Shown here: positions 1 to 57,121 of the stretch, piece after piece
How positions within the stretch are numbered: position 1 is the first letter of the stretch
Layout of the letters: each line of letters begins with the position of its first letter
Assembly (NCBI GenBank): GCA_011620345.1
Contig: WOZJ01000060.1
Span: 1-57,121 of the forward strand
Direction of reading: 5' to 3'
From: Nitrospirota bacterium
GTDB taxonomy: Bacteria > UBA2233
Length of the DNA stretch: 57,121 nt
Position numbers and translations under genes: made by a program
Notes under the pieces: model-generated
Told to the model about the DNA's origin: nothing
Database searches by the model: none
What the model saw: only the letters and a program-made list of their open reading frames with translations

Positions 1-1040
1 TGCACGGCGGGGGCGGACTCGAGGGTGTCCGTTTCGATTTGAGCGAGAACACCGGCCCGCTTGGCCCCCCTGCCAAGGCGCTGCGCGTTTTGGAGCGCGC
101 AAGGGATTTGATCGGGAGGTATCCAAGCCCTTACCCGGGCCGGCTTGCACAAGCGCTTGCGGGCGCCTACGGCGTCCATTCGGAGTGCATTGTCGTCGGC
201 CCTGGCTCGTCAGATTTAATCTATCGGCTGTTTGCCTTCCTTGCGCCCAAAAAAACGCTCGTCGTCTCGCCAAACTTCGGCGAGTACCCATACGTGGCGG
301 AACGCTTCGGTAAAGAGCCCCCTTTGGCCTTTCCGCTCCTTGCCGAGCAGGGGTTTGCACTTGATTTTCAAAGGCTCCTGGGCGAGGCGAGCGGCGTGGA
401 ATGCGTGGTCCTTACGCACCCCAACAACCCTACGGGCGCGCTTGTGGACGTAGAAGGGCTCGAGCGTTTCTTAGAGGCCGTGGCTAAGTCGGCCTTGCCC
501 CCTTGGGTCGTCGTAGACGAGGCGTTCGTGGATTTTTGCCCGGAGGCTAGCGTAACGGGGCTTTTGGGGCGGTTTTCAAACCTGGTCATCCTTCGATCGT
601 TCACGAAATTCTACGCCGTGCCCGGTCTTCGCGTGGGCGCGCTTTTGGGTAGCGAACGGCTTGTTCGTGAGCTAAAGGCCCTCATGGCCCCCTGGCCGAT
701 GAACGCTATCGCGATCGAGGCCGCGCTGGCCGCGCTCGAAGACTTCGATTATCCCTTTCGGGTGAGGGTGTTCACGGAATGGACGCGAGGGCTCTACCAA
801 GGCGTGCTAGGAGCCATCGAAGGGGTCTTTGTAACCCCCAGCCGCGCAAATTACTTACTTTTGGAGATCCCGGCCGTTCAAGGAAGGCTGGATGTTTTCG
901 AAGCGGCGCTTAGAACCGAAGGGGTCCGGGCTCGCACCCGGCTTTGGGGGTTGGACGAGCGCTTCGTTCGCGTGGCGATCAAAGGAACAGACGCGCTAGG
1001 GGCGCTTGCCGCTGGTCTAGAAGGGTTCCTAAAGGCCTAA
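1..1040 (+). CDS. cobD: PLP-dependent class I/II aminotransferase, probably L-threonine-O-3-phosphate decarboxylase (5' end at window edge)
   Basis: Frame is open from position 3 (HGG...FDLSENTGPLGPP, a CobD-type N-terminus); HPNNPTG, VDEAFVDF and RSFTKFYAVPGLRVG (PLP lysine) motifs. HisC is the alternative call. Confidence 0.7.
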   Translation, partial: HGGGGLEGVRFDLSENTGPLGPPAKALRVLERARDLIGRYPSPYPGRLAQALAGAYGVHSECIVVGPGSSDLIYRLFAFLAPKKTLVVSPNFGEYPYVAERFGKEPPLAFPLLAEQGFALDFQRLLGEASGVECVVLTHPNNPTGALVDVEGLERFLEAVAKSALPPWVVVDEAFVDFCPEASVTGLLGRFSNLVILRSFTKFYAVPGLRVGALLGSERLVRELKALMAPWPMNAIAIEAALAALEDFDYPFRVRVFTEWTRGLYQGVLGAIEGVFVTPSRANYLLLEIPAVQGRLDVFEAALRTEGVRARTRLWGLDERFVRVAIKGTDALGALAAGLEGFLKA

Positions 1041-1062
1041 GGACTCGACAACGGAACCCGCC

Positions 1063-2847
1063 CTAGAGCCTCGGGGCTCCCGAGGTATGGTCATAATCGC
1101 CGAAGGAGGCCTTGCCCACGCTTTCGGCCAAGCTTTTGAGGCTTTCGAAGGAAAGCCTGTCCCCTAGGGATTTTGAGAGCCGCTCTTTTTGGATAGAAAG
1201 CCTATTAAAGGCCCTCTTCGAGCAAAAAGCGAGCCCAGAGAGGTCCACGACGATTTTTTCCTGCGATTGCCTGGCCATTCGCGTAAGCCTTCTCATCAGG
1301 GCCTTTATGGCCCTTGTATCGAGCGCCCCGGACAGGCGCACGGTGAGGGTGCTTAAGGATTCCTCCCTAAAGGCATGGATGCGGAGGTAGCTTTTTGCCT
1401 CTTCGAGCGCCTTGGTACCCCTTGACTTGAGCAGCTGGAATTCTTGGCTCAAGACGGGCAAAAGGCCGTCTTTCTCCTTAATTCGAACCGTGGATTCGAG
1501 CTGTCCCAAGAGCTTGCCGGCCTGGCTGATACGGCCCTCCGGGCCTTTTTGGGCGACGTGATGAAACCCCCAGTTGACCGTATAGGCCCAGAGCGCACCG
1601 AGCGCGCTCTGGACGTTCGGCCTCCAGACGACGCGTCTTAGGATCGAGGGGTAGCTGTAGGTCTGGCGGTAGGCCCAGTGGAAGCCCTCCTCGAGCGTTT
1701 CGGGGGTTAAGATCTTGGGCCTGTAGACGACCTCGTAGCCGTTGTAGCGCTCCCAGTCTTGGTGCAGAAGCCGGCCTTCGGACTTCAGCCTCTCAAAGAG
1801 CTTCGTGCCCGGCAGGGGCGTAAGTATGTTGTAGTAGGCGATGTCGATACGGTTCTTCTTGACGAAGGAAACGGTCCGTTCGAACACGCCCTCGTCGTCG
1901 GAATCGAACCCGAAAATGAAGCTTCCGATCATGCGGAGCCCAGAGTCGTGGATCTTTTTGAACTCGTCTTCGTAGCTCATCGCGTGGTTGAACGACTTGT
2001 TCGCCGATTGGAGCGTTTCTTGGGAGAGCGATTCGATGCCCAAAAAGAGAGAAAAGCATCCGCTTTTGCGGGCCAGCTCGAGCAATTCTTTGTTGCGGGC
2101 GATCGTTGTCGAGGCTTGCCCCCCCCAGTGGATCTTGAGCGGGATGAGCGCCTCGAACAGCTCTTTGGCGTAACGGGGGTTGCCCACGATGTTGTCGTCG
2201 ATGAAGACGATGTTTTTTGCCTGCATGCGTTCGATTTCCTCGATGACCTCCCTTACGGGCCGCATGCGGAAGGTTCCGCCCGCAAAGGCCGTAACCGAGC
2301 AGAACTCGCAATCGAACGGACAGCCTCGGCTTGTCTCCACGCAGTTGACTGTCGCGTAAGCCTTGGAGTTCAGAAGGTCGCGCCTTGGGTGAGGGAGCCC
2401 TTCGAGCACGGGCTTTCTTTCGGCCCTGTAGAAAGGCTTTAGCGAGTCGGCGGCGACATCTCTAAGGAGCTCTTCCCAAACCCCTTCGGCCTCGCCGACG
2501 ACGACCGCGTCCACGTGCCGCTTTGCCTCTTCGGGCAGCATCGTGGCGTGTACGCCGCCCATGACGACGGGGATGCCACGAGCGCGAAAGTGCTTGGCGA
2601 GCTGGTAGGCCCTCGGGGCGTGCTGGGTCATCGCGGTAAGGCCGATGAGGTCCGCGTCCACGTTGAGGTCTAGCGTGTCGACGTTCTCGTCCGTGATGGT
2701 CACATCAAACTCGGGCGGTGTGAGCGCGGCGACCTGGGCGAGCGTGAGCCGACTAAACCAGAGGAGTCTTGTATCGATCTTCGAGGGTTTGAAGTAATGG
2801 CCTGGGTTGGCGGGGTCGATTAGGAGAATTTTGAGCCTTTTGGGCAT
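1063..2847 (-). CDS. Cobalamin-binding radical SAM protein with a C-terminal STAS-like extension
   Basis: N-terminal B12-binding domain (GGVHATM, VVVGEAE); SRGCPFDCEFC CxxxCxxC motif; FIDDNI; C-terminal VRLSGALD...IVVDLSGLAF. Confidence 0.85.
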   Translation of the reverse strand: MPKRLKILLIDPANPGHYFKPSKIDTRLLWFSRLTLAQVAALTPPEFDVTITDENVDTLDLNVDADLIGLTAMTQHAPRAYQLAKHFRARGIPVVMGGVHATMLPEEAKRHVDAVVVGEAEGVWEELLRDVAADSLKPFYRAERKPVLEGLPHPRRDLLNSKAYATVNCVETSRGCPFDCEFCSVTAFAGGTFRMRPVREVIEEIERMQAKNIVFIDDNIVGNPRYAKELFEALIPLKIHWGGQASTTIARNKELLELARKSGCFSLFLGIESLSQETLQSANKSFNHAMSYEDEFKKIHDSGLRMIGSFIFGFDSDDEGVFERTVSFVKKNRIDIAYYNILTPLPGTKLFERLKSEGRLLHQDWERYNGYEVVYRPKILTPETLEEGFHWAYRQTYSYPSILRRVVWRPNVQSALGALWAYTVNWGFHHVAQKGPEGRISQAGKLLGQLESTVRIKEKDGLLPVLSQEFQLLKSRGTKALEEAKSYLRIHAFREESLSTLTVRLSGALDTRAIKALMRRLTRMARQSQEKIVVDLSGLAFCSKRAFNRLSIQKERLSKSLGDRLSFESLKSLAESVGKASFGDYDHTSGAPRL

Positions 2848-3008
2848 GATGGCCTATCCTTTGGATAGAAAAGAACTTCATTATTTTATAGCACGGAAGA
2901 ATGCACGAAGTCAACCGGCAGGCGCTCGAAAGGGCCGACAAAAGGCGACAAATTCGCCTTTGTGCTATGATGAAGGAAAAAGAAAAAACATCCCGAGGAA
3001 AGCCTTCG

Positions 3009-4322
3009 ATGCCCGTTCGCGTGATCACCCTAGGCTGCAAAGCCAACGCGTACGACAGCGTATGGATTGGGCGTGTGCTGGAGGATGCGGCGGCGGACGC
3101 GAAAGAAGTCGTCGTCTTGAACACCTGCAGCGTGACCAACCGCGCCGATTCCGACGCTAAAAAAACGCTCAGGCGCTTAAGGCGCGAAAACCCGATGGCC
3201 GTGCTCGTCGTTACGGGATGCATGGCCCAGTTGGCGCCTCAAGCTCTCCAAGCCGAAGGTCTCGCCGATTACATCGTGACTCCCCACGAGCTTAAGGGGT
3301 TCGTCGCTCAAGCTGGGATGCTCTCGCGCCGGCAAAAGCCAGAGGTGCACGTGGGCAACCCCTTCAAGCGTCCCTCTGGCATTGCCGAGGTATTCCTGCC
3401 GGAGCCCCGTCCGGGGCGATCGAGGCCTTTTTTGAAGGTGCAAGACGGGTGCGACGGGTTTTGCAGCTTTTGCGTCATCCCTTTTGCGAGGGGAAAGAGC
3501 CGCTCCAAGCCCTTAGAGCGCGTGCTCGAAGAGCTTAAAGCGCTAGCCTCGCTTGGCTACGAAGAGGTCGTCCTTACAGGAATCCGCCTGTCCGCCTACG
3601 GTAAGGATTTGGGGCTCGAAGACGGGCTTTTAACGCTCCTTCGTGCGATCGAAGAGCGCCCCGGCGGCGTTTCCCGCCTTCGGGTTTCCTCGCTCGAGCC
3701 GCACGACTTGACGGCGGGGTTTTTGAAGCATGTTCAGGAATCCAAGCTTCTTTGTCCGCATTATCCCATCGCGCTGCAAAGCGGCGACGATCACGTGCTC
3801 GAGGCCATGAGGCGCGGCTACGGCGTCGCGGCGTTCGAGCGGGTGGCCTCGTGGCTTTTTGAGCATATCCCGGACGTGCATCTTGGGCTGGATGTCATCG
3901 TCGGCTTTCCACAAGAGAGCCAGGAGGCGTTCCAAAGAACCTACGCATTGATCGAGCGCTACCCTTTTGCGCGCCTGCACGTGTTCCCGTTCTCGGCCAA
4001 GGAGGGAACGCCGGCCGCTAAGATGCCGGGTCAAATTCCGAGCGCCGTGGCAAGCGAGCGCGCGAGCGCGCTTCGTGAGCTCGATAGGCGAAAGCGCCTG
4101 GCCTTCGCCGATTCGCAGGTCGGCAAAGTGCGCGCGGCTATCTTGGAGCGCGCCGTTCCAAAAAACGGGAGAATCAAGCTCAAAACGGACAACTACCTGG
4201 ATGTTTGGGCAAAGCCCGTTGCGGGGCTAGAGCTTCGGCCTGGTAGGCTTTTGAGGGTTAAATTGGGGCCGCGCGATGGGCAGACGCTCTATGCGGAGCT
4301 TCACACTGAAAGCGGTCGATGA
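3009..4322 (+). CDS. mtaB: tRNA methylthiotransferase, MtaB/MiaB family
   Basis: TLGCKAN, NTCSVT, VTGCMAQ, KVQDGCDGFCSFC, LHVFPFS; start moved to ATG at 3009. Confidence 0.85.
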   Translation: MPVRVITLGCKANAYDSVWIGRVLEDAAADAKEVVVLNTCSVTNRADSDAKKTLRRLRRENPMAVLVVTGCMAQLAPQALQAEGLADYIVTPHELKGFVAQAGMLSRRQKPEVHVGNPFKRPSGIAEVFLPEPRPGRSRPFLKVQDGCDGFCSFCVIPFARGKSRSKPLERVLEELKALASLGYEEVVLTGIRLSAYGKDLGLEDGLLTLLRAIEERPGGVSRLRVSSLEPHDLTAGFLKHVQESKLLCPHYPIALQSGDDHVLEAMRRGYGVAAFERVASWLFEHIPDVHLGLDVIVGFPQESQEAFQRTYALIERYPFARLHVFPFSAKEGTPAAKMPGQIPSAVASERASALRELDRRKRLAFADSQVGKVRAAILERAVPKNGRIKLKTDNYLDVWAKPVAGLELRPGRLLRVKLGPRDGQTLYAELHTESGR

Positions 4323-4325
4323 ACG

Positions 4326-5030
4326 ATGGAAAACCCGCAGCCTGGCCCAATAGAGGCGTTTCAAGGGCAGGTTCGAGCGTTGATGCAAAAAGAGTGTTTG
4401 GTCCAGCGCTCGTTCGTACACCCATCGTATGCGAACGAGCGCAACCTGGAGCCCCAGGAGAGCTACGAAAGGCTCGAGTACTTGGGCGATGCGCTCCTTA
4501 CGGCGGTGGTGTCGGAGTATTTGTTCTTGCACTTCGGGCGGTTGAACGAGGGCGCGCTTACGATGATCCGGGCCGGGCTCGTGAACGAGGGGTCGCTGGC
4601 AGGGCTTGCCAGGGCTCTTGGGCTCGACCGCCTGGTGCTTCTTGGAAGGGGCGAAGAGCGCTCGGGAGGGCGTCAGAAGCCCTCCATCCTCTGCGACGTG
4701 TTCGAAGCGCTCGTGGGGGCGTTGTTTTTAGAGCTTGGCTACGATAAGCTAAAAGATCTGCTTTTACCATTGTTCGATGCGAAGGCCCAAGCGCTCGTTT
4801 CTTTGGCCGAGGCCAAGGACGAAAAGTCCCAGCTTCAAGAGCTTACCCATGCCCTTTGCAAGGAAGCCCCCGTCTATAAAGAGGCGGAAGAGAGCGGAGA
4901 GTTCCTTGTCCGGGTGTTCTTGAGGGGGAGGCTTTTGGGGGAAGGGAGGGCGGCAAACAAAAAGGAGGCCTCGCGGCGTGCCGCGAGGGTGGCGCTCTCC
5001 AAGCTCAAGGAAGGTGCCGATGCCTACTAA
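4326..5030 (+). CDS. rnc: Ribonuclease III
   Basis: ERLEYLGDA signature, DVFEALVGA, C-terminal dsRBD (KSQLQE...KKEA). Confidence 0.95.
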   Translation: MENPQPGPIEAFQGQVRALMQKECLVQRSFVHPSYANERNLEPQESYERLEYLGDALLTAVVSEYLFLHFGRLNEGALTMIRAGLVNEGSLAGLARALGLDRLVLLGRGEERSGGRQKPSILCDVFEALVGALFLELGYDKLKDLLLPLFDAKAQALVSLAEAKDEKSQLQELTHALCKEAPVYKEAEESGEFLVRVFLRGRLLGEGRAANKKEASRRAARVALSKLKEGADAY

Positions 5031-5937
5031 ATCCGGGTTCGTTGCGGTGCTTGGAAGGCCGAACGTCGGGAAGTCAACGCTCGTGAACGCGCTTATCCAT
5101 GCCAAGGTGGCGGTCGTTTCGGAAAAGCCCCAGACGACATGGTTCAACGTCCGGGGCATCTTGACCGAGGACGACGTGCAAATCGTGCTGATCGACACCC
5201 CGGGCTTGCACGAGAGCGAAAAGCTCCTCAACCGGTGCATGACCAGTCAATCGCTCGAGGCGCTCAAAGAGGCCGACGCCTACATATACGTCATGGAGCC
5301 GGACGCCGCCAAAATCGTGCAAGACTATCCTTGGTTCGAGCGTCTTCGCAAGGCCTCCAAGCCTGGCGTTGGCGTGGTGAACAAGATCGAGAGGCTCGGA
5401 GCGAACGAGCGTAACGCAGTACTCGGGGGTGTCCAAGGCGTAGCGCCTTTTTTAAGGGTTCTTGGAGTGAGCGCTCTGACGGCCGAGGGGTTGGCCGCAC
5501 TCGTTTTGGAGCTTAAAGGGCTTCTCCGAGAAGGCGAGTGGCTCTACGATGCCGAGTTGATTTCGGACAGCCCCGTACGGTTCCTGGCCAAGGAGTTCAT
5601 CAAGGAAAAACTTTTTAAAGAGCTAAAAGACGAGCTTCCGTACGAAACGGCGGTCGTCGTGGCCCACTGGGTCGAGGGGCCGGAGGATCCCGTGGAAATA
5701 TCGGCGGAGATCTGGGTGAACCGGGAGTCGCAAAAGCCCATCGTCATCGGCAAGGGCGGGGAGATGATCAAACGCATCGGGACAAAGGCGAGGCTCGAAA
5801 TCGAGGAGCTAATCGGCAGGCACGTCTACCTTTCTTTGCACGTGAAGGTCAAACCGCACTGGATGAAGGCCGAGGGGTTGCTTAAACAGGCAGGATTTCC
5901 CCACGTTCCCGCCCAAGACAGAAAGGAGGGCCGATGA
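5020..5937 (+). CDS. era: GTPase Era
   Basis: KSGFVAVLGRPNVGKSTL, KPQTT, DTPG, KH-domain IVIGKGGEMIKRIG; directly downstream of rnc. Confidence 0.95.
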   Translation: MPTKSGFVAVLGRPNVGKSTLVNALIHAKVAVVSEKPQTTWFNVRGILTEDDVQIVLIDTPGLHESEKLLNRCMTSQSLEALKEADAYIYVMEPDAAKIVQDYPWFERLRKASKPGVGVVNKIERLGANERNAVLGGVQGVAPFLRVLGVSALTAEGLAALVLELKGLLREGEWLYDAELISDSPVRFLAKEFIKEKLFKELKDELPYETAVVVAHWVEGPEDPVEISAEIWVNRESQKPIVIGKGGEMIKRIGTKARLEIEELIGRHVYLSLHVKVKPHWMKAEGLLKQAGFPHVPAQDRKEGR

Positions 5938-7241
5938 TGGAGGCCCCGCTCGTTGTCCTGGCAGGAAGGACGAACGTCGGAAAATCGACGCTGTTCAACC
6001 GGATCGTCGGCAGGCGTGAGGCGCTCGTGTTGAACGCACCGCACCTGACCCGGGATACCCTCGTTAAGCGGCTCAATTTTGAAGGCCGGCCGTTTCTTCT
6101 GGCCGACACGCCGGGGTTTGCCCCGAAGACCGAAGGCACGCTCGAGGAGGCCGTTCAAAAAGGCGTCAAAAGGCTGTTCCAGCAGGCGGAGCGCATCGTG
6201 CTCGTCCTAGACGGCAGGGCGCCTTTGGACGCCGAAGACTTAGAGCTCGTTCGGTTCTTGAGGGGCCTGGGCAAAAGGGTTGTCGTGTTTGTCAACAAGA
6301 TAGATTTTGGCATGCCCGGACAGCTCGATACGGCGGGCTACGAGCTCGGGTTTCCGGAGGTGATGTACGGAAGCGCCGAGCACAACGTTGGAATCTACGA
6401 CCTGCTCGAGGCGGTGTGTCTGGGCTTTCCCAAAGACGAGGCCGCGCCCGCGCCTACCAAGGCCCTTCCCCGCGTTGCAATCTTGGGGCCGCAGAACGCA
6501 GGAAAATCGACGCTGTTCAACGCGCTCGTCGGGGCGGAACGGGCCGTGGTGAGCGACGTTCCGGGGACGACCCGGGATGCGATCGAAGAGCTCGAACCCT
6601 CGGGCGCGTTTCGAGCCGTGGACACGGCAGGGCTCAAGCGCAAGGCGAAATCGGACGTCTTCGAGAAGCTTTCCGGGATCAAGGCCATAGGGACCCTCGA
6701 GCATGCGGACGTCGCACTGCTCGTGGCCGATGCCACGACTCCGCCGACGCGCCAAGAGTTAAGGGTCGCCAGATACGTGTTCGCGCACAAAAAACCGCTC
6801 GTCGTCGCGCTGAACAAAAGCGACCTGCTTACGCTTTCTTTGGAGGAAAAAGCCGATTTAGTCCGTTCATGGCAGGGCATATTCAACCTGTTTCCCGGCG
6901 CTTACGTGCTTCTTGTTTCCGCGCTCGAGAAAAAGAACCTGGCCGCGCTGAGATCGGCCCTGATCAAGGCACACGAGGCGGCCTCGAAGCGCATCTCGAC
7001 GGGCGTGTTGAACAGGGAGGTTCAAAAGATGCTCAGGGGCGGGCTGGAAGCCTTCAATGCCAAAAAAGGAAACCCTATGTACATTACCCAGGTTTCTACA
7101 AACCCGCCACGGTTTACGGTATTCTTGGGGCGCGGCGCGAATCGGGAGACGTTTCCCCTCAAGCACTTCGTCTCGCTATTGAGCGCTACGTTCGATATGC
7201 CTGGGGTTCCGATCGAGATAGATCTTCGCATAAAATCTTGA
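5934..7241 (+). CDS. der: Ribosome biogenesis GTPase Der (EngA)
   Basis: Two G domains (GRTNVGKS, GPQNAGKS, DTPG/DTAG, NKID/NKSD); C-terminal YITQVSTNPPRF. Confidence 0.9.
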   Translation: MMEAPLVVLAGRTNVGKSTLFNRIVGRREALVLNAPHLTRDTLVKRLNFEGRPFLLADTPGFAPKTEGTLEEAVQKGVKRLFQQAERIVLVLDGRAPLDAEDLELVRFLRGLGKRVVVFVNKIDFGMPGQLDTAGYELGFPEVMYGSAEHNVGIYDLLEAVCLGFPKDEAAPAPTKALPRVAILGPQNAGKSTLFNALVGAERAVVSDVPGTTRDAIEELEPSGAFRAVDTAGLKRKAKSDVFEKLSGIKAIGTLEHADVALLVADATTPPTRQELRVARYVFAHKKPLVVALNKSDLLTLSLEEKADLVRSWQGIFNLFPGAYVLLVSALEKKNLAALRSALIKAHEAASKRISTGVLNREVQKMLRGGLEAFNAKKGNPMYITQVSTNPPRFTVFLGRGANRETFPLKHFVSLLSATFDMPGVPIEIDLRIKS

Positions 7242-7288
7242 GGGCGCAAAAAAAGCGCTACGGGCTGTAAACTACGCTGGAGGCCGAC

Positions 7289-8143
7289 TTGACCCTTTTT
7301 GCTGCACCGATCGAGGCGACGCGGGCGTTTTTTGTCAAAAACATCTATATTCACGCGGCAGCGCTCTCTTTTTTCAGCGTGCTCGCGTTTGTCCCGACGC
7401 TCGTTTTGGTCACGTTGCTCGGCGGGTTTTTCTTGAAGGGGAACGAGGAGGTCTACGGGGTCATCCAGGCCCAGCTAAGCCAGCTCTTCCCTTCTCTCCC
7501 GGATGATTTCCTCAAGATTTCCGAGGGGTTTATCCAGCACCCGGGCTCGATCGGAGTCTCTGGGCTCATCTTTTTCTTCCTTGGGTTCGACATGCTCCTC
7601 CAGACGCTAAGAGTCTCCGTACGTGAGATTTTCGGCGAAAAGGTCGAGGGCGGATTCTTTGCCTCTAGGCTGCTTTCGCTCCTGGTGATCGCCGGCCTCG
7701 GGATGACGTTTGCGTTGTCGGCGTCGGCCGCGACGATCACGGAGTTTATCCGGGCGTTCGTCCAAGAAAGGCCCTACGTTCCAGGCTGGTTGCAGCAAAT
7801 CCTGGCGTTCAGCCCGACCCAGCGGGCCATCTCGATGGGGGGCGTGATGTTCTTCCTCACCGCTTTGCTTTGGATCCTGCCCGAAAGCCGGCTTTCGTTG
7901 GGCGTTTCACTCCTTTGCGGGGCGCTCGGGTCTATCCTTTGGGAAATCGCGAAGTGGGGGTTTACGTTCTACGTGTTCAAAGTTGCCAGGACGAGCTATT
8001 TCTACGGCTCGCTAAGCGCGATGATGATCTTTTTGCTCTGGATATACTACTCGACGATTTTGATGCTATGGATTTTCGAACTGGCCCACGCGCTCTCGGG
8101 GGGGTCAAAACACGCTACAGCTACAGACAAGGAGGGACCTTGA
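7289..8143 (+). CDS. YihY/BrkB family inner-membrane protein
   Basis: AAALSFFSVLAFVP and YGSLSAMMIFLLWIYYS motifs; multiple TM segments; start uncertain. Confidence 0.85.
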   Translation: MTLFAAPIEATRAFFVKNIYIHAAALSFFSVLAFVPTLVLVTLLGGFFLKGNEEVYGVIQAQLSQLFPSLPDDFLKISEGFIQHPGSIGVSGLIFFFLGFDMLLQTLRVSVREIFGEKVEGGFFASRLLSLLVIAGLGMTFALSASAATITEFIRAFVQERPYVPGWLQQILAFSPTQRAISMGGVMFFLTALLWILPESRLSLGVSLLCGALGSILWEIAKWGFTFYVFKVARTSYFYGSLSAMMIFLLWIYYSTILMLWIFELAHALSGGSKHATATDKEGP

Positions 8144-8162
8144 GTCCTCCTTGTCTGTAGCT
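8119..8162. terminator. 19-bp hairpin between convergent genes (probable terminator or mRNA 3' stabiliser)
   Basis: AGCTACAGACAAGGAG(G)GAC-cttga-GTCCTCCTTGTCTGTAGCT with one bulged G; spans the yihY stop codon; no U-tract. Confidence 0.55.
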
Positions 8163-8211
8163 CATCTGCATCTCACTCAAAAGGCAGGTCCAAAAAAGCC
8201 TTCTTGGGCCT

Positions 8212-8571
8212 TTATTCTGAACCTCCGACGAACTTGAGATCCTTTTCGCCCTTCAGGTGGCTCGGCAGGACGAAGTAGTCGCCCTTGACGGCGTTATCGA
8301 AAATTCTCCTTGAGGTCTGCTTGTTGCCGCCCGTAAGGATGTAGGCCGCTCCCCCGACGGCGTGGCCGCCAATAGAGTAAATTGTCTTAACGGGGCAGTA
8401 CACTACGCTCGATAGGACAGCGCCCGTCGTGTACATAACTTTTTCAGCCGCGGTTTCCTCGCCTTTGGCCTTTGCATGCGCCGGACCAACGGCACCGAGG
8501 CTTAGAAGGAAGCCTGCAAAAACGGCGAAAGCGACAGATTGCCTCATAGATCGCATCAACTGACCCTCCAT
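8212..8571 (-). CDS. Small exported hypothetical protein
   Basis: Signal-peptide-like N-terminus ending AHA-K; TTGACA-N18-TATCTT promoter-like sequence upstream (about 8603-8632). Confidence 0.65.
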   Translation of the reverse strand: MEGQLMRSMRQSVAFAVFAGFLLSLGAVGPAHAKAKGEETAAEKVMYTTGAVLSSVVYCPVKTIYSIGGHAVGGAAYILTGGNKQTSRRIFDNAVKGDYFVLPSHLKGEKDLKFVGGSE

Positions 8572-8763
8572 GGTTATGGTTGTTACAGAGAATACCTAAA
8601 TAAAGATATAAGGATTCTTCTGGGTTTGTCAAACGGACTTTGCTGATTTTTCGCCGTTTTTTAGCGTGTTAGCATAACTAAAACGTTATTTGTAAGGTGT
8701 TGACCCGTTTTGTGTGGCCCGGTATGGTATGCAAAAACCTGGCCGGAAGTCATGTCCAGCGTA

Positions 8764-9046
8764 GCGGGACAAGAATGTCCAGCCTATCGAAATTGGGGTA
8801 TGGCCCTGCAAATGCGGGACGTGTTTGTTTGCCCCGCCTATCATGAGGGGGGTGGTTCTGGCCGGTTGCCCGCAAACATGGGGCGAGGCCCATGTCGATA
8901 GCCCAAGCCTTTCCAGGCCCGNNNNNNNNNNNNNNNNNNNNNNNNNNNNNNNNNNNNNNNNNNNNNNNNNNNNNNNNNNNNNNNNNNNNNNNNNNNNNNN
9001 NNNNNNNNNNNNNNNNNNNNNGCGGGACAGGAATGTCCCGCCTATC
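8764..9046 (-). repeat. Cluster of REP-like GATAG-footed hairpin repeats flanking an assembly gap
   Basis: Copies at 8764-8788, 8814-8842 and 9022-9046 (minus strand GATAG-GCGGGACA-TTCC-TGTCCCGC); degenerate opposite-strand copy at 8897-8921. Confidence 0.6.
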
Positions 9047-9109
9047 TTATCGAACGTTGGTGGGTGGTTGCGGCCCATAACGTATGGCTTGAAGGATACG
9101 GCGTTTTTA

Positions 9110-9139
9110 TTGACTCTGCATGCTGGCGCCTGCTACAGT
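9110..9139 (+). promoter_or_regulatory. Putative sigma70 promoter of the exporter operon
   Basis: TTGACT-N18-TACAGT with extended -10 TG, about 27 nt before the TolC start. Confidence 0.45.
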
Positions 9140-9166
9140 GGCTAAAAATCTAGCGAGCGGGCTTGA

Positions 9167-10735
9167 ATGGGAATGCTGTATTTCTTCATGTGGACGCTTA
9201 GCGTCCTGGCGCTTGTCTTCCCTTTGAGTGCGGCTGCGCAAGGCCAAGGCGTAACACTAGGCGATGCCGTAGCGCGCGCTCTAAAGCAAAACCCCCAGCT
9301 TTTGAGCCTCAAAGAGGAACTCGGAGTATCCTCGGGAAGGATCGGAGAAGCCCTTTCGTACGCTTATCCCCAGCTCGATTTCGCGTTCACGTACGCCTAT
9401 ATTCCAGACCCGCCGACCTACAGCGTATCCCCGGAATCGATCCTGCAGGGTTCGAACGTTTCGAGAAAGGCTGGTTTGGCCGGCCCTATTGGCTCCTCCG
9501 TGGGCTCCTTAGCCCCCGGCGCCTTTGGGCTTCCTACGCTTGGGACCAGCCGGGTCAGTATAGGAGATTCCCATAACCTCATCGGGAACGTGGCGCTTAC
9601 CCAGACGCTTTACGCGGGCGGAAGGGTCTTGAAGGGCATCCGGCTTGCCAAGCGGGTAATGTCCGCGACGGACGCCGCGTTTGCCGAGGGGGAGCGCCGT
9701 GTTGTTGAGGCCGTAAAGAACGCGTTTCTTGGGTCTATCGCCCTAGAGGAGGTAATTGCCGTCAGGCAAGAGGCTATCCGGGTGATCTCGGCGCACGTTG
9801 AGGACGCAGGGAATCTCTACAAGGAAGGCGCCGTCCCATACTACGACTACCTGAGGGCCAGGGTCCGCTTGGCAAACGAAAAGCCGCCCTTAATCGAGGC
9901 TCAAAACGAGCTTGCTCAGACGGTCGACCTGCTTAAGCGGCTCATGGGGGAGAACCCGGATGCTCCCGGCCTCGAGCCCCTAGGGGAGCTCAGCTATGCC
10001 CCGGTTCGTATGGGGCTTGAGGAAGCTTACGCGCTGGCCCTCGAGGGCGAGCAAAGGCTCAAGCGTGAACGTATCCTTGTCGAGGTAAGAAAACTGGCCG
10101 TAGGTATCGCACGGGGAGAGGCCCTGCCTACGGTTGGAGCCTTTGGCTCCTTGTTTTTCAACAGGCCGGATTACTGGGAGATGGATTCCGCAAACCACTA
10201 CCGGGATGACTTTGGCCAAAACGCCGTCGTGGGCGTGAACATCTCCGTCCCCCTATTCGAGGGCTTCCGGGTTAAAAGCCGCGTCAAGCAGGCGGCCCAT
10301 CAGGCGATCCAGCAAAGGCTCAGCGTCCGGGATTACGAGATGGAGTTGCACCACGAGCTGGTGACGACGCTGGGCAACATCAAGGAGGCCGACGAACGAA
10401 TCCTCGCTTCCGGCTCTTCGATTTGGGAGGCGAAAGAGGCTTTGAGGCTTGCCCAGTTGCGCTACCGCGAAGGCGCTGGGACGCATTTGGACGTGATGGA
10501 CGCCCAGGTTAACCTGCTCGCGGCCCAGCTCAACCTCATCCAGGCCGTCTTGAACCACGAGCTTGCGAAGGCGGGCCTCGAGCGGATGATCGGTGCGGAC
10601 GCGGTGCGGGCAAGGGAAGGGTTGTCTAAGAGCTTAAGCGTGCTCACCCAGGAGATGGGCAAGGCCTACCGCCACCCGACCGCAAAAGAGCAGCAGGATA
10701 TGAACAAAGAACGCAACGGGCGGGGAATGCCGTGA
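9167..10735 (+). CDS. TolC-family outer-membrane efflux protein
   Basis: Signal peptide (AAA-Q), TLGDAVARALKQNP, LTQTLYAGG, ISVPLFEG, RYREGAGTHLDVMDAQ. Confidence 0.9.
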   Translation: MGMLYFFMWTLSVLALVFPLSAAAQGQGVTLGDAVARALKQNPQLLSLKEELGVSSGRIGEALSYAYPQLDFAFTYAYIPDPPTYSVSPESILQGSNVSRKAGLAGPIGSSVGSLAPGAFGLPTLGTSRVSIGDSHNLIGNVALTQTLYAGGRVLKGIRLAKRVMSATDAAFAEGERRVVEAVKNAFLGSIALEEVIAVRQEAIRVISAHVEDAGNLYKEGAVPYYDYLRARVRLANEKPPLIEAQNELAQTVDLLKRLMGENPDAPGLEPLGELSYAPVRMGLEEAYALALEGEQRLKRERILVEVRKLAVGIARGEALPTVGAFGSLFFNRPDYWEMDSANHYRDDFGQNAVVGVNISVPLFEGFRVKSRVKQAAHQAIQQRLSVRDYEMELHHELVTTLGNIKEADERILASGSSIWEAKEALRLAQLRYREGAGTHLDVMDAQVNLLAAQLNLIQAVLNHELAKAGLERMIGADAVRAREGLSKSLSVLTQEMGKAYRHPTAKEQQDMNKERNGRGMP

Positions 10736-11703
10736 GAAGGTGGCTCATAAGGGGAGGAATCGTCATTTTGGTCGCATTGGCGATCACGGGTACGGTCCTT
10801 GGGTTCCGTTATCTCGCAAAACCGCCCGAAGTGCCCGAAGGCTTTATCGATACGAACGGCCAGATGGATGCCGACGAGGTCTTTATTGCTCCGGAGGTAC
10901 CGGGAAGAGTGATCGGCGTGTACACCAAAGAAGGAGAGACTATCGAGCCCGGCCAGCTCGTCGCCGTGATCGACAAGGAAAAAATCCAGGCCCGCTACGA
11001 CCAGGCCTCGGCCATGGTGCTCGCGGCCACAAGTCAGGTTGTTCGAGCACAGAACGAAATCCTGGCAATCGAGGCCCAGAAGACGAGGATTCTAAGGGAT
11101 TACGAGAGGGCCGAGAATCTTTTTAAAGAAGGGGCGATCGCCGAGCGCAACTACGACGAGGCGCTGGCCGCGAAGCGCATGGTTTTGGCCAGGCTCGACG
11201 CGACAAAGGCCATGCTAGACGGTGCCAAAGAGCAGCTAAGGCGTGCTGAAGCGGGCAAGGCGGAGGCCACTTCTTACCTTGGCGATACGCGGGTTATTTC
11301 CCCTACGACGGGTTTTGTCCTGGCCAAACTCGTCGAACAAGGCGAGGTGGTGCAGGCTGGGACGCCTTTGTTCGTGGCGATCGATTTGAACCAAACATAC
11401 CTCAAGGTGTTTCTTCCCCAAGCCGAAGTTAACCTTATAAAGGTGGGCGATGAGGCGCGTATCTACGTGGATGCCATGCCTCAAGAGCCATTCCCGGCCT
11501 ACGTCTCTTACATCTCCCAAAGGGCGGAATTCACCCCGAAGTTCGTCGAAACCAAAGAGCAGCGGGAAAGCCTCGTTTTTGAGGTGCGCTTGAGGCCCAG
11601 AAAGCCCACGGCGCAGCTCAAGCCCGGCATGCCAGCAGAGGCGAGGATTCAGTGGAAGGAAGGGATTCCCTTCATCGAGAAGCATCCCAAGAGCCAGTCC
11701 TAA
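10732..11703 (+). CDS. HlyD-family periplasmic adaptor (YbhG-like)
   Basis: N-terminal TM segment, lipoyl-like halves, AEFTPKFVETKEQR motif typical of YbhG. Confidence 0.9.
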   Translation: MRRWLIRGGIVILVALAITGTVLGFRYLAKPPEVPEGFIDTNGQMDADEVFIAPEVPGRVIGVYTKEGETIEPGQLVAVIDKEKIQARYDQASAMVLAATSQVVRAQNEILAIEAQKTRILRDYERAENLFKEGAIAERNYDEALAAKRMVLARLDATKAMLDGAKEQLRRAEAGKAEATSYLGDTRVISPTTGFVLAKLVEQGEVVQAGTPLFVAIDLNQTYLKVFLPQAEVNLIKVGDEARIYVDAMPQEPFPAYVSYISQRAEFTPKFVETKEQRESLVFEVRLRPRKPTAQLKPGMPAEARIQWKEGIPFIEKHPKSQS

Positions 11704-13622
11704 GGGCCAAGGGCCTCAAAAAAGCCTACGGCAAGACGCTCGCCGTTGATGGCGTGGATCTGGAGGTATACCCTGGCGAGGCGTTTGGGCTTGTCGGTCC
11801 GGACGGGGCTGGCAAGACGACGACGATCAAGATGCTCGTAGGCTTGATCAAGCCAGATTCAGGAAGCGTGACCATTCAAGGGCAAGGCCTTCACAAAAAC
11901 CTGAAGGCGATCAAGCCGGTTTTGGGCTACATGTCCCAGGAATTCACGCTCTACCCGACTTTGAGCGTTGCCGAAAACCTTAGGTTCTTTGCAAGGGCCT
12001 ACCGGGTGCCGGATGCCGAAGAAAGGGAGCGTACCAATGAGCTCCTAGCCTTCTCCAGGCTTGGGCCTTTTCGGTCCCGCTACGCAGGAAGGCTCTCTGG
12101 CGGCATGAAAAAAAAGCTTGCTTTGTCGTGCGCGTTGATCCACACGCCAAAAGTCCTTTTTTTGGACGAGCCAACGACGGGCGTAGACCCGGTCTCCAGA
12201 CAAGATTTTTGGCTTTTGCTCTACGAGCTGCTCGCTCAGGGCGTCGCGATCCTCGTTTCTACCCCCTACATGGACGAAGCGGAGCGCTGCAACCGCGTGG
12301 CCTTGATGCACCAAGGCAGGCTCCTTACGACGGACACGCCAAGGGCGCTGTGCAAGGCCTCGACAAGCAAAATCATCGAGCTTCGAGGCGAGAGGGCGAG
12401 GGAGGCGTTCTTTTTGCTTCATCAAGCCCAAACATCCGAGCGTGCCGAGCTATACGGCCAAAAGCTCAGCGTTCGGGTCGAGGATGGGCAGCAGGATTTG
12501 AAAGAAGAGCTCGAGCGAATTGCCGAAGAAAAACAGCTGGAGGTGCTGCAGGCCCCGTTGCTCTTGGAGGATCGCTTTGTCGAGATCTTGGAGACAAAAG
12601 GCCACAAAAAACGCCCGATGCCCCCTGGTGGTCTGCCGTTTCGGCAAAGGGAAAAAGGTAAGCCCTGTATCGAAGTCGAGGGTCTTTACAAGTATTTCGG
12701 CGATTTTGCGGCGGTAGACGGGATAAGCTTCAAGGTGGCCCAAGGCGAAGTGTTCGGGTTTTTGGGGCCGAACGGCGCGGGCAAGTCGACGACGATCTCC
12801 ATGCTTATCGGCCTCCTCCACGCTTCAAAGGGGCATATGAACGTCTCCGGGGTTGACATGCTCAAAACCCCCGAGACGGTTAAAAGCCGCATAGGGTACA
12901 TGTCCCAGATTTTTAGTCTTTACGGCGACCTGACGGTCATGGAGAACATCGAGCTCTACGCCGGCATTTACGGCGTAACGGGCGGGATGTTTCAAGAAAG
13001 AAAACGTTGGGTGCTCGGCATGACGGGTCTCGAGCGCTTCGAGGGCCAAATGACCAGGTCGCTGTCCATGGGCTACAAGCAACGTCTCGCCTTGGGATGC
13101 GCGCTGATGCACGACCCTGAGATTGTGTTTTTGGACGAGCCGACGGCCGGGGTAGACCCTGTTTCTAGGCGGGAGTTCTTCGATTTGATCGCTGCGATGG
13201 CCGAAAAGGGCATCACCGTGTTCGTCACGACCCATTACATGGACGAAGCCGAGCGCTGCGAGCGCATCGCGCTGATGTACTCGGGCAAGATCATTGCCAT
13301 GGGGACGCCGGATACGCTCAAGGCCGCAAAGGAGGTCCCAAATATTGTCGAAGTTCACCCCGAAGACCCTATCGATGCCTACAACAAGCTCTCCAAAGAC
13401 GGCTGGGAGGGCGGTATTCATCTTTTCGGGGAAAGGCTCCACGTTTCGCTCGATGAGACAAAAGGCCGGGACGAGGAGAGCCTTCGGAGGGACTTGGAAA
13501 GGTTTCGCATTCGCATGCTCGAGATGAACGCGGTGAAGCCGACGATGGAGGACGTGTTCGTCGCCTTTATTCTCCAGCACGAACGCATGAAGAATCGAGG
13601 CTCTTCGGAGACTTCGCCGTGA
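11652..13622 (+). CDS. Double-domain ABC ATP-binding protein (YbhF-like)
   Basis: Two Walker A motifs (GPDGAGKTT, GPNGAGKST), LSGG/LSMG signatures, two LDEPTxGVDP motifs. Confidence 0.95.
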   Translation: MEGRDSLHREASQEPVLRAKGLKKAYGKTLAVDGVDLEVYPGEAFGLVGPDGAGKTTTIKMLVGLIKPDSGSVTIQGQGLHKNLKAIKPVLGYMSQEFTLYPTLSVAENLRFFARAYRVPDAEERERTNELLAFSRLGPFRSRYAGRLSGGMKKKLALSCALIHTPKVLFLDEPTTGVDPVSRQDFWLLLYELLAQGVAILVSTPYMDEAERCNRVALMHQGRLLTTDTPRALCKASTSKIIELRGERAREAFFLLHQAQTSERAELYGQKLSVRVEDGQQDLKEELERIAEEKQLEVLQAPLLLEDRFVEILETKGHKKRPMPPGGLPFRQREKGKPCIEVEGLYKYFGDFAAVDGISFKVAQGEVFGFLGPNGAGKSTTISMLIGLLHASKGHMNVSGVDMLKTPETVKSRIGYMSQIFSLYGDLTVMENIELYAGIYGVTGGMFQERKRWVLGMTGLERFEGQMTRSLSMGYKQRLALGCALMHDPEIVFLDEPTAGVDPVSRREFFDLIAAMAEKGITVFVTTHYMDEAERCERIALMYSGKIIAMGTPDTLKAAKEVPNIVEVHPEDPIDAYNKLSKDGWEGGIHLFGERLHVSLDETKGRDEESLRRDLERFRIRMLEMNAVKPTMEDVFVAFILQHERMKNRGSSETSP

Positions 13623-14770
13623 GGATCGGTCCGTTCGAACTGGAGCACATCCTGGCCGTTGCCAACAAGGAATTCCGGGAAATCTACCGTGACCCTCGCT
13701 ACATCGCGTTTGCCTTGGCGTGCCCGATCGTGCTCCTGCTCCTTTATGGCTACGCCATAACAATGGACGTCCAGAACCTGCTTACGGCCTACGTCGATTT
13801 TAACAAGACGACGCTGTCTGCCCGCTACATCGACCGCTTCGCCAGCTCGCGGTACTTTCAAGTTGTCAAAGAAGCGCGCTCGAGGAAAGAGCTGGAAGAG
13901 CTGATGGAACGCTCTGAGATCCGGCTCGGGATCGTAATTCCGGCCGATTTTTCCAGGAAGCTTTATAACCGAAAGAAGGCTGAAGTCGAGTTCATCGTAG
14001 ACGGCACGTGGCCCAACATGGCCAATCTCGCGATCGGCTACGTTCAAGCCGTAAACGGGGCGTTCAACCAAGGGATGCTTCAGAGCCTGTTCCAGAGGTC
14101 GGGGCTTGTGGCGCCCAAAAGCCCCGAGCCCATCGTTGTCGAGCCGAGGGTATGGTTCAACGAGGATCTAGACAGCCTCAACTTCATCATCCCCGGCCTT
14201 TATGCCGCCATTTTCATGTCCTTCCCGCCCGTTTTGTGCGCGCTCGCCATCGTCCGGGAAAAAGAGGCGGGCTCGATCGAGCAGATCTACATGTCTCCGA
14301 TAAGCTCGGAATCGTTCATCCTGGGCAAGCTTATCCCCCAGCTCACGATCGCGTTCACCGGCCTCGTTTTGCTGGCCCTGATAGGGACGTTTTGGTTTGG
14401 GGTTCCGTTCAAGGGTGACCCTCTCTTGTTTTTCGGGCTAGGCGCGCTGTATCTTGCAACCACCTGCGGGTTCGGGCTTTTGGCTTCTTCGGTAACCAGG
14501 ACGCAGGTGGCCGCGATGATCGGCACGATGATCCTGACGATGATCCCGGCGTTTTTGTTCAGCGGGTTTTTCTTTCCGATCTCCAACCTGGCCAAACAGT
14601 TCATCTTGTATTCCTACCTCTTTTCTGGACGGTTTTTTGTCGTCATCTCAAGAGGGATCGTGATCAAGGGGGTTCATCTGGATACGCTCTACCCGCAGGT
14701 TTTTGGGCTTTTGATCTATGCGGCCGTAATCTACGGTATTTCCTTCTTTGTGCTGCGAAAGCGGCTATGA
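13619..14770 (+). CDS. ABC-2 permease (YbhS-like)
   Basis: KEFREIYRD, RVWFNEDL, IVREKEAGSIEQ, FSGFFFPI. Confidence 0.9.
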   Translation: MRIGPFELEHILAVANKEFREIYRDPRYIAFALACPIVLLLLYGYAITMDVQNLLTAYVDFNKTTLSARYIDRFASSRYFQVVKEARSRKELEELMERSEIRLGIVIPADFSRKLYNRKKAEVEFIVDGTWPNMANLAIGYVQAVNGAFNQGMLQSLFQRSGLVAPKSPEPIVVEPRVWFNEDLDSLNFIIPGLYAAIFMSFPPVLCALAIVREKEAGSIEQIYMSPISSESFILGKLIPQLTIAFTGLVLLALIGTFWFGVPFKGDPLLFFGLGALYLATTCGFGLLASSVTRTQVAAMIGTMILTMIPAFLFSGFFFPISNLAKQFILYSYLFSGRFFVVISRGIVIKGVHLDTLYPQVFGLLIYAAVIYGISFFVLRKRL

Positions 14771-15924
14771 AAAGGCGGCTCGTTCTTTTTTCTGCGCAGG
14801 TCTACGTGCTCCTTAAAAAGGAGATGCTGCAGTTCTTGCGCGACAAGGTTTTGTTGTTCATCGTGCTGTTCACGTTCACGGCAAACATCGTCATCCTGGG
14901 CAAGGCCTTCACGCTCGAGGTGAAGAACGTGCCGACGGCTCTGTACGACATGTCGAAAAGTTACGAATCGAGGCTGCTCATCGAAGGGTTCCGCGCAAGC
15001 GGCCGATTCCGGTTCGTCAAAGAGATCGATTCACTTCAAGAGGGCGATCGGCTCTTATCCAAAGGGGACATAAGCCTTATCATCGCCATCCCCGCGGATT
15101 TCGCGAGGAACCTACGCAAGGGGGCAAGTGCAAAGGTGCTGCTCTCTACCGACGGGACGGACTCCAACCAAGCGCTGATCGCGCTGAGCTATGCGGCCAG
15201 CATCACGGGGACGTTTTTTACCGAGACGCTCGAAGAAAGGCTTTCGCTGCTCGTCCCCGCCATGGCCAGGGGGCTGGTCCCTCAGATCGAGGAAAAGATC
15301 CGGGTTCGCTACAACGCAAACCGCATCGAAGAACGCCAGCTTTCGCTCATGGAGATGTGCCGGGCTGCGTTTGCCATCTGTGTGATCCTGACGGCCGCCT
15401 CCATCGTGCGGGAGAAGGAGGTTGGCACGGCGGCCCAACTCTACGTCACGCCCATCTCCAAAACTACGCTCCTGATCGGCAAGATTGTGCCCGTCATAAT
15501 AATCGTCATGGTCGCGCTATTGATTGGAACGTTGTTCAACATCGTATTTTTGGATACTCCCCTTAGGGGAAATTATATGGTTTTCTGGGTGCTCTCGATC
15601 CCGTTCCTTCTGTTTAGCGTGGCGATAGGTCTTTTGTTGGCGGATTTTTCGAGGACCTTTCAGCAGGTGCTTTTGGGGGCGTTTTTGCTCCTCATGCCTA
15701 TCATGTTCATCTCTGGCAGCCTCGTTCCGATCGAGACGATGCCCAAAGCGCTCCAGCAGCTTACGTACTTTTTCCCTTTGCGCTACTACTTGAACATCAC
15801 AATGGGCGTGTTCTTCAGGGGGGTGGGTATCGGCTCGTTCTGGGCCGATGCGCTCATCATGACGGGGCTGGGGCTGCTGGCCTTCAGCGTGTCGGTCTGG
15901 TTTTTCCGCAAGTCACTCGATTAG
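14767..15924 (+). CDS. ABC-2 permease (YbhR-like)
   Basis: KEMLQFLRD, IVREKEVGT, SGSLVPIETMP, PLRYY. Confidence 0.9.
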   Translation: MKRRLVLFSAQVYVLLKKEMLQFLRDKVLLFIVLFTFTANIVILGKAFTLEVKNVPTALYDMSKSYESRLLIEGFRASGRFRFVKEIDSLQEGDRLLSKGDISLIIAIPADFARNLRKGASAKVLLSTDGTDSNQALIALSYAASITGTFFTETLEERLSLLVPAMARGLVPQIEEKIRVRYNANRIEERQLSLMEMCRAAFAICVILTAASIVREKEVGTAAQLYVTPISKTTLLIGKIVPVIIIVMVALLIGTLFNIVFLDTPLRGNYMVFWVLSIPFLLFSVAIGLLLADFSRTFQQVLLGAFLLLMPIMFISGSLVPIETMPKALQQLTYFFPLRYYLNITMGVFFRGVGIGSFWADALIMTGLGLLAFSVSVWFFRKSLD

Positions 15925-16107
15925 GGCGAATTCAAAATTCAAGNNNNNNNNNNNNNNNNNNNNNNNNNNNNNNNNNNNNNNNNNNNNNNNNNNNNNNNNN
16001 NNNNNNNNNNNNNNNNNNNNNNNNNNNNNNNNNNNNNNNNNNNGTGTCGGTCTGGTTTTTCCGCAAGTCACTCGATTAGGGCGAATTCAAAATTCAAGTC
16101 TAGAAAC

Positions 16108-16132
16108 GCGGGGCTGGAAAGCCCCGCCTATC
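16108..16132 (-). repeat. Isolated REP-like hairpin (GATAG-GCGGGGCT-TTCC-AGCCCCGC)
   Basis: Perfect 8-bp stem with the same foot and loop as the 9022-9046 copy; overlaps the mce stop codon. Confidence 0.55.
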
Positions 16133-16571
16133 GAGATGGGTCTTCGTTATGGGGCATTTGTTCGCTCAGCTCCAAAAGCACGCCACAAAGCGCATTAGGG
16201 TGGACAAAGGCCACGCGCTTGCCATGCGCGCCCTTTCTGGGCGTCTCGTCGATCAGGCGGACACCAGCCGATTTAAGGGCTTGCAAGAGCCCTTCCAAGT
16301 TGCTGACGCTCAAGCAGACATGGTGGGTTCCGGACCCGCGTTTTTGCAGGAACTTTGCAATCGGGCTATCTAGAGAAGTAGGCTCGAGCAGCTCGAGGTT
16401 CGTCTCCCCCACGCCGAAGAAGGCCGTTTTGACGTCATATTCCTTCACCTCTTCGATTGATTCCGGAGGGCCGCCCAAAAGTTTTTGAAAACGTTCGATC
16501 GCCTCGCTTAGGTTGTCTACGGCGATCCCGATGTGGTCAACACTCAGGAACGCTCCTTGCATACCAGGCAT
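16128..16571 (-). CDS. mce: Methylmalonyl-CoA epimerase
   Basis: VDHIGIAV, LELLEP, SPIAKFL..RGSGTHHVC, AFVHP..GVLLEL; GAAGGAGG RBS before ATG at 16571. Confidence 0.9.
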   Translation of the reverse strand: MPGMQGAFLSVDHIGIAVDNLSEAIERFQKLLGGPPESIEEVKEYDVKTAFFGVGETNLELLEPTSLDSPIAKFLQKRGSGTHHVCLSVSNLEGLLQALKSAGVRLIDETPRKGAHGKRVAFVHPNALCGVLLELSEQMPHNEDPSR

Positions 16572-16678
16572 ATACCCCTCCTTCGTGAAACACGTTTTTT
16601 GTTTGTTTGTATCGTAGCATGGCAAGCGCGATGATATCTACCGCCAGGAGATGCCCCTTTGCTCTCGTTGAAAAACAT

Positions 16679-16696
16679 GGTATGAATAGTCATTCA
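16679..16696 (+). promoter_or_regulatory. Putative TetR-family (FadR/YsiA-like) operator
   Basis: GGTATGAATAGTCATTCA contains the palindrome TGAAT-N4-ATTCA; lies between divergent mce and acyl-CoA dehydrogenase genes. Confidence 0.55.
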
Positions 16697-16757
16697 GCTT
16701 GCGGGACTGCGTAGTGCCCGTGATGTTCATGTTTGCCAAAATCGAGGAGGGCCTAGG

Positions 16758-17942
16758 ATGTCGAGAGGGTGTTTTCAAGAAGAGCACGGGATTTTTCGGC
16801 GTAATTTCCGGCAGTTTATCGAAAAAGAGGTGGCGCCTTACACGCTCGACTGGGAAGAAAAAGGCGAGTGGCCCAAATCGGTCCTTCGGCGCATGGGAGA
16901 GCTCGGGTTCTTGGGGCTAAGGCACAAAGAAGAGCATGGCGGGGCGGGGGCTGACTATCTCTACACCGTCGTTATGGCAGAAGAGCTACCGAGGTGCGGT
17001 GTCTCCGGTTTCCCGATGGGCATCATGGTTCACACCGACATGGCCACCCCGATCATCGGCAAGCTTGGCAGTCCAGAGCAGGTCGAGAGGTTCTTGAAGC
17101 CGGCCATCCGGGGCGAGAAGCTGGCCGCGCTGGCCATCACCGAGCCTCAAGCCGGCTCGGACGTGGGCGCGATCAAGACGAGCGCCAAAAAAGACGGCGG
17201 GGAGTACGTGATCAACGGCTCCAAGCTCTTCATCACCAACGGCGCCAACGCCGATTTCTTGACGCTCGCCGTCAAGACCGCCCCCGAGCAAGGCCTGCAC
17301 GGGATCAGCTTCTTTTTGTTCCCTACGGACACGCCCGGGTTCCAGGTGACCAAAAAACTCAAGAAAATGGGCAATCACTCTTCGGATACGGCTGAATTGG
17401 TGTTTGAGGATGCCAGGGTACCGAAAGAGTACCTCTTGGGCGAGGAGAACATGGGTTTTTACTACATCATGCAGAATTTCCAGGGTGAGAGGTTAATCGC
17501 CGCCGTAGCGGCCGTTGCCGGCTCGCAGCTGTTGCTCGATTTAACCATTCAGTACGCCAAAGACCGACAGGCCTTCGGCCGTCCGATCATCAAGTTCCAG
17601 GTGAACCGGCACAAGATCGTGGACATGGCAACACGGATCGCCGTGGCACGTTCGTTCGTCTACGACGTGTGCGGGGCGTTTAACGAATTCGACAGCGCCC
17701 AGAGCGCCGACCCGGCGCACGCTGTCCCTTTCGAGCTTGTCAAAGAGATATCGATGGCAAAGCTGTTTGCAACCGAGGCGGCCAAGCTCGTGGCCGACGA
17801 GTGTGTCCAGCTTCACGGAGGCTATGGTTACATCGAAGAGTTCCCCGTGGCCAGGGCCTACAGGGACACAAGGCTCCTATCGATCGGGGGAGGTACATCG
17901 GAGATCATGAAGGAGATTATCGGCAAGATTATGGATTTATAA
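16758..17942 (+). CDS. Acyl-CoA dehydrogenase
   Basis: AITEPQAGSD, NGSKLFITNG, RQAFGRPI, QLHGGYGY, IGGGTSEIM. Confidence 0.95.
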   Translation: MSRGCFQEEHGIFRRNFRQFIEKEVAPYTLDWEEKGEWPKSVLRRMGELGFLGLRHKEEHGGAGADYLYTVVMAEELPRCGVSGFPMGIMVHTDMATPIIGKLGSPEQVERFLKPAIRGEKLAALAITEPQAGSDVGAIKTSAKKDGGEYVINGSKLFITNGANADFLTLAVKTAPEQGLHGISFFLFPTDTPGFQVTKKLKKMGNHSSDTAELVFEDARVPKEYLLGEENMGFYYIMQNFQGERLIAAVAAVAGSQLLLDLTIQYAKDRQAFGRPIIKFQVNRHKIVDMATRIAVARSFVYDVCGAFNEFDSAQSADPAHAVPFELVKEISMAKLFATEAAKLVADECVQLHGGYGYIEEFPVARAYRDTRLLSIGGGTSEIMKEIIGKIMDL

Positions 17943-18023
17943 GCCCCTCATAAGCCTTTAAGCCCCCCATGAGCCCTTGCGGATGAGGTGTTTTGCTGTG
18001 TTAAGATAAACGCAAGGTTTTAA

Positions 18024-19064
<1,041 letters not shown>

Positions 19065-19076
19065 GGGAGGGTTCCC

Positions 19077-20249
19077 ATGCGCTCGATCGAAAAGCTTGAG
19101 CTAACAAATAAGCGTGTCCTCATCCGGGCCGACTTGAACGTCCCCGTGAAAAACGGCAAAGTTTCCGACGATTTTCGCATTCGTGCAAGCCTGCCGACGA
19201 TCAGGCTATGCCTTGAGAATGGCGCCAAAGTGGCCGTTATGTCGCACCTAGGCAGGCCCAAGGGGAAAGACTCGGCTTACTCTCTCAAGCCGGTTGCCGA
19301 GCGGCTAGGAGAGCTGCTCGGTGTGCCCGTTCGGTTTGTCCCCGAGACGGTGGGCGAGGCTGTAGCGCGCGAGATCGGCTCGTTAGAACCCGGCAAGGAA
19401 GTGCTCGTTTTAGAAAACGTTCGGTTCGAGCCGGGCGAGGAGAAGAACGACGAGCATCTAGCAAAGGCCTACGCCCAGCTTTGCGACGTGTTTGTCAACG
19501 ACGCCTTCGCCTCGAGCCACAGGGCGCACGCTTCGGTTGCCGGGGTGGCCAGGTTTGCCAAAGAAAAGGCCGCCGGACTTTTACTCATGCGCGAGGTCAT
19601 GAGTCTCAAGGGGGTGCTAGAAGACCCAAAACGGCCCTTGAGCGTCGTTTTGGGCGGAGCGAAGGTTTCGACGAAGATCGGCGTGATCGAGAATCTCATC
19701 AAAAAGACCGACCGGCTTTTGATCGGTGGGGCGATGGCCAACACCTTCCTTAAGGCGCTCGGCCATAACCTGGGCAAGAGCCTTGTCGAAGACGAGATGC
19801 TAAAGAAGGCGCTCGAAGTCCTGGAGGCGGTCAAAGGCTCGGGCTGTACGCTTCTTTTGCCATGCGATGCGGGCGTGGGAGAGGGCCCGGATGTTCCGCG
19901 CGCGACCTACGTTCCTGTAGGCATGATCCCAAAGGAGGCGCAGGCGCTCGACATCGGCCCTGCCAGCGTCCAGCTGTTCAAGGAAGGGCTCGAGGGCTCC
20001 ATGACGGTGCTTTGGAACGGGCCGATGGGGATGTTCGAGGTTCCTTCGTTTGCCCTAGGAACCTACGGGGTGGCGTTTGCCGTGTCCCAGGCCGGCGCGT
20101 TCCGCGTGGCTGGCGGGGGCGAGACAGACGAGGCGATAGAGAGGCTCGGGCTTGCCAGCACCTTTTCGTTCATCTCGACGGCAGGCGGGGCGTTCCTTGA
20201 GTTTTTGGAGGGCAAGGCGCTGCCAGGGATCGCCGCGCTAGGGGAGTAG
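19077..20249 (+). CDS. pgk: Phosphoglycerate kinase
   Basis: RADLNVP, SHLGRP, LENVRF, GGAKVSTKI, WNGPMG. Confidence 0.97.
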   Translation: MRSIEKLELTNKRVLIRADLNVPVKNGKVSDDFRIRASLPTIRLCLENGAKVAVMSHLGRPKGKDSAYSLKPVAERLGELLGVPVRFVPETVGEAVAREIGSLEPGKEVLVLENVRFEPGEEKNDEHLAKAYAQLCDVFVNDAFASSHRAHASVAGVARFAKEKAAGLLLMREVMSLKGVLEDPKRPLSVVLGGAKVSTKIGVIENLIKKTDRLLIGGAMANTFLKALGHNLGKSLVEDEMLKKALEVLEAVKGSGCTLLLPCDAGVGEGPDVPRATYVPVGMIPKEAQALDIGPASVQLFKEGLEGSMTVLWNGPMGMFEVPSFALGTYGVAFAVSQAGAFRVAGGGETDEAIERLGLASTFSFISTAGGAFLEFLEGKALPGIAALGE

Positions 20250-20309
20250 GCAAAAAGAGCGCGGGCGTCTGCCATTTTTGTCGTCCGATGGCAGCTCAAT
20301 TTTTCTTTC

Positions 20310-20906
20310 TTATGCCTGTCCGATGGGTGCGAGCGTGAAGATCACGGCCGTGAACAGCGCGTGCGATACGATCAGCGGCGCGAGGTTGCGGCCGAATGCG
20401 TAAAGAAGCCCCCAGAACCCGCCCGCGACTAGCGCCGAGAGGATCAGCATCGAGTTGCCAGAAAATACGTGCACGGCCCCGTAAAGGGCCGTAGCGGCAA
20501 GAAACCCTGGCAGGACGCCATAGGTGCGCATGAGCCGTTCCTGCAAAAACCCTCGCCAAAAGATTTCTTCCCCTGGAGAGGTGACGAACACCAGCAATAA
20601 ACAGACCCAAACCCTCGAGCTGCCCTCACCGAGCGCGTAGATCGTGCCTACATGCGCATGGGCGTTGGGGACGAGCACCGGAGCCAAAACGTAGCCTGCA
20701 TAAAAGATCCCGTAGAGCGCCGCGGCTGAGATTGCGCCAAAAAGGAGGGATGTCGCCCGGAAACGCAAGCGCGGCCTTTCGACGATAAGCGCGTACACGC
20801 AGACGCATGCCACGGAAATACCAATTTTTACCCAAAAGTTTCCCGCCTCGATTCCGAACGTCGCAAACCACGCTGCAGCGGCAAGAAGTATACCAAAAAG
20901 TGTCAT
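20310..20906 (-). CDS. CPBP/CAAX-family intramembrane metalloprotease
   Basis: GEEIFWRG, YGAVH and SHALF motifs; hydrophobic. Confidence 0.85.
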   Translation of the reverse strand: MTLFGILLAAAAWFATFGIEAGNFWVKIGISVACVCVYALIVERPRLRFRATSLLFGAISAAALYGIFYAGYVLAPVLVPNAHAHVGTIYALGEGSSRVWVCLLLVFVTSPGEEIFWRGFLQERLMRTYGVLPGFLAATALYGAVHVFSGNSMLILSALVAGGFWGLLYAFGRNLAPLIVSHALFTAVIFTLAPIGQA

Positions 20907-21796
20907 CGAGGGGTGATCCTTTCAAGAAAGAGTGCAAGGCAAAGCAACAAGCCGAAAGCGAGGTTCAGCCTGGCTGTCAGCGCATCGGCCGCGTCTGGGA
21001 AGCCCTCAAGAAACCCTCGGGCTAGCTTGATGGCCGCCGGGACAGAGAAAAAAACCAAGAGCCCAAAAGGGCTTAGGACGCCTAAGAGTACCATGGCCAC
21101 GACCAAGAGGTAGGCCAGGACAATCAAGGCGATGAACGCTCGCAGGCTTTTTTGATTCCCCAAAAGGCTCGCCGTGGTTTGGACGTTCCTGGAGGCGTCG
21201 TAGGCGATGTCGCGCGCGTTGTTGGCGAACAAAACGAGCGCGACAAGAAGCCCTATGGGCAACGACACCCAAAAGGCCTTGGCTGAAAGGCCGTCGCGCT
21301 GGACGGCGTAGGCGCCATTGACCATCAAAGGGCCCCATGCAAGGAACACGCTAATCTCCCCCAAGGCCCTGTATTTTGCCGCCACGGGCCTTGCCGTGTA
21401 CAAAAAGCTTACTAAAAACCCGGCAAGCCCGATCCAAAAGACCCACAGAGAATACCGTAGCATGAGGGCCAGGCCGATTGCGCCGGCGAGCCCGTACAAC
21501 ACGAACGCCTCCCAAAGAAGCGCTCGTGGGCTTAGAAGGCCCGTGAAGATGGGGTGGGGCCTGTATCTTGCCGTCGGGGCCTGAGATGTGTCCACGCCAT
21601 AGCGGGTGTCAAAAAAATCGTTGACCGCGTTCGTGGCGCCATGCACGAGCGTCGCGCCAAGCGCCGTAAGCAGCAGCGCCCCCAAGGAAACCTTGCCGTC
21701 TTGCCAGGCGATCAGGCCGCCTAGGGCAACCGATACCAAGGACATCGTGAACGACCACGGCCTTGTGGCGATAAAAAACCCCTTTAGGGAAGCCAT
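20903..21796 (-). CDS. menA: UbiA-family prenyltransferase, MenA-like
   Basis: ATRPWSF, NDFFD..GVD, KYRALGE, NNARDIAYD; start at ATG 21796. Confidence 0.8.
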   Translation of the reverse strand: MASLKGFFIATRPWSFTMSLVSVALGGLIAWQDGKVSLGALLLTALGATLVHGATNAVNDFFDTRYGVDTSQAPTARYRPHPIFTGLLSPRALLWEAFVLYGLAGAIGLALMLRYSLWVFWIGLAGFLVSFLYTARPVAAKYRALGEISVFLAWGPLMVNGAYAVQRDGLSAKAFWVSLPIGLLVALVLFANNARDIAYDASRNVQTTASLLGNQKSLRAFIALIVLAYLLVVAMVLLGVLSPFGLLVFFSVPAAIKLARGFLEGFPDAADALTARLNLAFGLLLCLALFLERITPR

Positions 21797-21846
21797 TGCA
21801 AACGTGCGCCGCCGATTGGTTTTCGAATCGATTCTGCAAAGGGGAT

Positions 21847-21922
21847 TGGTGGAGCTGAGGGGAGTCGAACCCCCGACCTCCGCAATGCGAATGCGGCGCT
21901 CTCCCAACTGAGCTACAGCCCC
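21847..21922 (-). tRNA. tRNA-Ala(CGC)
   Basis: GGGGCTGTAGCTCAGTTGGGAGAGCG-CCGCA-TTCGCAT-TGCGG-AGGTCGGGGGTTCGACTCCCCTCAGCTCCACCA; 76 nt, G3:U70 pair, encoded CCA. Confidence 0.97.
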
Positions 21923-21962
21923 TTTCTTAGGTATGAGCTTCTTAAAAAGAGTATTCTACACG

Positions 21963-23324
21963 CTAGGGTGGGGTTTCGCCACTGTTTACGTTTGTTTCGC
22001 CGGCCCTCAAGTCCTGGCTTAGAGCCATCGGGCAGAAGCCAGGCCCGCACATCGAGCAGAAGCGGGCCTTCTTGTACTCCTCGTCGGCCAGCGTTTCGTC
22101 GTGGTAGGCACGGGCGGTTTCCGGGTCGAGTGCGAGCGAAAACTGCTCCTCCCAGTCAAAGCGAAAGCGCGCGCGGGCCATCGCTTCGTCCCTCTTGTGC
22201 GCCCCTTTGCGTTTCTTGGCGACGTTTACGCTGTGGGCGGCGATCTTGAACGCAACCAGCCCTTGCTTGACGTCTTCCAAAAAAGGAAGCCCAAGGTGTT
22301 CCTTCGGTGTGACGTAGCAAAGCAAGCTCGCTCCGTAAAGGCCGGCCATAGCCGCCCCGATCGCTCCAGAGATGTGATCGTACCCGGCCGCGATGTCCGT
22401 CGTCAAAGGTCCGAGCACGTAGAACGGGGCATCGTGGCAAAGCTCCCTCTCGATTTCCATGTTGAACCGGATTTGGTCCAATGGAACGTGTCCTGGGCCC
22501 TCGATCATCACCTGGACGTCTTGACCTTTGGCGACCGTGGCCAGCTCGCCCAACGTCTTCAGCTCGGCTAACTGGGCCTTGTCGGTGGCATCGTGGATTG
22601 AGCCCGGCCTTAAGGCGTCCCCCAAAGATATGCTGACGTCGAACCTTCGCATTACCTCGAGGATCCTGCCGAAATGCTCGTAGAGAAAGCTCTGCTTTCT
22701 TTGGGCGGACATCCAGGCGGCCATGATTCCCCCCCCGCGAGAGACGATCCCCGTGATACGGCTGGCCGTAAGCGGCAGGTGCTCTCGAAGAAGCCCCGCA
22801 TGGATCGTGAAGTAATCAACCCCTTCTTCGGCCTGCTCGGCGATGACGTCCAAAAAGAGCTCGATCGAGAGGTTCTCGGGCCTTCCATGAGCCCGGATGA
22901 GCGCTTCGTAGATGGGGACGGTGCCGACGGGCAGGGGCGAACATTCGAGGATGGCCTTACGGATTTCCCGCGCCCTGCGGGCGTCTTTGTCCGTCGTCAA
23001 GTCCATGACCGTGTCCGCGCCAAATCGCCTGCAGGCTTCCAGTTTTTTAAGCTCGTCTTCTAGTTCCGAGCAAACGCCAGACGCCCCGATGTTGGCGTTC
23101 ACCTTGCAAGCGAGCGCGATGCCGACGCCTATCGGGTCTAGCGAACGGTGACGGATGTTGGCCGGAATGATCAGCCTTCCATTTGCAAGCTCCTGGAGTA
23201 TGAACTCGGGCGTTACGCCCTCTATTTCGGCAACGCGGCGCATTTCAGGCGTGGCATGGCCCGCCTTGGCAAAGGCAAGCTGCGTAGAAAACTCTTGTTG
23301 ACTCCGTTTGCCGTTCGCTTGCAT
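21963..23324 (-). CDS. thiC: Phosphomethylpyrimidine synthase
   Basis: [46 protein letters not shown]. Confidence 0.9.
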
Positions 23325-23377
23325 TCAACCCTCGATTGTTCGTAACCGTCTCTATGTAGATTACCAGCCTTCAGGCC

Positions 23378-23407
23378 AAAAAAAAACCCGGGCCGAAAGG
23401 CCCGGGT
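23378..23407 (-). terminator. Rho-independent terminator of gltA
   Basis: Minus strand ACCCGGGCC-TTTC-GGCCCGGG followed by nine T. Confidence 0.9.
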
Positions 23408-23428
23408 ATAGGAGAAAGGGTGGCGGCG

Positions 23429-24793
23429 TTATTCAGAGCCTCCGCCCTTGATCACCCCCATCGAGGGCTTTTTCCCCGCTTCTGCCTTGCTTTTGACTTC
23501 TCTTGCCAGGTCCCTTAGCATGTCGACCGTGAGGGATTTCGGCCGCTCGATCGGGAATCCGACGGCACGGTCGTAGACGAGTTCCGCTGTCACGCCGATT
23601 GCCCTGGAGACGGCGAACAGGACGGTGTAGAAGCTGAACTCCCTCACGTCGAAATGGTACTGGAGGCAGCCTGAGTGGGCATCCACGTTTGGCCATGGGT
23701 TCTTGGCCTTGCCATGCTTTTGAAGGACCTGAGGGACGACATCGAGCATCGTGCTTACCGTCTTGAATACAGGGTCGTCTGGAAGGTGGTTAAGGGCGAA
23801 CTCCCTTTGGGCCGTGTAGCGGGGGTCGACGACCCTCAAGACGGCATGACCGAAGCCGGGGACCACCTGGCCGGAGTTTAGCGTTTCCCAGGCGTACTCC
23901 TCGATCTGCTCGCGGGTGGGAGTACCACCGAAGTGATCCATCATCTTAAGAATCCATTTCAGACACTCTTCATTGGCCAACCCGTGCAAAGGACCAGCCA
24001 ACCCGCAAACCATGGCACCGATGCTATAGTAGACATCCGATAGGGCCGAACCGACAAGGTGGCCTGTATGGGCGGAAACGTTGCCTGATTCGTGGTCGGA
24101 ATGGAGGATCAAGAACAATCGCATGAGTTCTTTGTATGCAGGGCTGTCCACCCCCATTAAATGGGCGAACTGGCCGGCCCAGTCTTCTTTGGGGTCCGGG
24201 TCGGGATAGGTGTCGCCTTTGTAGCACCTTCTGTAGATGTTCGCCGCGATGGCCGGGAGCTTGGCCATGAGGTTCATCGAATCCTCGAAGTAATAATCCC
24301 ACTGCTTTTCTCTGGGAAGCCCCTTTTCGTATTCTTTGGCAAAAACCGAATCCCTTTGGAGCGAAAGGATGGCCGCCGCAAGCTGAGCCATCGGATGAAC
24401 ATCGATCGGAATGGCGCGGAGCGTGTGGTAGACGTAACGGGGTAGGGGCTCACGCTTACGAAACTCCGCCTCGAGCTCCTCAACCTCGGCCAGCGTCGGT
24501 ACCTCTCCCGTCAGCAAAAGGTGCCACAATCCCAAGGGAGAGGCGTACTCGTTGCCTGGCCTCTTTGGAAGGCGTGCCAGAGTCTCTTGGATGGTCAAAC
24601 CCCGGAAACGGATTCCGGACATGGGGTCTAGGTAGGAAGTCTCGCAGACGAGGCTTTTAATGCCCCGCATTCCCCCCAAAACCTGCTCGACCGTCACCTC
24701 TTGGATGGGTGTATCGCCGTACTCTTTTCTGAGCTCGGCGGTTTCTTTACGCCAGCGCTCTACCTTTTGGGCCAGGATTTCCTTGAGCTTCAT
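23429..24793 (-). CDS. gltA: Citrate synthase, eukaryote/Geobacter-like type
   Basis: GGMRGIKSLVCETSYLDP..GIRFRG, HSDHESGNVSAH, GQVVPGFGHAVLR, KNPWPNVDAHSG. Confidence 0.93.
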   Translation of the reverse strand: MKLKEILAQKVERWRKETAELRKEYGDTPIQEVTVEQVLGGMRGIKSLVCETSYLDPMSGIRFRGLTIQETLARLPKRPGNEYASPLGLWHLLLTGEVPTLAEVEELEAEFRKREPLPRYVYHTLRAIPIDVHPMAQLAAAILSLQRDSVFAKEYEKGLPREKQWDYYFEDSMNLMAKLPAIAANIYRRCYKGDTYPDPDPKEDWAGQFAHLMGVDSPAYKELMRLFLILHSDHESGNVSAHTGHLVGSALSDVYYSIGAMVCGLAGPLHGLANEECLKWILKMMDHFGGTPTREQIEEYAWETLNSGQVVPGFGHAVLRVVDPRYTAQREFALNHLPDDPVFKTVSTMLDVVPQVLQKHGKAKNPWPNVDAHSGCLQYHFDVREFSFYTVLFAVSRAIGVTAELVYDRAVGFPIERPKSLTVDMLRDLAREVKSKAEAGKKPSMGVIKGGGSE

Positions 24794-24843
24794 GGCGGAC
24801 TCCTTTTGGGTTTGGGTGAATAGGTTTGCATACTGCATTTATG

Positions 24844-24873
24844 AATTTAGCATACAAAAAGAACCTTTGTCAA
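24844..24873 (-). promoter_or_regulatory. Putative sigma70 promoter of gltA
   Basis: TTGACA-N18-TAAATT with extended -10 TG. Confidence 0.6.
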
Positions 24874-24964
24874 GCTGAACGCAAGGTTTAAGGGGCTTGA
24901 AAAAGAGTCAAACGTTATTGTAAATAAGAGTCTATTGGGAGAATAAACGGGGAAAGAGTAAGCC

Positions 24965-26212
24965 TTACTGGTTCATCGAATCCAGAAAGTCCCTGTTGGA
25001 GCTCGTTCCAGACATTTTGTCTAGCAGGAACTCCATCGCGTCGATGCTCGAGAGCGGGCTCACGATTTTTCTCAAAAGCCAGACCCGATGAAGAACGTCC
25101 GGCTCCAAGAGGAGCTCTTCGTGCCGCGTACCCGATTTGTTCAAATCGATCGCCGGGAAGACCCGCCTGTCGGAAAGCTTCCTGTCGAGGACGATCTCTA
25201 GGTTGCCAGTGCCCTTGAATTCCTCGAAAATGACGTCGTCCATGCGTGATCCTGTATCGATCAGCGCCGTGGCGATGATCGTCAAGGAGCCCCCGCCTTC
25301 GATCTTCCTTGCCGCCCCGAAGAAACGCTTGGGCTTATGCAGCGCGTTCGAATCCACGCCGCCTGAAAGTACCTTGCCGGACGGCGGGACGACGGTGTTG
25401 TAGGCGCGGGCAAGCCGGGTGATGGAATCCAGCAGAATGACGACGTCGTGGTTGTGCTCGACCAAGCGTTTTGCCTTTTCGAGGACGATCTCGGATACCT
25501 GGACGTGGCGTGTCGCCGGCTCGTCGAACGTCGAGGAGATTACCTCGCCCCGGACCGTTCGTTGCATGTCCGTCACCTCTTCGGGCCGCTCGTCGATCAA
25601 AAGCACGATCAGGATGGCCTCGGGGTGGTTAACGTTGATGGCGCTAGCGATGTTTTGAAGCAGCACGGTTTTGCCCGTTCTGGGGGCTGCTACGATGAGG
25701 GCCCTTTGGCCTTTCCCTATGGGGGTGAACAGGTCCATGATGCGAGTGCAGGAGTTGTTTGGGGCGGTTACGAGCTCAAACTTTTCTATCGGATAGATGG
25801 GGGTCAGGTTATCGAACAGAACCTTGTCCCTCGCGGCGTCGGGGTGTTCGAAGTTGATCGTTTCGACCTTCAGGAGGGCAAAATAGCGCTCGCCTTCTTT
25901 TGGAGGCCGGATTTGACCGGCAACCGTGTCGCCCGTCTTCAAGTTGAAGCGCCGGATTTGAGAGGGGGAAACATAGATGTCGTCGGGCCCTGGGAGATAG
26001 TTGTAATCCGGCGCCCTTAGAAAGCCGAACCCGTCAGAAAGAATCTCGAGGACGCCCTCCCCGTAGATCGAGCCGTTTTGCTCTGCGATTGCCTGAAGGA
26101 TTGAAAAGATGAGCTCTTGGCGCCTTAGCGAGGCAATCCCCTCGATGCTGAGCTCGCGCCCCATCTTGGTAAGATCGGCTATGGATTTGGTTTTTAGTTC
26201 TTTGAGGTTCAT
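24965..26212 (-). CDS. rho: Transcription termination factor Rho
   Basis: [35 protein letters not shown]. Confidence 0.98.
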
Positions 26213-26576
26213 AGTCCTCCTGCCTTGGTGTTTGGTTGAAAAAATAGGATTTCTTGCGTGATTGTGGGGCCTTTGGGTTCAAGGCCGGCGGCGATCGCTT
26301 GGCGTGCCGGTAAAGCGCGTTCCTTCCGGGTGCAGTTAAGGGGAAAAAGTCGCCGATGAAATNNNNNNNNNNNNNNNNNNNNNNNNNNNNNNNNNNNNNN
26401 NNNNNNNNNNNNNNNNNNNNNNNNNNNNNNNNNNNNNNNNNNNNNNNNNNNNNNNNNNNNNNCGGTAAAGCGCGTTCCTTCCGGGTGCAGTTAAGGGGAA
26501 AAAGTCGCCGATGAAATGCTGCTAGGGCATGACAGCGCGTTTTATACAAGATAGTCGCTTTAAGCGATCTATCTGT

Positions 26577-26604
26577 AGCATACCCTACGCTTGGCTTTTG
26601 TCAA
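26577..26604 (-). promoter_or_regulatory. Putative sigma70 promoter of rho
   Basis: TTGACA-N16-TATGCT overlapping the 3' end of the upstream gene. Confidence 0.5.
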
Positions 26605-27304
26605 GATCTTCCAAAGATGGGCGTGGCTCCTTTTTTTTGTTTGTTGTCGCGCTGCGTAGCTCGGCATGCCATTGCTCGTTTTCGTAGGCGAGGATCGCAT
26701 AGTGGCCGGACTGGAAAGGGCCCGGGTTCACGATAAGGGTAGGGCCTAGGCGTGCGGCTCCAAGCGCCTCGTGAATGTGCCCGCATACGCAGACATCCGG
26801 GCCCCGCTCCAAAAGGAACTCCTTGAGCGCCTTGCTCCCCGCATTAAGGCCAAAAAACGTTTTATCCAAGCCTGAGTCGAACGGGGGCGGATGGGAGACG
26901 ACAACCCACGGCCTTGCCCCTCTGAGTTTTTGCGCCCCCTTAAGAAGCGCTGCTTGGATTTCATCTTCTTTGCGCTCGTAAGGAGTGAAGAAGGGGGTGG
27001 GGTTAGAGCCGCCGACCCCGCTGAACGCGATTCCACGCACAAGCCTGCCAGAAGCTTCCAGGTTGAAGATCCCGAGCGTTTCCAATTCCTTTGCAAGCAA
27101 GGGCAGGTCAAGGTTGCCAAGCACGCCCACAATTTCGAGCCCAGGCCTGCGTAGGCCGTCTGCAAGCTCGGCAATAGCGGCTCCCTTGCCCTTTTGGGTC
27201 AGGTCGCCTGCCAGGATGACGCCGTCCGAGCGGCGGACCTCCTCCTCGATGTCTCTTAGGTATTCCAGCCTGCCGTGGATGTCGCTCAACACCAAAAAAC
27301 GCAC
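26585..27304 (-). CDS. Calcineurin-like metallophosphoesterase
   Basis: SDIHG, GDLT, GNLD, SHPPP, CGHIHE. Confidence 0.9.
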   Translation of the reverse strand: MRFLVLSDIHGRLEYLRDIEEEVRRSDGVILAGDLTQKGKGAAIAELADGLRRPGLEIVGVLGNLDLPLLAKELETLGIFNLEASGRLVRGIAFSGVGGSNPTPFFTPYERKEDEIQAALLKGAQKLRGARPWVVVSHPPPFDSGLDKTFFGLNAGSKALKEFLLERGPDVCVCGHIHEALGAARLGPTLIVNPGPFQSGHYAILAYENEQWHAELRSATTNKKKEPRPSLEDLDKSQA

Positions 27305-27315
27305 GGCCTTCCCTT

Positions 27316-28350
27316 TTATAGCTTGAGGTATGGCTTTAGCTTTTCTGCGATGTCTTCTGGGTACACCACGCTGAAGGGCTCGTCGTACAAGAAGCGCAAC
27401 GCAGAGACGTCCGGCGCCAAAAACCTGGGCTCTATGAAGAGCCTTGGGGTGAGCAGCGCAAAGCTCGTAAAGCCTTCATCCTTCGGCGCCCCTGAAAACA
27501 AGGCGAGGTTGAAACTGAGCAGGTTCAAGTCGGCGAAAAACTTGAGCGTGCGGGAAACGAGCGTAGCCAGGTACCCGAGTTGGGAGACGCCATCCTCGAA
27601 CCAGTCGCGGACATCCTCGGCAACAAACAAAATATCGCCCAAGAGGCCAAAAGAAGCGAAGCTCGTGAGCGCGTGGACCTTGGAGAGTTGGCCCATGTAG
27701 CGCGCGCCGTTTTGCCGCTCGGCCTCGATCAGGTCCTTAAAGGCGTTCTTTTGGCCATCGCGGGCGTACTCGCTGGTCTTTTCGAGGTAGAGCCTGTGGA
27801 GGTTCCCCGGGAAGCGGGTGGCGAAGGTTTGCAGGTGCGGGTGGATGAGGCTTCCTCCCGAGGGGGGCATGAAGTTCATGTGCAGCGTGCCGTAGAGCGG
27901 CTCTTGGGTTGGCGGTGCATTCCGAACGGCCTTAAGATAGCGTTGGCAGAGCAAAAACCCGGATTTCATCGTGGAAGAAAGAAGCTCTTCGATCGGCACC
28001 ACGTGGGCCTTCGTCAGGACGCAGACGGCGGAATGTTCGTCGTAGGGCATTAAATTTGGCATGAGCGTCGCCTCGCCTTCGAAGAGCCTCCCTTCGGGAA
28101 TGACGTCGGGGGGGAACTTCGGGGTTACGCTTTCGATCGTGTCGGGGCAGAACGGGCAGAAGCCCTTCTTTGCTGGATCCTTGAGGCTCTCCCAGTCGAA
28201 CGGCGGAATGCCCGGCAGGCTAAAATGGCAGATCCGCGAAGTCCTTTGGGTTATCGGGTCAACCCTGATTTCGCTGGGGACTTCGCTCTGCTCGAAGTTT
28301 CTTCGCGGGTCGAGAAACCTTGAATGGGATTTGAACGAAGAAAATTCCAT
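27316..28350 (-). CDS. GalT/HIT-superfamily nucleotidyltransferase
   Basis: RVDPIT, CPFCP, PNLMPY and the GGSLIHPHLQ (HPHxQ) catalytic motif. Confidence 0.8.
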   Translation of the reverse strand: MEFSSFKSHSRFLDPRRNFEQSEVPSEIRVDPITQRTSRICHFSLPGIPPFDWESLKDPAKKGFCPFCPDTIESVTPKFPPDVIPEGRLFEGEATLMPNLMPYDEHSAVCVLTKAHVVPIEELLSSTMKSGFLLCQRYLKAVRNAPPTQEPLYGTLHMNFMPPSGGSLIHPHLQTFATRFPGNLHRLYLEKTSEYARDGQKNAFKDLIEAERQNGARYMGQLSKVHALTSFASFGLLGDILFVAEDVRDWFEDGVSQLGYLATLVSRTLKFFADLNLLSFNLALFSGAPKDEGFTSFALLTPRLFIEPRFLAPDVSALRFLYDEPFSVVYPEDIAEKLKPYLKL

Positions 28351-28369
28351 AGGGATTCTCCAAATCTGG

Positions 28370-29407
28370 TCAGTTGGCTTTAAAAGCAGCGCCTAAATGA
28401 AACTCGCGCCCCGTCGCTAAGGAAGCCACAAACGCCTCGAGGGCAAGCAGCGCCCGAGGCGTTGTGTACGTTTGGTCGCCCCCCATGCGCTGATGGACGC
28501 AAAGAAGGATGCGTTTTCTTAGCGTGAGTACCTCTCCGTTTGGGCCGATGGGTGTCCTGGTCTTGGCGAAGGCAAGGTCTTTTGACCGGTAAGCCCGCCA
28601 AAATGGCCGAAGCGGATCGGATGGATGGCAAGCGGCACAGCTTGTTTCGCTCTTGGGGCTCTTTCTATGGAACAGGCGTTCCCCTACTCCCAAGGTCGCC
28701 GCCATCGCCTTCTCCGCGCGTGGAATGTTGAGGCCGGGGTTCGTCGCGATGGCAAACCCCAAAGAGGTCAGCCCGCCCAGCTTCCATGGGTGGAGGTGGC
28801 AGGCTTGGCAGTTTTTTGGCCTTTGGCTGACCCAGCGCTTGGGCATGGCATGAAGCGTCGAGCGCGGCTTGTACCCTGGCTTCAAAGGGGCGGCGTGCTT
28901 TGGGCTATGGCAGCCCAAGCATGCAAGCTTGCCGCCTTCGGTCGCGATCCTTTGGCCCGAAGAGAGCGCCTGGATGAAGTACAGAAGCGGTTCCATGGCC
29001 TGCGGCTTTCCAGGCGCAGCGTAGGACGGTTGGCGTTTCAGGCAGGCTCGAACGGCCATTTCCAGGTTCATGGGCTTATTGTAAACATACCCTGGAAGGT
29101 GCGCATAGGCGCTGTAGAGGGTTGGAACCAGCAGTGGCGGAAGCGTTCGGTCCCTTGGCATTACCCGGAAGTATTCCCCGCCTGCGAGTGAATGGCAACG
29201 GATGCACCCTAGCCCGCCCGATTGGAGAGGGCTGGCGAAAGCCTCATAGCCGGCTTGCAAGAGCGATCGTTCGGGCTCTTTGGCGGATTGGACGAGCGAT
29301 TGGATCCATGGATTCGCATAGGCCAAGGGGCTCGGTTTTTTTTGGGCAGAGGCGCATCCTCCGGACAAGAGGACAAAAAACGTGAGGGCTAGGAAAAAAA
29401 ATGGCAC
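28370..29407 (-). CDS. Tetraheme c-type cytochrome lipoprotein with two SoxA/TsdA-like domains
   Basis: Lipobox LSGG-C18; CXXCH at residues 68, 163, 200 and 257; lone Cys122 (AVRAC) and Cys303 (RILLC); SoxA-like C-terminus LALEAFVASLATG. Confidence 0.75.
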   Translation of the reverse strand: MPFFFLALTFFVLLSGGCASAQKKPSPLAYANPWIQSLVQSAKEPERSLLQAGYEAFASPLQSGGLGCIRCHSLAGGEYFRVMPRDRTLPPLLVPTLYSAYAHLPGYVYNKPMNLEMAVRACLKRQPSYAAPGKPQAMEPLLYFIQALSSGQRIATEGGKLACLGCHSPKHAAPLKPGYKPRSTLHAMPKRWVSQRPKNCQACHLHPWKLGGLTSLGFAIATNPGLNIPRAEKAMAATLGVGERLFHRKSPKSETSCAACHPSDPLRPFWRAYRSKDLAFAKTRTPIGPNGEVLTLRKRILLCVHQRMGGDQTYTTPRALLALEAFVASLATGREFHLGAAFKAN

Positions 29408-29727
29408 GCTATGCAGCCTTCCTCGAGTGTTTTCGCGGGATAGGCAAGGCCGCCTTCGAACTGGGGTTCCTCCTTGGTATGGTCGGCATGGCAGGTGGTG
29501 CAGCCGATTTTGGGGCCGGCTTCAAGCCTGGGAGCGCTGTTCGTGGCCTTCGTGAACGCAAGGTAGCGGCCGAGCCTCTCTTTGTTGACGGTAGCAGCCG
29601 GATGGTGGGGCGGGCCCGCCGCCGCGGCGTGGCATCTCAAGCAGTCCGAGCGTACGTGCTGGGTCAAAATCAGGCCGGACAATAGAAGGCAAAGAAACGC
29701 CCTTGCTGCTGCTTTTTGGCATTGCAT
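29389..29727 (-). CDS. Small triheme c-type cytochrome
   Basis: N-terminal hydrophobic segment; CLRCH, CTTCH, CIACH; HHP and DH candidate distal His; 3' end overlaps the start of the next gene. Confidence 0.8.
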   Translation of the reverse strand: MQCQKAAARAFLCLLLSGLILTQHVRSDCLRCHAAAAGPPHHPAATVNKERLGRYLAFTKATNSAPRLEAGPKIGCTTCHADHTKEEPQFEGGLAYPAKTLEEGCIACHFFS

Positions 29728-29783
29728 CGGGTTATAATAACACAAAAAGGTTTGTTGATGATTTTATCTATGGTGTCCTAACT

Positions 29784-30440
29784 ATGCCAGGTTTTCCTTT
29801 AAGCTGCAAGGCCCCGTTTTTGGTGGCCAACGTGCCTTTTCAAATCGAGCAAAGGGCGATCCTGAGGGAGCTTCGTATTCCAAAGGCAAAGAGCTTTGGC
29901 GAGCTGAACGACCCAAAGCTGGAGGCCGAGCTCAGGAGGGCCGTGGACATCGCCTGTACGCTGATCGCAGGGAAGGGGGTCTACCGGACGTTCCCGATCG
30001 AGGCGAAGGACCAAGGGCGCGTTCGGGTGCTGGGCCTGGAGGATGCCTTGGAGAGCCGATCGCTGGCCAAGGTGCTAGAGCATGCGGAGTTCGTGAGCGT
30101 GCTCGTCGCCACGATCGGCCCCAGTCTAGACCAAAGGGTTGAGGAGCTTACCCAGGCCGAGCCGACGCTCGCCTACCTGCTCGATAGGATCGGAGGCTGG
30201 ATGGCCGATTACATGGCCGGAAAGATCGACGAGCGCATCGAGGCGGAGGCCAAAAGGGCCGGTTTTGGCCGAACGATGCGCTATTCACCCGGCTACGGCG
30301 ATTTATCGCTCTCCTACCAGCCCCTTTTGCTCGAAAAGGTCGAAGGCTGGCGAGTAGGGGTGGAGTTGACAGAAGGCTTTATGCTCGTCCCTCAGAAATC
30401 CGTGACAGCGCTGATTGGTTGGGAGGTGGCCCATGCCTAG
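29784..30440 (+). CDS. Stand-alone B12-dependent methionine synthase activation-domain protein
   Basis: ATIG, RYSPGYGDLSL..Q, GVELTE.FMLVPQKSVTALIG. Confidence 0.85.
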   Translation: MPGFPLSCKAPFLVANVPFQIEQRAILRELRIPKAKSFGELNDPKLEAELRRAVDIACTLIAGKGVYRTFPIEAKDQGRVRVLGLEDALESRSLAKVLEHAEFVSVLVATIGPSLDQRVEELTQAEPTLAYLLDRIGGWMADYMAGKIDERIEAEAKRAGFGRTMRYSPGYGDLSLSYQPLLLEKVEGWRVGVELTEGFMLVPQKSVTALIGWEVAHA

Positions 30441-31209
30441 GTTAAGGTCGCTATGCCTTCTTTTTGCCCTTTTTGCAGCTTTTTCGGGCTGTCAGACCGT
30501 GCCCTACACAAACAGGTCTCAGTTGATGCTTATCTCGGAGCCTGAAGAAATCCAGCTTGGCCATCAAGCCTTTGCGGAGGTTCTAAAGCAAGATAAGGTC
30601 TCTAGCAACCCCTCCTACAACGCTCGCGTTCGGAGGGTTGGAAAACGAATTGCCCAGGCGGCCCAGAAGCCCGAGTACAATTGGGAATTTACCGTGCTAG
30701 AATCCAAGCAAGTCAACGCGTTTTGCTTGCCCGGCGGCAAGGTTGCCGTCTACACGGGCCTTTTGAAGATCGTGCCGTCGGATGCCTTGCTGGCCACGGT
30801 AATGTCCCACGAGGTAGCGCATGCGCTTGCAAGGCATGCGGGCGAACGGATGAGCCAGGATTTCCTCGTTCAGCTTACCGGTGCCGGCTTGAGCGCGGGG
30901 CTTGGAGGCCAGAGCAAGGCTATGCGCGAGGGGGTCATGCAGGCCTTTGGGCTCGGCTCGCAGGTAGGCGTGCTCCTACCATACTCGCGCAAGCAAGAAG
31001 AGGAGGCGGACCATATCGGGCTTATTTTGATGGCCAAGGCGGGGTACGACCCGAGGGCTGCGCTCGATTTCTGGCGCAAGATGATGGAGGCCACCAAGGA
31101 TCAGGGCAAGCCCCCAGAGCTCCTCTCGACCCACCCCTCTGACGAGCGCAGGCTTGCAAAGATAGAAAAAGACTTTCTCCCGGAGGCGCTCCAGTACTAC
31201 AAGCGCTGA
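30433..31209 (+). CDS. M48 Zn-metallopeptidase lipoprotein (LoiP/Oma1-like)
   Basis: Lipobox FSGC, VNAFCLPGG, HEVAH, EEEADHIG, STHP. Confidence 0.92.
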   Translation: MPRLRSLCLLFALFAAFSGCQTVPYTNRSQLMLISEPEEIQLGHQAFAEVLKQDKVSSNPSYNARVRRVGKRIAQAAQKPEYNWEFTVLESKQVNAFCLPGGKVAVYTGLLKIVPSDALLATVMSHEVAHALARHAGERMSQDFLVQLTGAGLSAGLGGQSKAMREGVMQAFGLGSQVGVLLPYSRKQEEEADHIGLILMAKAGYDPRAALDFWRKMMEATKDQGKPPELLSTHPSDERRLAKIEKDFLPEALQYYKR

Positions 31210-31414
31210 TTCCGGCGTAACGGGAGGGTAGACTGAACGAGGAATAAAGCCNNNNNNNNNNNNNNNNNNNNNNNNNNNNNNNNNNNNNNNNNNNNNNNNN
31301 NNNNNNNNNNNNNNNNNNNNNNNNNNNNNNNNNNNNNNNNNNNNNNNNNNNCTACAAGCGCTGATTCCGGCGTAACGGGAGGGTAGACTGAACGAGGAAT
31401 AAAGCCTCCGCGGG

Positions 31415-31621
31415 TTAAGACTTAAGCAGCATGATCTCTGTAGATTTAATAACGGCGCTTATCTCGTCTCCCACCTTAACGCCCATCTCTTCGATCGCAT
31501 CGCGGGTAATGACGGACGTAATCTTCTGACCGCCGATGTCCAAGACGACCTCGCCCACGATCTGGCCGAGCTTTACTTCCGTGACCTTGCCCTTGAGCGT
31601 GTTCCTGGCGGAAAGCTTCAT
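31415..31621 (-). CDS. TOBE-domain molybdate-binding protein (molbindin/Mop)
   Basis: MKLSARNTLKGKV...SVIT...AVIKSTE; GGAGG RBS. Confidence 0.9.
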   Translation of the reverse strand: MKLSARNTLKGKVTEVKLGQIVGEVVLDIGGQKITSVITRDAIEEMGVKVGDEISAVIKSTEIMLLKS

Positions 31622-31699
31622 GATTCCTCCACTTTTTCTTTGAATGAATGGCCAAACTCCAAAAGAGCCTTTTTAGCATACAGGAGACCACTTTGCGGG

Positions 31700-32185
31700 T
31701 CAAACGCCCTTTGTTCGCCTACGAGAGATTTTAAAACCAAGCAAGGCCGAGGCCAACGATAGCCCGGCTGCCAGCGCAACCTTGGCCTGAGAAATCGGGT
31801 GGGGAGTAGGCCTTCCTTTCTGGAGCAGCTCCAGCCGGTCTGCGTGGATGTCGAGCTCCCCCCCGTGTTTAGGGCAGCCCGCATGGAACACCCCCGTTAC
31901 CCTGAAGGCGTCCCCTTTGAGTTCGTAGCCTCCAAGGAGGCGTATATCCTTTGCGAGGCTTGTCGGAAAAAAACAGCCGATGGCTGCCGTCGTATCCAAA
32001 AAATTCACCCAGGTGCCATGCTTGGCATGGAGCCTGTCTCCGATCGCCTCCGCTTCGATTGAGACCTCTTGGCCGTCGTAGCGAGCCGGATCCGCAAGGA
32101 GGGAGGCTACGTTTACCGAGACAGGCTGACCTAAAATTGGAACGGGCAGGCCAAGGAGGAAAAGGGCGAATAGGACGCGTTTCAT
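31700..32185 (-). CDS. Exported OB-fold-like protein with a C-terminal TM anchor
   Basis: Signal peptide, LLADPARYDGQEV...GD.FRVTGVF..C..HGG, C-terminal hydrophobic segment; ATGA overlap with trkH. Confidence 0.65.
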   Translation of the reverse strand: MKRVLFALFLLGLPVPILGQPVSVNVASLLADPARYDGQEVSIEAEAIGDRLHAKHGTWVNFLDTTAAIGCFFPTSLAKDIRLLGGYELKGDAFRVTGVFHAGCPKHGGELDIHADRLELLQKGRPTPHPISQAKVALAAGLSLASALLGFKISRRRTKGV

Positions 32186-33711
32186 GGCCTGCCGAACGAA
32201 AATATGCTGGATTTAAGCGCTCCTAAAAGGTAGCCCACGAGCACGAGCACGGAGAGGAATTCCATCCTGGCAACGAAGAAGATCAAGATGAACGCGACCT
32301 TCAAGATCCAAGGCTCGGAGGCCTGCGTGATGCCTACCGAAAGCCCCGTATTGCCCGTTGCCGAGGCAACCTCGAATATCGACAGCGAGATCGGATTGCC
32401 AAGGGCCGTAGTCAAGATAACGCCCCCTAAGAACGTTAGAATGTACAGAAGCACGATAAGCGCGCTTGAGCGGACAATGGCATCGTCCAAAACAACGTCC
32501 CGGTAAAAGTGAATTTTCTCGATCACGACAGCCCTTTCGGGCCTTAGCAGACGCTTGAGTTCCTGGGACAGCGCCTTGAAGAGGGTGCCTACCCGGATGC
32601 CCTTGAACCCGCCAGCCGTCGAGCTGGCCGAGGCCCCAAAGAGCATCGCAAGGGAAGCGCCAAACAACGCCGTGTCTCCCCAGGTTTTCGCCATGGCCGG
32701 CGCGTAGACGGGCTGGAGCCCTGTCGTCGTCTGGGCAGAGATGAACGTGTAGGCCACTCGCCGGAATACGCCGAGCGGGCCGGCCAGCCCTCCTTCCAGC
32801 GGAATGGCCGCGATGCCGATCAGGAAGGTTAGGACAAGAACGGTCACGAACACGACGGTCTCGATATTCTTGAAAATTTCCTTTCGGTTGCCCGTCCAGG
32901 CGGCGTAGTGCAGGCCGAAGTTCATCGAGCCTGCGATCATGATGGGAATGGTCACGGCCTCGTACAGGAGGCTGTGGTAGTACACGATATTTTGAGAGTT
33001 CGGTGCAAACCCCCCCGTGCTCCAGGCGGACATGAAGATCCAGACGCCATGTAGCAGCGCGGGAACGGGACGGAGGCCGATCCAGAGGCCGACCAGGAAC
33101 ATGGCGAGCGTTCCCAAGAGCAGGTATACGAGGCTGATCTCCCAGATGGCCAACGCCGTGCCGCCGACGCTTGGAAGGAGCCTTTGATCCTTGGCCTCTC
33201 CCGCGTAGAGCTTGAAGGCGCCGGGGTTGCTCCTGGCTAGCAGCGTAAGCGCGAGCACGACCATCCCCTGGCCGCCCAGGAACGTAAGCAGGTGCCGCCA
33301 CATGTTGAGCGCGTTGCTGGCATGATCGAGATCCTGGATTAACACGAGGCCCGTCGTCGTGAACCCGCTCATGACGTCGAAGCAGGCATCCAGGTACGAC
33401 CCAAAATGACCGCTCAAGTAGTAGGGAAAGGCCGCAAGGAACATGCAAACGACCCAGGAAAGCGCGCTCGCGGCGAAGCCTTCCATCCAAGAAAGCTCCC
33501 TTTGGGCGGGCCGAGTCAAAAGGATCATCGCAAGGCCGACAAAGAGCGCAAGCGCCGTTCCCGCCCAGAAGTTCACAAAGTCCGGCCATTCCTGAAAGGT
33601 TAGGGCCGTCAAGAGGGGAATGGTCATAATTAGGCCAAGCCAGAGCGTGACCCAGCCCGCATAGTAGACAACGGCGCTACTTTTTGCTTGACCTACAGGC
33701 CCGTTGGCCAT
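32182..33711 (-). CDS. trkH: TrkH potassium uptake membrane subunit
   Basis: Four pore motifs SGFTTTG, SAWSTGG, SAQTTTG, SATGNTG; STAGGFKGIR; ARME. Confidence 0.93.
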   Translation of the reverse strand: MANGPVGQAKSSAVVYYAGWVTLWLGLIMTIPLLTALTFQEWPDFVNFWAGTALALFVGLAMILLTRPAQRELSWMEGFAASALSWVVCMFLAAFPYYLSGHFGSYLDACFDVMSGFTTTGLVLIQDLDHASNALNMWRHLLTFLGGQGMVVLALTLLARSNPGAFKLYAGEAKDQRLLPSVGGTALAIWEISLVYLLLGTLAMFLVGLWIGLRPVPALLHGVWIFMSAWSTGGFAPNSQNIVYYHSLLYEAVTIPIMIAGSMNFGLHYAAWTGNRKEIFKNIETVVFVTVLVLTFLIGIAAIPLEGGLAGPLGVFRRVAYTFISAQTTTGLQPVYAPAMAKTWGDTALFGASLAMLFGASASSTAGGFKGIRVGTLFKALSQELKRLLRPERAVVIEKIHFYRDVVLDDAIVRSSALIVLLYILTFLGGVILTTALGNPISLSIFEVASATGNTGLSVGITQASEPWILKVAFILIFFVARMEFLSVLVLVGYLLGALKSSIFSFGRP

Positions 33712-33887
33712 ACCCCCCTCAGCATGATCACGACGCTTCCCAATAAGAAGAGCAGCAAAGCGAGCAGTAGCGAAAAAAGAACCTCCGAGAGGATGCCAAG
33801 CGCGATTTTCGCCCCTCCGACGCCTTGCCAGCGGCCTCGGAAGGTCCTTTGAAGCCAGCCCCTAGCGGGCTTTCTTGCCGAAGGCAT
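33693..33887 (-). CDS. Small single-TM hypothetical protein (about 64 aa)
   Basis: Fills the trkA-trkH gap and overlaps both genes; basic N-terminus, then IALGILSEVLFSLLLALLLFLLGSVVIML. Confidence 0.5.
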   Translation of the reverse strand: MPSARKPARGWLQRTFRGRWQGVGGAKIALGILSEVLFSLLLALLLFLLGSVVIMLRGVWPTGL

Positions 33888-34533
33888 CTTCGAGCTTTCC
33901 TTTGGCCTCTGGCTTGGCAAGAAGTAGGAGCGTATCCGAGGGCTCCAGCTTAGTGTCCCCCCTCGGCAGGATGGCTTGGCCGCCCCTCAAGACCATGGCG
34001 ACAATGCTGGCCTTGGGCAGGTGCTTGGAGAGAGTTTCGATGGTTTTGCCAGCCAGCGAGGAGTCCGGTTCGAGCTCGACCTCGATCATCTCCATCCCAA
34101 CTTCTTCCAAGCGAAGGAGGCTTTTGAGGCGGCTAAAGCCGATCTCGCGCTCAATTAGGCTTGCGATGATCGAGGTCGAAGAGACCGCCTCGTCCAGCCC
34201 CAAGAGCTTGAATATTTTTTCGTTTTCTGGGTTGTTGACCCGCGCGATCACTTTTTTGATGCCGAACTTGAGCTTGGCTATCTGACAGACCAGAAGGTTC
34301 TCCTCGTCCAGGCCGGTGACTGCGGCCAGCACGTCGGCCTCGTCCGCCCTGGCATCCGCAAGCGTATGAGGGTGGGCGCTGTCCCCAAGGATAACTTCGA
34401 TGTCGAGCTTTTCCGCGACCCGGCGCGCGTGTGCCTCGTCGCGCTCGATTACGATCACCTCGTGCCCCGCGCGCTTGAGTTCGCGGGCCAAATAGTAGCC
34501 GACCTTTCCACCGCCGACGACGATCGAGCGCAT
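33862..34533 (-). CDS. trkA: TrkA/KtrA RCK regulatory subunit
   Basis: VVGGGKVG Rossmann motif, AVTGLDEENL, IARV, C-terminal TrkA_C (ILPRGDTKL). Confidence 0.92.
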   Translation of the reverse strand: MRSIVVGGGKVGYYLARELKRAGHEVIVIERDEAHARRVAEKLDIEVILGDSAHPHTLADARADEADVLAAVTGLDEENLLVCQIAKLKFGIKKVIARVNNPENEKIFKLLGLDEAVSSTSIIASLIEREIGFSRLKSLLRLEEVGMEMIEVELEPDSSLAGKTIETLSKHLPKASIVAMVLRGGQAILPRGDTKLEPSDTLLLLAKPEAKGKLEDAFGKKAR

Positions 34534-35196
34534 TTAGAACTCCTCCTGGGCGATCCCAAAGATTTCCGGGATGGCGTCCTTTAGGTCGACACGTACGAGG
34601 CAGTAGAGCGTGTCGCCTTCTTGGAGCGCGTCGGAGGCGCGGGCAAGAATCGCCCTTCCTTGACGAAGGAGGGCGGCGATATGGAACTTGCCCTTGAGCT
34701 CGAACTCCTCGATACGCCTGCCAGAAAGGCTCTTGGGAGCGTTCAGGCTGATGAGCTCGATTTCTCCCGCGCCAAGCGAGAGCAGCCGAAGCACGCCGCC
34801 TAGCCTTAGGGCATAGCGGGCCTGCACCACGCCGATGTCCGTCAGGCAAAGCGCCTCTATGCCCTTTGCCTGGGCGATCTCGATACGCGAGTGGTCGTAA
34901 AGCCTGGCCATCACACGCTCGACGCCGAACACGGACTTGGCGATCTGGGCGGCCATCAGGTTGACCGAGTCCGAAGAGGTGAGTGCAAGGAGCGCATCGG
35001 CCCGTTCGATTCCGGCCTCTCGCAGTATCTCTTCGTCGATCCCGTTGCCCCTTTGGGTCATGCCGTTGAACCCGGCTGGTAGCAGCCGAAAGCTCAGCTC
35101 GTTGCGGTCGATCACGACCACGTCGTGGCCGTCCTGGGAGAGCGTATCGGCCATCTCGCTCCCAAAAGCCCCGCAGCCGACGATCAGGATGTACAC
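34534..35196 (-). CDS. trkA: Second TrkA/KtrA RCK regulatory subunit
   Basis: IVGCGAFG, VVVID, ALTSSDSVN, TrkA_C domain. Confidence 0.9.
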   Translation of the reverse strand: MYILIVGCGAFGSEMADTLSQDGHDVVVIDRNELSFRLLPAGFNGMTQRGNGIDEEILREAGIERADALLALTSSDSVNLMAAQIAKSVFGVERVMARLYDHSRIEIAQAKGIEALCLTDIGVVQARYALRLGGVLRLLSLGAGEIELISLNAPKSLSGRRIEEFELKGKFHIAALLRQGRAILARASDALQEGDTLYCLVRVDLKDAIPEIFGIAQEEF

Positions 35197-35208
35197 CGGC
35201 TATTTCCT

Positions 35209-35922
35209 CTAGGCGTTTTCTGACGGCTCACTCTCGAGCTTGAAGTCATGGCCTCTTCTGGCCCGTTCGAGCGTCCGGTTAAGGTTAAACTGTGCGGGCT
35301 CGTAGGATTCATCCAAGGCAAGCGCTGCCTCGTACATCCGCTGGGCCTCGGCAATATCGCCTGCAAGCTCGAACACGACGCCCAAAAGGTTGAACGGCTC
35401 GGCCCGCGTAGGATCGAGCGCACAGGCTCGTTTCAAGTATTCTGGGGCCTTTGTCCAGTCGTGCTGCGTGATGGCATTCTTGGCCATTCCCAGGGACTCT
35501 TCGAAGGTGTCCACCTTTTCAGCGGGCTTTGCAACGAGCCTGCTCCTGGTCAGCACGGATTTTACGATAGCGCGGATCTCCTCCGGCGTAAAGGGCTTTT
35601 GTAGGTAATCGACCGCGCCCAGTCGCACCGCCGAGGCTGCCGTCTCGACCGTGGCGAAGGCCGTCATGACGATGACGGGTTGGCCAGGCTTGCGCTTTTT
35701 GACCCTTCTTAGCGCCTCCATCCCGTCGAGGCCGGGCATCTTGAGGTCCAAAAGGACAAGATCGAATACCCCATCGGAAAACTTCTTTAGCGCGTGCTCG
35801 CCGTCCACGGCGGTCACGACTTCGTAGCCCTCCACCCCAAGCGCCTGGTCGACCAGCAGGCGGATGTTGGGCTCATCGTCCGCCACGAGAATCCTGGGCT
35901 TGCGCGGGTCTAAACTGGCCAT
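35209..35922 (-). CDS. Response regulator with REC and C-terminal TPR domains
   Basis: ADDE, LLDLKMP, MTA, QKPF; then ALDPTRAEPFNLLGVVFE...YEAALALDESYEPAQFNL TPR; no HTH. Confidence 0.88.
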   Translation of the reverse strand: MASLDPRKPRILVADDEPNIRLLVDQALGVEGYEVVTAVDGEHALKKFSDGVFDLVLLDLKMPGLDGMEALRRVKKRKPGQPVIVMTAFATVETAASAVRLGAVDYLQKPFTPEEIRAIVKSVLTRSRLVAKPAEKVDTFEESLGMAKNAITQHDWTKAPEYLKRACALDPTRAEPFNLLGVVFELAGDIAEAQRMYEAALALDESYEPAQFNLNRTLERARRGHDFKLESEPSENA

Positions 35923-35934
35923 GGCATTCCTCCT

Positions 35935-36297
35935 TCAGCCGGTGTTCAGCGTTGCATTGACCGCATCGAGGAGTTCCTTGGGCTCGAAAGGCTTTATGAG
36001 CACGTGCTCGGCCCCCTCGAGTCCTTCAATGTTCGGGTTGGCTGAAATCATGATGATCTTGACCTGGCAGGTCCTGGGGTCTTCCTTGAGCGCCTTGGCG
36101 ACCAGGGTTCCGCTGACCTTTGGGATGACCATGTCGAGAAGAACGAGGTCCGGCCTTAGCTTGTGAGCCAAAAGGAGCGCTTCGAGCCCGTCGTGTGCGG
36201 TGTTGACCAGAAAGCCTTGCTTTTTCAGACACAACGAAATGGCAAGCGCCGTGTTTTGGTCGTCCTCGACGACGAGAACGGTTGTAGGCTTTTTCAT
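35935..36297 (-). CDS. Single-domain response regulator
   Basis: VEDD, LLDMVIP, ISA, IKPF; 120 aa. Confidence 0.9.
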   Translation of the reverse strand: MKKPTTVLVVEDDQNTALAISLCLKKQGFLVNTAHDGLEALLLAHKLRPDLVLLDMVIPKVSGTLVAKALKEDPRTCQVKIIMISANPNIEGLEGAEHVLIKPFEPKELLDAVNATLNTG

Positions 36298-38153
36298 TAT
36301 CGCCCCTCAAGTGGAGCACTTTTTGGGACGGTGAAGAAAAACGTGGAGCCTGAACCGGATACGCTCTCGACCCAGATTCTGCCGCCGTGGGCCTCGACCA
36401 CATCTCGCGCGATCGCAAGCCCGATCCCAAGCGCCCCCGATGGCCCTGAGCCCTCAATCTGGCTGAAGCGGTGGAAGATGGCCTCCTGCTGCTCTTTTGG
36501 GATACCGACCCCTGTATCCTGCACCCAAAACGCTACAAAGGCGCCCTGGTCTTTCAACCCAATCCGGATTGTCCCTCCTTCTTGCGTGTAGCGCAGCGCG
36601 TTCCCTATAAGGTTGGAGAACACCCACAAGATTTTTGGGTCAGCCCATACCCATAAGGGGCTGGGGGGAGGCTCCAAGACAAGGCTTACCCCCCTTTCCT
36701 TGGCCTGGGCCGCGAACAAGCGCTCTGCTTGCTGAAGCAAAGAAGCGGCGTTCTCGCTTGCGAAGCGCATCGGGATCTTGCCCACCTCGATCCTGGAGAG
36801 GTCGATCAGGTCTGCAACGATACGCCTCAATCTTAAGGCATCCTCGCGAACGGCCACAACGAGGCGCTTTTCCGTGGAACCCTCCGGGATGAGCTCGCTT
36901 TCAGCCAGAAGTCCGGCGCCCATCAAGATGGATGTCAACGGGGTCCTTAACTCGTGCGAGGCGCTTTGGAAGAACTCTGTCTTGAGCTGGTCGAGCTCTT
37001 TGAGTTTTGTGATGTCGCTGAAGATCAAAACGGCCTTGCTCGGTTCGTTAGGCTCCTGCTGGAGCCGACTGATTCTTAGCAAAAAATGCTTGGACGTGCC
37101 CATAGGGCAGCTAAGGCGCATCGTCCTTTCAAAATGGGGTTCGTTGGCCGCGTAAGGGCTTTGCTCGTTGCCGAGCGCTTCTTTAAGCAAGGCGTAAGGC
37201 TCTTCGGCCTTCAGCTCGAGCAGGTGCTTTCCTTGGATGGCATGCACTGTAAGCCCCCAGATGTCTGCCGCCGCCTTGTTGGCGAGCGTGATGGTGCCCG
37301 AAGCGTCCGCAACCAAGATGCCGTCCCGGATACCCTCGAGCACCTGCTCCAAGCGTTTTTGCCCCAGAAGGAGGCGCTCGGTGTTCTTGTGCTCCCGGCT
37401 CTCGAGGGCCTCTATGAGCCCGTTGAAGGCGCATGCAAGCTGCCCGACCTCATCGGCCGATTTGACCGGGATCTTTCCGGTATGGCCGCCGTCCGCCAGG
37501 TCTTTCAAGGAACGCTCCAGCCTTTGAAGGCTTGAAAAAACCCTGCGACCCCAGGCCATCATGAGCCCTAAAGATGCCGCATTACCGACTAAAAAGACGA
37601 ATACGACGAACAAGGCTAGGTTTCTAGAGCGGGCCCTTAGCGTGATACGGGTACGCTCGGTCTGTCTTTGGATCAACGCCTGGAGGTCGTTGCCCGCTTG
37701 CCTTGCCGCCATGAAGGCGGGGTACATCTTGGAGAGGTAGAACTCGGTGCGCGGTGTTGTGGAGCCCTCGAGGGCAAGCCCGCCTAGCTTGAAGAAGCCC
37801 TCGGAGTAAGCCTGAGATTTCATGCCGAGCACGTCAAGCAGCCCGGTCTCGCTCGCGAGCATCGCGCTTTCCTTGGCCTTTGCATACCAACCAAGGAACT
37901 CTTGCTGGCTTTTTAAGAACAGCCGGGTTCCGAGCTCTTGCTTGCCAAGAAGGTACAAAAGGGCGGCGCTGTCCTGCCGCTCGAGCGCGGCCACCATCTT
38001 TTCTGCGGCGTTGCTGACCTTGGCGTTGCGCGTCAAGAGCCGCTCTGTCGTCCTCTGGAGTGTCTGGATGCCACAAAGCCCGGAAAGCCCGACAACGGCC
38101 GAGACGAGTCCCATCAAGGTGCAGCCAAGCGCAAGGCGTACTTTCAGGCTCAC
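36297..38153 (-). CDS. Membrane sensor histidine kinase (periplasmic helical sensor, HAMP, PAS, HisKA, HATPase)
   Basis: Two TM segments, DEVGQLA.AFN (HAMP), PAS, SHELRTPL, NLIGNALRY, DTGVGI, GIGL. Confidence 0.93.
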   Translation of the reverse strand: MSLKVRLALGCTLMGLVSAVVGLSGLCGIQTLQRTTERLLTRNAKVSNAAEKMVAALERQDSAALLYLLGKQELGTRLFLKSQQEFLGWYAKAKESAMLASETGLLDVLGMKSQAYSEGFFKLGGLALEGSTTPRTEFYLSKMYPAFMAARQAGNDLQALIQRQTERTRITLRARSRNLALFVVFVFLVGNAASLGLMMAWGRRVFSSLQRLERSLKDLADGGHTGKIPVKSADEVGQLACAFNGLIEALESREHKNTERLLLGQKRLEQVLEGIRDGILVADASGTITLANKAAADIWGLTVHAIQGKHLLELKAEEPYALLKEALGNEQSPYAANEPHFERTMRLSCPMGTSKHFLLRISRLQQEPNEPSKAVLIFSDITKLKELDQLKTEFFQSASHELRTPLTSILMGAGLLAESELIPEGSTEKRLVVAVREDALRLRRIVADLIDLSRIEVGKIPMRFASENAASLLQQAERLFAAQAKERGVSLVLEPPPSPLWVWADPKILWVFSNLIGNALRYTQEGGTIRIGLKDQGAFVAFWVQDTGVGIPKEQQEAIFHRFSQIEGSGPSGALGIGLAIARDVVEAHGGRIWVESVSGSGSTFFFTVPKSAPLEGR

Positions 38154-38359
38154 GAGAGGATAGGGTCTTTTTGGTCGAGCTCAAGAAGCGCCCGAAACGA
38201 CAGAGTTTCGCGTCTTGCCGCCGCTTTTCTATAAAGAGGGGTATGCCTTGGATGACGTATTTTTGTGCAGGGCTTGAGAGTGTGGAACATCAAGAAGTAT
38301 TATAACGTCTTAGGTTTGAAAACAAGAGGATTGGTCCGGAATCCAAGAGGGCGGCGGGT

Positions 38360-39091
38360 ATGGGTGTAGTCAAAGACGAGGTGTTCAAGGAGCCAAAGGG
38401 CCGCTTGAGCGATTTTGTGTTCGATGAGGAGGTAGTAAGGGTTTTCGACGACATGGTCGATCGCTCGGTTCCCTATTACGCCGAGATCCAGCGGATGATC
38501 ACGGAGCTTACGCATGCCTTTGTCAAGGACGGAACGCGCGTCTACGACCTAGGCTGCTCGACGGGAACGGCGCTTTCGCTCATTTCCAGGGGGCTAGACA
38601 AGGATGTCGAGCTTGTTGGGGTGGATTCATCGGCCCCGATGCTCGAGGAGTGCCGGCAAAAGCTCGTCAAGTCCGGGATGGATAGGCCCTTCCAGCTCTT
38701 CGAAGCGGACCTTTCCATGCCGTTTCAAATCGAAAACGCCTCCGTCGTGCTGCTTGTGCTCACGCTGCAATTTCTTCGCCCCCTTTACAGGCCTTCGCTC
38801 CTCAAGGCGATCTACGACGGGCTCGCCAAAGGCGGGGCTTTGCTGCTCGTAGAGAAGGTGCTATCCGCGGATGCGGGCTTGAACCGGCTTTTCATCCGTT
38901 TTTACTACGACTACAAAAGACGCGTTGGTTACGACGAGCTCGAAATTTCTCAAAAGCGGGAGGCCTTAGAGAACGTGCTTGTCCCATACAGGCCCGAGGA
39001 GAACGTCGAGCTCTTAAAGGAAGCGGGCTTTCAAACGATCGAGACGTTCTTTCGCTGGTATAACTTCATGGGTTTCGTGGCCGTCAAATGA
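38360..39091 (+). CDS. cmoA: Carboxy-S-adenosyl-L-methionine synthase
   Basis: DFVFDEEVVRVFDDMVDRSVPYY, YDLGCSTG, TLQF, EISQKREALENVL, WYNF. Confidence 0.9.
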   Translation: MGVVKDEVFKEPKGRLSDFVFDEEVVRVFDDMVDRSVPYYAEIQRMITELTHAFVKDGTRVYDLGCSTGTALSLISRGLDKDVELVGVDSSAPMLEECRQKLVKSGMDRPFQLFEADLSMPFQIENASVVLLVLTLQFLRPLYRPSLLKAIYDGLAKGGALLLVEKVLSADAGLNRLFIRFYYDYKRRVGYDELEISQKREALENVLVPYRPEENVELLKEAGFQTIETFFRWYNFMGFVAVK

Positions 39092-39810
39092 GCTCGATGA
39101 TTCCGATAGGCCGGTTCTTCTTCCGGTTCCGAAACGCGCTGTTCCCCGTGTTCTTTTTTGCGCTTGCGCTGCCCTGGCCGCCTATCGAAGCACACGCCGG
39201 CTCGAGGTGGCTCTACTGGGCAACCGGCTTAACGCTCATTCTCTTGGGCCAGTTGATTCGCGCTTTGACGATCGGGCTCGCCTATATCGTCCGCGGCGGC
39301 CGCCAAGGCCGAATTTACGCCAAAGGGCTCGTCAGCGAAGGCATTTACGCACACTGCCGAAACCCTATGTACTTGGGCAACATGCTGATAGTCCTTGGGT
39401 TTGCCTTTGTTGCCGATACATGGCCCTTTTATCTGATTGGCGTCCCGTTGTTTCTTTTGATTTATTTGAGCATTACCAAGGCCGAGGAAAGCTACCTCCT
39501 AAAAGAGTTCGGCGATGCCTACCGGGCGTACATGCGAAACGTTCCCCGATTCCTGCCAAGGCTAAAAGGGCTGATTTCCACGATCCGGAGCATGCAGTTT
39601 CGCTGGAAGAAGCTTGTGTCCTCAGAGTACGGAACAACGTTTGGCTGGATTGCCGGAGTCATTTTCTTGACGATGAAGAACGTCGTCATCGCTCAAGGTC
39701 TTTCTGGCGGGCTTTATGAGCTGCAAGGCTTGAGCATAGCCTTCGCCGCGTTCCTTTCGTTGTACTTGACCGCTAGGTACCTGAAGAAAACCGACAGGCT
39801 CAGGGGCTGA
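39088..39810 (+). CDS. ICMT/PEMT-family integral-membrane methyltransferase-like protein
   Basis: LVSEGIYAHCRNPMYLG, EESYLLKEFGDAYRAYMRNVPRFLP; multiple TM segments; ATGA overlap with cmoA. Confidence 0.88.
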   Translation: MSSMIPIGRFFFRFRNALFPVFFFALALPWPPIEAHAGSRWLYWATGLTLILLGQLIRALTIGLAYIVRGGRQGRIYAKGLVSEGIYAHCRNPMYLGNMLIVLGFAFVADTWPFYLIGVPLFLLIYLSITKAEESYLLKEFGDAYRAYMRNVPRFLPRLKGLISTIRSMQFRWKKLVSSEYGTTFGWIAGVIFLTMKNVVIAQGLSGGLYELQGLSIAFAAFLSLYLTARYLKKTDRLRG

Positions 39811-39812
39811 TC

Positions 39813-40529
39813 GTGGCCCGGGGCCTTTTCATTGCCGGTACGGATACTGGCGTAGGCAAGACGCTCGTTACGGCCGCGCTCGGGCTTGCCTTGAGAGCCC
39901 AGAGCATTCGAGCGGGCGCGATGAAGCCTATCGAGACGGGCATCGTTTGCGAGCCCATGCCCGATAGTCTACGGCTAAAAAGCATCCTAGGGCTTAAAGA
40001 GCCGATCGAAGCCTTAAGCCCCTACCGGTTTGCAGATCCGCTAGCCCCGGCCGTTGCCGCTTACCTGGAAGGACGTAATCTCGAGCTGGCCGTTGTAGCC
40101 GAGGCTTTTGAAGCCCTCCTGTCCGCCTACGAGCTCATTTTGGTGGAAGGGGTAGGGGGGCTTTTGGTTCCGTTGGCGCCTGGGATTTTCGTATCCGACC
40201 TGATCGCGTTTTTGGGTTTGGACGTGCTGCTTGTCGCAAGAAAGGGCCTCGGGACGATTAACCACACGCTGCTTAGCTTGGGAGCGCTCGAGGCCAAGGG
40301 GCTTCGTTGCGTAGGGGTCGTGCTGAACGATACCGAAGGCAAAGGCGGGCTTGCCGAATCGACGAACCCGAAGGCGATTCAAGGGCTGATTGGCGTGCCT
40401 TTGCTCGGCGTGTTTCCTTACCTTTCTGAAAAAGAGCGCGAGGATGTAGAAAGCCTCAAGAAAGCGGCGATTCAAAGCCTCGATATAAAGACGCTCCTTT
40501 CGGGCGCCCTGCCTGAATCGCCTAATTAA
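39813..40529 (+). CDS. bioD: Dethiobiotin synthase
   Basis: GTDTGVGKT, KPIETG, VEGVGG, LGTINHTLL. Confidence 0.95.
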   Translation: MARGLFIAGTDTGVGKTLVTAALGLALRAQSIRAGAMKPIETGIVCEPMPDSLRLKSILGLKEPIEALSPYRFADPLAPAVAAYLEGRNLELAVVAEAFEALLSAYELILVEGVGGLLVPLAPGIFVSDLIAFLGLDVLLVARKGLGTINHTLLSLGALEAKGLRCVGVVLNDTEGKGGLAESTNPKAIQGLIGVPLLGVFPYLSEKEREDVESLKKAAIQSLDIKTLLSGALPESPN

Positions 40530-42103
40530 GCCGACGAAGCTTTCCCGGTGCTCGTCTCGAAGCGGTACTGCAACGCCTCCAGTAGGTGCTTGGGGGCGAT
40601 GATGCCTTCTCCTTCGAGGTCGGCGATCGTCCTAGCGACCCGAAGCACCTTGTGCAAGCCTCTCATGGAGATCCCGAATCGCTCGAACGCACGCTCTAAG
40701 AGCGCTTTGGACTTGGACTCGAGCCTTGCATGCTGTTTGAGCTGGGCGGGCGAAAGCCGGGCATTCGTTCGGAGGGCCTGGTTTGCGTAACGTTCGGCCT
40801 GGATTTTCCTCGCTTGCAGGACGCGCTCGAGAATTGCTTTGTCTTGTCCGCCTTGCGCGTCCTCTTGTGCATCGCTTTGGGCCGTAAGCTCTTTGAGGCT
40901 CACGGGAGGGACGAAGACTTGAAGGTCGATCCGATCGAGGATCGGCCCGGAAACCCTCGAGCGGTACCTGGACAGTAGCGCCGGGGTGCAGGTGCATGGC
41001 TTGCTCGGGTGTCCCAGAAAACCGCATGGGCATGGGTTCATGGCGGCGACAAGCAGGATGCGGGCGGGGTAGCGAACGCTCGCCTGGGCCCGGACGATGT
41101 CGATCGTCCCCTCTTCGAGGGGCTGACGGAGCGCTTCCAGCGCGCTTCGCTTGAACTCTGGAAATTCGTCTAAAAATAATATACCGTTATGCGCTAGACT
41201 GATCTCGCCGGGCCTTGGGGGGTTCCCCCCGCCGGTCAGGCCGACATCGGAGATGGTAGTGTGGGGCGAACGAAAAGGTCGTTCGGTAAGAAGGCCGGCT
41301 TCTTTGGGGAGCTTGCCCGCGACCGAGTATATCTTGGTCGTCTCGATCGCCTCTGTTTCGTCCAATGGCGGAAGCAGCGAGGGCATGCACTTGGCAAGGA
41401 GCGTTTTTCCGGCACCCGGCGGGCCTTCCAAAAGTAGGTTATGCCCGCCCGCGGCGGCGATCAAAAGCGCCCTTTTGGCGAACTCTTGCCCGACAACCTG
41501 GCCTAGGGTCAATAGGGCACTTCTGGCGTTGTCCTGCCGGGTTTGGACTTCCCGCTCGTAGAAGGGCATGGGAGCGGACTCTTGAAGCCAACCAACGACG
41601 CCTGCCAAGTGCTTGACGAACAGCGCGCGAAAGCCGCCCACGGCGAGAGCCTCGGCACGGTTGTCGTAAGGGAGGACAAAGCTCGAGAACCCGAGCGCTT
41701 TTGCGGAGGCAACTATGGGCAGAACGCCCGGGACGGGAAGCACCCGGCCGTCCAAGGCAAGCTCGCCCAAAAACACGACGCTTTCTTCGGGCGCCTTTTT
41801 GAGCATCCCCCCGAGCAGGATGCTCACGGCGATGGGCAGGTCGTAGCCCGTACCGTCTTTCTTGACGTCGGCGGGGGCCAGGTTTACCGTGATGCGTTTT
41901 AAGGGAAACCGGCCGATTGTGGCCTGGATGGCCGATCGAACCCTTTCCCTCGATTCCCGGATGGCCGTATCTGGCAGGCCTACAAGGCTAAAGGCGGGCA
42001 GGCCGGGTGTCAGGTCGGCCTGGACTTCGATAGGAGTGGCCTCTACCCCTTTTAGGCAAAACGCGTGCGCAAGGGCCGCACTGCCTAGATGAGCGTCAGC
42101 CAC
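40526..42103 (-). CDS. comM: YifB/ComM Mg-chelatase-like AAA+ ATPase
   Basis: VGLPD.AIRESRERV, NLAPAD, GPPGAGKT, RPFRSPH, FLDEFPEF, NPCPCG; GTG start at 42103 inferred. Confidence 0.9.
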   Translation of the reverse strand: MADAHLGSAALAHAFCLKGVEATPIEVQADLTPGLPAFSLVGLPDTAIRESRERVRSAIQATIGRFPLKRITVNLAPADVKKDGTGYDLPIAVSILLGGMLKKAPEESVVFLGELALDGRVLPVPGVLPIVASAKALGFSSFVLPYDNRAEALAVGGFRALFVKHLAGVVGWLQESAPMPFYEREVQTRQDNARSALLTLGQVVGQEFAKRALLIAAAGGHNLLLEGPPGAGKTLLAKCMPSLLPPLDETEAIETTKIYSVAGKLPKEAGLLTERPFRSPHTTISDVGLTGGGNPPRPGEISLAHNGILFLDEFPEFKRSALEALRQPLEEGTIDIVRAQASVRYPARILLVAAMNPCPCGFLGHPSKPCTCTPALLSRYRSRVSGPILDRIDLQVFVPPVSLKELTAQSDAQEDAQGGQDKAILERVLQARKIQAERYANQALRTNARLSPAQLKQHARLESKSKALLERAFERFGISMRGLHKVLRVARTIADLEGEGIIAPKHLLEALQYRFETSTGKASSA

Positions 42104-43002
42104 CCCTTGTATCGCTCTATTTTGGCCTGGACCACGTCGTGGAAACGTTCGGACAAAAAGCGGGTAACCTTTCCCACCTCGCCGTTTCCAACCCTGCGGC
42201 CGTCTAGCTCCCTTACGGGCGTGACCTCGGCCGCCGTCCCGCAAAGGAACATCTCGTCTGCAATATAGAGCTCGTCCCTGGTAAGCCGCTCTTCCTTGAT
42301 CGTAAAGCCGGCCTCCTTGGCGATCGCCATGATCGAATCCCGCGTGATGCCCGGAAGGACCCCCATGAGGGGAGGTGTTTTTAAGACGCCTTCGCGAACG
42401 ATGAACGCGTTCTCTCCCGAGGCTTCCGCCACGAACCCCTCGACATCCAGCATGAGCGCCTCGTCAAACCCGTGCTTGATGGCCTCCCACTTGGCCAGGA
42501 CAGAGTTCACGTACTGGCCGCAAACCTTGGCTTTCGTCATCGAGGCGTTGACGTGCTGGCGGACGAACGTGGAGGTCATGAGCCTTGCGCCCAGGTTCTT
42601 GCCCTCCTGGCCCAAATAAGCCCCCCATTTCCACGTTGAAATGGCTACGCTGACGGGGTTTTGCTCGGCGTAAATCCCCATGACGCCCTCGTCCAAGAAC
42701 ACGAGGTGCCGGATGTAGCCCTCTTCGAAGGCGTTTTGCCGAACAAGCTCCAGCGTGGCCCCCGTTATTTCGGTTGAGGGGTAGGGGATATTGAGCCCCA
42801 CGATGTGGGCCGAGGCGTAGAGCCGCTTGATATGATCCGCGAGCCGGAAGATGGCGGTGTGGCCGTCTACGGTTTTGTAATAACGAACCCCCTCGAACAC
42901 GCCTAGCCCGTAATGGAGGGTATGCGCATGCAACGAAACCTTAGCTTCGTGCCATGGAATGAAGCTACCGTTTAGCCATACGCTGGACCCGTTCTCCTGC
43001 AT
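42085..43002 (-). CDS. ilvE: Branched-chain amino acid aminotransferase
   Basis: LHYGLGVFEG, AKVCGQY, GFDEALMLD, LPGITR, GTAAEVTP. Confidence 0.95.
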   Translation of the reverse strand: MQENGSSVWLNGSFIPWHEAKVSLHAHTLHYGLGVFEGVRYYKTVDGHTAIFRLADHIKRLYASAHIVGLNIPYPSTEITGATLELVRQNAFEEGYIRHLVFLDEGVMGIYAEQNPVSVAISTWKWGAYLGQEGKNLGARLMTSTFVRQHVNASMTKAKVCGQYVNSVLAKWEAIKHGFDEALMLDVEGFVAEASGENAFIVREGVLKTPPLMGVLPGITRDSIMAIAKEAGFTIKEERLTRDELYIADEMFLCGTAAEVTPVRELDGRRVGNGEVGKVTRFLSERFHDVVQAKIERYKGWLTLI

Positions 43003-43006
43003 GTAC

Positions 43007-46000
43007 CTATCCTTTTGTTGTCGTACGGCCGAATTGTTTGCCAGATTCCCCAGATTTTAGCATGTTTTTAGAAAGACCCCAAGATGCCCGCCAGCGCCGA
43101 ACGTCAGGTTCTCCGTCCTGGAGGTGTCTTTGAAGAAGTAGGGTATAGCGATCGTAAAGCGCCCTTGCACGCCTCGTGAGGGCAAGGAGGCTCGATTTCG
43201 CGCCCTGTTTTGCAAAGCTGGCCTCATGGCCAAGCCGCTGCATGATGGAGGCCATGAGCTCGTGAAACCTGGGATCTTCGAAGTCTACGTTTTCGACGTC
43301 CACGTCGTGAATGAGCCGAACCCGGTTCTCGAGCATCCTTAGAAAGCGGTAATGGTTGGCAAGGAACCCGGCGTCTTCTTTGCTCATAAGCTCGAACGAC
43401 TCCAGCAAGCAGATCCCCTCGAGCGTGGAGTGAGCCCTAAGCCCTTGGTTTCCTGCACCGAAAGCGAGCAAGATCCATACAACGAGGAATTCCGCATCAA
43501 GCAGGCCCCCCTTGCCCCATTTGATGTGGAACCCCTTTTGGCCGTTGTAATCGGGGCTTACGAGTTCTGTCTCCATCCTTGAGCGCATGCGAAGCCCTTG
43601 CTTCAGCTCTTCAGAGTCAAGCGGGCGCGACCAAAGGAGTTCGTCAAAAAGCGGTGCGATACGCCCTTGGATCACTTCGGGCTTGCCGAACACGGGCCTT
43701 GCCTTGAACATGGACATCCTTTCGAACACCCCGGCCTCTTTCCGGTTGAACTCCGCAAACCGTGCAATCGAGCTCACCAGGGCTCCATGCCTGCCGCGTG
43801 GCCGAAGTCGCGTGTCAACCCGGTAGAGATAGCCCCCCCTTCCGGTGGTTGTCAACGCCCTTAGTATGCGCTGGCCTAGCCTTGTGACGAACGCCGTGAA
43901 TGCCTCCTGATCCCCGACGTCTTCTGGCTCGTCGAACAAAAAGAGCATGTCGATGTCGGATCCGTATCCCATTTCTTGAGAGCCAAGGGTTCCCGTAGCG
44001 ACGGCGAAGAACGGGACGTCTCCGGTTTTGGTCGGGAATGGGTAGCGCCTTTGCATTTCTTGAATGCAAAGGCGGCTTGTTTGGACAAGGCAGATCTCGG
44101 CCACCTCGGAATTGAGCCTCAGCACGTCCTCGATCGGAAGCTCGGATAGCAAGTCGAGCAGCGCGATGCGAAGCGTTGCAGTGTTCTTGAAGCTCCTTAG
44201 CGCCTCCATGGCGTCTTCAAAATCCTCTGCGGAGGCGAGCTCCTGCTCCGCCATTTCCTCGAGCGCGCCACGATCGAGGGGTTTTCGCGGGTCTTCGGTA
44301 ACGAGCGATTCGAGCACGGCGGGGTTCTTCAGCACGAAATGCGAAAGGTACGACGAAGACCCAAAAAGCATGATCAAAAGCTCCAGAAGCTTGGGGTGTT
44401 CCTTAAACAAGGCGTAGTAGCTGGCCCTGCCTCCGATCTGCGCGAAGAACTGCTCGGTGTGGATGAGCGCGAGCTCCGGGATTGGCGACTTTAAAATGCC
44501 GTCGATCGTCTTGGGAAGAATCTGCGCAAGCAGGCCGCCGGCGCGCTGGGTTAGCTGGCGCTTGGATGCCCCTTCGCGCAAAGTGGAGAATCGTCTTAGC
44601 GCATCCTCGGGGTTGCTGAACCCCTTGGTCTTGAGGAACTCTTCGATGCCTTCCGGTTGTGTCCCTAACGCCAAAGCCATTGCCTCCTTAAGGAGGCCCT
44701 CTTCAAGCTCGGGGCTCGTCTTGGCGAAAATTCCGAGGAATATGTCGTGTACCGTGCCCATCGCCTCGTTTAGCGAGGCCTTGAGGTTCGGAACGCGCTC
44801 TACAGGGAGCTTGGGGAAGGCAAACCGCACAACCTGGGTGATGGGTTCCGGGGCGAGCGGAAGCGCGTGTGTCTGGAGGCCTTCTTTAAGCTGGAGCGTG
44901 TGCTCGAGCCTTCTTAGTAGCGTGTAGGCCTGTGTGAGCTTAAAGGCGTCCAGCTCGCCGATCAGGTTGAACGTTTTGAGCGCCCCGATGGAGAGGAGCG
45001 TCATTTTCTGGCGGAGCCTAGGGTTTTTTCCGCCGTGCACGACGCTTAGCGTTTGGACGATGAACTCCACCTCCCGGATGCCCCCATGAGCAAGCTTGAG
45101 CTCCAGCATGCCGGGTTTTTTCGGCACTTCGGCGTCGATTCTCGCCTTAATATGGCCGATATCTTGAATGGTGGTGTAGTCGAGCGTTTTTCTGTAAACG
45201 AACGGCTCAAGCGCATGCAAAAGCCTCTGCCCGAACGCCCTGTCTCCCGCCGCGGGGCTCATCTTGGACAGGGCTAGTCTTTCCCATGTTTGCCCCCACG
45301 ATTCGTAGCTGATCTCGAGCGAGCGAAGCGAGTTGACAAGAGGTCCCTTCGTCCCCTCGGGTCGAAGGCGGGTGTCTACGCGGTAGACAAACCCGTCCTC
45401 GGTGTACTCGCCCAGGTAACCTAAGATACCCTTGGCCAGGAGTGTGAAGAACTCGTGAGGCGTGTGTCCGGATGCGCTCAGGCCCTCGTCCGTTTCGTAC
45501 GCGAACAAGATGTCTATGTCGCTGTGGTAGTTGAGCTCCCTTGCGCCTAGCTTTCCAAGCCCCATCACGCAGAAGGCTATTTCTTCTCCAAGCCCATCGC
45601 CGTTTTTTTTCCTTGGGTAGCCTATCCTGGGTGCAAGGTCTTTTCTGGAGAGCTCGAGCGCGGCGTCCAGCAGGACCTCCGCCAGCCTCGAAAGGAACAG
45701 CATCGTCCGTTCGAGCCCGATCGAGCGGTTGTAATCGAGGATGGCGATCTTTAGGAACGCCTTGTCTTTGGAATGTCTAAGGACCTTGAGGCGGGCTTGC
45801 CGGTCCATCCCTTCTTGGTTCAGCGCCTGCATGAGGTCTTGCTCGAACAGAACCGGGTCAAAGGGCGACTTGCGGAACCTGGCGTAAGCATCCGGGTCGG
45901 CCAACATCCGCGTCTCTTTGAGAAGCAGCCCTCCCAAGTAAGGGCTGTAGGCGAAAAACGCGGGGATCTCGGCGTGCCCCCGTTCGAGATGGGCCTCGAG

Positions 46001-46144
46001 TGTGCCTTTGGGGAGGGCTTCGAGGAGGCGGCCGAGCAAAAACGTGCCTTGGCCTTCCTGGCAGACTCCGGCCAAGAAACGCCTGAGGCGGGCCTTCGTG
46101 AAGTCCGTAATGTCGAGTGAAAGGAGCATCTCCAGCAGAGTCAT
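43007..46144 (-). CDS. glnE: Bifunctional glutamine synthetase adenylyltransferase/deadenylylase
   Basis: Two nucleotidyltransferase domains (GKLGARELNYHSDID, GSQEMGYGSDID), two YRVDTRLRP motifs, GGIREVEF. Confidence 0.93.
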   Translation of the reverse strand: MTLLEMLLSLDITDFTKARLRRFLAGVCQEGQGTFLLGRLLEALPKGTLEAHLERGHAEIPAFFAYSPYLGGLLLKETRMLADPDAYARFRKSPFDPVLFEQDLMQALNQEGMDRQARLKVLRHSKDKAFLKIAILDYNRSIGLERTMLFLSRLAEVLLDAALELSRKDLAPRIGYPRKKNGDGLGEEIAFCVMGLGKLGARELNYHSDIDILFAYETDEGLSASGHTPHEFFTLLAKGILGYLGEYTEDGFVYRVDTRLRPEGTKGPLVNSLRSLEISYESWGQTWERLALSKMSPAAGDRAFGQRLLHALEPFVYRKTLDYTTIQDIGHIKARIDAEVPKKPGMLELKLAHGGIREVEFIVQTLSVVHGGKNPRLRQKMTLLSIGALKTFNLIGELDAFKLTQAYTLLRRLEHTLQLKEGLQTHALPLAPEPITQVVRFAFPKLPVERVPNLKASLNEAMGTVHDIFLGIFAKTSPELEEGLLKEAMALALGTQPEGIEEFLKTKGFSNPEDALRRFSTLREGASKRQLTQRAGGLLAQILPKTIDGILKSPIPELALIHTEQFFAQIGGRASYYALFKEHPKLLELLIMLFGSSSYLSHFVLKNPAVLESLVTEDPRKPLDRGALEEMAEQELASAEDFEDAMEALRSFKNTATLRIALLDLLSELPIEDVLRLNSEVAEICLVQTSRLCIQEMQRRYPFPTKTGDVPFFAVATGTLGSQEMGYGSDIDMLFLFDEPEDVGDQEAFTAFVTRLGQRILRALTTTGRGGYLYRVDTRLRPRGRHGALVSSIARFAEFNRKEAGVFERMSMFKARPVFGKPEVIQGRIAPLFDELLWSRPLDSEELKQGLRMRSRMETELVSPDYNGQKGFHIKWGKGGLLDAEFLVVWILLAFGAGNQGLRAHSTLEGICLLESFELMSKEDAGFLANHYRFLRMLENRVRLIHDVDVENVDFEDPRFHELMASIMQRLGHEASFAKQGAKSSLLALTRRARALYDRYTLLLQRHLQDGEPDVRRWRASWGLSKNMLKSGESGKQFGRTTTKG

Positions 46145-47166
46145 GCCGAAAGGCTGCCCAAAAACGGCGGGTGAACCACGCCTTGCTCCGTGACGAACGC
46201 GCGGATCAATCCCGCCGGGGTCACATCGAAGGCAGGGTTAAAGGCCCTAGCGCCGGAAGGAGCGACACGCGTGCCCGAGAACATTAACACCTCCGCCTCG
46301 TTTCTTTCCTCGATCGGGATTTCCAAGCCGTTTTCAATGTCGGGGTCGATCGTGCTAGTGGGCGCAAGCACGAAGAACGGGACGGCATGGACGGCGCAGA
46401 GCCTGGCCAGCATGAGCGTCCCGACTTTGTTCGCCGTATCCCCGTTTTTTGCGATCCTGTCCGCGCCGACGAGGACTGCATCTACCTTGCCAGCCTCCAA
46501 AAGGCTCGCTGCCGCGCTGTCTGCGATGACCCTGTATGGGATGCCAAGCGAGGAAAGCTCGAATGCGGTAAGCCTAGAGCCTTGGAGGAGCGGCCTTGTT
46601 TCGTCTACGTAGACTTCTTTGACATTGCCTTGGGCGAACGCCTCTTTGATCGCACCCAAGGCCGTCCCAGGCCCAGGGACGGCGAGCGAGCCTGTGTTGC
46701 AATGCGTGAGCACGCGTGCCCCAGTGGGGATCAGCCCCGCCCCAAATCGCGCGATGGCTTCGCTCCTTTGGGTTTCTTCACGAAAGAGCGCTAGTGCCCG
46801 AGCGTTGAGCCGCTCTTGGACGCCCTTCAAGCTCAAACCCTCCCGGAGGGCCTCTTGAAAGGCGTCTTCCATCGCCTGCAGGGCGAAAAATAGGTTCTTC
46901 GCGGTGGGCCTGGAGGACTGGATTTGCTGTTTGGCGTTTTGGAAGGCCTGTTCAAGGCTTTCGTCCTCGCGCAGGTCTCTAAGAGAAAGCGCCATGCCGA
47001 ACGCGGCGGTGACTCCGATCATCGGAGCGCCCCGGACGGCCATCGCATGGATTGCCCAGGCGGCCTCTTTTGGTGTCTTGAGCGTGAGGTAGCTGGTCTG
47101 CTGGGGGAGCGCGCGCTGATCCAACAGGCGGATTGCGTTGCCGTCAAAAGCGATCGCTTCAAACAT
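46141..47166 (-). CDS. mtnA: Methylthioribose-1-phosphate isomerase
   Basis: LLDQRALP, VRGAP, RPTA, THCNTG, ETRPLLQG, NKVGT, NPAFDVTP. Confidence 0.93.
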   Translation of the reverse strand: MFEAIAFDGNAIRLLDQRALPQQTSYLTLKTPKEAAWAIHAMAVRGAPMIGVTAAFGMALSLRDLREDESLEQAFQNAKQQIQSSRPTAKNLFFALQAMEDAFQEALREGLSLKGVQERLNARALALFREETQRSEAIARFGAGLIPTGARVLTHCNTGSLAVPGPGTALGAIKEAFAQGNVKEVYVDETRPLLQGSRLTAFELSSLGIPYRVIADSAAASLLEAGKVDAVLVGADRIAKNGDTANKVGTLMLARLCAVHAVPFFVLAPTSTIDPDIENGLEIPIEERNEAEVLMFSGTRVAPSGARAFNPAFDVTPAGLIRAFVTEQGVVHPPFLGSLSA

Positions 47167-47176
47167 GTAATCCTCC

Positions 47177-48346
47177 TTAAAGCCCAAGCCTGCCTTGGAA
47201 GCGCTCGATCCCCTGTCGTACGAACGCCGGGCGCTCCTTGAGTGGCCTCGCTTGGGTTAAGCGCTTGCCCCCTTCCAGCACCTTCTCGAGCAAGTTTTGG
47301 CGTTCCCCATGGCACGACGGGCAGGGCGGAAAGGGGAGGCGTTTGGGTATGGTTTCGCGCAACAGGCATTCGGGGCAAAAAAGCAGCGCCTTGGCGCCGG
47401 ATTCTTTTCCCCGCTTGGCTAGCGGCTCACCGTCCACCTCGACGATATCCATGGAGAAGTCAAACGGCCTGGAGCTTGCGATCTCGCTGCCCACGCCGAA
47501 GACGTCCACGATCGGAGAAAGGCCCGACAGGTCGTCTTCCTTCAATCCACCACTCAAGAAGAGTTTGATGCGGGAAAATCCCCTTAGGTTCAGCTCCCAG
47601 CGCACCTCCTGGATCAACAGCGCAATGTCCCCCCGCCTCGAGCCCGGCGTATCCAGCCGCATGCCGTAAAGCCTGTCTTTGAGAGCCTCGGCGATCCTTA
47701 TCGCCTCGAACTTTTCGTCTTGAAAGGTGTCGATCAAAACGACCCTGGGCACGTCTTTGGGAATTAGTTCGTCGAAGGCCATTGCCGCTTCGAGCGTATC
47801 CTTGAACACGAGGATGAGCGCGTGCGGCATGGTTCCTTGCGGCGTGAGGCCCAGCTGCTTTGCCGATAAGCTCACGCTGATCCCCGTGCAACCGCCCAGG
47901 TAGGCGGCGTAATCGATCATCGGGGCGATGGCCGGGTGCATCCGCCGGGCGCCAAAATGGACGATGGGCCTTCCCATCGCCTTCTTTACGCAGCGGGCCG
48001 CCTTCGTGGCAATGCCCGACGCCTGGGAGAGCACGCCCAAAAGGGCCGTCTCGAGCCTGCCGAAGCTCAAATAAGGCCCCTCGAGGACGAGGACGGGCTC
48101 GCGCTCAAAGAACACCGACCCCTCTGGAAGCGCTTCCACGTCGGCATCGACCCCCGCAAGAAGCTCTAACGCCTCCTCCATGCCCGCCAGGACCCCGAAC
48201 GTGCCGTAAGGGAAGTGCTTCAAAAACACCTCCGCCCTAGTGCGGGGGTTGAGCCCCTTTGCCTTCAAAATGGCCTCGGTCCGTTCAAAATAGACGTCCG
48301 TCACCGCCCCAGAGCGGATTTCCTCAAAAGACAAGACAGTGCGCAT
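47177..48346 (-). CDS. pncB: Nicotinate phosphoribosyltransferase
   Basis: TDVYF, SGIATKAAR, FGARRMHP, GTMPHAL, RLDTPGSRRG, SGG. Confidence 0.85.
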   Translation of the reverse strand: MRTVLSFEEIRSGAVTDVYFERTEAILKAKGLNPRTRAEVFLKHFPYGTFGVLAGMEEALELLAGVDADVEALPEGSVFFEREPVLVLEGPYLSFGRLETALLGVLSQASGIATKAARCVKKAMGRPIVHFGARRMHPAIAPMIDYAAYLGGCTGISVSLSAKQLGLTPQGTMPHALILVFKDTLEAAMAFDELIPKDVPRVVLIDTFQDEKFEAIRIAEALKDRLYGMRLDTPGSRRGDIALLIQEVRWELNLRGFSRIKLFLSGGLKEDDLSGLSPIVDVFGVGSEIASSRPFDFSMDIVEVDGEPLAKRGKESGAKALLFCPECLLRETIPKRLPFPPCPSCHGERQNLLEKVLEGGKRLTQARPLKERPAFVRQGIERFQGRLGL

Positions 48347-48378
48347 CGTTGAAGCCCTTTTTTGGCAGTAGGTCAATG

Positions 48379-50685
48379 CTAGAAAGGAGAAAAACCCTTG
48401 ATGCCCTCGAGCAGGTTGTTAAAGATGTTCGGCAGAATCGCTTTTCCGAGTGCTGCGATGTCGGGGCGAACCTTCACGTGTTTGATGTTCCCTGAAAGCG
48501 AGACTGGAATTTCAATTCTTTGCTTTTTTTTTGCAAGCCAGCTTAGCTGAGAAACGCCTAGCGCCATCGCCTTGCTTAGGCGCTCGGAAACGACGGCCGT
48601 ACCTTGCCCATCTACGGCGCCGCCTTGCATGAGCCTTCCAGAGGCCTCGAGCGAAACACCATCCAAGCTCGTAAGCCGGGCCTCCCTTATATGCCAGGAG
48701 GCTTGCTGGTAAGAAAAGGCGATATTGCCCGTATCGAAGAAATACCCTTCTTGTTGGGCCTCCTTACGAACGAACGGTTCTAGCCCGCGCGCGAACTCTC
48801 GAAACGGCGGAATTGTGCGCATGTTCTCCTGTAGGGCCTTGTACAAGAACAATCCGTGGATCTGGCCGGGCGCCAGCTTGAGCTCCCCAGAGACTTGCAG
48901 CCCCGCCTGGAAGGGGTTTGCAGGGCCGTAAGGACGAATAAGGCGCACAGGCCCCGAGGCCTTCGTTTTTAGATAGACTTTGGGTTCTTTCTTTGAAAAC
49001 GTGAAGAAGGCGCTTTCGGTTTGCAGGTTTTGAGCACTGACCCCGCGCGTTTCGAGCCCGAGGGTCCCTTTCCCAAACCTTACAACCAAAGGCCCGTGAA
49101 ATGTCCCGCCGAGCATGGACGCCTCAAAAGAAGGAAGCTGTAGCCTTGCCTGACCTTTGGGTTCGAGCGTTGCCGTTCCTTTGCCCTTGAGCTTCTCTAT
49201 TACAAGCTTTTTAATGCGGAAAGACTTCAAGGCGGCCTCGATCGCGAACGCCCTTGGCCGCTCTAGGATGTTGGCCGTGGCCGCTTCGATCTCTACCCCC
49301 GTTGCTAGGAGCTTATTCGGGATCGAGACCTCTGGAGCGCTAAGCTTTACGCTCGCCTTCTTGAAATCATGCATTTCCCCTTCGATTTGGGTGGGATATT
49401 TGTTGAAATGCACCGTCTGGGCGGGCAAAAAGATCCTTCCTTCTTTTGCCTCGATTCTAAGATTATCGGCTTCGAGCGTGACGTCCGGGTTGGGGTTCAA
49501 ACTTGCCTGTTCAAGGTGAAGCACGCCGTTTAGCGTATGCGGGACTAAAGAGAGGCTCTCGTCTGCAACACAGCTTGCCTTGAAGCTCAAAAGTCCGCGC
49601 TCTAGGGGCTTGTACGAGACGGGGATGCGTTTTCCGGAGGCTTTCAGCGCATAGCCTGGGGTCTGTCCCCCGCCGGAGCCTGGCTGGACGAACGCTTCCA
49701 AGAGCGGCTCTTTGTTTTCGAGCGTTAAGACAAGCTTTGCCCGCTCGATTCTTGGAAGGCCATGAAATGCGGGGATGACGCGGCCCTCTGCGTGTAGAAG
49801 AAGGGGCTTTGGGTGCAAAGGGCTCTCTAGCCTTCCTTTGAGCAGAAGCTCCAAGCCCGATAGACGACCATCTAGCGTAAGGCTTGCGTTTTGAAAGACC
49901 AGCCCCCGAAGGGCGGGCACTGCATCGTCAAAAAACTGCCCCAAGGGGGCATTTTTTGCTCCGGCCTCGAGCTCTAAAGTGAGCTCTTCAAGCAATGGCT
50001 CCGGGTTGGGGAAAAGGACCTTGGCTCTGAGCCACCCTTTCTGGAACCCGAACGCATAGACCTCTTCTGAGCTAATGTCAACGCTGGCATCGCCCAAGTT
50101 TACCCTTAGGCCAGATAGCCCGGCAGGGCCTTCCATCAGCCCCTCGATCCGCGCGTTGCCGACTTCCAGCGCCTGCAGGTAGGCCCGCACCCGTCCTAAA
50201 GGAAGCCTAACGGGCCGTGGCTTTCTGGGGGCAGGTGTAGCGGCTTGGGCAAGAAAGAAAACGGGGCGGTTGGCCTTCGCTTGCTCCAGCTCTTTAAGCA
50301 AGGTCAGCGTCAAGCTCGAGATTTCCAGCTTTGCGACCCTAGCCTTGCCCCGAACAAGGCCAAGTATATCGAAGCGGGCTCTTATTTTTTCTAAGGAGAC
50401 CTTAGCTATCCTTTTCGATAGATACCTTGGCCGGTCGATCGCGAGCGTGGGAACCTGGACATGGAGCCCATGGATCAAGGAAATCCTTGGGTGAAGCGGG
50501 CCGATCGTCGCGCGTCCCCCGGTTGCGAGCGAAAGCTCGGACTCCGCGCGCTTCCTTAGGGCCTCGAGCCGGGCAGGCGAAAAAATAAGACGCGGGAGCA
50601 GTATTCCGAGGAGCGCGAGGAGAACCCCTAAGCCAAGCAGGAAAAGCAGCGTATAAACAAGCCTAGAACGCACCTTTCCGCGCAT
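48379..50685 (-). CDS. AsmA-like envelope protein
   Basis: N-terminal TM anchor, long beta-rich body, C-terminal IPVSLSG.I..V.V.PD. Confidence 0.6.
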   Translation of the reverse strand: MRGKVRSRLVYTLLFLLGLGVLLALLGILLPRLIFSPARLEALRKRAESELSLATGGRATIGPLHPRISLIHGLHVQVPTLAIDRPRYLSKRIAKVSLEKIRARFDILGLVRGKARVAKLEISSLTLTLLKELEQAKANRPVFFLAQAATPAPRKPRPVRLPLGRVRAYLQALEVGNARIEGLMEGPAGLSGLRVNLGDASVDISSEEVYAFGFQKGWLRAKVLFPNPEPLLEELTLELEAGAKNAPLGQFFDDAVPALRGLVFQNASLTLDGRLSGLELLLKGRLESPLHPKPLLLHAEGRVIPAFHGLPRIERAKLVLTLENKEPLLEAFVQPGSGGGQTPGYALKASGKRIPVSYKPLERGLLSFKASCVADESLSLVPHTLNGVLHLEQASLNPNPDVTLEADNLRIEAKEGRIFLPAQTVHFNKYPTQIEGEMHDFKKASVKLSAPEVSIPNKLLATGVEIEAATANILERPRAFAIEAALKSFRIKKLVIEKLKGKGTATLEPKGQARLQLPSFEASMLGGTFHGPLVVRFGKGTLGLETRGVSAQNLQTESAFFTFSKKEPKVYLKTKASGPVRLIRPYGPANPFQAGLQVSGELKLAPGQIHGLFLYKALQENMRTIPPFREFARGLEPFVRKEAQQEGYFFDTGNIAFSYQQASWHIREARLTSLDGVSLEASGRLMQGGAVDGQGTAVVSERLSKAMALGVSQLSWLAKKKQRIEIPVSLSGNIKHVKVRPDIAALGKAILPNIFNNLLEGIKGFSPF

Positions 50686-52108
50686 CGAACTTCTGCTTAA
50701 GGAGCGTGTTTAACAGCCTTGGGTTTGCCTTGCCCTGGCTCATCTTCATGAGCTGGCCTACAAAAAAACCAAATACCTTTTCTTTTCCGTCCAGATATTC
50801 GTTGACCTGGCTTGGGTGGCGTTCGAAAAGCTCGTCGATCCATGCCAGTAGCGCTTTTTCATCCGATATCTGTCCAAGCCCTTGTTGGGCCACGAAAGCC
50901 TCGGGGTCGAAGTCTTCTTCTAGCAGCCTGGCAAGCAGGTCCTTGGCCGTGTTTTGGTTGATAACGCCCTCCTCGACCATCGAGAGTACCCGGGCCACTC
51001 TTTTTGGCGAAACGGCCGGGAAAAAATCCAGTCGGTTCATCTTTGGCCGAAACGATTTGAGCAGCTCGACCAGAATCCAGTTGCTCGCGGCCTTTGGGTT
51101 GGGGAACGCGTCAACTAGCGCCTCGTAAAACTCCGCCAGCGCGGGGTGTTCGGTCAAGATGCCGGATTCTTCATCGGTTAGGTCGTATACTTGCTTGAAA
51201 CGTTCGCGCTTGTCCCACGGGAGCTCAGGCAACGCCTCGATCCATTCCCCCTCGATCGTAAGCGGTAGGATGTCGGGCTCCGGAAAGTACCTATAGTCGT
51301 GTGCCTCTTCTTTGGAGCGCATGGGCAGCGTTTTCTCTAGTTTCTCGCTCCAAAGCAGGGTTTCCTGCGCGATTTTGCCGCCCGATTCGAGCACTCGAAC
51401 CTGGCGCTCGACCTCGTAGGCCAGCGCCTTTCCGACAAAACGAATCGAGTTCATATTCTTAAGCTCGGCTTTGGTCCCAAACGTTTGGGAGCCCTCCGGC
51501 CGGACGGATACGTTGGCGTCACAGCGCAGGCTGCCTTCTTCCATGTTGCCGTCGGAAACCTTCAGGTACCTCACGAGCTCCCTTAGGGCGCGCAAGTAGG
51601 CCATGGCTTCCTCCGGGGTCGAGATTTCGGGCTCGCTTACGATTTCCATTAACGGGACTCCGGTACGGTTCAAGTCTACGTACGAAGCACCGGCCCTCGT
51701 GAACTCCGCCTCGTGGATGAGCTTGCCCGCATCTTCTTCCAGGTGCAGCCGCGTGATGCCGATCGTTTTGGTCCCGCCGGACGTCTCGATCCTAAGCTTG
51801 CCCGCCGTTGCGAGCGGTTGTTCGTACTGGGAGATTTGGTAGCCCTTGGGCAAATCCGGGTAGAAGTAGTTCTTCCTTGCAAAAAGGCTGCATGGATGAA
51901 CCTGGGCGTCTAAGGCCTTGGCCGTTTTGATCGCGAATAAAACCGCCTGCTTGTTCAAAGCGGGGAGTACCCCAGGCAACCCCAGGCATACGGGGCACGT
52001 AAGCGTGTTGGGCGGGGCCCCGAACACGTTCGGGCACGCGCAAAACATTTTTGAGCGCGTGGCCAGTTGGACGTGGACCTCTAACCCGATGATCGTTTCC
52101 CAGGCCAT
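50663..52108 (-). CDS. gatB: Asp/Glu-tRNA amidotransferase subunit B
   Basis: IGLEVHVQL, RKNYFYPDLPKGYQISQ, DYRYFPEPD. Confidence 0.97.
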   Translation of the reverse strand: MAWETIIGLEVHVQLATRSKMFCACPNVFGAPPNTLTCPVCLGLPGVLPALNKQAVLFAIKTAKALDAQVHPCSLFARKNYFYPDLPKGYQISQYEQPLATAGKLRIETSGGTKTIGITRLHLEEDAGKLIHEAEFTRAGASYVDLNRTGVPLMEIVSEPEISTPEEAMAYLRALRELVRYLKVSDGNMEEGSLRCDANVSVRPEGSQTFGTKAELKNMNSIRFVGKALAYEVERQVRVLESGGKIAQETLLWSEKLEKTLPMRSKEEAHDYRYFPEPDILPLTIEGEWIEALPELPWDKRERFKQVYDLTDEESGILTEHPALAEFYEALVDAFPNPKAASNWILVELLKSFRPKMNRLDFFPAVSPKRVARVLSMVEEGVINQNTAKDLLARLLEEDFDPEAFVAQQGLGQISDEKALLAWIDELFERHPSQVNEYLDGKEKVFGFFVGQLMKMSQGKANPRLLNTLLKQKFDARKGAF

Positions 52109-52117
52109 GGCCTTCCT

Positions 52118-53596
52118 TTATGCGATGGGTTGGTCGAATGGGACGCCCCGGATGGGGGGGTTTGTGAGTTCCTCTATCAGACTGCCCAGGCAAAAGAGCC
52201 TTTCTTCCATGAAGGCCGGGGCCATGATCTGCATTCCAACGGGCAACCCATCGCCCGTTCGGGCGATGGGGAGGCTCATGCCAGGAAGCCCGGCCAAGTT
52301 GAGCGCGTTCGTGTAAATGTCCGAGAGGTACATCGTGAGCGGGTCTTCGATCTTTTCGCCAAGAAGGAACGGAGGCGTCGGGGTTGTCGGCGAGACGATA
52401 GCATCGACCTTTTCAAAGGCGCGTGTGAAGTCTTCCAGGATCAGCCTCCTTACCTGCGCGGCCTTTTTGTAGTATGCCTCGTAGTATCCAGCCGACAACG
52501 CGTACGTGCCGAGCATGATCCTTCGTTTGACCTCGGGGCCAAACCCCGCCGCCCTAGTCAGTTCGTAGAGCTCGAGCAGGCTGTCTGCGTCTTTGGCTCG
52601 AAACCCGTACTTTACGCCATCGTAGCGCGCAAGGTTGGAGCTGGCCTCGGAGGTGGCGAGGATGTAGTACACCGCCGTCGCGTAGGGCGTGTGGGGAAGG
52701 CTGACCTCTTCTACTTGAACGCCCAGCCCTTCTAGGTTTGCCAGCGTGGCCAGCAGCGCGTCGCGGACTTCCTGGTCCATCCCCTCCACGAAGTATTCTT
52801 TTGGAAGCCCGAGCCGAAATCGCCTTGAGTCTTGGCCGAGCAAGGCCTCCAGCGAAGGGACCGGCCTTGCCGAACTCGTCATATCTTTTGGGTCATGGCC
52901 CGCGATCGCCCAGAACAGGATCGCGGCATCCTCGGAGGTCTTGGCCATCGGCCCGATTTGGTCGAACGAAGAAGCGAACGCCACGAGCCCGTAGCGCGAA
53001 ACCCTGCCGTAGGTAGGCTTTAGCCCTACGATGCCGCAAAAGGCGGCGGGCTGACGGATCGAGCCGCCCGTATCCGAACCGAGCGCCGCCTGGCAAAGAT
53101 GCGCGGCAACGGCCGCGGCCGACCCTCCGGAAGACCCGCCCGGCACCCTTTCCAGGGCGAACGGGTTGCGTGTCGGGCCGAAGGCCGAGTTCTCCGTCGA
53201 AGAGCCCATGGCAAACTCGTCCATGTTCGTCTTGCCGAGGAATACCGCTCCTTGGTCTCTCAGCCTTCGAATGCACGAGGCGTCGTACGGGGCTATGAAC
53301 GGCTCGAGCATTTTGGAGCCGCAGGTCGTTTTCGTTCCTTCGACGCAGAGCACGTCTTTTACGGCCAAAGGAATCCCGAAAAGCGGCCCGAGCGGCCCGC
53401 CCTGGGTGAGCTTTTTGTCCAGCGTCCTGGCCCGGTCCCTTGCCCCGTCCGCAAAAACTTCTAGGTAGGCGTTCAGCTCCGGGTTGAGCGCCTCGATTCG
53501 CTTCAAGTGGGCCTCGATCACCTCGGAGGGTTGGAACTCTTTCCTTGAATAGCCGCTCCTTAGCTCGGCCAAGGTCAAAAATGGCAGGTTAGACAC
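52118..53596 (-). CDS. gatA: Asp/Glu-tRNA amidotransferase subunit A
   Basis: KTNMDEFAMGSS, GGSSGGS, SDTGGSIRQPA, RRIMLG. Confidence 0.97.
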   Translation of the reverse strand: MSNLPFLTLAELRSGYSRKEFQPSEVIEAHLKRIEALNPELNAYLEVFADGARDRARTLDKKLTQGGPLGPLFGIPLAVKDVLCVEGTKTTCGSKMLEPFIAPYDASCIRRLRDQGAVFLGKTNMDEFAMGSSTENSAFGPTRNPFALERVPGGSSGGSAAAVAAHLCQAALGSDTGGSIRQPAAFCGIVGLKPTYGRVSRYGLVAFASSFDQIGPMAKTSEDAAILFWAIAGHDPKDMTSSARPVPSLEALLGQDSRRFRLGLPKEYFVEGMDQEVRDALLATLANLEGLGVQVEEVSLPHTPYATAVYYILATSEASSNLARYDGVKYGFRAKDADSLLELYELTRAAGFGPEVKRRIMLGTYALSAGYYEAYYKKAAQVRRLILEDFTRAFEKVDAIVSPTTPTPPFLLGEKIEDPLTMYLSDIYTNALNLAGLPGMSLPIARTGDGLPVGMQIMAPAFMEERLFCLGSLIEELTNPPIRGVPFDQPIA

Positions 53597-53903
53597 GCTC
53601 TTGCTCGCTTGTGTTGGTCTCTAAGATGCTAGGGACAAGAAAATGGCCCTCGTCGAACTCCGGCGCCAGGCATTTAAGGTCTACGGCCGGCCCGTTCTCC
53701 ATTGGGATGTCTTCCCGAAACGAGAGGCCTTCGGCGTTCGGGTGGTAGAGCGGCGGGGTAGCGCTCGTATCTAGCTCTTCTAGCATGCCGATGTAATCAA
53801 GAATGCGGGCAAGCTGCCCCTTGAAAAGGGTAAGCTCCTCTTCGCTCAACGCAAGCCTGGAAAGCCTTGCGATATGCTGAACCTGCTCTCTTTCAATACC
53901 CAA
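53589..53903 (-). CDS. gatC: Asp/Glu-tRNA amidotransferase subunit C
   Basis: VQHIARLSRL, RED, FLVP; TTG start at 53903 after GAGGG. Confidence 0.9.
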   Translation of the reverse strand: MGIEREQVQHIARLSRLALSEEELTLFKGQLARILDYIGMLEELDTSATPPLYHPNAEGLSFREDIPMENGPAVDLKCLAPEFDEGHFLVPSILETNTSEQERV

Positions 53904-53980
53904 GGTACGCCCTCGTCGCCAAAGTGATGGACATTGATCATAAGCCCACAGGGTAGCATACCCCCGCTTTAAAAGGAAGT

Positions 53981-54526
53981 TTATAGGACGTATTGCAGGA
54001 CGAGGATTGCAAGGGTGGCAAAGAGCCCGGCCAAAAGATCGTCCAATAGGACGCCAAGGGAGCCCTCGAGCGTGCGATCGACCCAGCCGATCGGGAAGGG
54101 CTTTAAAATGTCGAAGGCTCGGAACAGGCAAAACCCGAGCGTTATTCTCCAAACCGAAGCGTGAGGGTTTGCCAGCACGACGGGAATCAACAGGTACCCC
54201 GCAACCTCATCCAGTACGAAAGGCTTTGGGTCGTGGCTTGCAAAGTGTTTGCTCGCCAGGGGCAGAAGCGCAAGGCTAAGAGCGCACACAAGCCCAAAAG
54301 CCGAAAGCAGCCCAGGGTAACGCCACGCCGGGTCAAGAAGCCAAAAGAGTGCCACCTCTACGAGCACGCCAAGCAGCGTTCCGAACGTGCCCGGCGCCTT
54401 CGGCAAAAGCCCGGCCCCCAGGCCGCAGGCAATAAGAAGACCAAAGCGCCCAAAGGCCTTTCTTACTTGCTCGTTCTTAACGGTAGCGCGGTTTTTTCGT
54501 GAGTTTTTTCCTTGAAAAGGCTGCAA
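53981..54526 (-). CDS. pgpA: Phosphatidylglycerophosphatase A
   Basis: KAPGTFGT, DPKPFVLDEVAG, FRAFDILKPFP, LDDLLAG; TTG start after AGGAG inferred. Confidence 0.9.
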   Translation of the reverse strand: MQPFQGKNSRKNRATVKNEQVRKAFGRFGLLIACGLGAGLLPKAPGTFGTLLGVLVEVALFWLLDPAWRYPGLLSAFGLVCALSLALLPLASKHFASHDPKPFVLDEVAGYLLIPVVLANPHASVWRITLGFCLFRAFDILKPFPIGWVDRTLEGSLGVLLDDLLAGLFATLAILVLQYVL

Positions 54527-54539
54527 GCCCGGAGGACTC

Positions 54540-55916
<1,377 letters not shown>

Positions 55917-56261
55917 TTACTAGCTTGCATGGGTTCGGCTTGAATCGCCGCCAAAGGAGGCCGAAACGGGTCTGTGCCTCCCAGCCAAAAATAGCGAAGT
56001 ATATTCTATACATAAAATGCCCCGATGTAAAGGATCGATTCTGTAGGTTGCGCCGGAAGGCCGCGTATCGAAGGCGTTGGGCGCCCTGGCAAATGTTTTC
56101 CTGGTACGTTAATCTAATCTTCGAGCGGGCCGGCGCCTTGTCCGTGGGTTGTTTGCCATGCCGGGCGTTTGGGCTTCCCTAAGAAGCGCTAGTTCGTTTC
56201 CTATGTTCCCCCTGGTTTCCTCTCGAGGTGAGCGTCACGTAGGATAAGGAGACTATTAAGA

Positions 56262-57121
56262 ATGGGAATCGTAGAGCAGCCTTTGTTATGGAGCGCGTTT
56301 CTTGGGTTTCTTTTGTTTATGCTCGGGCTTGATCTTTTTGTTTTTCAAAGAAAGGCGCATGTCCTCGGCGTGCGTGAGGCGCTCGCCTTCACCATTCTTT
56401 GGGCCAGCCTGGCGCTTGTGTTCTGTGGCGGCGTGTACCGCTTTATGGGCTCTAGGGCCGCGCTGGAGTTCTTGGGCGCATACCTGATCGAGTTTGCTTT
56501 AAGCGTCGATAACCTGTTTGTGTTCCTTACTCTTTTCACGTTCTTCGGCGTTCCTCATGCCTACCGGCACCGCGCGTTGTTTTGGGGGATCTTCGGGGCG
56601 ATTGTCATGAGGATCACCTTCATCCTTGTGGGCATTCATCTCGTTCGCCGCTTCGATTGGCTTTTGTACGTGTTCGGGGTGCTGTTGATTTATACCGGCA
56701 TCCGGCTCGTCTTCCAAAAAAACGAGCAGGTGGACGTCAAAAAGAACCCCGTCTTTCGGGCGCTCGAGAGGTTTTTCCCTATCACCAAAGGGTACGACTC
56801 GGGCCATTTCTTTTTGAAGGTTGGTCAGAAGTGGATGGTTACGCCGCTTTTTGTCGTCCTTGTGATGATCGAAACGACGGATATTATGTTCGCGCTGGAC
56901 TCGATCCCGGCGGTTTTCGGAGTAACGCTCGACCCTTTCATTGCCTTCAGTTCGAACGCGTTCGCCATCCTGGGCCTTCGGGCGATGTATTTTGCGCTGG
57001 CTGGGTTGATGGAGCTGCTCAGGTTCCTGAATTACGGCCTTGCGCTGATTCTCGTGTTCATCGGGGTCAAGATGATTGCAGGCCATTTCTACGAGATCCC
57101 CATCCTATGGACGCTTGGAGT
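56262..57121 (+). CDS. terC: TerC/Alx-family membrane protein (3' end runs off the window; absent from the ORF track)
   Basis: ATG at 56262 after AAGGAG; MGIVEQPLLW...YLIEFALSVDNLFVF...ETTDIMFALDSIPAVF...SNAFAILGLRAMYF. Confidence 0.92.
   Translation, partial: MGIVEQPLLWSAFLGFLLFMLGLDLFVFQRKAHVLGVREALAFTILWASLALVFCGGVYRFMGSRAALEFLGAYLIEFALSVDNLFVFLTLFTFFGVPHAYRHRALFWGIFGAIVMRITFILVGIHLVRRFDWLLYVFGVLLIYTGIRLVFQKNEQVDVKKNPVFRALERFFPITKGYDSGHFFLKVGQKWMVTPLFVVLVMIETTDIMFALDSIPAVFGVTLDPFIAFSSNAFAILGLRAMYFALAGLMELLRFLNYGLALILVFIGVKMIAGHFYEIPILWTLG

Follow-up and report, generated by a model that had tools for sequence, protein, structure and literature searches.

The recurrent pairing of a gene for a carboxy-SAM (Cx-SAM) synthase with one encoding a membrane transferase of the ICMT/PEMT fold, in bacteria of many phyla that are devoid of cmoB, points to an undescribed carboxymethylation at the membrane or in the cell envelope. 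We propose that the membrane enzyme takes Cx-SAM and carboxymethylates a membrane-associated acceptor, a reading to which we assign a probability of about two in three and in which the donor is suggested by the association of the genes. The pair described here is found in a Nitrospirota genome within a window of 57,121 nucleotides, a term that refers to the whole stretch of DNA that was analysed, and its features are the following:

38360..39091, forward strand: cmoA, encoding a carboxy-SAM synthase of 243 residues that belongs to the pair-linked clade (TIGR00740)
38957..38959, forward strand: codon of R200, the equivalent of Arg199 in E. coli CmoA (4gek alignment)
39088..39091, forward strand: ATGA, where the stop codon of cmoA (TGA, 39089-39091) overlaps with the start codon of the membrane gene (ATG, 39088-39090), as seen in the sequence
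39088..39810, forward strand: gene of an integral membrane transferase of the ICMT/PEMT fold with 240 residues (PF04191), presumed to be a carboxy-SAM-dependent carboxymethyltransferase
39283..39312, forward strand: Y66-I-V-R-G-G-R-Q-G-R75, a signature of the subfamily predicted by the model to form a β-hairpin (strands 69-72 and 75-78)
39352..39381, forward strand: H89-C-R-N-P-M-Y-L-G-N98, the family-wide cofactor-binding motif and counterpart of RHPxY in ICMT (4a2n and 5vg9 alignments)
39484..39489, forward strand: E133-E134, the family-wide acidic pair of the cofactor pocket, aligned to EE of Ma-ICMT

As judged from its sequence, the product of the first gene is a true member of the CmoA family. 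It matches the NCBIfam model TIGR00740 over the entire profile (positions 1-239 of 239) with a score of 265.4 bits at a cut-off of 193.3 and aligns to CmoA from E. coli (4gek, E 3e-55) and YecO from H. influenzae (1im8, E 2e-54). The arginine motif QKR..LENV, which was already recognized in the preliminary description, is contained in the stretch S197-Q-K-R200-E-A-L-E-N-V206, whose central part K199-R200-E-A-L-E-N205 is invariant in 32 out of 32 pair-linked CmoAs. In E. coli CmoA, Arg199 is described to form a salt bridge with the carboxylate of carboxy-SAM (PMC3663124). Among the other contacts of the E. coli protein, Tyr39, Asp62, Gly64, Ser66, Asp89, Asp117 and Glu164 are retained as Y40, D63, G65, S67, D89, D117 and E165, and two are changed (Asn90 to S90 and Asn132 to V133); the assignment of R200 to Arg199 and of Y40 to Tyr39 assumes that the 4gek chain begins with a tag of 14 residues.

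A CmoA homologue of this kind could have departed from Cx-SAM synthesis and act, together with the membrane enzyme, as a conventional methyltransferase or as a source of another SAM derivative. Such a departure would be consistent with the score of 199.9 bits against the narrower E. coli-type model NF011995, which stays below the cut-off of 285, with the replacement of Asn132 and with a phylogeny where the pair-linked CmoAs, including the Nitrospirota protein, constitute a single clade (75 of 75 rows) that is split from the CmoB-linked CmoAs with an SH-aLRT support of 99. We nevertheless consider it very improbable in light of the score above the TIGR00740 cut-off, the invariance of Arg199 and the KREALEN motif, links to chorismate mutase that fit a need for prephenate, and the presence of a genome (G178) that contains CmoB, no membrane partner and, as its only CmoA match, a protein of the pair-linked clade. 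The pair-linked CmoAs of Gammaproteobacteria are scattered among those of other phyla, indicating that the module travels as a unit.

The second gene had been described as encoding a membrane transferase of the ICMT/PEMT type, which is borne out by comparisons of profiles and structures. Its product scores 43.8 bits against the Pfam family PF04191 (PEMT, cut-off 25) and shows a weak match of 19.6 bits, below the cut-off of 24, to PF04140 (ICMT). In an AlphaFold2 model (pLDDT 88.8, pTM 0.86), residues 5-158 superimpose on ICMT structures with Z scores of 11.3-12.7 and rmsd values of 2.5-3.0 Å (5vg9: Z 12.7, rmsd 2.5 Å, 136 residues; 4a2n: Z 11.3, 146 residues), with a Foldseek probability of 1.00, and in a profile alignment to 4a2n (E 1.3e-12) the RxPxY and EE motifs are aligned. 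Two extra C-terminal helices, encompassing residues 173-234, contain conserved motifs of their own. In a profile search at E≤1e-30, the subfamily comprises 394 representatives at 50% identity. One member (P0101) is found in a Terrimonas species, a cultured carrier.

The elements of the cofactor site are conserved throughout the family, with R91 and P93 being invariant in the subfamily and outgroup alike, and E133-E134 in every one of the 74 proteins of the subfamily and the 27 of the outgroup. The subfamily is distinguished by the predicted hairpin Y66-R75, which stands directly ahead of the motif H89-N98 and whose RGG corresponds to a gap in Tribolium ICMT in the profile alignment. Within this hairpin, Y66, I67, R69, G70 and G71 are invariant in all 74 subfamily members, while the same residue is found at the respective position in no more than 5 of the 27 outgroup ICMT-like proteins (R69 in 1 of 27). 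The earlier suggestion that the arginine-rich loop YIVRGGRQGR could bind the extra carboxylate of carboxy-SAM thus receives partial support. It may apply to R69, which is invariant in and nearly specific for the subfamily and which we regard as a candidate contact. It loses ground for R72 and R75, whose conservation among the 74 members is below 90%, and several outgroup proteins contain an arginine in a loop of the form (A/S)GGxTR at the same position.

The association of the two genes is not confined to the Nitrospirota genome. A search for the membrane subfamily gave 584 genome hits, of which the best 80 were examined and originate from at least nine phylum-level groups. Of these 80 loci, 78 contain cmoA, and in 70 of the 80 it is located on the same strand and at most 150 nt upstream of the membrane gene, with a short overlap in 27 of these 70. 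The 4-nt overlap ATGA noted in the preliminary description is present in the sequence, and an identical overlap is found in 22 of the 78 loci with both genes. One of the two loci without cmoA begins at the end of a contig, and the genome of the other contains cmoA elsewhere (216 bits). Recurrence at this frequency and across so many phylum-level groups far exceeds what chance would produce, and cmoA and the membrane subfamily can be considered a conserved pair. In a clustering of 924 open reading frames from the 80 loci, only cmoA and the membrane gene were conserved across taxa (25 and 23 coarse taxa, respectively).

The distribution in Gammaproteobacteria follows the same line. In a sample of 151 genomes, CmoB and CmoA were each found in 45 and both together in 40. 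The five genomes with CmoA and without CmoB, which include the centre genome chosen for the sample, all carry the membrane gene beside cmoA, and the subfamily is found in none of the 45 CmoB-bearing genomes. In a sixth gammaproteobacterial genome containing the subfamily, the adjoining cmoA is frameshifted. Linkage is not absolute, as both genes are unlinked in one genome (L059/G063), the pair-clade CmoA of G178 has no membrane partner, and another genome (G004) contains CmoA with neither CmoB nor the membrane partner and shows a radical-SAM-like neighbour. Altogether, cmoA is apparently frameshifted next to an intact membrane gene in three carriers (L041, L107 and G204), which may reflect long-read errors or a membrane enzyme working without CmoA. 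Neither a search for longer forms nor a domain scan of 10 long subfamily members revealed any fusion between CmoA and the membrane enzyme. In L041, cmoA seemingly continues in frame into the membrane gene, which was dismissed as a frameshift artefact, and a 484-residue open frame in G468, considered as a fusion, turned out to be an ordinary pair. The only longer form seen in the search is P0121, a protein of 455 residues with extra C-terminal transmembrane segments.

The reported lack of cmoB in the window extends to the entire genome, which is 96.8% complete and where the best match to TIGR00452 scores 27.9 bits at a cut-off of 275; the same search detected cmoB of E. coli. Likewise, no CmoB above the cut-off was found in 50 other subfamily-bearing genomes (best score 69.7 bits). 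Gene displacement classically leads to a strictly complementary distribution, as observed with CmoB in the sample of Gammaproteobacteria, and the membrane enzyme could thus be a non-orthologous replacement of CmoB that carboxymethylates ho5U34 of tRNA with Cx-SAM, in which case the module would still make cmo5U. The known families of ho5U-forming hydroxylases are TrhO, present in 16 of the 50 carriers, and peptidase U32/TrhP, present in 20, and as 33 of the 50 contain at least one of them, there is room for a tRNA role in these genomes. Conversely, both are missing in 17 of the 50 carriers, including three whose record title reads chromosome or complete genome, and neither TrhO (PF17773) nor peptidase U32/TrhP (PF01136) was matched in the Nitrospirota genome at E≤0.001. 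A replacement of CmoB is also at odds with a six-helix integral membrane protein from a family with amphiphiles or small molecules as known acceptors, and with envelope-type neighbours that do not fit translation, and we regard it as highly unlikely. We know of no tRNA-modifying member of the ICMT/PEMT family. As far as the gene content tells, the module of the Nitrospirota genome is not part of tRNA cmo5U34 synthesis.

Chorismate mutase makes prephenate, the co-substrate of CmoA, and is linked to the module in several ways. Of the 10 longest members among the best 150 of the subfamily, five divergent proteins are fused to chorismate mutase (CM_2). They come from five sources, each being the representative of a separate 50%-identity cluster, and on one contig (L156) such a fusion directly adjoins cmoA. 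A gene for a CM_2-DAHP synthase is located directly upstream of cmoA in three out of three Eisenbacteria loci, and the Nitrospirota genome carries a CM_2 gene. In a sample of 301 genomes of Planctomycetota, eight of which contain the subfamily, no chorismate mutase fusion was found. Taken together, the CM_2 fusions, the neighbours in Eisenbacteria and the missing ho5U families are in favour of the membrane enzyme being dependent on the carboxy-SAM pathway.

These links also bear on the possibility that the membrane protein is an ordinary SAM-dependent methyltransferase, whose connection to cmoA would reflect shared regulation or the methyl-esterification of a carboxymethylated product of another enzyme. 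SAM is used by every characterized member of the family, the SAM-binding motifs are unchanged, ICMT and RhlM are described to methylate carboxylates (PMC11069360), and the three carriers with an apparently frameshifted cmoA and an intact membrane gene would be in line with this mode of action. In contrast, the fusion to chorismate mutase ties the membrane enzyme to Cx-SAM synthesis, and the membrane gene is carried by all five genomes of the gammaproteobacterial sample with CmoA and without CmoB. Moreover, no other candidate consumer of Cx-SAM is conserved alongside the pair and CmoB is missing, so that CmoA would be left without a user. We thus hold an ordinary methyltransferase to be quite unlikely and favour the use of Cx-SAM by the membrane enzyme. 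Such use was not known to be described when the locus was first annotated, and literature searches did not uncover anything joining carboxy-SAM with an enzyme of the ICMT/PEMT family or another membrane enzyme, although the network and neighbourhood tables of PMC11069360 might show the cluster. Carboxymethylated lipid A was not found in these searches, whose ranking was in part dominated by papers on ICMT in cancer.

Further features are located in the vicinity of the pair:

36297..38153, reverse strand: divergent gene of a PAS-HAMP histidine kinase neighbouring the pair, listed for context
35935-36297: first of two response-regulator genes after the histidine kinase, listed for context
35209-35922: second of these response-regulator genes, listed for context
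38274..38303, forward strand: promoter-like site with the elements TTGAGA and TATTAT at a spacing of 18 nt, located 57 nt ahead of the start of cmoA, a weak match to the consensus
39813..40529, forward strand: bioD (dethiobiotin synthase), 2 nt past the membrane gene (TIGR00347, 162.7 bits, cut-off 83.3)

Owing to its location, bioD is probably part of the same transcript as the pair, and it follows the pair elsewhere only in a locus of the same genus (L034, 1 of 80 loci). Although no BioC above the cut-off was found in the genome, the idea that the pair would replace BioC was rejected, given that elsewhere the pair is retained in the absence of bio genes. The promoter-like site is the only one found in the region 38100-40700, compared to 0.9 expected from shuffles, and is thus not above chance. 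In two RNA-library runs, contigs of low depth are located on 38263-38521 and 39264-39442, and such libraries may contain DNA, so that these contigs need not stem from transcripts.

In other genomes, the surroundings of the pair are of an envelope type in certain lineages. The 147 nearest neighbours outside Chitinophagaceae include 10 PMT_2 (ArnT-like) and 6 LAB_N proteins, and 9 histidine kinases and 7 response regulators are among the commonest. Planctomycete loci show the order DegT, GT2, LAB_N, cmoA, membrane gene and PMT_2. This Arn-like context is limited to planctomycetes and one locus from Verrucomicrobia; no LAB_N was found in the Nitrospirota genome, and its two PMT_2 genes are located on other contigs. 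Such neighbours help to judge whether the membrane enzyme might instead direct Cx-SAM to a small acceptor other than a lipid, for instance a thiol like sulfide or methanethiol, in an MddA-like reaction leading to thioglycolate-type products. The family does hold a small-molecule enzyme, as MddA is among the three NCBIfam hits of the membrane protein, a gene of a lipid pathway that would accompany the pair universally was not seen, and TglF is described as an example of thiols serving as natural acceptors of Cx-SAM (PMC10491745). The MddA score of 23.6 bits, however, is far below the cut-off of 270, and the recurrent neighbours encode envelope glycosyltransferases, LAB_N proteins and two-component systems instead of enzymes of sulfur metabolism. 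We therefore view a small acceptor as unlikely.

In the carboxymethylation of a membrane-associated acceptor, which is the reading we prefer, CmoA would convert SAM and prephenate to Cx-SAM, as expected from the family it belongs to and the residues it retains. The translationally coupled membrane enzyme would then use Cx-SAM instead of SAM in a cofactor pocket presumably located on the cytoplasmic face. From there, the carboxymethyl group (+58 Da, -CH2-COO-) would be transferred to a nucleophile of an amphiphile residing in the inner membrane, potentially a phosphate, amine, carboxylate, hydroxyl or thiol. The pair is not accompanied by a conserved third gene, so that the acceptor would be expected among the common molecules of the envelope. 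By analogy and context, we would rank lipid A or an LPS precursor first, followed by a phospholipid head group and a polyprenyl-phosphate-linked amino sugar. Conceivable products would include a carboxymethyl ester on a lipid A phosphate, N-carboxymethyl-phosphatidylethanolamine or a carboxymethylated undecaprenyl-phosphate amino sugar. The evidence for a lipid or envelope acceptor consists of the membrane fold and the Arn-like neighbours in planctomycetes. Overall, our analysis supports the interpretation in the preliminary description of the pair as a possible route of lipid or envelope carboxymethylation, and both outcomes named there as speaking against it, a cmoB elsewhere in the genome and a pairing without conservation, were looked for and not obtained. 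We would give even odds to a further-reaching version of this proposal, in which the 240-residue protein is the first membrane-embedded carboxy-SAM transferase and defines a widespread and undescribed class of carboxymethylated envelope lipids, which a mobile module of two genes would produce in at least nine bacterial phyla and which would be regulated as an envelope-remodelling response.

The known roles of carboxy-SAM as a donor concern a wobble base of tRNA, two natural products of peptide or nucleotide type and one base of phage DNA. A membrane-embedded consumer would extend the reach of the cofactor to the cell envelope and provide a role for a well-defined cluster within the bacterial ICMT family, which is large and almost uncharacterized and for which 230 clusters, most of them without known function, are described (PMC11069360). 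It would also predict a new modification of lipids or LPS that adds negative charge. Modifications by Ara4N, phosphoethanolamine or methyl groups reduce charge. The effect of carboxymethylation would thus be opposite and could influence the charge of the membrane, its binding of metals and the resistance to cationic peptides.

The module shares with CmoA/CmoB of E. coli and other Proteobacteria a first enzyme of the TIGR00740 family with a retained Arg199 and a layout where the gene of the Cx-SAM synthase is followed by that of the transferase. It differs in the transferase itself, since CmoB combines a Rossmann fold with an N-terminal domain whereas the protein described here is an integral membrane protein of the ICMT/PEMT fold, in that neither CmoB nor one of the two known ho5U hydroxylase families was found in this genome, and in the placement of its CmoA in a separate clade. 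The best-scoring named NCBIfam model for the membrane protein is LmtA (TIGR04571), the lipid A 1-phosphate O-methyltransferase of Leptospira, an example of an envelope lipid serving as substrate in this family. The match relates residues 8-198 to profile positions 11-201 of 252 with 81.2 bits, and thus stays below the cut-off of 325. Proteins from two loci (L007 and L012) are far closer to LmtA, with 219-229 bits, compared to 81-82 bits for three other subfamily members, and LmtA uses SAM. With ICMT, Ste14 and Ma-ICMT (PDB 5vg9, 5v7p and 4a2n), the protein shares the core fold of residues 5-158 and the motifs RxPxY and EE, but it matches NF040696 only with its C-terminal half (56.3 bits at a cut-off of 160), contains the RGG insertion in the hairpin preceding the cofactor motif and two extra C-terminal helices, and presumably uses Cx-SAM as donor. 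RhlM, the rhamnolipid carboxyl methyltransferase of Paraburkholderia, is described as another bacterial enzyme of the ICMT family that acts on a non-protein amphiphile and was found via its gene neighbourhood (PMC11069360). It differs from the present subfamily, which is located beside cmoA, by its position in the rhl cluster and by the use of SAM as donor, as demonstrated by D3-methionine labelling (PMC11069360).

The closest parallel in the recruitment of the donor concerns TglE/TglF, MccS/MccB from Bacillus and the phage proteins CmoA/CmoX, where a CmoA homologue was likewise recruited from tRNA modification and provided with a dedicated carboxymethyltransferase partner. To our knowledge, all known Cx-SAM users are soluble and mostly enzymes of the Rossmann fold. 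The carboxylate of Cx-SAM is described to be read by basic residues, Lys91 and Arg315 in CmoB and Arg350 in CmoX, and no membrane protein is among the Cx-SAM users named in the same two sources (PMC10491745; PMC12783734). While TglE/TglF, MccS/MccB and CmoX act on a peptide thiol, a nucleotide or a DNA cytosine, the transferase of the present module is embedded in the membrane.

The interval in which a cmoA-like gene had been described as coupled to a membrane transferase is filled by two open reading frames on the plus strand, which are followed by bioD:

38360..39091, plus strand: cmoA, 243 aa, matching TIGR00740
39088..39810, plus strand: membrane protein gene, 240 aa, matching the Pfam family PEMT (PF04191)
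39813-40529: bioD, beginning 2 nt past the end of the membrane gene

As described previously, the stop of cmoA and the start of the membrane gene overlap in an ATGA at 39088-39091. The model TIGR00740 (carboxy-S-adenosyl-L-methionine synthase CmoA) matches the upstream frame across its full length with 265.4 bits at a curated cut-off of 193.3 bits, whereas with the narrower E. coli-type model NF011995 the frame reaches 199.9 bits, which is under the cut-off of 285. The protein aligns with the solved structures of E. coli CmoA (4gek, E 3e-55) and H. influenzae YecO (1im8). In a residue mapping that assumes a 14-residue tag opening the 4gek chain and places the Tyr39 contact at Y40 with the same offset, the cofactor contacts of E. 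coli CmoA are mostly retained (Y40, D63, G65, S67, D89, D117, E165 and R200), with two changes (Asn90 to Ser and Asn132 to Val). By this alignment R200 is the counterpart of Arg199, which forms a salt bridge with the cofactor carboxylate (PMC3663124). The gene is thus confirmed as a cmoA that keeps its arginine motif, and it is present in a single copy in the host genome.

The downstream frame scores 43.8 bits with PF04191 (threshold 25), and its NCBIfam matches are all far under cut-off: 81 of 325 bits for LmtA, 56 of 160 for isoprenylcysteine methyltransferase and 24 of 270 for MddA. Upstream of cmoA, and divergent from it, lie a gene for a PAS-HAMP histidine kinase and two for response regulators. 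The downstream bioD is found next to the pair in this genus only (other locus: L034), and the host genome contains no BioC over cut-off (top score 58 versus 185 bits). The host lineage is very isolated: apart from a single congeneric genome (Nitrospirae bacterium UBA2233), the sample of relatives comprises genomes that share no more than the domain. A second ICMT-like gene of the host genome (G000:C16:8702-9262, L025) encodes a 33% identical protein without the RGG hairpin described below and does not adjoin cmoA. In two unrelated genomes of the sample, we came across proteins (L007, L012) with 219-229 bits to Leptospira LmtA (cut-off 325), which are much nearer to LmtA than any cmoA-linked member and are possibly, as judged from their sequence, lipid A methyltransferases outside Leptospira. 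At least half of the sampled 31-letter words of the segment 38200-40600 are present in 18 runs from eight studies, labelled as oil field, soil, marine sediment, marine, sediment and sludge metagenomes, and short low-depth contigs cover the 5' end of cmoA and the membrane gene in two oil-field RNA libraries, which may contain DNA.

The preliminary description had proposed that the membrane enzyme may use carboxy-SAM (Cx-SAM), of which CmoB is the usual user, to carboxymethylate a lipid-type acceptor. In the host genome (1.80 Mb in 72 contigs, 96.8% complete) CmoB (TIGR00452) was not found, the top match reaching 27.9 bits versus a cut-off of 275, while an E. coli cmoB control was recovered. We then became interested in the distribution of the pair. 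A search of 5.8 billion proteins identified 702 relatives of the membrane protein at E<=1e-10, among them a tight group of about 240 residues with 42-52% identity to the window protein and members in many phyla. When a profile of 74 group members was run against 1.84 billion entries, E<=1e-30 was reached by 394 representatives (50% clusters) and E<=0.001 by 35,014, the latter corresponding to the superfamily. Scanning 185,579 species genomes yielded at least 584 loci, of which the best 80 were examined. As named in the records, Bacteroidota, chiefly Chitinophagaceae, make up about half of these 80; the others are from Nitrospirota-type lineages, 'Deltaproteobacteria', Planctomycetota (largely Brocadia), Verrucomicrobiota, Eisenbacteria, Acidobacteriota, Gammaproteobacteria and Methylomirabilales. 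One locus of the set, L109 (genome G087), carries an unpublished flag; it contributes a single unit to the locus, carrier-genome, tree and neighbour counts given below, and none of the conclusions rests on it.

The pairing with cmoA proved to be conserved: a tblastn search with the window CmoA detects a homologue in 78 of these 80 loci, with 43-64% identity and 97% in L034 of the same genus. The cmoA stop and the start of the membrane gene overlap briefly in 27 cases (with the 4-nt overlap of the window in 22); they are separated by 0-30 nt in 24 loci, by 31-150 nt in 19 and by 156-1685 nt in six; in L101 cmoA is located downstream and in L041 a frameshift obscures the distance. Of the two loci lacking cmoA, one starts at a contig end 10 nt before the membrane gene (L043) and the other is from a genome that carries cmoA on another contig (L059, 216 bits). 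In an all-against-all clustering of the 924 frames of the 80 loci, only the two genes of the pair cross taxa (25 and 23 coarse taxa), every remaining cluster being lineage-specific. Beside an intact membrane gene, cmoA is apparently frameshifted in three carriers (L041, L107 and G204:C3:164989-165667), which could reflect sequencing error or decay; the isolate names suggest that two of the three may be long-read assemblies.

CmoB and the membrane subfamily show a complementary distribution. In 50 of the 80 carrier genomes, selected for taxonomic spread (the 30 omitted being mostly further Chitinophagaceae and Brocadia), CmoB over cut-off was found in none, with a top score of 69.7 bits. We also sampled 151 Gammaproteobacteria evenly, with the carrier G069 at the centre; 45 of them contain CmoB, 45 CmoA and 40 both. 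CmoA without CmoB is found in five (G069 as chosen centre, G100, G113, G209 and G219), in all of which the membrane subfamily directly adjoins cmoA, and the subfamily is found in none of the 45 CmoB genomes of this sample. In a sixth subfamily genome, G204, the adjoining cmoA is split by the frameshift. Since the sampled Gammaproteobacteria are kin, these counts are given without a statistical test. In a domain-wide sample of 41 genomes around the window, CmoA is present in five, two of which contain the pair (both of the own genus), two CmoB and one neither (G004). The orphan cmoA of the latter (238.8 bits; L147, G004:C4:43296-47006) adjoins a frame with a CxxxCxxC radical-SAM-type motif and a gene that, on inspection by eye, resembles one for 2-isopropylmalate synthase (leuA), possibly defining a third kind of Cx-SAM context. 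Because of this genome, the rule that CmoA without CmoB implies the membrane partner is strong but not universal.

The same division is found in the phylogeny of CmoA. A quick maximum-likelihood tree of 95 proteins (75 pair-linked, 17 from CmoB genomes and three below cut-off; four loci whose cmoA is partial or frameshifted did not enter the tree) separates, at an SH-aLRT of 99, a CmoB-linked group from one that contains all 75 pair-linked sequences. Pair-linked CmoAs of Gammaproteobacteria intermingle with those of other phyla, and the two genes were therefore inherited or transferred together. The pair clade also includes the CmoA of the gammaproteobacterium G178 (L140 / L136; G178:C1:2940384-2941097), although this genome has CmoB; it is its sole CmoA match, resides about 120 kb from cmoB and has no membrane partner. 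As the only CmoA accompanying this CmoB belongs to the pair clade, pair-clade proteins would appear to make the same cofactor as their CmoB-linked counterparts.

An involvement of the pair in tRNA modification would require the precursor of cmo5U, ho5U, which is the product of TrhO or TrhP (PMC12783734). In the host genome, neither the TrhO N-domain (PF17773) nor peptidase U32 (PF01136) gave a match, with controls recovered. TrhO is present in 16 of the 50 carriers (as named in the records, 15 Bacteroidota and one unclassified MAG) and a U32 peptidase in 20, the U32 family also including RlhA and UbiU/V. Neither was found in 17, and the record titles of three of these (G048, G060 and G085) give them as a chromosome or complete genome. 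In the host genome, the module would thus probably not serve tRNA modification.

An AlphaFold2 model of the membrane enzyme obtained from the 74-row alignment (pLDDT 88.8, pTM 0.86) superposes with residues 5-158 on Tribolium ICMT (5vg9; Z 12.7, rmsd 2.5 Å, 136 residues) and Ma-ICMT (4a2n; Z 11.3), with Foldseek used in addition, and the cofactor motifs RxPxY and EE align with ICMT structures by profile. Residues 160-240 add two long helices; this part carries conserved motifs of its own (F171, W173, E180-Y-G-T and R230-Y-L-K-K) and gave no specific structural match. As an outgroup we used 27 other ICMT-like proteins, taken from unrelated genomes and with the 33% identical paralogue of the host genome among them; positions common to both groups are R15, G54, R58, G85, R91, P93, Y95 and E133-E134. 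Residues invariant in the subfamily only (Y66, I67, R69, G70, G71 and Y77, with Q55 and H89 beside) cluster in T61-A78, a predicted β-hairpin in which the RGG is inserted when compared with Tribolium ICMT. By this pattern, R69 is a reasonable candidate for reading the extra carboxylate of Cx-SAM, by analogy to the basic residues Lys91 and Arg315 in CmoB and Arg350 in CmoX (PMC10491745, PMC12783734). The previously suggested role of an arginine-rich loop is in keeping with the invariance of R69-G70-G71 but is weakened by a GGxTR loop at the same place in several outgroup proteins.

A further link concerns prephenate, the carboxyl donor required by CmoA (PMC10491745, PMC12783734). In all three Eisenbacteria loci, the gene immediately 5' of cmoA, in the same orientation, encodes a chorismate mutase (CM_2)-DAHP synthase fusion. 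Of the best 150 profile matches we further scanned the 10 longest subfamily members, and in five of them a CM_2 domain is fused to the C-terminus of the membrane enzyme. The five originate from five sources (JGI/IMG with Logan; Logan; ENA; an NCBI Phycisphaerales MAG; JGI/IMG), each representing a different 50%-identity cluster, which makes an assembly artefact unlikely. The metagenome contig L156 encodes, in this order, a histidine kinase, a membrane enzyme-CM_2 fusion (367 aa) and a cmoA 50% identical to that of the window; the N-terminal domain of the fusion is 45% identical to the window protein and retains the RGG hairpin. In the host genome a CM_2 gene is found on another contig. As the presumed consumer is here fused to the supplier of the synthase's co-substrate, the membrane enzyme would depend on Cx-SAM, the fusion being hard to explain otherwise. 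The C-terminal fusions and the six predicted long helices would place the C-terminus, and with it presumably the cofactor pocket, on the cytoplasmic side; one member fused to an OmpA-type domain (P0264) fits this orientation only with further helices. Other architectures include a tandem double ICMT-like domain (P0124, 507 aa), the OmpA-family fusion (P0264, 442 aa), a DUF2141 fusion (P0219, 366 aa) and a form with an additional transmembrane region at the C-terminus (P0121, 455 aa).

No third gene being conserved with the pair, the acceptor should be a common molecule. In a census of the two closest frames flanking the pair to either side in lineages other than Chitinophagaceae (147 frames, with 29 further Bacteroidota frames omitted), we find 10 PMT_2 proteins (ArnT-like GT-C glycosyltransferases), nine histidine kinases, seven response regulators, six LAB_N proteins (lipid A biosynthesis N-terminal domain) and three of DAHP synthase/CM_2. 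Brocadia and other planctomycete loci contain a same-strand string of DegT aminotransferase, GT2, LAB_N, cmoA, membrane gene and PMT_2, often with an OmpR-type two-component pair, which resembles an arn-type operon for lipid A/LPS amino sugars. This Arn-like context is lineage-specific. The host genome contains LpxC and two PMT_2 genes on other contigs than the pair, while LAB_N was not found in it, and in Chitinophagaceae the pair is flanked by housekeeping genes (Nfu, an MFS transporter, an ArsC-family protein and saccharopine dehydrogenase). Based on this context and the lack of a conserved third gene, we rank as candidates lipid A or an LPS precursor first, phospholipid head groups next and then polyprenyl-phosphate sugars, with other amphiphiles or small thiols last.

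Taken together, the conserved pairing, the lack of cmoB and the CM_2 fusions lend computational support to the proposed use of Cx-SAM by the membrane enzyme. The module is most likely, with a probability of about 0.68, a Cx-SAM synthase with a membrane carboxymethyltransferase that would act with Cx-SAM on a membrane-associated acceptor, a reading based on gene association, conservation and predicted fold. The Cx-SAM users named in the available parts of PMC10491745 and PMC12783734, which are CmoB, TglF, MccB of Bacillus, phage CmoX and engineered COMT/CNMT, include no membrane protein, and an earlier mention of the neighbourhood is possible. The module would join two known kinds of systems, Cx-SAM-dependent transfer and the membrane transferases of the ICMT fold.
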